Positions 1-64,000 of a stretch of 64,000 nt of DNA are shown here, piece after piece (position 1 is the stretch's first letter; every line of letters starts with the position of its first letter). The DNA is taken from the NCBI GenBank assembly GCA_003971905.1, contig RSEE01000044.1:124001-188000 (forward strand), written 5' to 3'. A model generated the notes under the pieces. The model was given only the letters and a program-made list of their open reading frames with translations, made no database searches and was not told the DNA's origin. This DNA comes from Moniliella sp. 'wahieum'. Taxonomy: Eukaryota. A program made the translations under genes and the position numbers.

Positions 1-576
1 CGAGGATGCAGTGGCCTAGGAGCGGAAGGTGGAACACCTACTGTCCTTCTAGAAACCGCTTGGTCTACGATCGTTTAAGGGGGCCTTGTATACCCCACAA
101 GGGCCTCTGAGACCTACTGTATCCTAATGAATCATGCAAACCATGGAACATGCAGTCTATATGCCGTATTGAAGAGAATTCCGACCGCCTCAACGCAAGA
201 GAACTTATTTCTATGACATGCCACATGTGGGAGAAGAGGGGAGAGGGATCAAGTCGATCAACGGCGTAAGATGATGCATCACGTAGATTTACCCAAAGAG
301 CCAGAGCGTGGCGAATGAACAAGGGGTGTATATAGCGGCCCTCTCGATTTCGGGCATCGCAAGCACCGACGCAAGCTGACCACCCCGAAGTACAGGCAGC
401 AGGTGCAACAGATCGTGGAATTAAGGCCCCAGATTTGGCAGCAGAACGAAACGGGAATAATGAGGGTGGACCGAGAAGGGGTAGGGGAGTAGGGAGTAGG
501 GGAGTAGGTATGCACGAACGGTGAAATACAAAAAGGAGAGAGATTAGAAGGAGACAGGGAGGGGGGGGGGGGCAAC

Positions 577-1725
577 CTAAAATGGTTGTTCAATCTCCTC
601 GTAAGGGGGAGGCAACTCGCCGTGCTCAACAAGTGGCGACATGGGCAAGCTGGCAGAGCGAACGGAGTGAGGGTGTCGACGGAGACCCTTCATCCCGCTG
701 TTCTGCGGGTCCAGGGAGGGGCGGGTGGGCGTGTCGGGCGTAGAGGAGCGGCGGGGAACAAGGCCGAAGCGCGCGAGCAGACTCGGCTCGGGCTTTGGGG
801 GGAAGACGCCAGTGCTCCCGAGACAGAAGCAACGCTGGTTCCTGGACTTGTAGTTGGACTCAGTGCATGCGTGTCGGGGGAGAGTGAAATCGACAGCCGA
901 GACGACGAGGCAGGATCCAGCGTCAAGGGCGAGGAACCAGCGACAGAGGGACGGGGGGAGCGAGTAAAGGAGAAGCTGGGCCTTGAGGAAGTGCGGATGG
1001 CCCGTGGGCCAACCTGGGCTTCTGACCCGACGGATTCTTGCTGGGAATCAATGGAGGCACGTAGATTGGGGTTGGAAGTGGCGAAGGCGAAGGCCGACGC
1101 GGAGGGACATGACGCGCAAACCCACCCCACTCACTCCACTCGTGGGCGGAAGCAGAGGCAGCAACCGAGGTAGATGCCTGCTCTCGAGGCGGGTCGTGGT
1201 AGTTCAGCACATTAACAGAGTGCATGATCCACATTTCTGACAACTCCTCCCTGTTCTCTGCCAGGTCAGGATGAAGCGCGGCATGGCGAAAGAGAGCGTG
1301 CTGTTCTCGCCGTTCCCGTTGTGCGGCTCGACTGGATTGATCTCGAGGAGGGGGATTGCCCGCCCGGGAGCGCTCGGCGCGAGTGGGTGGTAAAGTGTCA
1401 CGCCCAGTCGACCCAGTGGATTGATCGCGGTGGGGACGAGGGCGGGGACGAGACTGAGGGTGTGCGCTTCGAGTGGTGGAGGCCGTGGGGGGGCATTCAC
1501 ATATTCGTCGGACGTGGGCGGGGCAGTGTTGGGCGTCTCAACAGGGGCGGTGGCGACCAGCGCATCGGCCGAAACGCGGCGGAGCTTGAGACTGGGAACG
1601 AATTTACGGGCCATTACTTTGCGCATGCGCCGCCTCTGGTCAGGGGGTGACGCTGGGGGGCACTCGGCGTGCTTGAGAGCAGGGGCCGAAGGGGCGCGGG
1701 CGTGGGCGTGCTGCGGCTGGGGCAT
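577..1725 (-). CDS. Hypothetical Ser/Pro-rich protein with a C-terminal PPxY motif
   Basis: Joined from minus-strand ORFs 1204..2085 (from ATG 1725, MPQPQHAHA), 923..1243 and 690..1130, plus a final frame reading ...GELPPPYEEIEQPF-TAG (577-579). Frame switches are assumed to be indel errors. No family recognised. Confidence 0.45.
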
Positions 1726-4210
1726 GCTGGGCAGGATGGACAAATGGTCCCGATAGGATGGGCAGGGCTGGGAGGAGAAGGAGAAGGAGGAGATGCGAGA
1801 GGTGTTGATGGTGGTCGACCAGACCGGTGGGCGTCGGGCAGAAGTAGACAATGGAATGGAAGGACGCGCCAAAGGAGGCTGGAGCAGCACGGCGTGCGGC
1901 GGGTACTGGCGCCATGCCGCAGAGGGGCGGGGCAGCAGCGGGGACCAGCCATCGACTGTGCGTCCCGGCCGAGCGCGAGCTGCTGCTGCCGTGGCGGCGC
2001 GGCGGCGCAGCAGTGGGGTCTGCGGCGTGCTGCCCAGTGTTTCGCGACGCGTGACTGACGTCACCGTGCAAGTGACATGCGACACGTGAGTCTCACGGCT
2101 GAGCTGGTGCAGCCACGCTGGGGTTCACACGCATGTCACACGCCAGTGCCTCAGTGTCCTGCTCGGTATCAGCACTCTGGTACTCGCACGCAACCTTCAA
2201 AGCTCTGCGCCTCAGCGCGGCCAACAAGCGCCGCCAGAGAACGCCACCGACTGTGTCCTTACTTGCTTCCAAAATCCAAGTGCAATCATTTGTGACCGGT
2301 GACGTGCATGACAGGGCATGGCACACAGAAACTCCCTCACCAAATGCACCCATGCCTGTGAATGTGACGCAGACAGCTCTTGCATGCTGGGACGGCCTGA
2401 GGCCTTTGACATTGAGAAGATCGATGACCTCGTGGCAACCAAGGGCAGCCACCGACCGTCGGCCACCTCCCACGGCTGCAAGTGCAAGAAAAGGCCAAGC
2501 CCCACAGCCCAAACGAGTATATACCACACGCAAGACGCCGGCGCAATCGGGGAAGCACTTAAGCACCCGAGCACAGAGACCCCTGGTCGGCCCAGCGCCA
2601 GTGTACACGGCGTATCACTCAAACATCGGGCGGTGATTCCGGCGTATATTAGTGATCGATGATCAATCGGTTATTTATCGCGGTAATCGAAAGCGCTAAT
2701 CTAATCGCAATCGAAATAATAACAACAGCAGAATCGAGCTCAAGCGTGGGCGAGAGCATCCGATGCCTGGGCATGAGCGGCAGCTTGTCGCTTCCAAAGC
2801 CTCCGCTGAGCCTCCGCAAATGGCCTGATCGCCTTAAAAGCCCCTTAGGCCCTTAGGCCTTACTGCTTAGAGCTTCAAGCTTCAAGTAGTGACGTTTGTG
2901 ACCAGTATTGTCACTATTTGTTCAGCCAACGGGTGTCACGCATGTCAAATGTCAGCGGTCGCTTGGCAGGGAACATCCGTTTTGTGGCATGGACCCTTGT
3001 GACCTGGCGCCCCGGGGCCACGCTAGTGCCAGGCCACGCGCCACACTAAGCGCCACCCGAACGCCACGCGAGTGTCACACGTCACGCGCCGCCACGTTCG
3101 CCATTGCAGGGAAGGGGGAGCGTACTGGGGGTTGCCTATCTACGTTCTACGTTCTACGACGTTGGTGTGCTTCCTCCAACGTTGCAACAGATAGTTGCTA
3201 GCGCGATTCGTCGGACATTGGTTGCTGTCGCACCGCCGTGTTAGAGGAGAGCCGTGCAGCAGAACCTTCCCAGCATCCAGGAGGCGCTTGGAGCTTGATT
3301 TTTTCATCACGCGTCGCCTTTCTCCGCTCCCGTTCGCTTTACCGCGTTATCGACGTCACGCGTCACGCGTCATACGTCATCGCGCGTCTTCTGTAGCAAG
3401 ATTCTGCAAGACCAGGCAAGATGCCTCGCACAAAGTCTTTTCCTGGCCTTTCCCAGCTCCTGGAAGAAGCTCCAGAGGTTCCCACCTGTTCCCTCAGGCC
3501 TCATCGCTTCAAATGTCAGAGAGCTTCAAGCCCAGGGGCCCAACGGTGCAGTGTTCAGTAGTACGTTTATCGATGAGGCCTCCTGGGCCTGATCTTTTGA
3601 AAGCGGCGATTACTCCGTCCGAGCAGCCTACGTTGCGACTTGCAACCATTACTAGCTCATTACTAGTTACCAGTTACCTAGTTACTAGCTTTACTGGTTC
3701 TCCCGGTTAGTTCCAGGTCGCACGTATCCCCTCCGGCTAAACATGCACTAGTCGCACGGGAGGCCCTGTGGGGACGCCGGACGGACCGCGGACGAGCAGC
3801 ACGAAGAGCAACCCAGAGCAACCCATTAGGCCTAGGCCTCTCGCCCTGAGGCAGTCTCTGCTATCATGCGTTTCATGCTCATCCAATACCATCTACACCC
3901 TCCCCGCCCCGATGCCCTGCTCGGCGATGTCCATAGCATGCGCGGGGCCATGCGTGCCAGTATCGAGCTTCGTAACGTGGGGCTAGCTTCATCAAAATTT
4001 CGTATCCCGACCGAAAGAACCCTCGGGCCGGTTTGCATGCACGATGCACCTGTGGCCGGACTACTCACCCGCACCGCTCATCTCTACAGCGCTCGCATTG
4101 CATGCCCTCAGAACCCCTCCCTGACCCACCCAACCCTCCATTATACAGAACACAATCGCATCAGTCAACAGCCCAATGACGCTTAACGGGGAAGGTCCAG
4201 TTTCACTCGG

Positions 4211-9219
<5,009 letters not shown>

Positions 9220-10091
9220 CTAACCGTGCGTTCCTCGTCGGGCCGCGCCTGACGATAGCGTCCGCGGCACTAGCCCGCAGGCCAGCACAGAGCCAGTACG
9301 CGCTCCGCGCCCACTGTCCCGGCCCCCGCGCACAAGCCCACTCCCCATCACATACTGGTCCTGTGCTGGCCGGCCTCTTGACCCGCCTCTTGACACGCCT
9401 TGCGCACAGTGGGCTAGTGCGCGCATCACGCATCACCCCATGTGGGCGCCCCAGCCGTCGCAACGCGTAACCAAAGGTACCAATCCGCTGGCTGGCCAAG
9501 CCTGCACAAACCCCACCTGCTCGATGATTCATGAGCGCTCGCAACGCGAAACTGCGTAACCGGTAACCTTCCTTATCCGTTCCCGCCCCGCCCCACCCAC
9601 CAGACACCCGCCGATCCTCGCTGCGCATGTCAGCTGATACACTCATGCCCCCTGTCTCCAACAATTCGCCGACGCAGCCGTCATCGCGCGTATCCCATCC
9701 CATCCTTCCGAGTCGGGGTTTCTTCTGTCAACATGTCAACAATCATCGATCACAGCACTCAATAACTCAGTGCTGAATACCGCCTTCTCCGTATTGAGTC
9801 CAAAACCCTGTGACGCTCTGAGCCTCAGCGGCTCAGCACAGCACTGCGGCCCAGGCGCTTAGCCTGATTAATGATTCAACCTTGGTCTTGACTGCTTGAA
9901 AAGCTTGACCTCTCAGACTATCTCACGCGCATGGAAGGAGTCATTGACGCTTGCGTTTTGTTGCCGCCTACTCGCCTTAAAACTAGTAGTTAACTGTATG
10001 TGTTGACTGAACCGCAGGGCATCCCATAAGAGTGCTAGAGTGCGACTTGGGAGCACTCGCGATCCTATGGATCAGCTGCAAAGCAGCCTTC

Positions 10092-10241
10092 AGACAAGGC
10101 GTGAAGGCAAAGTGGTGAGCCACAAGTCTTCAAGCAACGTCTGATTGTGAGGAGCAACAGGTCAAGAAAGGAAGCAGAGGCGTACCTTAGACAAGGCGTG
10201 AAGGCAAAGTGGTGAGCCACAGTCTTCAAGCAAACGTCTGA
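10092..10241. repeat. Two ~53-bp direct repeat copies (10092-10144 and 10189-10241)
   Basis: AGACAAGGCGTGAAGGCAAAGTGGTGAGCCACA(A)GTCTTCAAGCAA(A)CGTCTGA occurs twice, 44 bp apart. Confidence 0.95.
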
Positions 10242-12982
10242 AGGGAAGGAGAAGGAGAGAGAGAAGGGAGATGGAGCGAGCAGGGCGTGCGCGGCCTGCG
10301 AGCGGAACGCTTCCGCTCGGCTAGGCGAGCGTCACCGATCCATTGAGGGCGCGCAGGAGAACCCTAGCAGTACCCTCTAACAAAGAGCGCTTTTTGTCGC
10401 CACTTGATCTCATTGCATCCCCCCTTTCTCGACCCCCTCCCCCGTCCATGGCAATAGTTAGACGCTAACTGGGTTGGCATGTTGGTGACAGTTGAGGGGT
10501 CATTCTAGTATATAGCTCTCATTTCTGTCATCGTTGGCTGATCTCTCTCCCATTCCGATTTCTTCGTGCCGGGCGTCTTGCTCTTTCCCTTTCTTCCATT
10601 CGCGGGTCTACTCTTACTTCTTCTCCACGAATGATTGCTACATCCCTTGGCCTATTAGTCCCGATTCTGATTCTGGTTCTCTCGCCTTAACCCCGACTGT
10701 GACATTGTCGTTCGTGGGGAAAAAGCACGACTGTGACACTCTCCTCCACAGTGTCGATTTTTGGACACTGTGGAAAGAATTACTTAATACTTAAGAAGAG
10801 TCTCTCTCCTGGAGATGGTTCACACTCTTCAGATGTCCACCACTCTTATTCGTATGCGCGTGGGCTAATACCTCTCGGATATATGGAAACGAATGGTGTG
10901 GGCGCAGAGAGAGGGTCCTGACCAACTGGCGGATTCCCTGCTTTCATAATCGGGTTTGGCGCCAACAACAAGCGACACACGTCGGGTGAGGAGGTCGGTT
11001 TAGGCGCTGCGTTTCTTTATCCCAGTCTTTAGCAAGGTTCATATGAAAGGAGCTTTCTCTTGAGCGTCGAGATGCAGACGATGTGGCACACTAACGTTCA
11101 ACAAACGCATAATTATATGCTCTTTGTTCAACGTTCATCACGCAAAACACACAATAACCCACCGCACATATAGAAGGTGTAACATCTTTCCCCCCTTCTT
11201 TAAGAAAGGTGGACTATATATATACTTACTGCACACAGGGTAATATACCAGAGGTTTTCAAGGCGATTGCAAGCCCGGAGCGCATACATGAACGGAAACG
11301 GTATGTGCATGATCGATCATCATCACTAGTCACTCAGACCATACAAGACGGGGTGACGCCGGTGATGCACGCCCTGTGTGTGAAAGTCCGCCGGCTTCAA
11401 GAAAATAAAAGCGACAGAACACAGCATAACCTTCTTCCTTAGTTCATTGAGCATTTGTCTCCTCCTCAACCCTACTCCTTTTGCAATCCATTCGTCCCCA
11501 ATCGTCCCTAGCACTCCGAAAGCGTTGTCCACCTACATTTCTGTTGTTGGCTCAATGTATCTCTTCCACATGTTGTTTTGACCCATCACCGGTCCGGGTA
11601 CAGCAGCCACAGTATCTGTATATAGTGTTGTGTTACATGTACCGGCGACGGCGGGGTGGCCGAGCCCCTCCGAGCTCATCCTTTCCCTTTGTCTCTTGCC
11701 TGGGTTAAGTCCACATCAAGGCTAGGCTGGCTTGTCTGAACGTTGAAAAACCATGCGCTCCGTTGTGTTCAAACAGAGCATGTTCCCATCGTATGCAAAA
11801 CTAAATAGGATCAAGTCTCTTTCGTACCTCGAGAGGTGGTCTGTGCGTGAGCTTCTGTGTCCGTGATGTTATCATTTTCTTGTCTACACGTTTTTTCCTT
11901 TCGTCTTTCGTCGTTTTGTACAGTATCCTTTCCAATCCATCCTTGACCGACCAGGCAAACTCCCGTGTTACTCCTAGCTCTCATCACCGTGTATATAATC
12001 CCGAGAGCATGAACACTACTGAGAGCGAGAGCCCAGACAGAGCATTGTTTGGCTTATTGTGGTACTGCAATGCAGTTGACTTGATGATATGAGCTTCAAG
12101 TGTCAACGTCTCACATAAGGCGAGAGGGAGAGAGACTATGTGTGCAGACACGATGGGCTATATATCAATGGGGACGGATTGAGCTGTGTTGAACTACGTC
12201 GTTCAAGTGCATGAACTTTAACGTGTTCAACGTCCATCCTGTTTGCCAAGCAATATGGAGGGGCACGGCTATGCGGAAAATGAGATGATGAGAACGAGGG
12301 GTCTGGGGCATGCAGAAAGCTAGGGGTGCGGGCTGGTGCGGGCGAGCGGCGCTTGAAGCCTGAGCTTGAGCGCGGTGGCCTACGAGAACAGGTACGCTGC
12401 GGAGATGCATATAGTGGCAAGGGCACAGCGGCTGCCAGGCACCAACCTGGACACTGCCCCCCTGCAGCTGGTCCAAGCGACAGGTGGCGCAGCGCCTGCA
12501 GCCACGGCGATAGAGCACCGGAGCTCGCGGGCGGAGGCAGGGGGGCAGTGCGCAGCCAGGCCAAAGTGGAGCATCCGCACATGAGCCACGCTCTGCCCAC
12601 GGGACCCTGGCCAACGCAGCAGCACCAGGCTGCACCAGCCAGCACCAGCCAGCACCAACGCCTACTCGACAGCAAGCGAGTAGCCACCAGCGCCGTCCCG
12701 CAGCTCGGCCCTGCTCTGTCTCCCCTGGCCTGAGGCATGATGCCTGCCTGATACGCCTGATACGCCTTATAGTCTGCCAGCCCACCGTGCACCCCAGACG
12801 CCTACCGCCTAACGCCTACTGTCTGGCGCCTGACTGCCTCACCGATGATCATCATTGCCCCCCCCACCACCCATACCAACCCTACTGCGCCCCTTCTTTT
12901 CGTGCCCTCCACCACCACATTGCTCCCCTCGCCTACCCCCCCCCCCCCATCCCATCATGTCGCGCTCCCGAGAGATTCGGCC

Positions 12983-14984
12983 ATGACCAAGGCGCGCTCC
13001 CTCTTCCGCCCCCGCTCCCGCTCTCGCTCCCAGTCCCGTCCGGCAGCATTAGCACCGCCGACGTCTCCCCCCCCAGCTCCACTCCTGCCAGCCACGAGCA
13101 GCCGTCCACGGCGCTTCCAGGCTCCCTTCCCTCAAGCTCTCTCTCCCATTTGGCACTGGCAGCGGCCTTTTCAATGGCGGTGTTGCGGGCAACCATCAGC
13201 CTGGGCCCCCCTCGCCTCAGCCCGCAAGTCGGGCCCCCACAACAGCGCATGGCAGTATCCCCCCCCGAACCTCTTCTCCTTGCCGTTCGACTCTGGCAGT
13301 ATCAAAGGCAACGGTTTTCCATCCATGGCGCATTTACCTCTCTGCTCCTTCGTCGACACCAGCACCAACGGAATTGACCTTGCTTCCTCAATGGCCACCA
13401 GCCAGCTCATCCGCCACGGATGTACGTCGCACAGCACCCCCCTCGGCCACACGCTCCCACCCTCCCATTTCATCCTCGGCATTTCTTGCTCAAAGCAATC
13501 CTTCTGCCATGGATGCGGGGCGTAAGGTGATCCGCCGCAAGTTCAAGGCCCCCACAGTGCTCAACTTTGTCTTGGGCCGGGGCCAAAGGCTCGGGAAAGT
13601 CCACGTTTTGCCAGACGTTCCTCGAGACGTGCGACTTATCGCTGTGTGACGAGTCGGTTAAACGGGGTGCGTCTTGTCATTCAGATCCTTCCCGCAGGTT
13701 GAATATGCGTGAAATCAGAGAGCTGACTTGCATTTCTTCCTCGTGCAGATGTTGCCGCTTTTGTGTCCACGGTCAACACCCCTCTAGTTGGAAAGGCGCG
13801 TCGGGCTCGCGAAGCCCAAAGTCAGAAACCCATGACACTCTCCGGGATTGAGATCAAGGCCGGAGACAGCCTTGAGGACTTGGACGGGGTTCTACAAAGC
13901 CATTTGGACCTCCAAGTTCAAGCCCAGGCGGACCGTACTTTACGGACAAACGCCTCAGGTGGAGGCACGAGTGAGAATCGACTGCGCAAGGCATCGGATG
14001 CTCCTTCGACAACGAGTGTGCAATCTCGTCACGCCGTGGGTCCTCGCGCATTCTGCAGCTCTCGATCATTGACTGCCCGGGGTTGAGTTGCCGCGCATGT
14101 CGGGCAGCAAGATATCGGCGGCGGACGAGTTGGCCGTCGAGCTGGCCCTTCAGCCTTTGCTCGAGATTATCCAGGGCCGGTTTTCCTCCTCCCTGGGAGA
14201 AGAAGTGAAAGTTAGCCGGACTAAGCAGGAGGACAACCACATCCATGCCATTCTTTACTTTATCGATCCAAAGTCCCTCGTCCTGCTCGCCCTCCGCCCA
14301 AGACGAAGGGGAACCAAGCCGTGGTGCCCGATCCCGATGTGGGCGTGCGCCTGTGCGCCAGCGACGTCCGGGTGGTCCAGCGTCTGGCCGCAAGGGCCAA
14401 TGTGATTCCAATTCTGGCCAAGGCAGACCAATTGACGGAAGCTGAGACTGCGCGCGCACGGCAGGGAATCCGCACTTCATTTGAGGACCTGGGTCTACTC
14501 ACTCTCTTCTGAGGAAGACCCAGATGGGGAAGAGTCAGACGAGTCGGACGAGGAAGAGGACGGCCTGGGCGCTCCCTTGAAACTTAGCAAACATCATTGT
14601 CATTTTGATCCAGATCTAGAGTGGCCCTACGCATTGGTGTTGCCCGAGGCTGAGCCCCTTGTCTCCTCCATCACGAATGACCAGGACAGTGACGTTCTGC
14701 TCCGTCGATGAAGAGCAAAACGCTCCTGAATTTAGCGAGGCTACAAGTTTCCACTTCCAGCGTCGGTTCAAATGGGGCACCTAGACGTGCTCAATCAAGC
14801 GCATTGCGACTTCAGACAACTGCGTTCCAACCTGCTCTTCCATGATATCGATGTGCGTTTCATCTGTTCTTTTCTTCGATTTGACCTCGCTGACCCGCAA
14901 TCCCTCAATGTTAACATTGTGAAGGAGTTACAAGGAACGACGCAGATGTACTATGAAGAGTATCGGTCTGAGCGTCTGAAGTGA
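12983..14984 (+). CDS. Divergent (non-core) septin-like GTPase
   Basis: G1 GAKGSGKST, G3-like IIDCPG, DNHIHAILYFIDP, G4 NVIPILAKAD, WPYAL, septin unique element RRFKWGHLDVLNQAHCDF and the ending YEEYRSERLK*. Intron at about 13667-13748 (GTGCGT..CTGAC..CAG). Start codon is uncertain. Confidence 0.88.
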
Positions 14985-17057
14985 TATCTGACTCTCCATG
15001 GATATCCCCCCTCCTTCTGTTTTCCAAGTGCCTAACAATAGAGCACCATTTGCCCGTTGGAGTTTTCTTTTTTTCGCGCGAACCTCCGACCAACACCCTC
15101 CAATTCTTTCCCTCACGCCAAAAGAGGACATGCCAGCGCTGCACGAAATGACCAAGATCTGCCATGCTGGTTCATGGCTATGCTCTTCTTTCCCTGTCTT
15201 CAAAAAACAATGCTGCGCCAGGTCTCTTTGACCCACCCGCTTCACCTCCTTCATCAAGATGCCGGATTCTGGTTACTTTTTTTTGTTCTGCGCTCCCCCT
15301 CCCCCCCCATCTCCCAAACACCACACAGTCCTCTCATCCCACTGATGCCTGTCCCTTTTTTCTAACCTTGGCCTTCACCTTCTGTCATTTCCGCCTTCTC
15401 CCTGCCATTCTCTCGTTAGAGAGAAGATCGAATGGCGATGGGCACCGTCTGGTGGGGTGGCTTGGCCGGGCGGGCGAGGCCCACCACATTGTCCTTCCTC
15501 ACCTTTGGAATCAAGCCCTCTGTACATCTCTATTGTAGGAAACCGGATCCTCGTGGCTAGGCCGCCACTGGGACGAGGGGGGCGGCACGATCTGTGCCGT
15601 GTCACATGTCAGCATGCCCCCCTCTTCTCCCTTCCTCATCGACATCTTCAATTGCTGTGGGAGTTAACTAGTTAATCGAGAATCGACCATAGACATCTTT
15701 TACCCCGCATTCCAACATTTCATTTCAGCCGGCGCAGTCTAAATTAGATAACCAGCAACACTCCTGGCTCGCTTGCAGCATCTAGCTTGGCTCCACCACA
15801 CCTCGCCTCGCCATGCTGCGCATCTCCCTGGTCCCACCTCGGGTGGCCAAACGAGCTCATACATGGTTTTCCGTGCCAGTTCCTACGGACCCACTTCCCC
15901 CCCCCGTACAGCGGAGGAAGAGCCGGCAGGGCGCTAAGAGCCGACGGCCCCGGGCCCCGCTTGGCGCGAAAGACGTCTCCTGCGGCGGACAGATGACCAC
16001 CCGTGCGCAGGGCCTGTCTCCTGTCCAAGATGACTCTTGTTATTTGGCCGAGGGCTACTTGGACGCAAACCCTTTGTCTCGTGGACCGTCGATGGATCGT
16101 CGTTCCCTGGATGCGGCGAATTCCGTGTTGGAGGAAGAGACGCTCCTCGTTGCTCTGACAAACTTTGGGACAATCCAGACTTGGTTGCTGCCAAAGTCGG
16201 TTCACCACCCGCGAGAGTCGCGATGCAAATGAAAATCTAAGGAAATTGTCGATTGCATCTTCCCTTGGTCGTTGGATCATGTACCTCGTACCGACGTTGA
16301 TCTGACCTCAGCCTCTAGTCGCCACCGTCCTTTTCCCCTTTGTGCGCCACTACCACATTCGTTTTTGACGCTACGGCCTGAGCCCCTGGGTATCGGGAAA
16401 CCCAAAGCGTGTTTTGTCCTCTTCTGCAAAACCAGTTCCCCTTCTTGTCCTCACCCTTTTGCATTATTTTATTGTTCGCGCCGTTCGCCAAGTCATCCCA
16501 AAACATTTGTTCCTGGCCAAACTTACGACGTTGCTCATCGATGTTGTGCAGTCCCCAAGACGACTCCTGGCCACGCCATTGCCAACATTCAATCAATCAC
16601 AAGCCCATCTTCTCTTCATAACTGGAAGTGGCTACTCAATGCCCAGTACTTCATCTTTTCCCTTTCCCATTTCTACGAGTGAAACTTGCATTCCAACGCA
16701 TTGCTAAGGTCATTGTACAGCCTCTGGTTACGATCGGGACCGATGGCAAAGGGCACAGGTGGTACCCTCGTAAGCTGGAAGTAAAGCTGGAAGGCCCGTG
16801 GCCATAATGCACCAAATGTTCGAATTATTCGCTACGTTGGAGGGAATGTATAACTGGAGAACATAAGCCGCTGTCGCCTCGCGCTCTGACAAGGTGCACA
16901 CGCCGTTGCCCTTCCCAGCGTGGGGGGGAAGGCGACAGGGAGAAGGTCGGTCCAGGCTAGGGAGTAAAGGGGAACATGCATAGGTCTCTAAATGTCCTCT
17001 AAATGTGTGTGCATAGAATCAACGATCCCCCAGCCAGCTGGAACCACAGCAGTGGGC

Positions 17058-17410
17058 TCAAAGGTTCAGCTTGGTGCGACGCCAGTTGCGACGGAACTTG
17101 TTGTACTGGATCTTGTTGTCCGTCTTCATACGGAACCACTGGGGGATGGGGCTGCAGGGCAAATGGGTTAGCCAGCCATCACATAAGGGGTGCGGGAGGC
17201 CTGAGAAAAGGTGCCCGGACAACGAGAATGGGAGCGGGCCCGGCGCCGGTGGGTCGGGCAAAGGTAGACATTCAACGCGCGTCGATGCACCGCTCCCAGT
17301 CCCCTCCTCATTGGCACGACGACATTTCTCCTGCGTTCGGTAACGTACCGGTTGGTTCTGCCCGCCTTGGCCAGGGCCGACTTAGTGCGGAAGGTCTTGT
17401 GCGAGGGCAT
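17058..17410 (-). CDS. RPL39: 60S ribosomal protein eL39
   Basis: Exon 1 (17410-17349) [21 protein letters not shown], intron 17348-17152 (GTACGT..GCTAAC..CAG), exon 2 [30 protein letters not shown]. Confidence 0.98.
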
Positions 17411-18080
17411 TGGTGCTAAAGCCGATGGTCTAGGGCTTCGTCCCTACAGCGCAAACGCGGTAGTTCAGAATGAGCTGGCGGGGAGGGGCATGATATTAGG
17501 GTTCCATGGATACCGGCAGTAGGTCTGTGTAGAACCAGAATCCCTCGAAGTCAGCATGGCGGCAGTGCTCCATTTCCCAAATATAATTATTGCGCCAATA
17601 TCCTCCGCGCACCTTGGTGCTGCTTCCAGGCAGTGGCGGATGTCCGACGGGTCCGACTTGAATGGCAGGGTCAATATTCAATGCTACTGGGCATAAGAAC
17701 ATCAAGGGACGAACAATCATTAACCACCCTAGGTGGAGTATGTTGGAGCGGGCGGAGCGCGTAGACTCAACGTTTCCCTCTCGAATAATTGCCATGAACG
17801 TTACACCCGAGCTCGTTCACCTGCCTATCTTGGTCATGCGCGGTGGGCGATGCTAATGACCGATGCACCAATGACTGGTGCACCTCCTACACTACTCAAC
17901 TGAATACCGTCTCACGACATGGGGTTTGGCAGGATCTAGATTGGCTGAGCGTACCAGACAGGGGTGGGGGTACACATGAATCGGATTCATAGCGAACTCC
18001 AATCGGGTAGCATGGAGCCTAGACTCAGCCAACCGAGACGGTTTTGGTAGGCAAAATGCCTCAGGGCGATATGAACACCG

Positions 18081-18559
18081 TTAAATGTAAGTGTCGTAGG
18101 CAATGGGCGCGAGCGTCTCGGGGAGGTTGTCCTCCGTCTTGATGACGCGGGCGTCACGGGGAAGAGCGGGACGGCGCTTAAGGTCGAACGTTTCGCCGGC
18201 CTCCTTCGCAATGCGCTTCTTTCCGCGTTCGACTTGACGCGAGCCAGGAAGTCGTCACGGCACTTGGAGTGCTTGACGTCTCACACGGACGTTGACGCGC
18301 TTCTCCATGTAGCGGCCACCCACAATCTTGTAGATGATCACACCCACCGCACGGGGAGCCACGTTGTACACCACACCAGTGCGACCGTGGTAGTACTTGT
18401 GCGGCATACCCTTCTGGATAGCACCGTTGGCCTTGATGTCGACAATGTCGCCAACGTGGTAAGGCCGCAGGTAGGTCGACAGGGGGATCTGACCGTGCTG
18501 GCGGAAACCGCGCTTGAAGAGGTCGCGCTGCGCGCCCGGTAACCGAAGGAGTGGGGCAT
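18081..18559 (-). CDS. RPL21: 60S ribosomal protein eL21
   Basis: [78 protein letters not shown]. Several indels. A 5'UTR intron lies at 18562-18717. Confidence 0.98.
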
Positions 18560-18717
18560 GGCTGGACAAAAAAGCACAAGGGTCAGTTAGGGGTCACGTC
18601 AAATACCTGGATGCCGCATGGAGTGCTGGCAACTGGAAGGGTTGGATCAGATTCTTCTGTGGGCTCTCCCCTGGCCCTTCCACGATGCCACACCCCATAG
18701 GCTGGCGTGCAACTCAC

Positions 18718-18970
18718 CGAGGTCGAAGTTTGGACTTGTGTGGTGGTCCAGGAGGACGCTGGCTAAGCTCCAACCACTCGGGGGGGCGGGCGGCAGCAAC
18801 CCTATGGATCTACTGCGGCACCAAATTTGCACAGGGCGAGTGTCCTAATTTGGTTTTTGCGCGGAACACTGCCGCAGTGCTGTGCCCGCCTTCGTGCGTT
18901 GCTGTGTGCTGGCATTGCTCGGTTTTTGCGTCTGGACCAGTTGACCCGCACGTCCCAACTCAACGTCAAG
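18718..18970. promoter_or_regulatory. Bidirectional promoter region between RPL21 and RPS9, including their short non-coding first exons
   Basis: About 250 bp between the outward-facing GTGAGT donors of the two 5'UTR introns (minus strand at 18717, plus strand at 18971). Confidence 0.7.
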
Positions 18971-19055
18971 GTGAGTAGTGTTGCCCACGCCGGGGCACTC
19001 CACGGGGTGGTGCAGGAAAGGCAAATACTGACCTGGATGGCCGTATGCAGACAAT

Positions 19056-19630
19056 ATGCCTCTGGCACCGCGGAAGCAGTCGAAGACCTACAAAGTTCCC
19101 CGTCGTCCCTTTGAGGCTTCGTCTCGACTCGGAGCTCAAGCTGGCTGGCGAGTACGGTCTTCGTAACAAGACTGAGATCTGGCGTATCTCCCTCACCCTT
19201 TCCAAGATTCGTCGTGCGGCCGTGAGCTGCTGAAGCTGGACGAGAAGGACCCCAAGCGTCTATTTGAGGGCAACGCCATATTCGTCGTTTGGTCCGCATT
19301 GGTGTGCTCGACGAGACGCGCATGCGTCTTGACTACGTGCTGTCCCTCACCGTTGAGGACTTCCTCGAGCGCCGTCTCCAGACCCAGGTCTTCAAGACCG
19401 GCCTGGCCAAGTCGATCCACCACGCTCGCGTGCTCATCCGCCAGCGCCACATTCGCGTCGGCAAGCAGATTGTTAATGTGCCCTCGTTTGTCGTCCGCCT
19501 CGACAGCCAGAAGCACATTGACTTTGCTCTCAACTCGCCCTACGGCGGTGGCCGTGAGGGCCGTGTGAAGCGCAAGCGCGCCAAGGCTGCGGCTGAGGGT
19601 GGCGATGAGGAGGAGGAGGACGACGAGTAA
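19056..19630 (+). CDS. RPS9: 40S ribosomal protein uS4 (S9)
   Basis: [92 protein letters not shown] 5'UTR intron lies at 18971-19050. Confidence 0.98.
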
Positions 19631-21625
19631 ACCACTCGCCGTCAACCCACTTCCCCCCCCCCCTCCCCCCTGCCCGGTTTACCACCAACTATGATTGCAC
19701 TCGACTGGTAGAGAGGATGCGTGGGGACCCTCAACATTCCTCGACCAACCTCCCTACGTGGCCATGCTTTGGATGTCGTCTGAGGCTGCTGGTCAAACCG
19801 CACCCCAAAATCCATACTGCCGTATGCCCCTCCTGATTTCGCCTGTGCCCCCAGTTTTGATTCCAGTCACGTAGAATGTATATCTTTTTAAGTGTGAGAT
19901 GTGATGGTTCATGAACATGAAAACGGCTTGATGTTGGCGTCTGTTCCCGTGCTCGTTCGCACCGTCGACATCCCAGTTGGCTGACAAGGGACGGCGAAGT
20001 AGCTGGGAAGCCATGTGCGGTTTGAACGGAAATCGTCGTGGCTATTAGCCCACGTCATTTGACGTAAATGGGCGGGTCCCAGTGAAACTATGCAAGCCTT
20101 CACCACACTCGTCTCCAATGGCCTCCACACGCCTGCTATGAGGACAACATGACGTCCTACCTACACGTCTGTGCCTAAATCGCTCTCCCAACCACACCTT
20201 TTTCTGTCCGCTCACGCATTGCAGTGCCTCACGCGACTTGTCACGCTCTGATGCGCGGCATCCTGCCCAAGTCGTCGGCAAGGTCCCAGCTTTTGTTACC
20301 GTAGCTGGCGCCTGAATCTCCTAAGGCTCCAAACGGCAATTTGAGGACACACCCTTTCACGCTCTTTTGTACTTCAGGCCAAACAAAGGCAACCCCAAAG
20401 GCGGCTCAATTCACCATTTTGCCACATCTTCTTCGTCGCGTCATTCAGGACGACTGGAGATATACTTTGGCCTTCCTCCTCATTCACATTGTCATCGATA
20501 CGGTGGCGCGGGAAGGGAAGCAAGGAGTCACGCCCAACATGGAGGGAATGAGTGTATGTCTGGCGCTATGATGTACACGCTCTCTCCATCAATTGCAACA
20601 GGACGGTTGCATGTAGCTACCGAGAGTGCATAGACGAGGCAGAGGGCCTTCCCTCAATGGTATGATTGACCTGTGGTTCGCATTGCCTGTCCCCTTCTCT
20701 CTCGCATAGCTTTCTCCGTTTTCTGAACTGCACTCCCGTCTCCTCCGCCTCCTCCGACCGTCAGGAGAGACCTACTCGTGGGTATATATACTCTAGACTC
20801 AGTGCCCATCGTCTTCGCCACTACCAATATACGCCAAGTTGTGGATCACAACTGTAGTTTGTGTACTGGACTATATTTTTGTTGCGCTTGCCAGTGAAGC
20901 TGCAGATATTTCTGCGCTTGAATACAAACAACTGTGCGAGCTGATGAGGATAGAATCAGCCAGGTCCGTGGGGCTCAAATCATCAAGGGGAAACAGGGTG
21001 AGCAAGGTCCTGCTGGATGGAGGGGGGTGAGGCGCTACATCACATGATGCAGGCCTTAGGCCTTATGATGCATGACGGATTCTGCATAACGCATGTATGA
21101 GGCAGTCATATACATTCGACTTTATCCTCGCACTCTTGATTAAGACGGAGAGGAAGATGAAGAAGAGAGCGTCCATTGTTTTGTACTAGCAATAAGGTCC
21201 GCCTTGAGCTTGAGACACCATCGGAACCGCCGCACACTGTGCCTCTGCCGCCCCCGCACTTTGCCTCCTGGTACTTGCGATTGGATCTCAGTGTTGGTCC
21301 TCGTCGGTTCACCAAGCCCAGCGATGGGATTATATGGTGCTGGTGGGGAGGCAGACAAGCGAACCCCAACTGAATTTGTTGATGCTCAAGCTGAACGCTG
21401 AATAGAGAGTCAGTTAATGACGTTAATAGGCAGGCTGCCGAGGTCTGATGAACATAGCAGTCTGTGAAGAGGACGGGCATCTCTCATCCCAGGCGTCGAG
21501 CGGCTGGTGGGAAATGAATAAAAAGGGCTGAGGCACTCGGGCTCAGGCTGAGCAGCGAGCGCTCTTGGGTTCTGTGGGTCCGTGCGTGCCTGAGGCCCGA
21601 GGCCGCCTTGCGCGTTACGGCCGCC

Positions 21626-21715
21626 GATTGATGCGATTGATGCGATTGATGAGATGATCGATGAGGAGAGGGTGCACTTGATGAGATGATCGATGAGGAG
21701 AGTGCACTTGATGAG
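21626..21715. repeat. Compound tandem repeat (9-bp GATTGATGC units followed by two ~31-bp units)
   Basis: GATTGATGC x2.5, then TTGATGAGATGATCGATGAGGAGAG(GG)TGCAC x2. Confidence 0.9.
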
Positions 21716-22394
21716 GCCGAAGTGGATGAGTCGACGAGGCAGAGGCGGCGGTGGATCAGGTGGGGTGGGAAACGCGGTATTAAGCATGCCAGTCTGTCCG
21801 GCCCGATGCGGCTCCGCAAGCTGCCCCTGTGTTCTGCGCCATGGGGCTGCGCAAGGCGCAGCAGCCGTGTGGCGTGCGCCTGCATCTGCCCGGCCCAACC
21901 CGGCGGCGGCATGGGAGCACAGCGGGCTGCGCCCCAGATCGCCACTCGCCGGCTGGCCTGCAGCCGGCATCAGGCGCCAGGCCACTGTGGGCGCAGTTCC
22001 CATCTCCGCCTTCGGCTGCGCTCGGAAGCGATCGGTGACAGGGGACAGTGGCTGATGCACTGATGACGGCGACCTTGCTTGTGCTGCGGCTGCCTTGAAG
22101 CTTCACTTGAAGCTCGAAGCTCGACCGGGGACTGGTCACCGGTCAACGGCCGGTCAACGTACGTTCAACCGCTGCTTCTGCCCCGGACCTGAAATTGGCT
22201 GTCTTGCCCAGCAGGCTGTTATAATACTCCGCACCTCGCGTCTCCCGCTTTACGCCTTGCGCCCTCCCCGCCTTATCCATTACGCATGGGCAGGGAGAGT
22301 GTCTTGTTCTCAGAGCAACAGCCAGCCACTTCCCTCCACAAACCACCCCACCCACTCTCCCTTCCACCAAAGCTTTTCACCTCTCTTTGCCGTA

Positions 22395-23734
22395 ATGCGC
22401 GAGGAAACGACGAGCCCGTACCAGTGGCATGACCCGCCCGTTAGCGTCGCTGCCGCTGAGGCCGTGCCCACCGACCCACGTCAAGACTCGTCGTGGCCTC
22501 ACGCTGCTCCGCCCGTGTCTCTATCCTCGCCCCGACCACTCTCCGTCCACAGTCTTCAGCTTTCGACCAAGACAAGCTGTTGTCCTACTTCATTGCTGGC
22601 GGTGCCGCCGGTGCTGCTAGCCGCACCGTTGTCTCCCCTCTCGAGCGCCTCAAAATCATCATGCAGGTCCAGCCGCACAAACCAGCCAAGGGGGTTCGAG
22701 CCAAGGGCTCCTACTCAGGCGTATGGCAAGGACTCAAAAAGATGGTCCAGCAAGAGGGAGTCCCGGGCTTGTTCCGAGGAAACGGGATCAACTGCCTCCG
22801 CATTGCCCCCTACAGCGCTGTTCAATTTGCTACGTACGAGGTGCTCAAGGTCAACTTTGCCACGCCCGATCCACAACAACCGGGCCTAACCCATCTTTCT
22901 CCTTTTGCTCGCTTCACTGCTGGAGCATTGGCGGGCATCACCAGCGTCGCGTCTACCTACCCCTTGGATCTTGTCCGTGCCCGCATCTCTATTGCCACGG
23001 CTGATGTGATGGTCCAGCAGTCCCAGGCGGTTCCTGTAGGAGGTGCGGCAACAGTTACCGCAAGTCCACCCAAGATCCCTGGCATCTGGGCCATGACCGT
23101 CCAAGTATATCGTGAAGAGGGCGGCATGCGCGGGCTGTACCGCGGCTGCATCCCTGTCAGTTTGGTACGTTGTATCTCTCTGTTGTCTGCCTCATTCTGC
23201 CCTTTCCCGTCCTGTCCCCCGTATTGACAATGCCACATGGCTCAGGGAGTGGCGCCTTACGTTGCTGGGAACTTCTTTATCTACGAATATCTTCGAGGAT
23301 GGATTGTACATGCACGAGACTCGGTGCGTGCCCACGGACCCACAGTCGGTTGGACTGGGTCTGCGATCCAAATGTGGGCAGCCTTGGCTTCCCCCGAAGA
23401 AAGCGTGACGGGGGTGGAGAAGTTAATTGCGGGTGCCGTTGCAGGTGGCATTTCCCAGACACTTACCTACCCACTCGACGTACTACGGAGAAGGATGCAA
23501 GTGGCTGGCATGCCCGATGGAAAGGCCAAGTTGGGCTACAATGACAAGACGACATACGATGTGTTTGCTACCATCGTCCGTACCGATGGCCTCCGTGGCC
23601 TCTACCGTGGTCTTTGGCCCAACTTGCTCAAGGTGGCTCCTTCCATTGGGGTAACATTTGGGGTGTACGAGTGGGTGCAAGCTATGCTCAAATCCCCGCC
23701 TCGGTTGAGCGTGCATGCTACCACAAGACATTGA
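22395..23734 (+). CDS. Mitochondrial carrier (SLC25) protein, YPR011C/Leu5/SLC25A42-like subfamily
   Basis: Three PX[DE]XX[KR] repeats (PLERLK, PLDLVR, PLDVLR), with GLFRGNGINCLRIAPYSAVQF and GLYRGLWPNLLKVAPS. Intron at about 23165-23245. Substrate is not determinable from the sequence. Confidence 0.93.
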
Positions 23735-25384
23735 CGTTCCAAAGATAGCTACTGACTTCGATCTTCTGCCAACTCTCCCACCTAGAGCCCACCCCTGGCC
23801 CCTATCTTTAATACCCACCCTCGATCTTGCTCCCTTGTCACATGTTAATATTCAATGCCAAGACTGGGCAATGCATCATGCATCGTGTACCGTCCATCTC
23901 ATGTGCATCTACTCTTTTGGCAGTTGGGTCCATCCGAAGGGGGGAAGGGGAACTGTTTTAGACTTCCAATTTCCAACCACACAACATGCTGTGACATGTG
24001 AATGCCGACCACATTCATTTACGTTAACTCTACGTAACATCCACTTGGGGCGGCAGAGGGGGCTTAGCCACGTCTGGGTTCTGGCCTCAGGCCTCAGTGC
24101 TGGACCAACATCCCTCTTTGGCACTCGTGTCGCGGCGACGCGAAAGGATGTATAAAGAGCCGCCGTTGTCCTGATACGAACGTGGGAAACACGCTCATTG
24201 GTCACTGATACTTCTCCATTCATCATAGATATGTGCATCCTTGTCGCGAGCCCACCACGAAACCAGGGTACGATCCACGTCAGCTTCAATCTGACTTTTT
24301 TTCCCACGCTCAATCTCGGCTGAGGGAGCTCGCGTTGAACGTTGACATTGCATCAGCTTGTCGTCACCCTCCCGGCCATGCCGGATTCAAAGTATGATTG
24401 GATTGTTGGAATTGTGGGAACTTGGGACGGAGACTTCATCAGTATACTGATATAGAACAGCGGAGCTCACCAGGCAAAACAGAGGGGTTGGGTGTGCTGC
24501 TGCTGAAAAGCAATTTGCATCCACGAGGCGCATAATCCTACTTGTTGCGAGATGCAATTGGTGCGAAATAAGGTAGGGAGGAGAAATGAAGCGAACTAAC
24601 CTAGTAGTATCGTCGCGCGGATGCATGGTCATTCGGGTCTGTCACGGGCGAGCCCCGCCAGGGGGCTCACCCAGGTTCTTGGGGTACAATCCTTAAGAGA
24701 TGGAAGGACGACTCACGGTAGTTTCGGGCTTGGGCTGATTGGTGAATCCGAGCGGAGCTACTAGGGACGAGGAGAGGCCTTTGGTGGGGCGGCTGCACGT
24801 GTGGCAAGGCTGCGTCTGCACCGGCTTGGGCCGTAGTAACGTGTCTGAATCCTCCGGGACTTAGGGACGGGAGGAGGCAGAGGGGGACAAACACTGCCTC
24901 AACTGAGACTGAATCGACGCTGGAAATCGACGCGACCAAAGGAGGGCTCGCGCGACTGGACTGACGGATTGCTGGAGGACGAGGTCGGAGGAGCTTCACT
25001 GGACTCGCTGCGTTGGTGGTCCACATGTTCCGGGTGGGATCAGTGGATTCTCGATTCTGGAAAGGTCAAATTGAGGCAAAAAAAGGAAGATAATGCTAGG
25101 TTGTCAGTGCCACGTCAGCCGCGTCAGCGCATCAGCGCCGTCACATGTCCACCCCGTCAGCTTCCCCATAGTTGCCGCGGTTAAACGTTAACGACGTTAG
25201 CGCGTTAACGTCAACGTGCCAGCCAGCTCATCTCGGTTCTCCGCCCTGCGGGCTGGTGCTGGGAGCCAATTAATTGATTCAGCGATTTTGGCGCGTCATA
25301 TCAATATTGTCTGAACGTTTTATTCGCCGCTGCCTCCCGCACCATTCTTCGTCTCAACCTCCATCTCCGCCTCTACCCGTCAGC

Positions 25385-26532
25385 ATGGCAGATCAGATCC
25401 AGACGTTTGTGTACAAGACGGTTGGAGATCTGGCGCTCAAGGTCGATGTGCATCTCCCGTCTACTCCTACCGCTGAACCCTACCCCATCCTGTTTTGGAT
25501 CCATGGCGGGGGCTGTGTCCAAGGTCGGCGCCAAGCCGTGCCCCCGCACATGCGTCGTGCTGTAAACCAGCATCGCCTCATCGTCGTCAGCCCCGACTAC
25601 CGTTTGGCACCCCAAGTTCGTCTCCCCACCATCCTGACCGACGTGGGCGACGCCTTTCTTTGGGCCCTACACACCCTCCCGCAACTGCTCCCTCACACTG
25701 TTGATCCCACCCGTGTCGTCGTGTCGGGCAGCTCGGTGGGAGGTTACTTGGCCGCTTGGCTGGGGCTTGGGAAAACGTCATCTGTTCCGTTAGGTGCACC
25801 CGAGTTGCAGCAGATCAAGGGGCTTGCTTTGATTTATCGATCACCACTTTCAACAGCCGTTTTGGTCCGAGCCGCGGTGCCTTATAAGGGTCCCTCCCGC
25901 CCACATTGCTAAGACGAGCGATGGGCTACATTGGTCGACCCCACTGCCCCCGCTGTGAGCAACACCGATCCCGACGAATGGGGTACACTTTCCCTTGCCA
26001 CCAAAGAAGGGGTGGGCAAGGGGCGGACCCGCTGCGCATCTGCTCTACCCTTACGCCCAACAATTTGCAACCACCTATGGCCTTCATCTGCTTAACTTTT
26101 CTCCGGAACAGATCGCTCAAGGGATGCTGGAAGAATATGAGGTTCCTCGGTGGATCACTTCGGAGCAGGAGCAAATTCGTGCTGACGGGCCAGCGATGAA
26201 TATGTTCATCGTTCATGGTGATGCAGACATGGCCGTGGATGTGGCCCAGGGACGCGGACTGGCCCGGGGCTACCAAGTTGGGTTGGAAAGTGGAATACCA
26301 CGAGCTTGCTGGCAAAGATCAGTACGTTGGCTTTGTTCGTCGCCTCGCTGTATTTACTGACCGAACGATTGATTTCCGCATTGGTCGCTTTCTAGTCAAT
26401 TTGATGGTATGTTTCGTTGCCTGGTGGAAGACGAATGGGTTGCTGACCATGGAGCACAACGCAGAAGAAGAAGATGCACCGGACAACATCATGGATGACT
26501 ATTGGGCTTTCGTCACCAAGGCCTTGGCCTAA
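25385..26532 (+). CDS. Alpha/beta hydrolase, HSL-like esterase family
   Basis: Oxyanion motif WIHGGG, DYRLAP, nucleophile elbow GSSVGG and acid motif FIVHGDADMAV. Frameshifts, and an intron from about 26321. Confidence 0.9.
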
Positions 26533-26682
26533 TTATGTACCTGTCAGCACATGTGCCCCCCTGGAGCTGCACAGTCCCTGCGCATGGCGAAACCAGAACA
26601 CTTTTCATTGCGCCAAGTTGTGGAAAAGAAAAGTACACATATATACACGATGCATCTCGATACGATGCGTGAAAGGTGATAG

Positions 26683-29200
26683 TCACAAATTGTCAAAAGG
26701 CTCCCTAACTAGAAGGGATATTCTCCTTAATCTTACGACCCTTCTTCGCCTTAACCAACAGAGCAGCTGGCCGAAGAGCCTGAGAGGCAGTGGCCTGAAC
26801 TTGCACCTTGGACATGGGAGCGCGTTCGACACACTTTCTCCAGGCTGCACACGGGAACGAGTATCTTCTCCCCGGGCCTGATGAGGGAATCGTGCGGCTG
26901 AGGGCTTCAACGTTAACTAAGGGCGCCGTGGTTCCGTTTATTCATAGACAGTGAGCCTCCGTACACTGCCTGCACTTGCTGTGGGGGCTGGGGCATCAAA
27001 GGAGGTGCAAACGTTGGGGCCGAGAGGTCCGGATCCCCATCTGTTGAAACCGAGAAGGCATGATGTTGGGGCATGGTGGCTCTTGGCTGGGCTAGGACCT
27101 GCGCCCTAGCAGCCAGAACCGCTTGCTGTAGGGTTAAAAGTCTTGGCTTGTGGGTGCTGTGTGGAACGAAGTGTCCCGGCTATGAACTTGGTCTCTCTCT
27201 GCAGGCAAGACCAAGGTGGCGGGAATGAAAGCATTGGTATGCAACGTGGTGTCGAAAGGCAGGAACGAATAGGCGGGAAAGAGACTTGGGTTCTTTCTGG
27301 CGGTTTTGCATCCAAGTATTAAAGGCCCTTGGACAGCATCTTGATGGCTTTCTGTGCGCTCCACAGCGCAATAATAAGAGGCATCGGGCCTCTCTTCGAC
27401 CGAATCTAACTTTAAGTTGTGCGCCAGATTGCTTCTTCAATGCCGACACTCTGCTGCACCAACGCATGGGGCTTCGGCGAACTGCAGGTACGACTAATTG
27501 CCAAGGTCCGATCTTTGCCACTGAGCTCGACCGAGTCAGTTTGGTCTTGTTCTTTTCTCTCGTCCTCATCAGGGGGAAAAGCCGTTACAAAGGAAGTCTG
27601 TGGCCCTTTAATGTAGGAGTACTGTTGGGGCCTGGTAAAATGTCGGACACGGAATTGAATGCCGCGAAGAAAGAGTGATTCGAGTGTGGAAGCTGGTCCA
27701 TGGGGGTATGTCGTAACCCAAATTGTCGACGGTCGAAAGGAATCCTTGTTCTGATCTGTTCGTTTCTTTACTTGCACGAGGGGGTAGAAACTTATCGATA
27801 ATAGAGGTAATAGGAGACGTCGCTCCTCTCTTCATTGAAGAATAGAGGTTTGGATCGGCCCTTTTTGCTTTGTCTTGCATCGACCTTGAGCTTCTGGAGA
27901 AGACAAAATACACTGCTGGCTCTGGGAGGACTTGAAAGGATCATCGTCTGGGCTCGTGGGCGCGGCTTATCGTCCCAGAGTGGTAGTTTAGTGTTCTGGC
28001 CAGTGAGGGAGGAGCGAGGTGTGGCCCATACCGGAGATGAGACGCTTTGCTTGGCGGTGGGGCGGCGGTGAGCGATAGCCTCCTTGTGCTCGGACAAAGA
28101 GGCACGCTGGACCGCCACACGCGCTCACTAGGCGTGAGGACAAGATATATCCATGCTTCCTCTACGAAGATGGCTTGCTAGGACGATCCCAGCTCTGCCC
28201 CTTCGCCTCCTCCAGGAAAAATGAATCAAAGCCGAGGAAACTGTGCCAAGGCGAGGAAACTGTGCCGTGTGGTGCGGCGGGGTGTGTCCTGGAGTGGGAG
28301 TTTGGTTAGGGACATGAAACTCTCCGAACCCATCTTCAGGCCATCCACATCGGTTGATAGGGGTTCCTTGTTTCTTGTGGAAGATAATCCTCCAGATGAT
28401 CGTGTATGGAGAATGTTTGGGGTGTGCAGGCTGCTGTTGGCTCGCAATGAAAGTCGGGCAGAGTTGGCCTCATACGTTGACAGAATCACTGGGGGCACAA
28501 GGTCAAGACGTTTGGGGAATTATAGGAGACTGGCGATGCTGAACATGGATGGCGCAGGTACTGATCCAGGACATAAAGAGGATTGCTTGTCTGGTACAGG
28601 CAAGCTCAAAGGTTTCGATGTGGTCATTGTGATCCTACATGATGCGCTGATGACGGATGGCAGAAGAGGGAAGTGGAGTGCTGGCGTCGCAGCCGCGCAG
28701 CGGCGCGGGTAACTGGGAGACAATGACACTGTAGATCCACTTAGACGGAGGAAGGAGTCGGAGTCGATCTCAGGGTTGACCATGCTGTGTCGCTTCAGAT
28801 GAAGATGAAGACGGAGATGGAGATGGGGATGGATGGTGGTGCACATCCAACTCTCGGTCGGCAAGACCATGCTGTTATTGGTAGAATCTCACACAATCAG
28901 CGCGAGAGGCTGGTGTGTCACGCGGTTTCATATTTCGTCTGTATTTTGGTTCTCGTGTCCTGTCTGTGGGTCTTACCCCTGCGGACAGGCTGGACCTGAG
29001 CCTGTGCCTCCACAACAGCAAACATGAATGACGGCACTTGCGGAGCAGAAGTATAGAGATGATGTCGATGAAGGGGAATGTATCCAAAAGGTGCGGCTAA
29101 TGAGCAGCAGCAGCAGCTTGACCAGAACGGAGCTTTGCCAGTCTGTCGGGTGGGCCAATATGGATGCACAGCGGGGGTCGTCATTAACGTCATTGTCCAT
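26683..29200 (-). CDS. Hypothetical low-complexity Ser/Pro-rich protein
   Basis: A chain of overlapping minus-strand ORFs (28520..28870, 28226..28498, 27792..28118, 27608..27913) with similar disordered composition, divergent from the antizyme gene. Boundaries are uncertain. Confidence 0.35.
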
Positions 29201-29650
29201 CCGAGAGCCGTAACGCTCACTGCTTCGTCGCGCCTATTCGACCAATTTGGTTGAGGGTGAACATTTCAGGGGCGCTTGGCCCCAGCTCGTCCCCAAACAG
29301 CAGCGGCGGGGAAGCGCAGCCGAACACTGGCGCCGTGGGATGAGTTGCGATACATTAGCAGGACTGTGGGGGAGCTGGGCTATATATATACAGCCTGGGC
29401 TAAACGGCGCGCCAGCGCCACACGCACACTGGCCCCAAAGCCAACCCCAAAAACATCCCTGGGAGGAGTGTATATACCACCGTGTGGCACTGTGCCCCCG
29501 ACGCCCCATGTCCAGCAGACGTCCGTTTGCTATATATATCTCTCCTACATCCACACTCTTTCCCACAACCACCCTCTCACCGCAACATCTGGCCCGTCAT
29601 TCGCAAGGGGCGGAACCGAGTCACATCCAGCTATTTGATAACGGCTACGC

Positions 29651-31409
29651 GTGCTATCCGTGTCGATCGGCAACAACGCACACGATCCACAGTACTCGAG
29701 CAACGCTCACGCTTGCTCCTCCGGCACTCACAGTACTCACACCTCGAGAGCTATATCTGCGTTGCAAAACGATTTTGCTTTCTCTCCCGCGCATGCATAC
29801 AACTGCGCCTCCATCGACTCTTTTTCGCCCTCTTTTAACAACCACCTTTCCAACTTTTATCCGTTCTCCTACTTCCCCCCTCCCCCCTCCCCCCCTTCAG
29901 AGCACCAGGACCACCTCGAACCAGAATGCCAGACAGTCGTCCCATCTCCATTGTCCATACCCGTACCTCGAGGGCAAAAAAGTACACCGGGGCGGCAACA
30001 TTTTCTCTGCTCCCTATGAGGGCCCACTTTTTTCACCTCTCTCCCCCTCATATTCAGTCTTAGAATCACCTGCATGGGAAACATCCCCAGTCTCCTCCTG
30101 GAACGGAACCAACCTCTCATTCTTGCTACCGGCCCTGCCCCTGCTTTCACCCGTCGTAGCCATTCCGACAACTAAGCCTCCCTCGGTTTCTTTCACTGCC
30201 TCTTCCTCCTCGCTCTCCGCGGCCGGGATGACTCAATGGGCTCTGAAACAGGTCCAACAGCGCGCGTCAAGCAACCCTCTTCCCATCAGTTTGCCCAGCC
30301 ATGCTCTCGTTCGTCCGTGCTGGAGGAGAGCCCAACTGGTCGAGATTGGGCCTTGTTCCCCTCCATATCTTCGATCGACCCGGATACGCCGGAGCACCCC
30401 CGCGTATTGCCTGTAGGAAGGAAGCTGCGATCTGTCCCCCTTTTTGGCAAGAGCGGCCGCCTAGCTGTTGGGGTGTGATGACATCCATGATCTTCCCAGG
30501 TTTGGTCCCTTGTTCATGCAAACCCTGTTCCCTCATTTTGATTTGGGTCGGGCAAGGAGTAAGGTGGTGCGCCAAGCCCAACGTCGCTCTTCATTCGGAT
30601 TTCATCCGACCGCACCCAGCGTGTCTTCTTTTCGCGAAGAGGAGCAGGCACTCCAGTTTGGCCGAGCCAACTTGGACCAAGTGTTGCCCGGATGGAAAGG
30701 GGTGGTACTGCTTGTTGCGCTGGCTACGAGCGCATGGACCTCACCTATGGGGGAAGAGGCTGACTTGGAGTGTTCTTCGGACGAGGGGGTGAGTGGTTTG
30801 GCACATTCCTCTCCCTCTGCTACACGTATCCTCTTCGTCTCTCCGCCCTGCGGGGTGGTGGCTTGCCCACCGTGCCAGCCGGCGGGCTCTGTATCCAGCT
30901 TACCCGGTACCATCCACACGACCCTGCTCACGCTCTTGGACCACGCGTCGGAAACGCTGCACTGCCACCGTCTTGTGATTTCTTTGTCTCGGTCCATGCC
31001 AAGCTTCCGAGCGTTGCTCCACGGGCTGTGCTATGTCGGAGGGTACGTGGTGGGCTACGGGCCGTCGGAATTGCCTTTGGCCTACATTCCCACGCCAGGG
31101 GGGAATCCGCGGGATGAATCGGAGCTTCCCACCCCTCCCTCGTCGCTTCCTGTGAGTCTTGCTTCGCCGATTGCCTCCACATCCTTCTCTGGACTTGGGC
31201 CGGCCTGCCCCGAACAAGGTGCCAGCCCAGCGCATGTCGCCTCTTCGTCTCAGGCACTGGGAACAACGGCGAAAACAGAGTTGGAGCAGGGGGAAGAGGG
31301 TGCCTGGACCGATCAAGACGCTCACGGCTCTACTAGCTGCTGTCTCCCGGGCGTACGTGGTTTTGTCCCGAGCCCAGGCTTGGTGTTGGTGGCGATCGAC
31401 CTAGAATGA
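29651..31409 (+). CDS. OAZ1: Ornithine decarboxylase antizyme (ORF2 at 30465-31409; upstream ORF1 boundaries uncertain)
   Basis: ORF2 has the basidiomycete antizyme motifs in order: FMQTLFP, WKGVVL, RILFVS, TTLLTLLDHASETLHCHRLVISLSRSMPSFRALLHGLCYVGGYVV and C-terminal PSPGLVLVAIDLE*. ORF2 has no AUG at its 5' end and is overlapped by an upstream ORF ending in TGA at 30476-30478, relative to which it is in the +1 frame. Confidence 0.88.
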
Positions 31410-32822
31410 TTAATGAAAGCAGCAACGAAAACCCTCTCGAGATACGATCCATGGATCCCAGAGGGCCACTGAGGCTCAGCTTCTTCAAGCTTCATTGTTC
31501 TTCCCTTCTCAATTGTTGTTTGGATCCCAGCGGAGGTTGCGCGTCGGACCTCGGTAGCCCAAGCGAAATCCAAACAAACTTTTCCCGACTGAAAGAAATT
31601 TCCTTGTGCCCTGCGTTTTCGGCGCACGTTCCGACGCTCCCAGGGCCGCTTCCAGCGGTGTGGAGTATTAGTACTCAGACTGAGGACTGAGTTGCTCGTT
31701 ATGTAGCCATCGGTGTTCAACACGTTCAACGGTCATGTGCATCAACGTACTGAACTCAGTCTGAGTCCTCGGTACTCAGTGGTGGACATGCACATACGCA
31801 TATACCTTGTGACATGTGACATGTGAGCGCTGATCGTCGGACCCTTCCATTGCTGCTGCGGCTGAACGCTGAGTCTCGGCGGTGATCGATGACCGATCAC
31901 TTCCCCCGGCCACCCCCCATTTATCTTCTTAAGCGTCACGCATCACGCGTCACGCCCCGCCCTCTCCATTTTCCCACAACTAGACCGCATTTCCTCCATT
32001 CAAGCTTCCACGTAGCTGCGTGCTTCGCGCCTAGCGCTTAGCGTGCTTAGATCTTAGAGCGTAGAGCGTAGATGGGTATACTCAACGTTCAGCGTACTCA
32101 ACCTGACTGGGACCACGAAGTAGGCTGCCGCGTAGACCCACCAACACCTATATCGTTCCTACACCATCGGGCTCCGCAGCATGCGATATGCGATAACCTG
32201 CATGCGTGCGAACCACAAGATATTTGCCCTGGCTATCCTATATCGCGACATCAGGTGCCTCAAGGGTCCCCTTGCTACAGTCTCCTCTGTGAATCTGTGA
32301 TCTGTGATCTGAACGTTGAACGCGGGAACGATGACTAGATGACTTGGCCTGTTTGGGTTTTCTATCGGCCGCGTACATAGCGCGTTTTCCTATTTCCCAC
32401 GCCAGACGATGGAGGAAGCTTCCAGCTCGACGGGGAAATATGGAATCGTTACTAGTTACTAGTTGACGTGGAACAGCGGTGCAATCATTGCCAGGGCAAC
32501 GCTTGGTAACGAACACGTGGATGGGGCACCACGCGTTTCTCGACAAGGAGCGAGGCAATGAACGTTGAACCAAGGGTTGGAACATGCAACGCGTAGATCC
32601 CAAGGCAAGGGTACGGGTACGAGTACGGGCACGTCCCGCACGCGCTGAGTGCTGCGCTTCCTTCCCCGAATCGAATTGGATGTGCATCCACGGGGTTCAG
32701 CCGACCGGCTGGGATTTTGGGGGGGAGGGGAAAGAGGGAGAGAAGGCGCGGCTGGAAAACCCAAGGCAGGAGAACGCACTTCCCTTCCACTTCTTCCTCC
32801 TCTGAATGAAGTGTGTTATCCA

Positions 32823-34037
32823 TTATCCAGCGACTGGATCGCGCGACGATTTCCCCCTTCGGCGCGGTGGCACTGTGGTCCACTCGTCGGTTTCAGGCGG
32901 TAGGACGGGCGCCGGGGAGGGTGGGGAGGAATGCAGCGAGGCTGTCCTAGGGCGGGAGGGGACGCTTTCCGTAGTGGGTGACGAAGGTTCAGGGATAGGC
33001 TCAAACGATGGCCTGCGGCTCGCCGAGGGGCTGTCGGCAGGACTGGAGAGGTGGGACAGGTGCGCCGGCGCCGCGTCCGGCCAGAGTTGCACCAACTTTT
33101 CCGCGCGCGGCTCTGCAAGACACACCGAGGTGCGGGTAGCTTGCGCCGATGAAAGACTGAGGCTGTCGCTTGGCTTGCGGGGGCGCGAAAGGCTGCGGTG
33201 CGAAGGGAGTGTGCTGGAACCCGAGCCGCCCAAGCCCACCAGCGCGGGGGATGCTGTGCCACTCCCTGCTCCCGATCCCGTAGCCAGCTTGAACGCCCGA
33301 ACGGGGACCAGACCGCGCGTTTCACTCATTGCGGGCGGGTGGCGAGAAACAAAAGAGCCGCGGTGGTTGACCCCATTCAGACGGCTGATCGATGTGCGAG
33401 GAGAAGGGGTAGAAGCGGGGTCCCGCACCCGAGAAGGCGAGGCTGACCGGGTAGGGCGTGAGCGGTCGGATGGAGCTGGCGCCGCCGTCACATCCTCGGC
33501 CGAGCTGGACGCACTAGAAAGTGCAGCGGAGCGGGACGAAGCGGTAGGGGAGCGGCCAAGGCGACTGCGTGTGTATTCCCTGACCACTGAGGCTGGTCAA
33601 GACCGAGAGATGCCCGAGCGGACGAGGCGGTCGCGAGATGAGCCGGGTAATGGGACCAAGGGGCTAGGGGCGCGAAGGGTGTCAGCAGACCGAAAAGCAT
33701 GTGGCAGGAAAGGGGGCGCGGGAAGTGCGTACGTCTTGAGAGTGTGGAGAATGCCTTGCACCAGCTCTTCCTCTTGGTGAGACGGAGGGCGGGGCGGGGC
33801 AAAGGGGTTGTGTGCCACGCGGGGTATAGGGCAGAAGGGTGGAGGGAGGCGCGCCTGTCGAATCGAGGTGCTGGGGAGCGGGGAGGATGAGGTGGTGGCG
33901 ATGGCGGGCAGAAGCGGGGTGTGCTCGTTGTGGTCAAGGGCGTCGGAGGGGTCGTGTTGCGCATGCGGTTGACGCCTGCGGACGCACGGCCCGCAGAGCA
34001 CAGCAAGAACCGAGGCGAAGGAGGGCGTGGGCAACAT
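32823..34037 (-). CDS. Hypothetical protein with a possible LAMTOR1/Ego1-like N-terminus
   Basis: From ATG 34037: LCGPC cysteines, acidic dileucine EHTPLL and helix HQEEELVQGIL, then a Ser/Pro/Arg-rich ORF 32823..33587. The family assignment is weak. Confidence 0.4.
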
Positions 34038-37000
34038 GGGGCGCCATGCAGGCGGCAGGTGCGTGAGGGGCCGGAGGGGAGGGGGATGGGGGTGGTGGGG
34101 CGGCAGACGCAGCAAACGTACTGGCGGTGGAGGTGGGGGATGGGATGCGGGGGGCGATGGGGCGGAAGGAGTGGGTGCTGCGGCGGGAGAGTGACTCGGA
34201 CGAGGGCTGCTGCGTGGACTTGTGCCTGGGGCCGCCTGGGGCTCGAGGTGCTGGGTATCGGGAAAATTAGGCAAATTGGCCTAGGATTCGCATCTGAATC
34301 TGATGCATCATGCATCATGTGTCCTGTGTCACCCACCGTCTGGCCGGCAGAAACGGAAAGTTCCAGGAGCAACACAGCCTGACCGTCAGCATGATGCATG
34401 ACGTATGACGCAGCCGCCGTGCTGGGCCCAGGAGCTGTACGCAGACTGCGCCCGTGCGTGGCATGTCACATGTCGCCTGTCGCATGTCACGTCACCGCGT
34501 CACCGACCATGGGCGGTCATGCATCGTGTCACATGCACACATGCCACACGAATTGAAAAGCGGCTGCGCTCGCCAAGGAAAGTGGGTACGTGCGGAGTGG
34601 GGGGACGTGGGCGGTGGTGCGCAGCCCGCGCTTCAGCCCAGCAGCGCCCAGCCGCCAGCACTCCGCCGCAGCGCCAGCGTCTCCGCGGGGTTGGCGGTTG
34701 GTACATGCTGTTTGAAATTTGAGGGGGCCTCGCCTAATTAAGTGATGCCACCGCGCCCCACCACATGCTCGCGGCCATGTCAGGCAATGCACCCGCGCTG
34801 CTTGTGTCGAGTGTCGATGACGACACGTACGCACGCCTGCTCAGCGCTCAGCCCTACGTACTCAGCGCTCGCGTTTAGAATTAAAGTTGGACGAATGCCC
34901 CCCGGTGCCTGGCTAGCGCATAGCATTAGCCATCGGCATCTGCCCCTGCCACTGCCCACCTCACCCGCTGCCCCCATTTCCTCCCTCCTGCCTTCTCTTG
35001 GCCATGCGCTTGGCTTGGAACCAGCCATCCATCCACCCTGCCACCCATCTGTAGCCTTGTTGCGTAGCCGTTTCCACGCTTGCCCCCGCCAGATGGGCGC
35101 CATGGGTCACTCACATTGTCACACCAGTGGCCACGCGTCAGCGTCAGCCCCAGGCCTGCGCCTCAGGACACTACGCCACCCCGTTTCCTCTGGCCACACC
35201 CGCCTCTTGCGGTGCATATTGCCATCCTTACATTACAGCCGTAGAGTTGCGACCGCTTGCAAAACTCCCCGCCGGGTCCCACTTTGTGCACACCCACGAC
35301 TGGCAAGCCAAAAAAGGTAAAACGGTGCTATTATAATACCCGCTCCCTGCCCCGACAGTCAATAACTCGGCGCACCCAGCGCCAGGACGCTGAAACGGAG
35401 GACCCCGCGCACAGCTCGGCAGATGTGGCGCACAGCTGTCGGTGAAAATGAGCAGTTCTTCCACACCGCGAGCGCCCTTGCATGTGTAAGACCGGCTTGG
35501 CCCTGAGTTTCTGCGCCACGCGCCTCTCCCCCCACATCGAGTTTAATGGTGGGCCAACTTCAATGATTAATGAAGCGTCAAGCGCGTCAAGCTCTTCAAG
35601 CATCGAGGCTCTGTGCTGCGCGTATGCTTGGCGGCATTTTTTCAGATCCCAATCGATCTGATCGACCTGCCCGACCTGGATCTCTGGCATCTGACCGACT
35701 GGCCGATCTCACCGCCTATCGACGGCTAGCTGAAAAGACCCAGACGCGCACGGCCTGCTTTTGGCCTTTCGACTGCTTTATGACTTGGGTAGTGCTGTGT
35801 GCTTGCGGTATCCGGGAACCGATACCATGGGTAACACCGGGAACAGCATCTTACAGAAAATGCCGCACATACGTATCCCCAGTAGTAGTTCTGCCGAAGA
35901 AGCTAATTGATCGACATGCTTTTCAAGTTTTGATGAAGCTTTTAGCTTTACAGCAAAAGGGCAATGTGCAACGCGGCATGGCGGATGCCAGAGGGAGTCA
36001 TCATGCATGCGCGTTTTGTGTTGTCGAGAACACGTGCGTGCATATGACATCAAAGACGTGGTAGATGTCACATGTCACACGCCATGTGGCTACAACTACA
36101 CAAAACGAGCTTTTACTAATAGTACATAATGAGCTGCAGGTTGTGTATAACCGGTAACCTGTGTAGTGCGTATAACTCAGAGATGAATCACCTTCTTCTT
36201 GTTTCTCTCACAGCTTCAGCGTTAAACTGCATATCATCTTTGACTGAGTGTTGACGTTGAGGATGACGGATGTCAGCACGTTTCGGGAGTGGATCAATGA
36301 TCAAAAACGCGAGTATAATGTTTTGAAGGCATCACTCGGTCCGTGTGGCAAAAAATAACATGTGCTCAAAAGGTGCGCAACGCGGTTGGTGTGGCCCCAT
36401 ATATCTCTGCCACAGTATTCGTAGCATCACCGCGTATGGGGCAAACAGCAGTGAGTTGGGAGTTGGTTGACGTTGGACTTCAACCACATAATGCACCTGA
36501 TGGAGATCCCGATGCCCAATGTGTCTCCATCTTCCATATATGCTGTGCGGCTGATGTGATGCTGTTGGTAACAGGCCATTCAGAACTTTGAGGGTGTGGG
36601 CACGGGTCTAAAAGGGCGGGATAAACGCAAGAAGCGGCAGGCCATCAAGCCGTTTGCCATCAAGGCGGTGCACGGAAGGGATTGAGATATTGAGGCTCAT
36701 GCAGAAAGGGGGACAGGGTGGAAGCAGTCCCTACAAGTTAGGGAACGCATCAACTAGTACTAAATATAGGCATTTTGCTCCGAAGTCTCGATCACATGAC
36801 TTTTCCTCTCGGTGTTGCTGTCGCTTATACTCGGATGCGACCAAAGCTTTACCGCACCAACGACAAACTCATGCTTGATGAGACCTGGAGTCCTGATGGT
36901 CCTCGAGGGTGATGCAATCGCACTGGTGGTGGTGGTGGTGTGGCAACCAGCAACGCCTACAGAGGAACATCAAGCTTCAAGCAGCGAGTCGCCACCAGGG

Positions 37001-37914
37001 GCTAAGCTGCGGAGCAGGGAAAAATAGGAGAGAAAAAACAACGGAACTCCCAGGCCTGAGGAGGAACTGAAGGGACATTGCCAGGCCAAAGCACGAGCCA
37101 CCGATGGCTCAACAATGCTTTCACTATATGGGACTTACTGGGTACACTTCACTGACTTTGGGAGAGGGGTGCGGTACAGTGAGCATTTTGTGCTTTACCG
37201 GGGGGACACACAGAAGCGAGCGAGAGCGAGAGCTAATACCTGACGGTTTCAAGCGGAGCGCAGCCGGCTCAACATGGGGCTGAGAGCCCTGAGCTTAATA
37301 GGTCGATCAGAGCGTGAATAGCACTCAAGCTGGGTGGCAACAGGAAGTACAAAACATACAAACAGTGCCAGCACAAACTGTCCAGTGCTGTTCTGTATGT
37401 GTGGACGCTGGTTCTCCGCCAAACCATCGACATCATTGCGCTGGTACGGTGGCCATGCTATATATAGAAACGAGAGATGAGCGTATTTTACGAACTACAA
37501 CCTCTGTGTTTTCAAAGCACGGAGTACACCACATTGAAGTAGTGGAGGGCATACACCCATGTACACAATGCTCCGCGTGCGACTCTCATCTCTCTTTCAT
37601 ATAGAGTGCCGAGGAGCTGATGCGTCTGGAAACGCCGGGCTATATATACTGCAAGAGTGCAGAGCCAGAAACGCCAAAGGCTGTGTTGATATTGGACAAC
37701 TGAACCATCGAGATCAAGCTTTTTGAAGTGATGGTTCGACGTTCAACGTGTTCAACATTGAGAGAGGATGTATACGATGTCTATTCCACATCTGCTTGTC
37801 TCCTCTTCATGCACAACACGAAGATCAGACGAGTAGGAGGATTGGCCCCAAAGCGCTGCACAGCTCTTTCCACCCCTCCTTTCTCCACCATCCACGTAAC
37901 AATAAGCTGTCGCA

Positions 37915-39236
37915 ATGCCGTCGCTTCCAATGCCAGGGCAAGCGACAGCATCAGCTGCTCCTACGTCCACAACCGCCGCGGAGGGCGTGCCACTTCGCCA
38001 CCCAGGTCTGTTGAGCGCCCTGCCTCCTTGTCGGCCGCGCTCGCTTCTCTCGTCCCACACCCTCCTCTTCAAGACCGGCTGGTGGCGGGCACGAGCAGTA
38101 TGGCAGCGGGGTTGCAGCAAGTGGGTATAATGGTGGTCTCACTTCCTATGGAGGAAGCTTGGGCGGCCTGTCTTCGTATCCAGGGATGGGCGAGTATGCG
38201 CAGCGGTACGGTATGGGCGGCTATGGCGGTACGTACGGTGGGATGGGGGCGTGATGGACCAGCCCGGCATGCAAGGGCAGCTGACTCGGCGAATGGAGTC
38301 GGGAACGCAAGTTACGTTGGCAAGGATTAGCAGGGTTGTTGCTGCCGTGGGTGGTCTTTCGCACATGGTGGACCACACGCTGATGACAGCCCACAACAGC
38401 TTGCTTGCCTAGTCCACGTTGCCGAGCAGCTGGGTCACTTGCGGACGTACCTCGACAACATGCTTGGCATCATGACTTTGTTGCGCCGCATCAAACAGAC
38501 GGTAGCTCGTCTTGCGCGCCTAGGCGTGCCCGAGCCGCCTCCACAGCTCAACGTGGGCTCCTTCCAGGGATTGGCTGCTGGGAGTTCTTCCCATTCGCCT
38601 TCCCGAGCCCTTGCCAGCCCAGCCGATCCCACCCCTCGTCCCACCAAAAAGCCCCTTCTCGTCTTGTTGGCGTGCGCAATCGGGGCGCCTTGGTTCCTGA
38701 GACGCTGGGGGCACACCATTGCCGCTAGCCAACAGGCAGAACAGAAACGCTTGCAGGCTGCTTTGGACCTTGGTCTACTGTCTAGGCCCCAAGACCACGA
38801 TACTCATGGCTCGCATTCGTTGGGTCCGGGAGTCGGCGCAAGCGAAAAGGCAGAGGCAAATGCAGCGAAGGCTTCTTTGCCCGACCTGAGCAAGCTCACC
38901 TTTGTCCGTGCCCTCCATGCCTTTTCCGCCTCCGACCCGCTTGAACTAAGCTTGCAGCCCAACGACATTGTCGCCATCTTGTCTACCACCCTTCCCACCA
39001 CAGGACAAGAAAGTTCATGGTGGAAAGGACGAACCCGGGATGGCCGGATTGGGTGGTTCCCCGCCACCTATGTCGAGTCACTAGAGGCGGCCAGGCGGAA
39101 GGCCGCCCAAGCAAAGGCCCGGTCGGCCGAAGGGACGCCGATCAAGCAAGAAAGTGAGTTTTGTGAGGCAACACAAGCTAGACACCACAAATACGTGTTT
39201 CTTCCCTGCTCAAAAACTTATGGCCCGTTCTTCTAA
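37915..39236 (+). CDS. PEX13: Peroxin 13 (peroxisomal docking protein with SH3 domain)
   Basis: Tyr/Gly-rich N-terminal region, VVAAVGGLSHMVDHTLMTAHNS, VAEQLGHLRTYL, PTKKPLLVLLACAIGAPW transmembrane segment and SH3 domain (FVRALHAF..ELSLQPNDIVAIL..WWKGRTRDGRIGWFPATYVE). Confidence 0.93.
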
Positions 39237-39449
39237 TTTCTGCTCCTTGTCCGTGTCCTTCCCCTGCGCGTTCACCCGCTATGCTCATCATTTCTCGTCT
39301 TTCGCGTTCACCCTGTACTCTTCTCTAACATACACTACCCTAGCTCCTATATCGCCACGACGCCCATCTGTTCTTAAGCCGAAACACCAACCCGATGAAA
39401 TTAGACCAGATTCACACTTGTTTAGAGGCTAGTACCGTGCCCACAGTCC

Positions 39450-42400
39450 CTATTCGACCGTAGCCAACTTGTCCAGCAAGCGCTGCTGCACATGCGAAGG
39501 CAGAGCAGCCAGGCGGTCAAAGATGGCGTCTTCTTCCAGGTTCGTCACCAATGCCGCCAATGCCGTCTGAGCCTGGCTCGACTCGAGCAGATCGGCAAAG
39601 CAGCGTCATCCGCCTTGTCAATGTCGGGGGAAGCGGCGAGCACAGCCTCGTACATCTTGGCTAGGCTGCTCTGCGCCGTCAGCGTCGCATCTACCGCCCG
39701 GAGCTGGCGTTGCATCCCCACTTCAGCCAGGCGACGGCGCAAGCGCTGGTAAAAGTACCGCCGAGACTCGGGCCAGGACAACACGGCTTGCGCCACTCCC
39801 ACATTGTACATGCGCCCGGCCTTGTCGTGCGCATCAGCATAGGCGACCGCAATCGAGTTGAAGACAGGCGCCAACTCTTCCTCGCGCTGAGCAAGTTGCT
39901 GCTTGGTGTGCGCATCCGTCGTGCCCAGGCTGCGCAACTGACCGTAGACAGGATCCAAACGTTCCATCCAAGCGCGTTGCTGCGGCACGCGCACCTTGAT
40001 CTCCACCATGCCTTCGGGCTCCAAACTCCCCCACGGGCCGTCTCGTCCGTCGACAGTTCCATCAGACCGTCCTGGTTGATCTTGGAGTCGACCACAACAA
40101 ACGCACCGCCCGAAGCTCACCATTGGGCGCAATGTGGACAAACACCGGCTGACGGTAGTTGGTCAAACCATCCACAATGTACGACCCGTACTTGAGCACT
40201 TGATCAAACATGTCCTGCTGCCCGCCCGAGAAGCCGCGCCAGTTGGCAAAGATGATCAAAGGCAGGCCCTCGCGGTTGAAGTCGGCGATCGCCTGCGCCG
40301 TCTTGTACGCACTGTTCGGGTACCACACTTGACCCGCCTCCATGGTGCGCTGCTCTTGCGAGTTGGGATTCGCCGGATCAGCGGGCACAATCCGTTCCAG
40401 CGTACGGGTTTCAACGGCAATGGCGCCCATAGGGATGCCCCCCAGACGGCCACGACCCACCACAACCGAGGTAGCCCACCCGCCCAGCGTCTCTTGCCAT
40501 GAACCCTTGTCAAAGAAGCCAGAGAGGTAGGTCCCATCTTCCTCCGTCTTGCCCTCCAGCATCCAGCGGGATCATAAGGACCCTTGGGCGGCACATAGTC
40601 AATCACACGGTCCACGGGTCGTCCTTGACAAAGCGCGGAAGAGACAAGCCTTTCTTTGCTGGCACATAGCATCCACTTCAGCGCTTGGACCATCGCCTCA
40701 AGATCATCTTGGGCCTGCAGGTGCGACACACCGTTGCGGTACATGACTAGTCAACCAGTCGGGTCAGAATCCAGAAAGCAAAACAGAGAAAAGAGGAGGA
40801 GAAAGCGACGTACTCTGCGGCCCACCAAGCTGGAGGTTGGAAGTTACACCTCGCGACCAAGAAGTTTGTTGAGCGCCTGGTACCCGTCAAGATGAGCGGC
40901 GAACCGGTAACCTGGATCACGCGGTCTCCCAACCGGGCCAGGTACGCTCCAATGCCCACCGACCGGCCCGTGACAATGGTCGCGGTAAAGATCTCATCTC
41001 GAGCGCGGCTCGTCTCGCCGGCAATCAATCCCGAGCCCGACAGACACTCGACACCGAGCCGTTCTTGGACAGGCCGATGATGTCAGTAACAACGTGGTGC
41101 ACCGACCCATCCTCCTGCGTCTTGGGTTGGGTCAACACAGCCCCTGGCGAGTCCCGCTCCACTTCCGCCTGGGTCGCCTCATCAAGATAAAGGTACTCCC
41201 ATCCCTTGGCCGGGTCCGCCTCGTTGGTCCACTTGACACTGAACTTGTCCAGGATCTCCGTCGCGACGCCAATACGAGCACCCGAGTTGGCCGAGATGTA
41301 GAGACGAGGCACCCCGCGCTCCCGAGCCAGCTGCGAGGCGGCGGCAAACAGTTGATCTTCCACCGGGCCAAACGAGCCAGCTTGAACCGTCACATCGTTG
41401 GCAATCAGAACCATCTCCCGTCCCTCGGGGTACTCGGGCGTCAGCATCTCGATCCACCATGCCACCATGCTGATCTTGTTGAGCCCGGGACCGCGCTGCA
41501 CTTGTTGCAGCTCGCCCGACGGGCTCAGCACCAGTTGTGGACCAGACGAATCGGTTCCGTCGGACGGTTGGCTTTCCCACTGCGCTTCCACCCGGTCCGC
41601 AGAGCTTGGCGAAGAACGTCGATGAAGTCATAGGCAAACGTGGTCTGGAGAGCATGTGCCCGGGACGACGACTCTGCAAGGCCACCTTGGCCGACTGGGG
41701 GGCAAAAGCCGACTGGCCATGCCGAGGAGCTGGTTGGTCGGGCTCATTGAGCGATTGCAGCGACGACGCCCATCAGGTCCATCAATCTCAGTGTAGAACC
41801 CAAACTGGACCGAGTAGGCACTGCGGTTGGTGATAAAGGCACGTAGAGGAATGTGTTTGCCGCCGTACAGGATGGGGATGCGCACTTCGGCCGAGGTGAT
41901 GATGCGCAAGCGCTGGAACCGGTCCCCGTACCGCACCACAAACGAGCTCACCGCCTCCTTGACATTGTCCAGCGTCACATCCATATTGTAAATGAAGGAT
42001 AAAGATGTGCGACGAGTCGGCGTTGCGGTACTGTGGCTGCCCATTGCCAGCTCCACCACGTCGAGGATTTCACTGACGATGCGGGAGCTCTCGTGGATGA
42101 GGTAGGAGGACAGGTCTCCCGAGCTCTTGCCGGGCCGGACAAGCGAGCGAACAAAAGAAGCGACAGTCGGACGAATTGCTCAATGCCCGACCGTAAAACA
42201 GGTGGATCGTCGACGAAGGAACGGGGACACGGTCAGTTAAACTCCTCCGTCAGTCGGTCCAGCTCGAGTTGGTAGGCAAGCGCCGGTTCAATGTTGCGGA
42301 TCTGCATCTCCTCCGCCACGAGTTGTCCGGCTGAAGGCGCACGGTCGAGAAGAAAGGATACTGCCCTCGCGGCACAGGAGGTAGGTGACCCGACTTACCT

Positions 42401-45400
42401 TGACCTTGGTCAGGGCCAAGGAAGCCTTTTGCGTCACTGCCACCACCACTCCCGCGCCTTCTTCTCGTCAATGTCGTCGGCATCGGTAATGGCAATGTTG
42501 ATCACGTTGCCAGCGAGAGGAACGGAGCTAAATGCAGTCAATGCCTTCAAGGCCTGGTCCATAGCTTCTGTCAGCGCCTCGAGCGAGTCGCAGCTGGTCA
42601 TCACACCGTGGCGGATCAGCTGGTCGGGCTTGTCAAGCGCCATGGCCTTAAAGTCCGACTCGGACGAGGTGCGGTGCATTGTGCGCTGCAAGCGGCCCGA
42701 CCCACTGACGTCCTTGGGGATAGAAAGTGCCACGTGGCAACGCTCGCTCCTCGGCATCGATATCGACCATGTCGTACTCAATCGAGGTCGGTCATAGGCG
42801 CGGTAGGCACGGAGGATGTAGGTGGCCAACGACGCGTAGGCGAGGTGGTACTTGCGTGGTGAAGAAGGAGGAAGTACGTCGTAAACCGAATAGGGCGAAT
42901 CCGTCAACTCTTTCAGCACCGACAGGACGGGGTCGTGGAACTCGGCGGTGCCTCCGTAGGAGGAGGACATGACCGACGTGCGAAGGATGCGAGCCAGCTG
43001 ATGCGAACGGTCCTGAGAGACGGCAGACTGGCCTCGATCGACATCCCGCGCCTTGAGCGAGACAGGAGCCGTCTCCTTCGATTGAGGCTGGCCAGTTGAA
43101 GCAGCACCTGGTTAACACTGTCGCTCACCTCCTTTGACCCCGTCTGAGCCCCCTTGATGTGTACTTGTCCAGTAATCCGACAATCAAAGAGTTCTTACGA
43201 GACGTGCGTTGTGGGAATATGAAGGGGCGACCCTGTCCAAGTAGTCGGTCGGGATGAGCCTCACGCAGGGCCAAAACTTGTCTGCCTCCCAGAAAACAGC
43301 GATTCGACGCGTAATACTTTTGCAAAAAGCCGGCCAGCACCAAGATCTCGTGGGCTTCAAGACCACGAGTGTATGGTCAAAACTTCCAACAGCGGGCTGA
43401 GAGTGGTAAGAATCTGTGCTTGGACCGGCGCTTGGACTTGGTCCCGTACAAAGTTCTCCTCAGCTTGCGTAGACGCAAGGCAGGGAAAAGGCTGATGAGA
43501 GGTTCTGGGCAGTGTCGATGCTGTGGCGCAAAAGGTCTTGCAACTTGCCAGGAATGCGGCCCGACAAGGTAGACAGGACCGAATTGGCTTGGCTAAAGGG
43601 CAGTTCGGGGTTGCGCAATAACGCGATCATCTCAGGCACCGCCGAATGCAGCAAGTACGATTCATCAAACCCGTCCAGCACATGGTTGAGCGTACTGACC
43701 AAATACTCGAGCCGCTGGTGGGGTTTGTTCCAATAATGACGGCAGGCCTTGGTCGGACAAGACCAAACCAAATGGCTTGGCGTGCTGCACACGGCTGGGG
43801 TCGTCAAGAGAAAGGATACCAATGATGTCACCAGGGGAGAGGGAGACTCCCGGCTGCTTGAGGAAGGTTACGATCCCGTCTTCGGCCGCGGTGAGAGGTA
43901 GATACATCTTCATCACCTCGATTTCGGCAATGGATTGACCACTGACAACGTGGTCCCCGCTCTCGACGAGGAAGCGAACCAGTTTACCTGGCGAGGGGCT
44001 GCGAATTTGAGTCGGGTCATTTTCCTGCTCGATCAAACAAGTCTTGCTATCGATCATGAGCGGGTCATGCCCACTTCTTCGCGCCAGTACACCGGGTGCG
44101 ACTTGCCCGCCAGGCCAACCAGCAAGCCTCCGTCCGACAGAGGGCGGAGAGAAACACGAGTCCGGCCACCGTTGAGGTACAAGGTCCACTCTTGGGCCGA
44201 AGATTGCATCGCAGTAAAGTTGAACTTCTCTCCCTCGTAGATAAAGTCGATCGCAAACACTGTCTTGAGAGGTTGCGCGCGGAGGCACTTGGCCCTTGTT
44301 GAGGATCGTCTTGTATTCCGTAATCGACTCTTGCGAAAGCAGGAACGCCTTGACCGCCGCACCGCAAATCACCGCCAACTCCTTGGGGGGACGTTCAGCC
44401 GTGAGCTTGTCCTGGATCAGGCCATCAAGCCACCCGGTCGTGATGGTGTTGCGCTCGAACGCATCGGTCTCGAGCAGCTTGATGAGGTACTCGACCGTAG
44501 TACGGAAGTCACCACGGATCGAGAGTTCCTTGAGGGAGATGACCATCTGTTTGCGTGCTTCACTCCGATCGGCACCGTACGCGAAAACGTGCCGAATTGG
44601 CTATCGCATATTCGTGCAGCGCGCCATTGGATGCGACCGAGAAGTAGCCCCAGGTCGAGGTACTCGAACGGAAGTTGAGCTCGGTCAGGGCCCCCATGCC
44701 GGGCTTGAAGCCCGTGTCGGGGTTTTCGGCAGTGATGCGACAGGCCACAACGTGACCCTTGGGCTGGGGCTTGCGCTGGGTGGAGTAGCTGGCCGGATCG
44801 GTAAAGTCAAAGTCGATCCGTTCGGAGCCCTTAGGGTTCATCCCGTAGAGGGTGCGGATGTCGCGGATACGGTAGAGCGGGATACCCATCGCGACCTGGA
44901 GCTGGGCGGCGGGGATGTTGACGCCAGATACCATCTCGGTGGTAGGATGTTCGACTTGGAGACGCGGGTTGAGCTCGAGGAAGGAAAAGTCGCCCGATTC
45001 AGGTGATAGAGCCATTCGACCGTGCCGGCCGAGACGTAGCCCACCAGCTTGGCCAGTCGGACCGCCGCCCGCTCCATCTCTTCCCGAGCATCGTCGTTGG
45101 CGATCGTGACGGGGGCTTCCTCAATGATCTTTGGTGCCGACGCTGAACACTGCAGTCACGACCAAAGATGCTGATCGCATTGCCATATTGATCAGCGAGC
45201 AGTTGAACTTCCAAGTGACGGGCCTTGCCCGCCAGCTTCATGACAAAAACGGGCGAACCGGGCACCTCTCCCAGCACAGCCGTGTAGAGCTGGGCAAAGT
45301 CTTCCTCTTTGGTACACATGCGGATCCCTTGCCGCCACCTCCCTCGGATGCCTTGATCATGACGGGGTAGCCAATCTGAGCCTTGGCCATACCTTCCTCG

Positions 45401-46162
45401 GCAGAGTGAATGCAAGCACGGGAATATACCTCGTCCGAAACGGTGAGGAATCCGGCATCGGACATGATCGTGTCGGTGATGCCCGAACCAGACCAGGCAT
45501 GCACGGCACATCGGCATGTTGGGCAACAATGGTAGAGGAGATCTTGTCGCCGAGGGAACGCATCGCAGAGCCTGGGGCCCAATGAAGATGATCTTGCTCT
45601 CTGCCAGCTGTTCGGGCACCTTGGGTTCTCGGACGCGTGGCCCCTGTTCTGAATGTCAGCAACCAATGCGGGAAAGGGAGAAAAAAGGATGCGTGACGTA
45701 CCAGCCAGCCCAGACTGCATGGACGCCAGCGCGCTCGGCAATGTCTACGATAAGGTCCACGTTGGCATAGTTGTTGTTGTTGGAGCCGCCGGGGACCTCG
45801 ACATATTGGTCGGCCATGCGGATGTACTCGGCGTTGACCGAGAGATCTTCGGGGGTGGCCATGACGACAAACTCAATGGCACGCTCCAGTCCGAACGTTT
45901 CGTACGCCCACTTGCGAATGGAGCGGATCTCTTTGACGGCAGCAATGCCGTTGTTGCAGATGAGGACGCGGGTGATGACCGAGTGGCCAGCATGTTGCTT
46001 GACAAAGTCGGTCACCGCCGAGGGCGTGGCGGTCTCGACCGGGTTGCCGCCTGGGGGGGGCAGATGGGAAGTCAGCATGCGAAAGGGGACGGATGGATGG
46101 ATGGATGGATGCGGTGTGTACGCACCGACAAAGTGGGATCCAGGTGGCGGGTCGGCCTGCAT
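39450..46162 (-). CDS. ACC1: Acetyl-CoA carboxylase
   Basis: BC domain ([60 protein letters not shown]), biotinyl motif EVMKM and CT domain ([34 protein letters not shown]). It ends ..[12 protein letters not shown] at 39450-39452. Introns lie near 46052-46123, 45644-45701 and 40748-40812. Confidence 0.99.
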
Positions 46163-47893
46163 GACGGCGAGGTGGGGGGAGGGGGAGGGGGAGGGTGGTG
46201 GTGGGGGGGGGGGGGTACAGAGAGACAGCGACTGAATATTGATTGCGCTGTGTGGCTGCTATACGCACACCTGCACGGGCGCCGCGCCTGCTTGGTGCGG
46301 ATGCAGTGTGCACGTGAGGATCCAAGCGGACGATCGATGTCGATGAGGCCCCGAGGTTCGTTGGGGGCATCTGCTGATGCATCACGCATCCCATGTCACA
46401 TCCCCCATCACAGCCTGCCTGCACGGGGCCACTGCCGCCACCGAGCCCAACCTTGGCTTTGCCTCCGTGCGCCGTACTGCAGGCTGGGTGCTGCCCTGCA
46501 AATAGCCGCACCCCGTGCACGCAGCCTTGCCCAACGCACACACACTGCGCCGGTGCCGGGATGCATCCCATGGGATGCAGTGCGCAGCCACCCGTTTTGT
46601 TCCGAACCAGGCCGCAGCACTAGGCCTCACCTCGGATGGCATATTGAACTATTGAACGTTGAACGCTGAGCCGAGGCACAGAGACCACGGGAAAGGGCGA
46701 CCGCCGCTGCGGCCCCGAGCACCGACACCCGAGCACCGAGCGCCGCTTGCGGCGTTGGTGCAGTGCTGTGGGCCGCGTGAGCCGCATGGGCTTCGCTGGC
46801 TGCTGGTGGCTGGCAACCGAACCACACAGCCTGCCGCCTCCCCCATCGCTGGACTGGGCCACACCCGCTGAGGCCACGCCAGGCCCCACGACAGCCCCCA
46901 TCGTTTGCGCTAGGCAGCACACCAGCTCGCTCCCGTCCGCCGGCCAGCCGTCCCTTGCAGCATCGTCCAGCCGATATGCAGCCTCAAGCGTGATCTATGA
47001 CCAATGACGGAGAACAGGTGGGGTCCCCCGAGACATGCCGCAAACCATCCGGTGCCCAACACCCACACTGTCTCTGGCTCGGCCTCCCGCCAGCCCGTGT
47101 GCCCCCGCACCACCCACCTCGCCCACCCAACCTCACCATGCCCAACCAAATCCCATCTCCCAATCCCATTGTCTGCCTCGCCTTCCCATCCGTCCGCAGC
47201 ATGATGCGTGGTGCATGACCGCCCACCCTCCACACCTTCCATCGATCATTCTTGTCATGGACCCGTGGGCCTGGGTCTGGTGTGGAAGAAACTGTCCCAC
47301 TCGCATCACTGGCCCCTGCGCAGCCCCATCACGCTTCCGTTCCCCAAAGCAGGTACGCCCGGTAGGAGCCCAAGCATCCAAGCAAGTTTTCGTTGAGGAC
47401 AACCGGCTCCGCAAGGAGCGACGGTCCTTAGTGGTCATACAGAGGCGGTTCAGCTCTCCTGTTCAAACGCAAAGAGGCAGCGCCCAACATTTTGCTTGGT
47501 GCTGTGGGTGCCCTGCCTCAGCCGTAGGGGTTACGGGACGGGGGTGAGCTGGAAAAGCCTCTGAAATGAGGGTGTAGGAACTGGATCGGTTGTTACTGAC
47601 CAGTGCGGGCCCAACAGACACTTGCCACCAGACACGCATCTAATACCTCGAAACGTCATGTAAAGCGTTGATGTCTCTCATATATACCTCTGGGTTCTCT
47701 TACTCTTTGAGAGCCAGCATAGTCCCGGCCTCTCTCATCTAAGTGCGCAATTTGTCTGGCATTTCGACAGCCGGGCCAAGTGTGGGCAAACCATGCGGGA
47801 TGCGGGTTGTTTTGGGGATGCATTAATTGGTCTTCCCCCATGCTACACCCGACAAGGGAGAGGGGAAGAGGACGGGAAGGGGGTAGCCCAGCC

Positions 47894-49177
47894 TTAGTGC
47901 TTGGGCGGGTTGTACTGCAGCCTGCGGTTGGTGATCGAGGCCCACTTGTACCTCTTGACCCAGATGGAGAGAGCAAGCATGGTGGAAGCGATGATCATGT
48001 ACTGCATTCCCATTTTCTTGCGCTCATCGTGCTCGGGCGAAGCGGCCCAGCTGAGGAACGTGACCACGTCCTTGGCCATCTGCGACGTGGCTGGTGTACC
48101 GTCCTCGTACTCCACCAGCCCATCAAACAGTACCCGCGCCATACCAATCTGCGTACCAGGAAGTACGGGTTGAAGTTCATCCCCGGGCACGTGCACGCCG
48201 GCTGGTGGGTCGACATAGCCCGTCAAGAGGGAGAAGATGTAGTCGGCGCCCGAGTGACGCGCCTTGACCATCAACGACAGGTCCGGAGGAAGCGCACCTG
48301 GTTCGCCGCACGCGACGCCTCGTCGTTCGGGTACGGTGAAGGAATGTAGTCGGCACTTACCCGGCCGGGTAAACATCTCACCCTCATCGTTCGGTCCATC
48401 CTGGTACTCGTAGTCCGCTGCGATCTCCTTCACCTCGTCGACAGTATGCGAAACGCCGACCAAGTGCGCCACGCAATCCGCGTCAGCGAGTGGCACGACG
48501 CGCACACTTCGCGGTACACCTGGAAACCACGACGGATCGATGCATGGTCGTACGTCTCAAAGTGACCGAGGTGAGGCCAAGGGTAGGCGGTCGGGTGCAC
48601 CCTTCGTCTTCTCGTTCGCGCTCACAGCGGGAAGGAACGGCCTCGCCAAACATCGTGGCGTACAGGGCAATCCCACCCACCACCGCAGCCGTAGAGGTAT
48701 ACGCTGCGGTGCGCGACGCCCAAAACGGAGCTTGGGCTTGCGCCGCATTGCTGGCCGTCGAGGCAAACCGAGTCTGTGACAGAGAAAAGAAAGGCAAGTT
48801 AGCCGCACTGCCTGGGACCATGCGCCCACAGCTCAGCCTGAACGTGGATGCGGAGTGTTGCGGGGTTGAGACAGATCGTGCAGAAGGAGCGCCGCGCGTT
48901 CTTCCCTTCCCAGCCCCCCCCCAAAACCTCCTTCCCAATCAGATCGAAAGAAAGGATCCAAAAAGAGAGTGCAAGTTGAAGGATGGGACCCACATCGGGG
49001 TACTCGTTCGATCCGAACGAGGCAAACCTCCTGAGCAAGGGAGGGAGTAGGGGGAGCCAGGACCATGTCCACCGCGTTCGTTCGGGCATCATCGATTCCT
49101 GACAAGACAAGATGGACTTACCCCTTGGGGCCGGCGATCGAAGCGCGGCTGAACGCCGTACGGAGTAAGGATGCCAT
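47894..49177 (-). CDS. CYT1: Cytochrome c1 (complex III)
   Basis: Exon 1 presequence [19 protein letters not shown] (ATG 49177), intron about 49121-48774 (GTAAGT..GCTAAC..CAG), TRFAST, heme motif [36 protein letters not shown] and C-terminal anchor ..[22 protein letters not shown]. Confidence 0.97.
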
Positions 49178-49558
49178 GAGGTACGCCTGGCGAGGTGGTC
49201 GGAGGAAGACCTTTCCTGTGTACTCAGAACTCGGACCGAGTGGAAGCAGGCACCACCCCTTTTGCTTACCAACGACCACCCTCAACCCTAGCGGAGACCC
49301 TACCGTCCCGCGTCCTGGTCATCTTGTTGAGTTGCTGGCGCAGGCGCACGGAAGCTGCTCCCGCCGGATTTGTAATTAGTAACCCTATTGCATTCCGATT
49401 CCATTAATAATTGCAGTAGGCACCAGGATCCGCAACGGGTCAGTGGCAGGCAGCCCAGCAGGCCAGTTTGACACCTCAGTCTGAGTACTCACTGCCTGTC
49501 GTCGTGGCTGCAGCCGCACCATTACTCTCCTCAACCACATCTCGAGTGCTCAGCGACC

Positions 49559-50097
49559 ATGTTCAACAACCCGTACGCTTCTCTGCTATCCCGTAGACGG
49601 TTCGGACTAACCCTGCTCGTTCCAGTAACCATTATTGCCAAGCAGCGCATGTTGCAGTCCAGCCTCAAGCCGGTGTACCAGCGCGGCCCGCATGCTAACT
49701 TCCACATCAGTGCGTATTGTTGTTGTCCTGTCCCGCTCAGTGTTTGATGACACGATCGAGAAGGCCCGGAATACCTCTCTCGTTTGCCCTTCGTCTCACT
49801 ATGCCATATCCTGATGGTCGGAGCGCAAGAAGGATGACGCCCGGCTCATCCTCTCCCCATATCCCTTGTCCAGTTCATGTGGTGTGCACCTACTGACATG
49901 CGTTTGTGTAGCGGCAAAGAAGGTGTTGTTCTTCAGCCTTGCTGGCCTCACGATTCTCAACTTCCCCAACTTGGTTTTGGTACGTGCTTCCGCTTGCTTT
50001 GCTCCTTCGGTTAGTGTCGTCTCGACTGACCTCGCTCCATTGCCATTGGGGCTTTCTTGGGACAAATCAGAACAAGAAGGAGACCAAGTCGGAGTAA
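49559..50097 (+). CDS. COX7: Cytochrome c oxidase subunit 7 (Cox7/VIIa-like), 4 exons
   Basis: Exons 49559-49572, 49626-49709, 49912-49979 and 50071-50097, all with canonical GT..CTRAC..YAG introns. With one missing base restored it reads MFNNPN(T)IIAKQRMLQSSLKPVYQRGPHANFHITAKKVLFFSLAGLTILNFPNLVLNKKETKSE*, resembling yeast Cox7 (NKVIQLQKIFQSSTKPLWWRHP..IPNAIRG). Confidence 0.85.
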
Positions 50098-51270
50098 TCA
50101 GCTTCGCTGACTTTGATGGGCTCGTTCATGCATGTACCCCCATTCCCATTTGGCCCACAGATCTACGCCCCCAATCCAACGTGTACAGATTCCCCTACCA
50201 TCCTGACCTTCCAGACCAGGCTGTCTCCTGGCGAGACTGTGTGGCTACACCTGCGCCTGATCAATTTCCTGCCCACTGGTTCAGGAGACTCGAGCAGGAT
50301 GGCGTGCAGGGATGGCGTCTGTCAGGGTGAGACACCGACACGATGCAGTTGTGGTCATACCCTCCCCTGAATCCTTTCTGGATAGGGTGGGCAGGGGGCG
50401 CCACTACCTCAGAAACCAACCGGCTTCGATCAAGATACTCCACAGACGAGACAGGTTAGTCCGAGGTCGCGTCCCTCAGTCTGAATCCCCATGTCAGGGC
50501 TGCCCAAGCGCTCAGGGCGTATCTCAGGACAAGTAATCTAGCCTGTCGCCTGCTCGCTACCGTGAGTGTACTCGATATGTATCCGTGGCATTTGCGCTTG
50601 GTTGAAACGCCTCTGCGGTCTGGGGAATGCGCAACGGCGGACATGGAAAGAGACGGTGCTACGCTTTGCAGGTCGCTTTGTGAAGAAAATGTAACGTCGT
50701 TAAGGTTCAAAGTTCGACGATATAAGGGCAACGAGTTGAGGCTCAACTTTCATCGACCATCTCGATCATCAACCCCCCTGGTGCGCTCAAGCCTCAAAGC
50801 GCTCAAGAAGGATCTGATTGCCAAACTGAGGGCAAGGCAAGGGTAGGCGTTGTGGGGAGTGTGAAACCCCGCAGTGTAAGCTGATTAGCGATTCATGCCT
50901 GTTTTCGCTTGTACACGAATTACGACATGGGTTTCACCATCTTGGGCAACTTGATCGTACGCCTTTCGCGTTACGCCCACGCCACGCGTTACGAGGTACG
51001 GCGCATGGTGCGGGCGATGGCAGGATGGATGCTGCATCAAAATTCAACGCACCCCAGCTGGAGCGTTCATGGTCACGTGCCACGCGCGTCACGCACGCCA
51101 GGCGCTCAGGCTTCCTGAGGCTGAGATGCAGGAGCTGTTGCGCGTGGTTGGATGGGGCTTTAAGCTTTTGGCTTTAAGCTTTACGTACGTAAACTCCACT
51201 GGGCTTTTTTTTTTTTTTTTTCGGCCGCTTCTGACGTTGTGAGATCCATCAAGCTGGAGGAGTGTTAGTG

Positions 51271-51470
51271 ACTAGTGAGATCTGAGAAACGACGCGTGAC
51301 GTGTGACATGTGACGCGTCACTCACACGTGATGCAGTGGCTGGACAGTGTAGTGATTAATGATTGGAGTCAGTGGTGAGCTCACTGATGATCGATGATCC
51401 CGGTGACCGGTGACTCGCTGGCGAAGGAATATGGATGGTAGACGTTAGACGATGATCGATGATCGATGAT
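51271..51470. repeat. Cluster of 6-bp palindromes chained at 7-bp period
   Basis: ACTAGT-g-AGATCT (51271-51283), ACGCGT-g-ACGTGT-g-ACATGT-g-ACGCGT (51292-51318) and ATCGAT-g-ATCGAT (51455-51467). Confidence 0.85.
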
Positions 51471-52493
51471 AATGAACTTAAATTTGGTATTTGCGATACG
51501 CTATCAGACTGGCGCTGTGCAGGAGGGCGGCGGCCATGTCCGGGAGGTGTTGCGGAGATAGACATGCGATCGGTGACCGATGGTTGACGGGCGATGAGGT
51601 GGTGGCCATGGATGACAGAATGATGGCGCTGATGGATGATCGATCGATGACATCGATGACATCGATGACAGGTGCCCTGGTGACGCAGTGCGGGGATGCA
51701 GGCAACAGGGCAAGGAAGGTGCGCCCGGAAGATAACCCTGAGCGACGAGGGGACCGCTGGGAAACCCCGTGCTCCACACGGTGCACCCTTGGTCTCCACC
51801 CCGCTTGTGCCGCACGCGCGCGGCGTTGGCAGGCGACAGACAGCACCCTGCGACGCCCCTCCGACCTCCTTCCTCAACAGGCCAGTTTCAGCACCTGTCG
51901 GGAACCCTAACCCCAAGTGGGCGCCGTTGCATACCATTGGCATTCCCCGGCCTGGTCCCATCTCTACGCGGCACTCGCACACACAACTCACAACTCACAT
52001 CTCAGACTCGGATCTCAGAACTCTTCACGAGCCGATTCGCTGCAGAAAGCCTCACTGGGCGGGTCCCTGTGGGTGCCCAAGCCCCCCTCTGGGCCTGTTC
52101 GTGATCGAGCCCAAGGCCTGGCTGGGCCGCACGCCCCAGGCACCTAAGGCCCAAGGCCTCATTCCGTCTCAGATCTCATCCATCGTCGATCCCAGGCGCC
52201 TCAGGCCTCGAGCGGCGCAGAGCCGCGGGAACGCAGGTCCAAAGCTGACAAGCTGTCATGCATGTCAAACTTCAACCTTCAATTCAAGCTTCAAACGCCC
52301 AGCTATAGGGCGTTCCTTCCGAACAGCGCTGCCAGCATTCTGCCTGTGCGGTGCCTCCTTGTTCCGGCAATAGCCAACCACTACCACCACCACTACCACC
52401 ACCACCCCCGCCGCCGCCGCCACCACCCCACCACTACCGCTTGCTGCTACCTTTCACTGCTGGGTGCCGCTGTCAGAGCCTCCTCGCCGCGCA

Positions 52494-55400
52494 TGGCCTC
52501 TTCTGCGAGTCGCCGCGGCGACAGCCCCTCTGTCCCGCCATCACCCAGTCGGCCCCTACCTTCGCTCCTTCACCACTTGCCGCTCCGGCCGCCCCAGTCG
52601 TCTCGCCCCTCACACCCCGCGGTGGGTCAGGTGGCCAAGCCACCCCTGATGCTGATGCTACCCCAACAGCTCGCCCTTGCGCTAAATCTGCCTTGGGAGG
52701 ACAGCGACGTGAACAGTGCCAATCCTGTTCCTGCTCGCGACGACTCCCAGGACCAGCTGGACCAGCGCAGTCGCGCATCCCACTCTCGACTGGGCTTCTG
52801 GATCGGATCAGGCGGCGCATACGCTCACACCCCTTCTGAATGCGTTCCCCGTACCAACCTTTCCCGTCCGCCCCCCCTTCTCCACTACGACTCAACTCCC
52901 GCCAGACGATGCTACTGATCCTGCTGTGTCTGCTTCGGCCCTGCCAGACTCGACGGGAAGGTCTACTCCATCCCCGAGCTCGAAGATGCCTTGATGCCAG
53001 GATCATTAGCCTCTAGGCGATCCTCTTCTCGCATCCTTGAGCGAAGGTCCGTTGTGGGACTGAAGGAGCTGGTCTTAGTTTCAGCCAAGCACACTTCCCT
53101 TCGCAGCACACTTCGCCTTATTTGGACCAACCTGGGTCTTTGTCTCCCAATGCCCCTTTGGGAACACCTTCACCCACAGCCCTGCCGGCATTCATGCTTC
53201 CATTTCTTTCCTCGCTCTGCTCTGCGCGAAGGGAGCACAGCGCCCAGTGTGGATGAGGTGGATCCCGCGCAAGCCTTCCATCCGCTACCACCACCCTGCC
53301 TCTGTGACTTCAGCGTCGGAAGCCGAACTCACTTCGACACCACGTTCTGCTCCTTTGACTGCAGCATTCAAGCGTGATAGGCCCTCGCGTGGGCAAAGGG
53401 GACAGGATACCGATCTGCCTCCAAGTGATTGGCGTCTGAGCCTGTTGGCACTCATGGGCCCCGTCAAAGATCCCTGCCCACCTTCGATTGATGATCATCC
53501 CAGTCTGGCTCTCAACAATCCACCCCTCGCTTGGGCTCCCTCCCGCTCCCTGGAACGCCTTGTCCTTTGATCCCCACCCGTCTCCACATCGCACACATTC
53601 GAGTTTGATGAGCCCTCATGATTCGAGTACCCCGCGCCGCACGCGGGCTACGCTTCATTCTTTGGATTTGTCTGTGGGACCAAATTTGCCGAATTTTCCG
53701 GTAGTCGAGTCTTCCTCCGATGGGCAAATGATGTCCTCTGACGAGCGTCGGGACCAAGGTCAAGAACCCCTGGAAAACTTGGAGCACGAGGTTGATTTTG
53801 GCTTGGGCCCCTGGGCTATGTCGTTGGAGGAGATTGATGTTGCCCAAAGTGGTCATCCTACTTCTTCGAGTACATTATCGTTCCCCTTGCCCAAGACCAA
53901 CCCCAGTTGGTTACCTTCCTCTTTCGAACGGCCGCTCGGGGTATGAGCCCACCCCAAGGTGGCGAAGTCCATCAGCAGCATGGATTGGCTCGGCCTCTTG
54001 AGGATCAGGTACCTACAAGTCTATCCCATCCTACTGTGGCTGATCCTAAAGGGCACCAGCCGGGGCATGGGACCAAGGCAGATGGCTCTACCTCTCTTCC
54101 TCCCGATCGCCTCTCTCTCTCTACAGTTTCATCTTCCACTGAGCCTGAAAGGGATGGGTCGGGACTGGTTCGGCCTCGGACTCTGTCCCCAGAACCGTCC
54201 TCAACGCCCTCGGGTATGGTTGGTTCGTTTGATCATCTTACGCGTTCGTCACCTCAGGAGGCTACTCCGGTGGTGTTCCTCCATATGGGACCTTCCTCTG
54301 TGGGTCTGGCTACACCGAGATTTACGGGCCAACGTCCACCAACTGTGCCCCAGGCCGACACAAGGAAGCAGGACCTTTGGTGGAGAAGCCCTCGGTGGAT
54401 ACTGATCCCTTGCGTCCCCTCCCCACAAGCCAAACCATCACTGATGAGAGATCAACTGCTTCTGAGATGGGTCTCTTCACTTCCCAAGTGGCTGCAACTT
54501 TTCATCCACGTCCTGAGGGGCATGCTGCTGAAACAGGATTGGAACGTTCTTCCCTGTACGAACCTAACACGGGGCATAGCTCTACCGTGTCACCGCCTGA
54601 ATCCGTGTCCGTACGACAAGGGATGGGGGATACGACGTGGGAGAGCACACCACAGTCTTCTCAGGTGGTCTCTCCCCCCCCGCAGTTGGTCAACCGGTCT
54701 GGCTCGCGGAGTCGCAAGCAGGGGAAAGGTGCACCTGCGAGCGCTTTGTGGACTTCTGCCGATGCAGAACAAACGAGATCGTCCTAAGTCCAACAACTCC
54801 CCGGTGGACTGGAGCACAAGCCCCGCAACGTACCCTGCAGATTCAGGGGGCTCCCAGGTTGCCACAGTTGTGCCTGATGCCCATGACGATGGGCTTGCGA
54901 GGGAGATTGTCCGGCAACGCGCAATGTTGGATCGGCAAACTCAGGAAATCGAGGTATGCCTTTCTTCCCTGGTTTCATGACCATTTCTCAATGCTGACAA
55001 CGTATGAAAGAATCTCCGTCGGGCCATCGCGAATCTCACTGGCGAATTGGACCAGCGAGTGGAAACAGCAGTGAGCGAGCGTTCCCGTCGTCGACGTTCC
55101 CGTTCATCGGAATGGTCTCGTCGAAAGATGGCAAGGTCTGGGTCCGGTCGGTCGCGTCGTTCGCCACCAAGAGTGAACACTACCAGTCCTCCTCGTCTTC
55201 GGGTCCGGACTCGGACGATTTGGAGGGGACGGGATCACGCCCTAGGACTTGCGACACCGGTCCAGTACGAGATCTCGTCGATGGTATGTTGAGCCTGATG
55301 ATGGTTCTCTCCCCGCGCCGTCTCGAGTTCCCTGATGCCGCGACTGGGCCTTGGACCCGGAAGGTGATTCTGATTTTCAAGCGGATGATCTTGTCCGATT

Positions 55401-57600
55401 TCACCGCTCTTTCGACTACCACCGGTCAAGCACCGGTCGGCCCCGTCGGTCGACAGATGCGCCCCGTCCTTCTCACGCCCGTTCAGGGCGAAAGAGTGCT
55501 CCTGGTCCGCGTCCTCACGACCTGGACAAGCTGGATTTATCCCCTTCTGGAAGCGGGTCCCGCCTCCTTTCTGGTAACAAGGATTGGCTTCTTTCGCCTC
55601 CCACTCGAGCCATGCGGCTTCCACTCTCGCCCGCCCAGGCGCATGCGCCATCTCTTTCTGGGAGTCGGCAGCAATCGCGTCAGGACCAAGAACGGCTGAG
55701 GCCAGAAGAAGGCGATAGCGGCAGGTGGATGGCCCACCCAGTCGCACCGATCCCGGGGGTCGCTCGCATCCGCTGCCCATGGCGTGGATAGAGATCCATC
55801 CTCCCTGTCAGAGGGAACAATTTGGACTCGTCTCCTGCCGGTCCTGGGCAAAACATCCCGCTGCCACAGGATTCAGCCCAAGTCGACGACTCATCCAACC
55901 GAATGGAGGTACTACGTTCCCCTTTAGAACCAGCGGCGGCCCGTGTACGCGGTGCGAGCGAGCCTGCGTTACCACCTCCGCCGTGGCTGCCTTCCCAATC
56001 GGCACCTTCAGTTCCTTACTGGGCTGGATTATACCCCCCCGCCGCGGTGATGCAGAATCCAGGCCAATACGGGTACGCCATTGCCGACCCTACAGCGTTA
56101 GCCCAGATTCGCGCCGACCTTACGAAAGGCAATTCTGATCCAACTGCCGCCTTTCTCAGCCCACCTCGGCATTGGTTCCTCACATTCCTGGGCCCTTTCC
56201 TCAGCCAGTGCTTGTCGACCCTCATGGCACACCCTATTATTTGGCACAGTCAGTGCCGGTTCTACAACCTCAGACCGCACCTGCGCCCCCCGTTCCTGCC
56301 ACTGACCCTCTCCCTCAAACCTCGTCCGCGTCTCAAGGCAAGCCATCACGGTTTGCGCGGCTTTGGGGCCGAGGGCACCTAGTCAGATCGTCCTGTCTGC
56401 GGGCTCCTGAGGAAGGACCGGTGCCCTCTCCACCTCGAACTCGATCGGCTCCTCCTTTGGCTGAGGGGCTGGCTCATTTTTCATCCCATGGGGCTCATGT
56501 ACGTTCTGACCCTGCTGCTCTTGGTCCCCTTCCTTCATCCCTGCTTTTTCTCGCTCCCCGACCGATTTTGTATCAGGTCTTTTCCTCTTATTTCAGAGTC
56601 CGTTGATTGCTAACGGATGTGTGCGTCTAGGTTGCCAGCGACAAGAATCGATGGACGACAAGCCCCATGCCAAGCTCAATGCCACCCGCCTTTGCCACCT
56701 TCATCCACCCTCCTGGTGCCCCCACCGTTCCAACTATACCCCCCCGTGACGCTAAGGGGGTGAGAAGCTCCCTTCTGAACCAGAGTTTCCACCTTCGCTC
56801 CCGCAAAGTGCCCCGAGCACACCTTCCATGGCCCGCAAACACAATCCGTCAATGTTCCGTAAGGTCCGCACCTTTACGGCCAAAACTCTTTCCGCTCGAC
56901 GAACTACAGATGCACCTTCTTCCTCTTCTTCGTCTTCCAATGGTCTGTCCGCGCCACCCTCTGCTGCCCCCCATCGTCAACCTACAATCACATCACCGCA
57001 CCCCCTGCTCCACCGACCCAACCTGTTCAAGCGGCACCTGTTTCTCCAGGGTCCCCGGCGCCGCCTTCGTCCACCCCAATGCGGCAACGCTTGTCGGGCC
57101 TCGATTTCGCATCCTTGTCCAATCCGCCCATTCTCGGTGGGCCGATTCCTACAAGCCCTGTGTTTGGCAAAGACCCCATATCGAGCCTCAACTTTGCGCA
57201 GGTCAATGAGCCCTTACCAACTCACTCGGTCCAACCCGACCTCTCCAACACAGACCCAACCCCGTTGGGTTGGCATTCTCTCCTTCCGCTTCCGCACATA
57301 CGCAGCAGTTACCTTCTATCCCCCACCCTTACCAACTCTCTCCTTCTCCTTCACTTATTGGTTCCAATCCGGCGTCGAGGGCACTGCGCGTGTCGGACCC
57401 CATTGCTCCCGGGGCCCAAAAGACTTCCCTTCCACCCCCTCGTCCTCCTGCCCCTCCCATTGGGCTGGGGGACTTGTCGAGCATGTACCCCGTCTCCTCG
57501 CCTTCAGCTTCGGCTTTAGCGTCTCCTAAGGCGGCGACGGCTGGCAATGGGCCTCTCCGACGTGGGACACTACCCTCCCCGGCCCGGTACAGAGACCTTT
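52494..57600 (+). CDS. Large hypothetical, mostly disordered Ser/Pro-rich protein with a short coiled coil
   Basis: Continuous chain of plus-strand ORFs from ATG 52494 (MASSASRRGD). The coiled coil LAREIVRQRAMLDRQTQEIE-NLRRAIANLTGELDQRVE is split by an intron from about 54954, and a second intron lies at about 56576-56630. The 3' end is uncertain. Confidence 0.5.
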
Positions 57601-58347
57601 CTCAGGCTATGGGACCCAGGCACAGACACCGAAGCCTACTGCACTCCAAGCCGTACCGCCCCACCACGCCCCTCGTCCATCTGGGACGGGACCATCAACG
57701 GCCACCCCCCGCGGCCACACCCATACCACCACTGCTTCTACCATTAGCCGGTACAGTGTGGATGCCCTAGGGGTGGTGCAGGTGATCGGGAGCCCGCCGA
57801 ACGCGGCACTGTCTTTACGCTAAAACCCTCCCCGCCTGCTCACCGGGCTGACAACCGTCGCTTGGTTCTGCGCATGTACAGTATATACATTACACTTCCT
57901 GTAGAGGTCCCACTCCTCCCCTTCTAATCTTTATTTCCCTCTAGCGTCTCCCCTCGTTTGTACCTGCGTTGGTAATGTGATAGAGCCAACCTCGCGCCGT
58001 TGCCCACGTCTTGCACTGGTAGGGTGAATGAGGACGGCATTCGCTTGGCCTCCTGCGACGAAACGTCCCGTACTTCCTCCAGTAAGGAGCCATGGGACGC
58101 GGTGCGACTCACTTGTACACGGCCCAAGGATGAAACAATTTGGGTGTACACGACTCAAGCGGGAGGATGGTAGCTTGAGCGACAGCAAGGATTCAAAACG
58201 TAAGGAAGCAAGCGCAGATCACACGAAAAAGAGGACGGTGGGCATGAACGATGCATTCGGCGTTGGCGCATCATGCATCATGCAGCACCAGCAAGGACGT
58301 CGAGTGGATAGTCACTTTCCACCTGGACAAACCGTCCACCACAGTAC

Positions 58348-59575
58348 TTACACCTTGGGTGTAGCTGGCGAGTCAATCTCGTCTGCATATTTGGCCAAAA
58401 AGTCATAGATCGAATCGTCTAGGAACTTGGCATCCACCGCACTATCGCCCGGTCCCCCCCCAATGACCAAAGATACTTTCGATGACCTTGAGCTCAGCGC
58501 GGGGGATCGCCTTCGTTTCCGCCTCGCTGTCCTCGGGGGGGAAGTAAAGGTCGGTGCGGCAGGGCAGAATGAGCACACGTGCTTGGATCGCTTCGAGTGC
58601 GCGCTGGAAAGCCAAATCATCTTGCTCGGTTATCGGGCCAAAATCACCAAACGTTCCCATGCGTCCCCCCTGGGAAGGTGGCACGTCGCGCTTCGACGCG
58701 CCGGCGTACAAGGGCTGCGCACCAATGTCGGCATGCGCCCCGTCCATACATGACGAAGGACATTGTTGGCGTCTTTGGAGGTGGCCCACTTTTCCCAAAA
58801 GTTGACCAGGAACGCGTTGAGATCAGGGTAGTTAAACGGCGGCTTGGTGTACAGGCGGGCCCGGTAAAACGGCTGAGAAAAGCCCCATCCGGCATACACC
58901 CGTCCCATTGCCTCCAGGCCCTGGGTAGGAGGGGCATGGGGAGAATAGGTGCCTTCAGCAAAGGTTTGGTCGGTCACGATGGCCTTGCGAACACTGTCAA
59001 TAAACACTTGGTTGTGCACGCTCGTCCGCGCCGCCCCACAAAAGGGGAAGGCATGCGTCACCATGTCGGGGTACTGCGACGCCCATTGGAACGTTTGACC
59101 GCACCCATGGACAGCCAACGACGATCAACTTTGACTTGCCCAGGTGGCGCACCAGTTGGTGCTGCGCACGCACATTGTCGTACATGGTGGTGTTGGGGAA
59201 GTTGGCGCCTGCCTGGGCGCCGGGCGTGTTGCTCGGACTGGACGACTCGCCGTTGCCAAAGAGCGCGACCGAGACAATGAAGAACTTGGCGGGATCCAGC
59301 GCACGGCGCGGATGGGCAGGGGTGCTGATGAGCCACTCGTTGCCCTGGGAGAACCAACGTGTGAGAAGGACGGCAAGGGGGGGGGGGGGGAAGGAGGCAC
59401 GTACCTCGGTGAGCGTGCCGGTGAACCAGGTGGGGAAGAGGATGAGGGGGTTGGAGGGCTGGCCATACGTCTTGTATGCCAGGTAGGCGTCCTTCAGCAC
59501 CACTCCGCTCTGCAGCTCAAAGTCGCCCAGGGCAAATGTCTGCGCTGCCGCATCGGCCTGGGTTGGGGCGGGCAT
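58348..59575 (-). CDS. Homoserine O-acetyltransferase (MetX)-like alpha/beta hydrolase
   Basis: FALGDFELQSGVVL..LAYKTYG, ALDPAKFFIV..GNGESSSPSN, DNVRAQHQL, nucleophile VVG.SMGA (across an indel), QWASQYPDMV, DLYFPPED and SIFGHWGG. Intron at about 59348-59404. Confidence 0.88.
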
Positions 59576-60104
59576 GGCGGGGGCGGAGGGGGGGCGGGTG
59601 TGCGAGAGGGGGGAAGCGAGGCCTGGCGATCATATATCAGCCCCAGGCGGACATGCGCTATCAGTACACCAGGACTGGTTCGCACCTGGGCCTCCCCCAG
59701 TCGGCTGTGTCGTGGATCCTACTTAGATTTGCCAGCACTGGAAGGGAGCCGTGCACGAGCCCAGTCTGAGCTGTGAGCGGTCGGAGCATCCCACTGGGCG
59801 AGTGCCGCACTTTGATTGAATACGCGCCCTGCCTCGCCTCTCACGTGGAGCTGGCAGGCTGCGCCCCAGTCAGCACATGTGCAAGTTTCAGACGCCTCCG
59901 CTCACGCCTCATTTTACATTTCAATCGTGCCAGCCTGCTGCTCGGCGGAACGGCGGAACGTGCCATCCGTTCCGCCGCGCCCGCAAGAAGCTCTCCTTCT
60001 TTCCCAGGCCGGCGCTGCTGCCGCTGCGCTTCGACATCCCCTGTCCTGTCTTTCCTGTCCTCTTCTGGACGACGACGACGACGACCCCCGCGGCGGCGAT
60101 AACC

Positions 60105-61605
60105 ATGGCTGGATCCCTCGTTCCGCTGCAGCTGGCAGTCCGCTCTGCCCGCCGCTCTCCGCTTGCCCTCACCCGCGGCCTGAGCACACTCCGCTCTGCC
60201 TCGGCCTTGGCCTACCCCACCGCCGCCTCCCTCCGCGCCCCGGCCCACCGCCCGCGCCGTACGCTTACTACCGCTGCCGACGATGCCTTTTCCCCGCCAG
60301 CGTCGCGGCGAGGCACGTAAGCACGCTTACCGTCTCGTCGTCGTCGGCGGCGGCACTGCCGGCCAGGCCGTGGCCAAGGAGGTCGCCAAGTCGGGGTACT
60401 TCCCGACGGACGGGGCTGCGGAGATCCTTGTGATTGACCCGGCCGAGTTCCATGACTACCAGCCAGGCTGGACTCTTGTTGGTGGCGGTGTGCGCACTCG
60501 CGAGGAAGGTCGTCGGAGTATGAAGGAACTTACTGTCACCGAAGCTGTGCCTGGCAAGACGGCCGGAATCGATTACTTGGCCGACTCAGTCGCCACTTTC
60601 GCTCCCGAGACAAACGAGATCAAGACGCGCGACGGTCGCACGATCGCCTACGAGCAGCTGGTTGTTGCTCCTGGTATCAAGACCAACTGGGATGCCATTG
60701 AGGGTCTTCCTGACGCTTTGGCTCACCCCAAAGAGACCGGTGTGGTCTGCATCTATGGCTACAACACTGTTCCCCACGTCTTCCCGGCTATTGAGGCGCT
60801 CACCAAGGGCCAGGCTATCTTTACCCAACCGGCTGCCGTGATCAAATGCGCCGGAGCCCCGCAAAAGATCATGTGGATGGCGTTGGACCACTGGAAGCGA
60901 GCGGGCCAGTTTCGCCGTCGGATCCCACCAAGGGTGTCAAAGTCTCTTTCCTCGATGGGTTGCCAACGATGTTTGGCGTGCCCAAGTACAGTGCGGTTTT
61001 GGAGGAGCTGCGCAAGGAACGCCAGGTTGAGGGTTTGTTCAACACCAACCTTGTCAAGATCGATGCAGGAAAGAAGGTGGCCACCTTTACCACCTCTGAC
61101 GGTGGTTCGTTGGAGCGTGCCTACGATCTGCTGCATGTCTCGCCCCCCATGGGCCCGCTTGACTTTATCAAGAACTCCCCTCTTGCCGCTGAACAGGGCG
61201 GGTTTGTTGATGTCGACCCGGCCACGACGCAGCACACTAAGTACAAGAACATTTGGTCGCTTGGTGACTCGTCGTCCCTTCCTACCTCCAAGACGACCGC
61301 TGCGATTACCGCCCAAGCGCCTGTCACGGTAGCCAACATGCTCTTCACCATGGCCAACCCCGGTACGACGGAGCTGCCTGCTGCGTACGACGGCTATACC
61401 TCTTGCCCGCTCATCACCGAGTACGGTAAAGTGCTCTTGGCTGAGTTTAAATACGGTGGGCAGCCCAAGGAGTCGTTTGCCAAGTTTGGCATCGACCAAG
61501 GCGAGCCCATGCGCGCATTCTGGTACCTGAAGAAGGAATTTTTCCCTCGCGTCTACTACAGCTCCATGGTCAAGGGCAACTGGGCTGGGTCTAAGGGATG
61601 GCTTA
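60105..61605 (+). CDS. Sulfide:quinone oxidoreductase (SQR, Hmt2-like) moiety
   Basis: Mitochondrial presequence from ATG 60105, FAD motif VVVGGGTAG, YQPGWTLVGGG, catalytic cysteines in IKCAGAPQKIMW and YDGYTSCPL, WSLGDSSSLPTSKTTAA, LAEFKYG and C-terminal MVKGNWAGSKGW. No in-frame stop follows. Confidence 0.96.
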
Positions 61606-62248
61606 ACCCCAAGACGCTGGCCCCAGCGACGAACACCCGCAGTATGCACACTGCAGCTCGCGCCAGTTTAACGACTCCCCTTCCGATGGGGGGGCAGCGT
61701 CGTTCCTTCTCTACTTCGCACGTGGCAGGGCGCCATTCGCATGTGACCCCCGTTCGGCGTAGCCGCGACCCTCTGGAAGAGGACAAGAAAGCGGGCTGGA
61801 GCCGGTTGCCGACGGGTGAAACGTTTGTGGTGCGCGCCTCCGTCGGTGGAGCCGCCGGAGAGCACGACGATGGTCCTGTCTCCGATCCTGGATGGCAAAG
61901 ATGCCAGGACGGGCACGGACGACTCGGTGGGGGATGCGCCGCTGCCGCCTCCTACGCGCCGTGAGACCCAGCCGTTGCAACGCCGGCCGCGAACACCGCG
62001 TCAGACCCCGTTGACCGCCGCGGACATCATTGCGATCCAGCGCTTGCGCACCTCGGACCCGGTCAAGTACAACATCTACGCCCTGGCGCGCATTACAGCG
62101 TCAAGCCGCTCTGGATCCGTATGGTCGCTCGGCCACCCCGCGTACGCGTGAGCACGCGATCATGGTCGATGATGAGCGGCGCAAGCGGTGGTCGATTGCG
62201 AAGCGGATCAAGTACGCCGAGCGCATCGAGAGGAGGAAGCTGTGGTGA
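61606..62248 (+). CDS. MRPL20: Mitochondrial ribosomal protein mL58 (Mrpl20)-like moiety, in frame with SQR
   Basis: RDPLEED..ETFVVR(A)PPS..SPIL..PLPPP..LTAADIIAIQRLRTSDPVKYNIYALAR..IRMVA..RKRWSIAKRIKYAERIERRKLW*. This follows the fungal MRP-L20 pattern (LT..DI..I..LR..DP......LA..., ending RR..W). Confidence 0.85.
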
Positions 62249-63069
62249 GCCGCTCGCTGTGGTCCCTAGGGATCGCGTTCAAAATTTTGCTTCCTTTTTC
62301 TGGGCCATGGTACGGGTGGAGGTGGTGTGCGAGGCCTGTTCAGAGGAGCGACAAGGGTGCAAATGCTGTGTTCTGTGAAGCGAGTAGGGCTCTTTAACAC
62401 TGCACTCGCCAGCGTGGCTCGTCGTGTCGAGGAAGCGTCTCCCTCTTTTTGAATCCATACTGGCATTCGCCAAAAAAACACAAAACACAGGGACGTTGGC
62501 GAGACCCCCGATCCCTTGGGGCTATCGATGCGGAGAGATAGAGGAGGAATCGCCACAGATAGTGAGTGCTATCGATGACGGGGTCGGGGATGCTTGGGGG
62601 GTGAGGCAGGGTAGAGGACGGAACAGCAAGGGAGAACGATGACGAACAATACTCTGTACGGCGCTTCTCATCAGCTTCATCCGTACCCCTAGGGCTAGAT
62701 TCAATTTGGAGACGAATTTAATGGCGGCAGCCAGGGTTCCTGACTTACTGGCAACACCATTGGTCTCCTACTAGGGGGAGCGCGAGTGGTCTGCAAATAT
62801 GCCGGGGCGAGCGAGGGGACGTCGGTGATCGCCACCCGCTCGGCCTGATCCTCGTAGGCGAAGAGGAGGAGTGACTAGTGATGTAACCAAGGCCGAAGGC
62901 CTATGAATCAGCCTGAAATCGATGATCGATCTGATGCGATGCTATCCCATTTTGCGGAGTGTTTCGTGCTTTTTTTACGGTGCATTAGCTAATCATCCTC
63001 GCGCCATCCTTCTCGCCTCAGAGGCCGAAGCAATGGACTTAGGGGCGACGGTATTCGTGTCTTGCCACG

Positions 63070-64000
63070 ATGGCCCTAGTCCGTGCCCTCTCCGCCTCAA
63101 CTCTTCCATCCACCACCCGTTCTGTTCCCCTCCTACGACATTCCACTTTTCCTCTCCCTCATTTCGACGAATCGCCACTTCCTGCCCCCGACATGGAAGT
63201 TGGGATCCGGAAAGGGGGTCCAGGACACGTGCGATGTCTTAATCTTGGTGCCGGTCCAGCCGGACTCAGCGCAGCAATCAAGGCTGCCCAACTGGCTCAG
63301 GAGGAAAAGGACACAGTGCGGATCAGCGTGCTTGACGTTCCTTTCTCGCCCGTTGCGTGGGCAGGAACGTACGATGTGGTCAATACCAGTGCACTGCAAA
63401 GTCTGTTGCCGTCGTGGCAGGCTTCGCAGGCCCAGTTGAGCTGCACACCACTTACGGATGAGCGCGCCTACTTTCTCACTCCTTCCCGCCACTATCCCCT
63501 TTCACTGAAGAAGTTTCGGGGTTGACATCGACGGGCCTGCGGGACCGACAGATCGTCTCTACGACGGCGCTCATCGCGGCCTGGCTAAAGAGGCATCACG
63601 CATGGGGGTGAACATTGTGCCGGCCCAGCAGACGGACGTGATATGGGAGCGACGCCCGAATCGAATCGGCACACAAGATTGGGGTGGCAGGGGTGCTGGC
63701 GGACAAGAAGGAATGGGCAGCGCCGGTGACGCTCCTGGCTGATGGGCTGGAAGGTACGACGAGTGCGGCGGTGGTTGCTGACGCGACTCTTTTTCCCGCC
63801 ACCAAGGGGATACGTTCCAACGCTTCTTTCTACGAGCAAATTTGGCGTGTCGGTCCGGAGCACCATACCCAGGGAGTGTGTTCCATACAATCGGCTGGCC
63901 AGGGAACTACCGTACTTGGTCATTGGCCTCCTTACTTCACCTCGGTGGCCAGGGTCCGACCGACTCGTGTCGGTGCGGCTAGTGAGCGCGGCTATGGGCG
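63070..64000 (+). CDS. Divergent electron transfer flavoprotein:ubiquinone oxidoreductase-like protein (3' truncated by window end)
   Basis: Presequence-like N-terminus, DVLI-GAGPAGLSAAIKAAQLA, ALQSLLPSW, TPLTDERAYFLT, QIVST, APVTLLADG and WRVGPEHH. These motifs are colinear with ETF:QO. Confidence 0.75.

What the first reader, a model, noticed from the sequence alone, without database searches (positions are those of the whole stretch)
60105..62248. Sulfide:quinone oxidoreductase fused in frame to mitoribosomal protein mL58 through an internal presequence-like linker
Seen: ORF 60846..61964 passes without a stop from the SQR C-terminus (MVKGNWAGSKGW) through LNPKTLAPATNTRSMHTAARASLTTPLPMGGQRRSFSTSHVA into mL58 sequence. 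The linker has no acidic residues, is Arg/Ser/Thr-rich, and carries two MPP-like sites (TRSMHT and RRSFST). Known: fungi have mitochondrial tandem precursors, such as yeast Arg5,6 and S. pombe Rsm22-Cox11, Cox15-Yah1 and Aco2-bL21, some of which are split after import. I do not recall an SQR-mL58 pair among them. Inference: one precursor delivers both a sulfide-oxidising enzyme and a mitoribosome subunit, coupling H2S detoxification to mitochondrial translation. Caveat: one dropped T at TGG CTT AAC (about 61602-61607) would create a TAA. mL58 would then start at its own ATG (61644) only about 40 nt later, which is still unusually tight.
Basis: partly seen in the sequence, partly recalled or inferred. 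Interest (0 to 1): 0.85.

Follow-up and report, generated by a model that had tools for sequence, protein, structure and literature searches.

The report
Conserved SQR–mL58 mitochondrial tandem precursor gene
In smut fungi and their relatives a sulfide-detoxifying enzyme and a mitochondrial ribosome protein are encoded as one protein joined by a retained import signal, which adds an apparently undescribed natural example to the small class of mitochondrial "two-in-one" precursors.

Summary
In window frame 0 the SQR C-terminus (…SKGW, ends 61601) runs without a stop through a 36-residue Arg/Ser/Thr-rich linker into mL58.

It is not an assembly accident. 68 SQR–mL58 fusion proteins were recovered. 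They include 27 named species in 14 genera and three classes of Ustilaginomycotina. The closest (84% and 80% identical) read "GWLNPKTLAP…" in the same frame.

In 65 of 65 analysable fusions the linker ends in R-x-F-[A/S]-T-S, 18 residues before the conserved [R/K]DPL block in 62 of 65. Stand-alone mL58 of Exobasidiales carries the same motif in its N-terminal presequence. The linker is therefore the retained mL58 presequence with its MPP/Icp55-type cleavage site.

Cleavage itself, and any coupling of sulfide oxidation to translation, remain inferred.

The window copy has five frame breaks. An essential ACC gene in the same window is broken in the same way, so these are assembly indels.

No paper on this fusion turned up in eight searches. 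This is a new member of a known kind (Arg5,6, Atp25, Rsm22-Cox11).

The parts
60105..60293 (+). N-terminal mitochondrial presequence region of SQR (frame 0), MAGSLVPLQLAVRSARRS… to …TTAADDAFS
   Evidence: The start Met aligns with the first Met of the fused relative P0122. The equivalent residues 1-81 of P0122 have pLDDT <50 in the AF2 model.
60294..60306 (+). Frame break 1 (frame 0 to frame 1), taken to be an assembly indel
   Evidence: tblastn of P0121: one segment ends at 60293 and the next starts at 60307 in another frame.
60307..61601 (+). SQR catalytic domain. It carries GGGTAGQ (FAD site), KCAGAPQK and YDGYTSCP (the two cysteines), and the C-terminal FWYLKKEFFPRVYYSSMVKGNWAGSKGW. Frame break 2 lies at about 60906-60912, where TTT stands for TTTT.
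   Evidence: Pfam PF07992 on both pieces. 83-86% identity to P0121. P0123, an orthologue, matches human SQOR 6oi5 at E=3.8e-74. Both cysteines are invariant in 44 of 44 fusions.
61602..61709 (+). Linker, read as an internal presequence: LNPKTLAPATNTRSMHTAARASLTTPLPMGGQRRSF. It has no Asp or Glu. A loose first R-x-hydrophobic motif, RSMHT, lies at 61638-61652. A non-conserved in-frame ATG lies at 61644.
   Evidence: The equivalent residues 521-572 of P0122 have pLDDT <50.
61701..61718 (+). Conserved R-S-F-S-T-S motif. The predicted MPP (R-2) plus Icp55, or R-3, processing site falls after F (61709). The predicted mature mL58 then starts at S (61710).
   Evidence: Among 65 fusions R is present in 65, F in 63, A/S in 59, T in 58 and S in 62, and the motif sits 18 residues before [R/K]DPL in 62 of 65. 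The same motif ends the N-terminal presequence of stand-alone mL58. The consensus [R][AFR][FLY]↓[AKLS][HSTQ] is quoted in PMC5063612.
61710..62248 (+). mL58 (MRP-L20) through the conserved C-terminus …ERIERRKLW and the TGA stop. Frame breaks 3-5 lie at 61835-61837, 62093-62094 (TT for TTT) and ~62130.
   Evidence: Pfam PF12824 at 29.8 bits on 61747-62151. tblastn segments in three frames against P0121 and P0122. Orthologue P0123 matches yeast mL58 (5mrc_a, 3j6b_a) and Neurospora mL58 (6ywe_a).

Best explanation
Window 60105-62248 is a single nuclear gene for a mitochondrial tandem (composite) precursor. Its order is N-terminal presequence, sulfide:quinone oxidoreductase, retained mL58 presequence, then mitoribosomal protein mL58.

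The gene most likely arose in an early member of Ustilaginomycotina when an SQR gene lost its stop codon and ran into a downstream mL58 gene. The whole chain is imported into the matrix by the SQR presequence, and possibly also by the internal one.

The matrix processing peptidase then cuts at the N-terminal site and at the junction motif R-x-F-[S/A]-T-S. Icp55 may trim the Phe. Many species, this one included, may have a second cut about 20 residues upstream that excises the linker, as in Atp25.

The products are free membrane-bound SQR and free mL58, which joins the large mitoribosomal subunit.

Shown here: the fusion, its conservation, and the homology of the linker to the mL58 presequence. 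Inferred: import, cleavage, and the reason for the fusion. The five frame breaks in the window copy are assembly indels, not biology.
For: 1. Continuous frame across the junction, lying inside one 312-codon tblastn segment 83% identical to fused relative P0121.
2. 68 fused proteins were found: 65 of 119 long hits and 3 of 120 listed hits, identified. 27 named species of Ustilago, Sporisorium, Pseudozyma, Moesziomyces, Melanopsichium, Testicularia, Thecaphora, Violaceomyces, Tilletiaria, Jaminaea, Parajaminaea, Sympodiomycopsis, Ceraceosorus and Malassezia carry the fusion (taxonomy). Many fusions come from metagenome or read-assembly ORF calls on several contigs, for example P0186 on 23 contigs.
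3. 44 of 65 linkers contain no Met, so in those species mL58 cannot start on its own at an ATG in the linker.
4. The junction motif R-x-F-[A/S]-T-S is present in 65 of 65 fusions and at a fixed distance in 62 of 65. The rest of the linker varies from 21 to 60 residues.
5. Stand-alone mL58 of Meira, Exobasidium and unnamed relatives has an N-terminal Met-initiated presequence ending in the same motif at the same distance. Other basidiomycete-like mL58 proteins begin M-L-K-R-x-F-T/S-T.
6. The motif fits the MPP consensus quoted in PMC5063612. Internal MPP cleavage of tandem precursors is established for Arg5,6 and Atp25 (passages read from PMC8734313 and PMC5063612).
7. The AF2 model of P0122 gives confident SQR (82-506) and mL58 C-terminal helices (650-730), joined by a segment with pLDDT <50 at 521-572.
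8. Linker composition: mean 7.4 Arg+Lys, 0.55 Asp+Glu, 27% Ser+Thr.
9. ACC, an essential gene in the same window, is split into at least 10 ORFs in shifting frames. The frame breaks are therefore an assembly property.
Against: - No protein-level, transcript or read evidence is available for any species. Cleavage is inferred from motif conservation only.
- The window sequence is unreliable at single-base level, with five breaks in 2.1 kb. The TT at 61603-61604 is a run of the same kind as the two T-run undercalls seen elsewhere in the gene.
- One unnamed relative of the window's clade, P0001 (495 aa, 62-70% identical to P0121/P0122), ends at '…GWINPKSLLP', inside the stretch homologous to the linker. 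Its DNA could not be examined, so a stop, an intron or a local fission are all possible.
- Exobasidiales have unfused mL58, so the fusion is dispensable.
- Position -2 of the motif is mostly G or S (36 and 18 of 65), not the A/F/R of the quoted yeast consensus.
- The matrix-facing location of the SQR C-terminus is recalled from work on the mammalian enzyme. It was not verified here.
Confidence: 0.65

Rival explanations
1. The fusion is real but the protein is not cleaved, or only partly. SQR stays covalently joined to mL58, so the mitoribosome's membrane-facing protuberance carries a monotopic inner-membrane enzyme that tethers it to the membrane or seeds its assembly there.
For: mL58 (MrpL20) is described as one of the membrane-protuberance proteins, with mL44, mL50 and mL57, that nucleate early large-subunit assembly and membrane tethering (passages in PMC11345376). 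SQOR is an inner-membrane CoQ reductase (passage in PMC13324536). In Malassezia the linker shrinks to about 21 residues. No experiment excludes an uncleaved form.
Against: The only invariant element of the linker is a textbook processing motif inherited from the mL58 presequence. An uncleaved tether would have no obvious reason to keep it. Unfused mL58 works in Exobasidiales and in all other fungi sampled: 147 of the 150 best mL58 representatives are 300 aa or shorter, though at least three of those are truncated fusions. Every characterised tandem precursor read about here is cleaved.
Confidence: 0.13
2. In this organism, mL58 is also or mainly made on its own from the in-frame ATG at 61644, by an internal promoter or leaky scanning. 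The remainder of the linker would then act as an ordinary N-terminal presequence.
For: The window has Met at 61644 and a second at 61686. Relative P0122 also has Met at the first position, 'RAMHT'. MHTAARASLTTPLPMGGQRRSF|STS would be a plausible presequence.
Against: The Met is not conserved: the closest relative P0121 has Leu there, and 44 of 65 fusions have no Met anywhere in the linker. There are no transcript data.
Confidence: 0.1
3. Assembly artefact: the true genome has a stop after SQR (for example TGG CTT TAA through a missed T), and the two are tightly spaced separate genes.
For: The assembly has frequent indels, five in this gene and many in ACC. Two of the five are missed T's in T runs. 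P0001 shows that a relative can end its ORF within the linker.
Against: The residues after the supposed stop, NPKTLAP, are identical in P0121 and P0122 in the fused frame. The linker differs from P0121 only by substitutions and two whole-codon gaps. Fusion is the state in 68 relatives. A 40-nt intergenic spacer with no room for a promoter would itself be odd.
Confidence: 0.03
4. The window copy is a decaying pseudogene, so the frame breaks are real.
For: Five frame changes in 2.1 kb.
Against: Each in-frame piece stays 70-86% identical to P0121, with catalytic motifs intact. The essential ACC gene in the same window is broken just as often. At least two of the five breaks are homopolymer-length errors.
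Confidence: 0.03

Closest known systems
Atp25 of S. cerevisiae (Rsf + M domain composite precursor; Woellhaf et al. 2016, PMC5063612, passages read)
   Same: Two functionally unrelated mitochondrial proteins lie in one ORF, and one of them binds the mitoribosome. An internal MTS-like stretch sits between them with MPP motifs. In Atp25 two internal cuts excise the internal presequence, and 46 of 65 SQR-mL58 linkers likewise carry two R-x-hydrophobic motifs.
   Different: The partners differ (SQR and a structural ribosomal protein), as does the lineage (Ustilaginomycotina). Processing is untested here.
Arg5,6 of fungi (Friedl et al. 2020, PMC8734313, passages read)
   Same: A tandem precursor conserved across a large fungal clade and cut by MPP at a conserved internal MTS-like junction. 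The two genes are separate in other lineages.
   Different: Arg5 and Arg6 act in one pathway and form a complex. SQR and mL58 have no known functional link.
S. pombe Rsm22-Cox11, Etp1 (Cox15-ferredoxin), SPAC22A12.08c; rice RPS14 fusion (listed in PMC8734313)
   Same: Lineage-specific tandem precursors, several of which deliver a mitoribosomal protein. [quoted passage not shown]
   Different: None involves SQR or mL58.
SQR fused to sulfide-pathway partners (rhodanese in Aspergillus spp.; metallo-beta-lactamase domain in Talaromyces, dinoflagellates and others), seen among the hits
   Same: SQR acts as the N-terminal module of a longer predicted protein.
   Different: Those partners belong to the same sulfide-oxidation pathway, a 'Rosetta stone' type of fusion. 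mL58 does not.

Membership tests
Mitochondrial tandem/composite precursor (Arg5,6 / Atp25 kind) | Two distinct mature proteins encoded in one uninterrupted ORF | tested here: met
   The junction is continuous in the window, and 68 fused relatives were found. The window ORF as a whole is interrupted by five assembly-type frame breaks away from the junction.
Mitochondrial tandem/composite precursor (Arg5,6 / Atp25 kind) | N-terminal matrix-targeting presequence | tested here: inconclusive
   Residues 1-57 (MAGSLVPLQLAVRSARRS… up to the first Asp) are Arg/Ser/Ala/Leu-rich with no acidic residue. The equivalent region of P0122 is disordered in AF2. No targeting predictor was available.
Mitochondrial tandem/composite precursor (Arg5,6 / Atp25 kind) | Internal presequence-like segment with an MPP recognition motif at the junction | tested here: met
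   R-x-F-[A/S]-T-S occurs in 65 of 65 fusions. The linker is basic, hydroxylated and nearly free of acidic residues. It is homologous to the N-terminal presequence of stand-alone mL58. It fits the consensus quoted in PMC5063612, except at position -2.
Mitochondrial tandem/composite precursor (Arg5,6 / Atp25 kind) | Proteolytic separation into two polypeptides after import | not testable with these tools
   This needs a western blot, N-terminomics or an in vitro MPP assay.
Eukaryotic sulfide:quinone oxidoreductase (SQOR/Hmt2 type) | Pyr_redox_2 flavoprotein fold with an FAD-binding GxGxxG and full-length similarity to solved SQOR | tested here: met
   PF07992 on both window pieces. VVVGGGTAGQ is present. 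Orthologue P0123 matches human SQOR 6oi5_A at E=3.8e-74 over residues 54-485.
Eukaryotic sulfide:quinone oxidoreductase (SQOR/Hmt2 type) | Two active-site cysteines (KCAGAPQK and YDGYTSCP contexts; their catalytic role is recalled, not tested) | tested here: met
   Both are present in the window and invariant in 44 of 44 aligned fusions (C260 and C446 of P0122).
mL58 (MRP-L20, Pfam PF12824) | Match to the family profile and to mL58 chains of solved mitoribosomes | tested here: met
   The window fragment scores 29.8 bits against a cut-off of 30.4 (just below, on a piece truncated by frame breaks). The source's precomputed Pfam column lists PF12824 for 64 of the 65 fused relatives. P0123 matches yeast 5mrc_a and 3j6b_a and Neurospora 6ywe_a at E about 1e-6 to 1e-7.
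mL58 (MRP-L20, Pfam PF12824) | Incorporation into the mitochondrial large ribosomal subunit | not testable with these tools
   No mitoribosome structure or proteome of a basidiomycete was found or examined.

The most novel reading that the evidence does not exclude
The fusion may do more than deliver two proteins. SQR's C-terminal membrane-binding helices would hold mL58 at the inner membrane, either transiently before cleavage or permanently in an uncleaved fraction. mL58 is a component of the membrane-facing protuberance that nucleates large-subunit assembly. Mitoribosome assembly or tethering in a whole fungal subphylum would then be seeded on a sulfide-oxidising, quinone-reducing enzyme. 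The unfused Exobasidiales would serve as a natural control.
Probability: 0.1. Interest if true: 0.8.

Novelty: new member of a known kind. Interest (0 to 1): 0.5.

Why it matters
Few mitochondrial tandem precursors are known, and it is unresolved why so many of them carry a mitoribosomal protein (a question raised in PMC5063612).

This one is conserved across three classes of fungi. They include genetically tractable U. maydis and the human skin commensal Malassezia. It shows a clear evolutionary path, with a retained presequence serving as the linker. It also comes with natural variants: a minimal 21-residue linker in Malassezia and unfused genes in Exobasidiales.

Together these make the questions 'what does fusion buy?' and 'what does MPP need at an internal site?' directly testable.

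If the junction is cut in the matrix, the fusion would also imply that the C-terminus of fungal SQR reaches the matrix.

On the practical side, database names for this one orthologue range from 'sulfide:quinone oxidoreductase' to '54S ribosomal protein L20', so annotation pipelines are mislabelling it.

Tried and rejected
- Whole genome of the window: none is held.
- Public sequencing runs for 60100-62300: none was listed and no RNA holder was listed.
- Earlier notes of this scan by place, words and sequence: nothing relevant. The one note returned, on a DoxX-NDH-2 fusion, is unrelated.
- Metagenome scan with Meira-like stand-alone mL58 (P0246), meant to test whether SQR lies just upstream of unfused mL58. 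It returned a single 1448-nt locus, L001. That locus matches only a 'LAKQFGCS' helix-turn-helix-like stretch and is not mL58. Synteny in Exobasidiales is untested.
- mL58-domain tree (quick IQ-TREE, 85 rows, 158 columns).
  - The Exobasidiales stand-alone group nests beside three unnamed fusions, but only with unstarred support (82-93).
  - At least four 'stand-alone' rows turned out to be truncated or frame-shifted fusions: P0251, P0256, P0258 and P0295.
  - The printed count of 9 state changes is therefore meaningless, and secondary fission is only suggested.
- SQOR membrane topology from papers: the passages found say only 'inner-membrane oxidoreductase'. The matrix orientation remains recalled.
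- Literature searches for the fusion:
  - combined sulfide/quinone, SQR, mL58, MRPL20, Ustilago, Malassezia, mitoribosome and fusion.
  - searched for tandem or composite precursors.
  - No paper describes SQR-mL58. The two U. maydis H2S papers (PMC13266210 and bioRxiv 10.1101/2025.03.13.642974, passages read) only list SQR as a predicted enzyme.
  - Only the held open-access library was searched.
- Pseudogene and assembly-artefact readings were considered and rejected (see the rival explanations).
Full report
**What is in the window**

On the + strand an ATG at 60105 opens a Ser/Arg/Ala/Leu-rich N-terminus, followed by a sulfide:quinone oxidoreductase (SQR). The SQR carries VVVGGGTAGQ, KCAGAPQK and YDGYTSCP, and it ends …SSMVKGNWAGSKGW at 61601. 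The same frame then continues without a stop through LNPKTLAPATNTRSMHTAARASLTTPLPMGGQRRSFSTSHVAGRHSHVTPVRRSRDPLEED… into mL58. mL58 ends …ERIERRKLW-TGA at 62248. Pfam gives Pyr_redox_2 on the SQR pieces. It gives MRP-L20 at 29.8 bits, against a cut-off of 30.4, on the longest in-frame mL58 piece.

**Quality of the assembly**

The gene is not one open frame here. Alignment to the closest fused relatives shows five frame changes, at about 60294-60306, 60906-60912, 61835-61837, 62093-62094 and ~62130. Two of them are plainly missed T's in T runs. This is not specific to the gene. The acetyl-CoA carboxylase gene on the minus strand (~39.5-46.3 kb) is essential, yet it is spread over at least ten overlapping or abutting ORFs in different frames. 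The breaks are therefore assembly indels, and single bases in this window cannot be trusted. No genome and no sequencing runs were available (see Tried and rejected).

**The fusion is real and old**

- A search with window 60918-61838 found three proteins among the 120 listed that cover SQR, the linker and mL58 (P0002, P0005, P0029).
- The same query restricted to longer proteins returned 119 hits. 65 of them carry both an SQR and an mL58 part.
- 27 named species carry it. Genera: Ustilago, Sporisorium, Pseudozyma, Moesziomyces, Melanopsichium, Testicularia, Thecaphora and Violaceomyces (Ustilaginomycetes); Tilletiaria, Jaminaea, Parajaminaea, Sympodiomycopsis and Ceraceosorus (three orders of Exobasidiomycetes); and six Malassezia species (Malasseziomycetes) (taxonomy).
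- The other 54 long hits are SQRs with other or spurious partners from other lineages.
- The two closest proteins, P0121 (84%) and P0122 (80%), read GWLNPKTLAP… exactly as the window does. The window matches P0121 in one uninterrupted segment, 60900-61835. The linker differs only by substitutions and two whole-codon gaps.
- 44 of 65 linkers contain no Met, so in most species mL58 has no start codon of its own in the linker.
- An exhaustive profile search with stand-alone mL58 listed 150 best representative clusters. Three are fused (two full-length, one a 466-aa partial). At least three of the shorter rows are truncated SQR-mL58 fusions, and no representative over 300 aa has a partner other than SQR.

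**What the linker is**

- Across 65 analysable fusions the linker is 21-60 residues long, basic (mean 7.4 R+K), almost free of acidic residues (one or none in 63 of 65) and 27% Ser+Thr.
- Its only fixed feature is R-x-F-[A/S]-T-S: R in 65 of 65, F in 63 of 65. It lies 18 residues before the conserved [R/K]DPL block in 62 of 65.
- 46 of 65 also have a second, looser R-x-hydrophobic motif upstream (RSMHT in the window). Malassezia has lost that part.
- A search for short relatives found eight stand-alone mL58 proteins of 186-224 aa. They include Meira miltonrushii and Exobasidium rhododendri (Exobasidiales) and Microbotryum.
- The Exobasidiales-type proteins start with Met and a 45-70 residue presequence. 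It ends …R-S-[F/L/I]-S-T-[S/T]…RNTPARRPRDPL, the same motif at the same distance. Other basidiomycete-like mL58s begin M-L-K-R-x-F-[S/T]-T.
- The linker is therefore the ancestral mL58 presequence, retained after the fusion.
- The motif fits the MPP consensus [R][AFR][FLY]↓[AKLS][HSTQ] quoted by Woellhaf et al. (PMC5063612), apart from G/S at position -2.
- From memory, the R-3 pattern is explained by MPP cutting at R-2 and Icp55 removing the Phe.
- An AF2 model of P0122 shows confident SQR and mL58 C-terminal helices, joined by a low-confidence segment at 521-572.

**Most likely mechanism**

One precursor is imported. MPP removes the N-terminal presequence and cuts at the junction, perhaps twice so that the linker is excised as in Atp25. 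This releases membrane-bound SQR and free mL58. Internal MPP cleavage is established for Arg5,6 and Atp25 (passages read in PMC8734313 and PMC5063612). The same authors note that most known tandem precursors yield a mitoribosomal protein, and they suggest that embedding protects the cytosol from such proteins.

The fusion, its conservation and the presequence homology are shown here. Import, cleavage and purpose are inferred. I put about 0.95 on the fusion being genuine and about 0.65 on the full statement including cleavage.

**Evidence against, and open points**

- P0001, an unnamed 495-aa SQR of the window's wider clade, ends …GWINPKSLLP inside the linker-homologous stretch.
- Exobasidiales have unfused mL58, so the fusion is not indispensable.
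- A quick mL58 tree places the Exobasidiales group next to fused sequences, which suggests secondary fission. Support is weak, and at least four 'stand-alone' rows were truncated fusions.
- Nothing here supports a functional coupling of sulfide oxidation with translation.

**Rival worth keeping**

mL58 (MrpL20) belongs to the membrane-facing protuberance that nucleates large-subunit assembly (PMC11345376). SQR is an inner-membrane enzyme (PMC13324536). An uncleaved or slowly cleaved fusion could therefore place mL58 at the membrane. The strict conservation of a processing motif argues against a permanently uncleaved protein. I give this rival about 0.1-0.13.

**Novelty**

Eight full-text searches found no description of an SQR-mL58 fusion. 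Two recent U. maydis H2S papers only list SQR as a predicted enzyme. The lists of known tandem precursors in PMC8734313 and PMC5063612 do not include it. The architecture is visible in databases, where both Pfam domains are precomputed. Product names there vary from 'sulfide:quinone oxidoreductase' to '54S ribosomal protein L20'.

It is a new member of a known kind: solid, conserved and experimentally tractable, but not a new principle. Interest 0.5.

Noticed in passing
window 39548-46258 (- strand): An acetyl-CoA carboxylase gene (Biotin_carb_N, CPSase_L_D2, Biotin_carb_C, ACCA_BT, Biotin_lipoyl, ACC_central, Carboxyl_trans) is split over at least 10 ORFs in shifting, partly overlapping frames. 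This points to assembly-wide indel errors at roughly one per 400-800 bases.
   Followed up: partly
window 47897-48556 (-); 4214-7828 (-): A cytochrome c1 gene, and a SNF2/HSA/SnAC/bromodomain chromatin remodeller that is itself in two ORFs.
   Followed up: no
proteins P0176, P0177, P0183-P0185, P0195, P0196, P0214-P0221: In other lineages SQR is predicted fused to rhodanese (several Aspergillus) or to a metallo-beta-lactamase domain (Talaromyces, dinoflagellates, unnamed). These are probable same-pathway sulfide-oxidation fusions.
   Followed up: no
protein P0001: An unnamed 495-aa SQR related to the window's clade stops at '…GWINPKSLLP', eight residues into the stretch that is linker in the fused relatives. 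It may mark an intron or a secondary split. Its contig could not be read.
   Followed up: partly
protein P0260: A 168-aa stand-alone mL58 starts 'MRLFSTT…RNTPARRPRDP', with the Met directly on the processing motif. It groups with fused Ustilaginaceae in the quick tree. It could be a mis-called start or another independent split.
   Followed up: no
proteins P0121/P0122 vs other fusions: The mL58 part of the window's own clade is unusually divergent. It is 34-35% identical to P0240, whereas the other fused proteins compared are 43-53% identical to P0240, and it sits on a long branch (0.88). The SQR part is not divergent in this way.
   Followed up: no
L001:1111-1314: The metagenome locus fetched with Meira-like mL58 matches only the 'LAKQFGCS' segment. 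It looks like an unrelated helix-turn-helix protein, which hints that the mL58 C-terminal helices resemble an HTH.
   Followed up: partly
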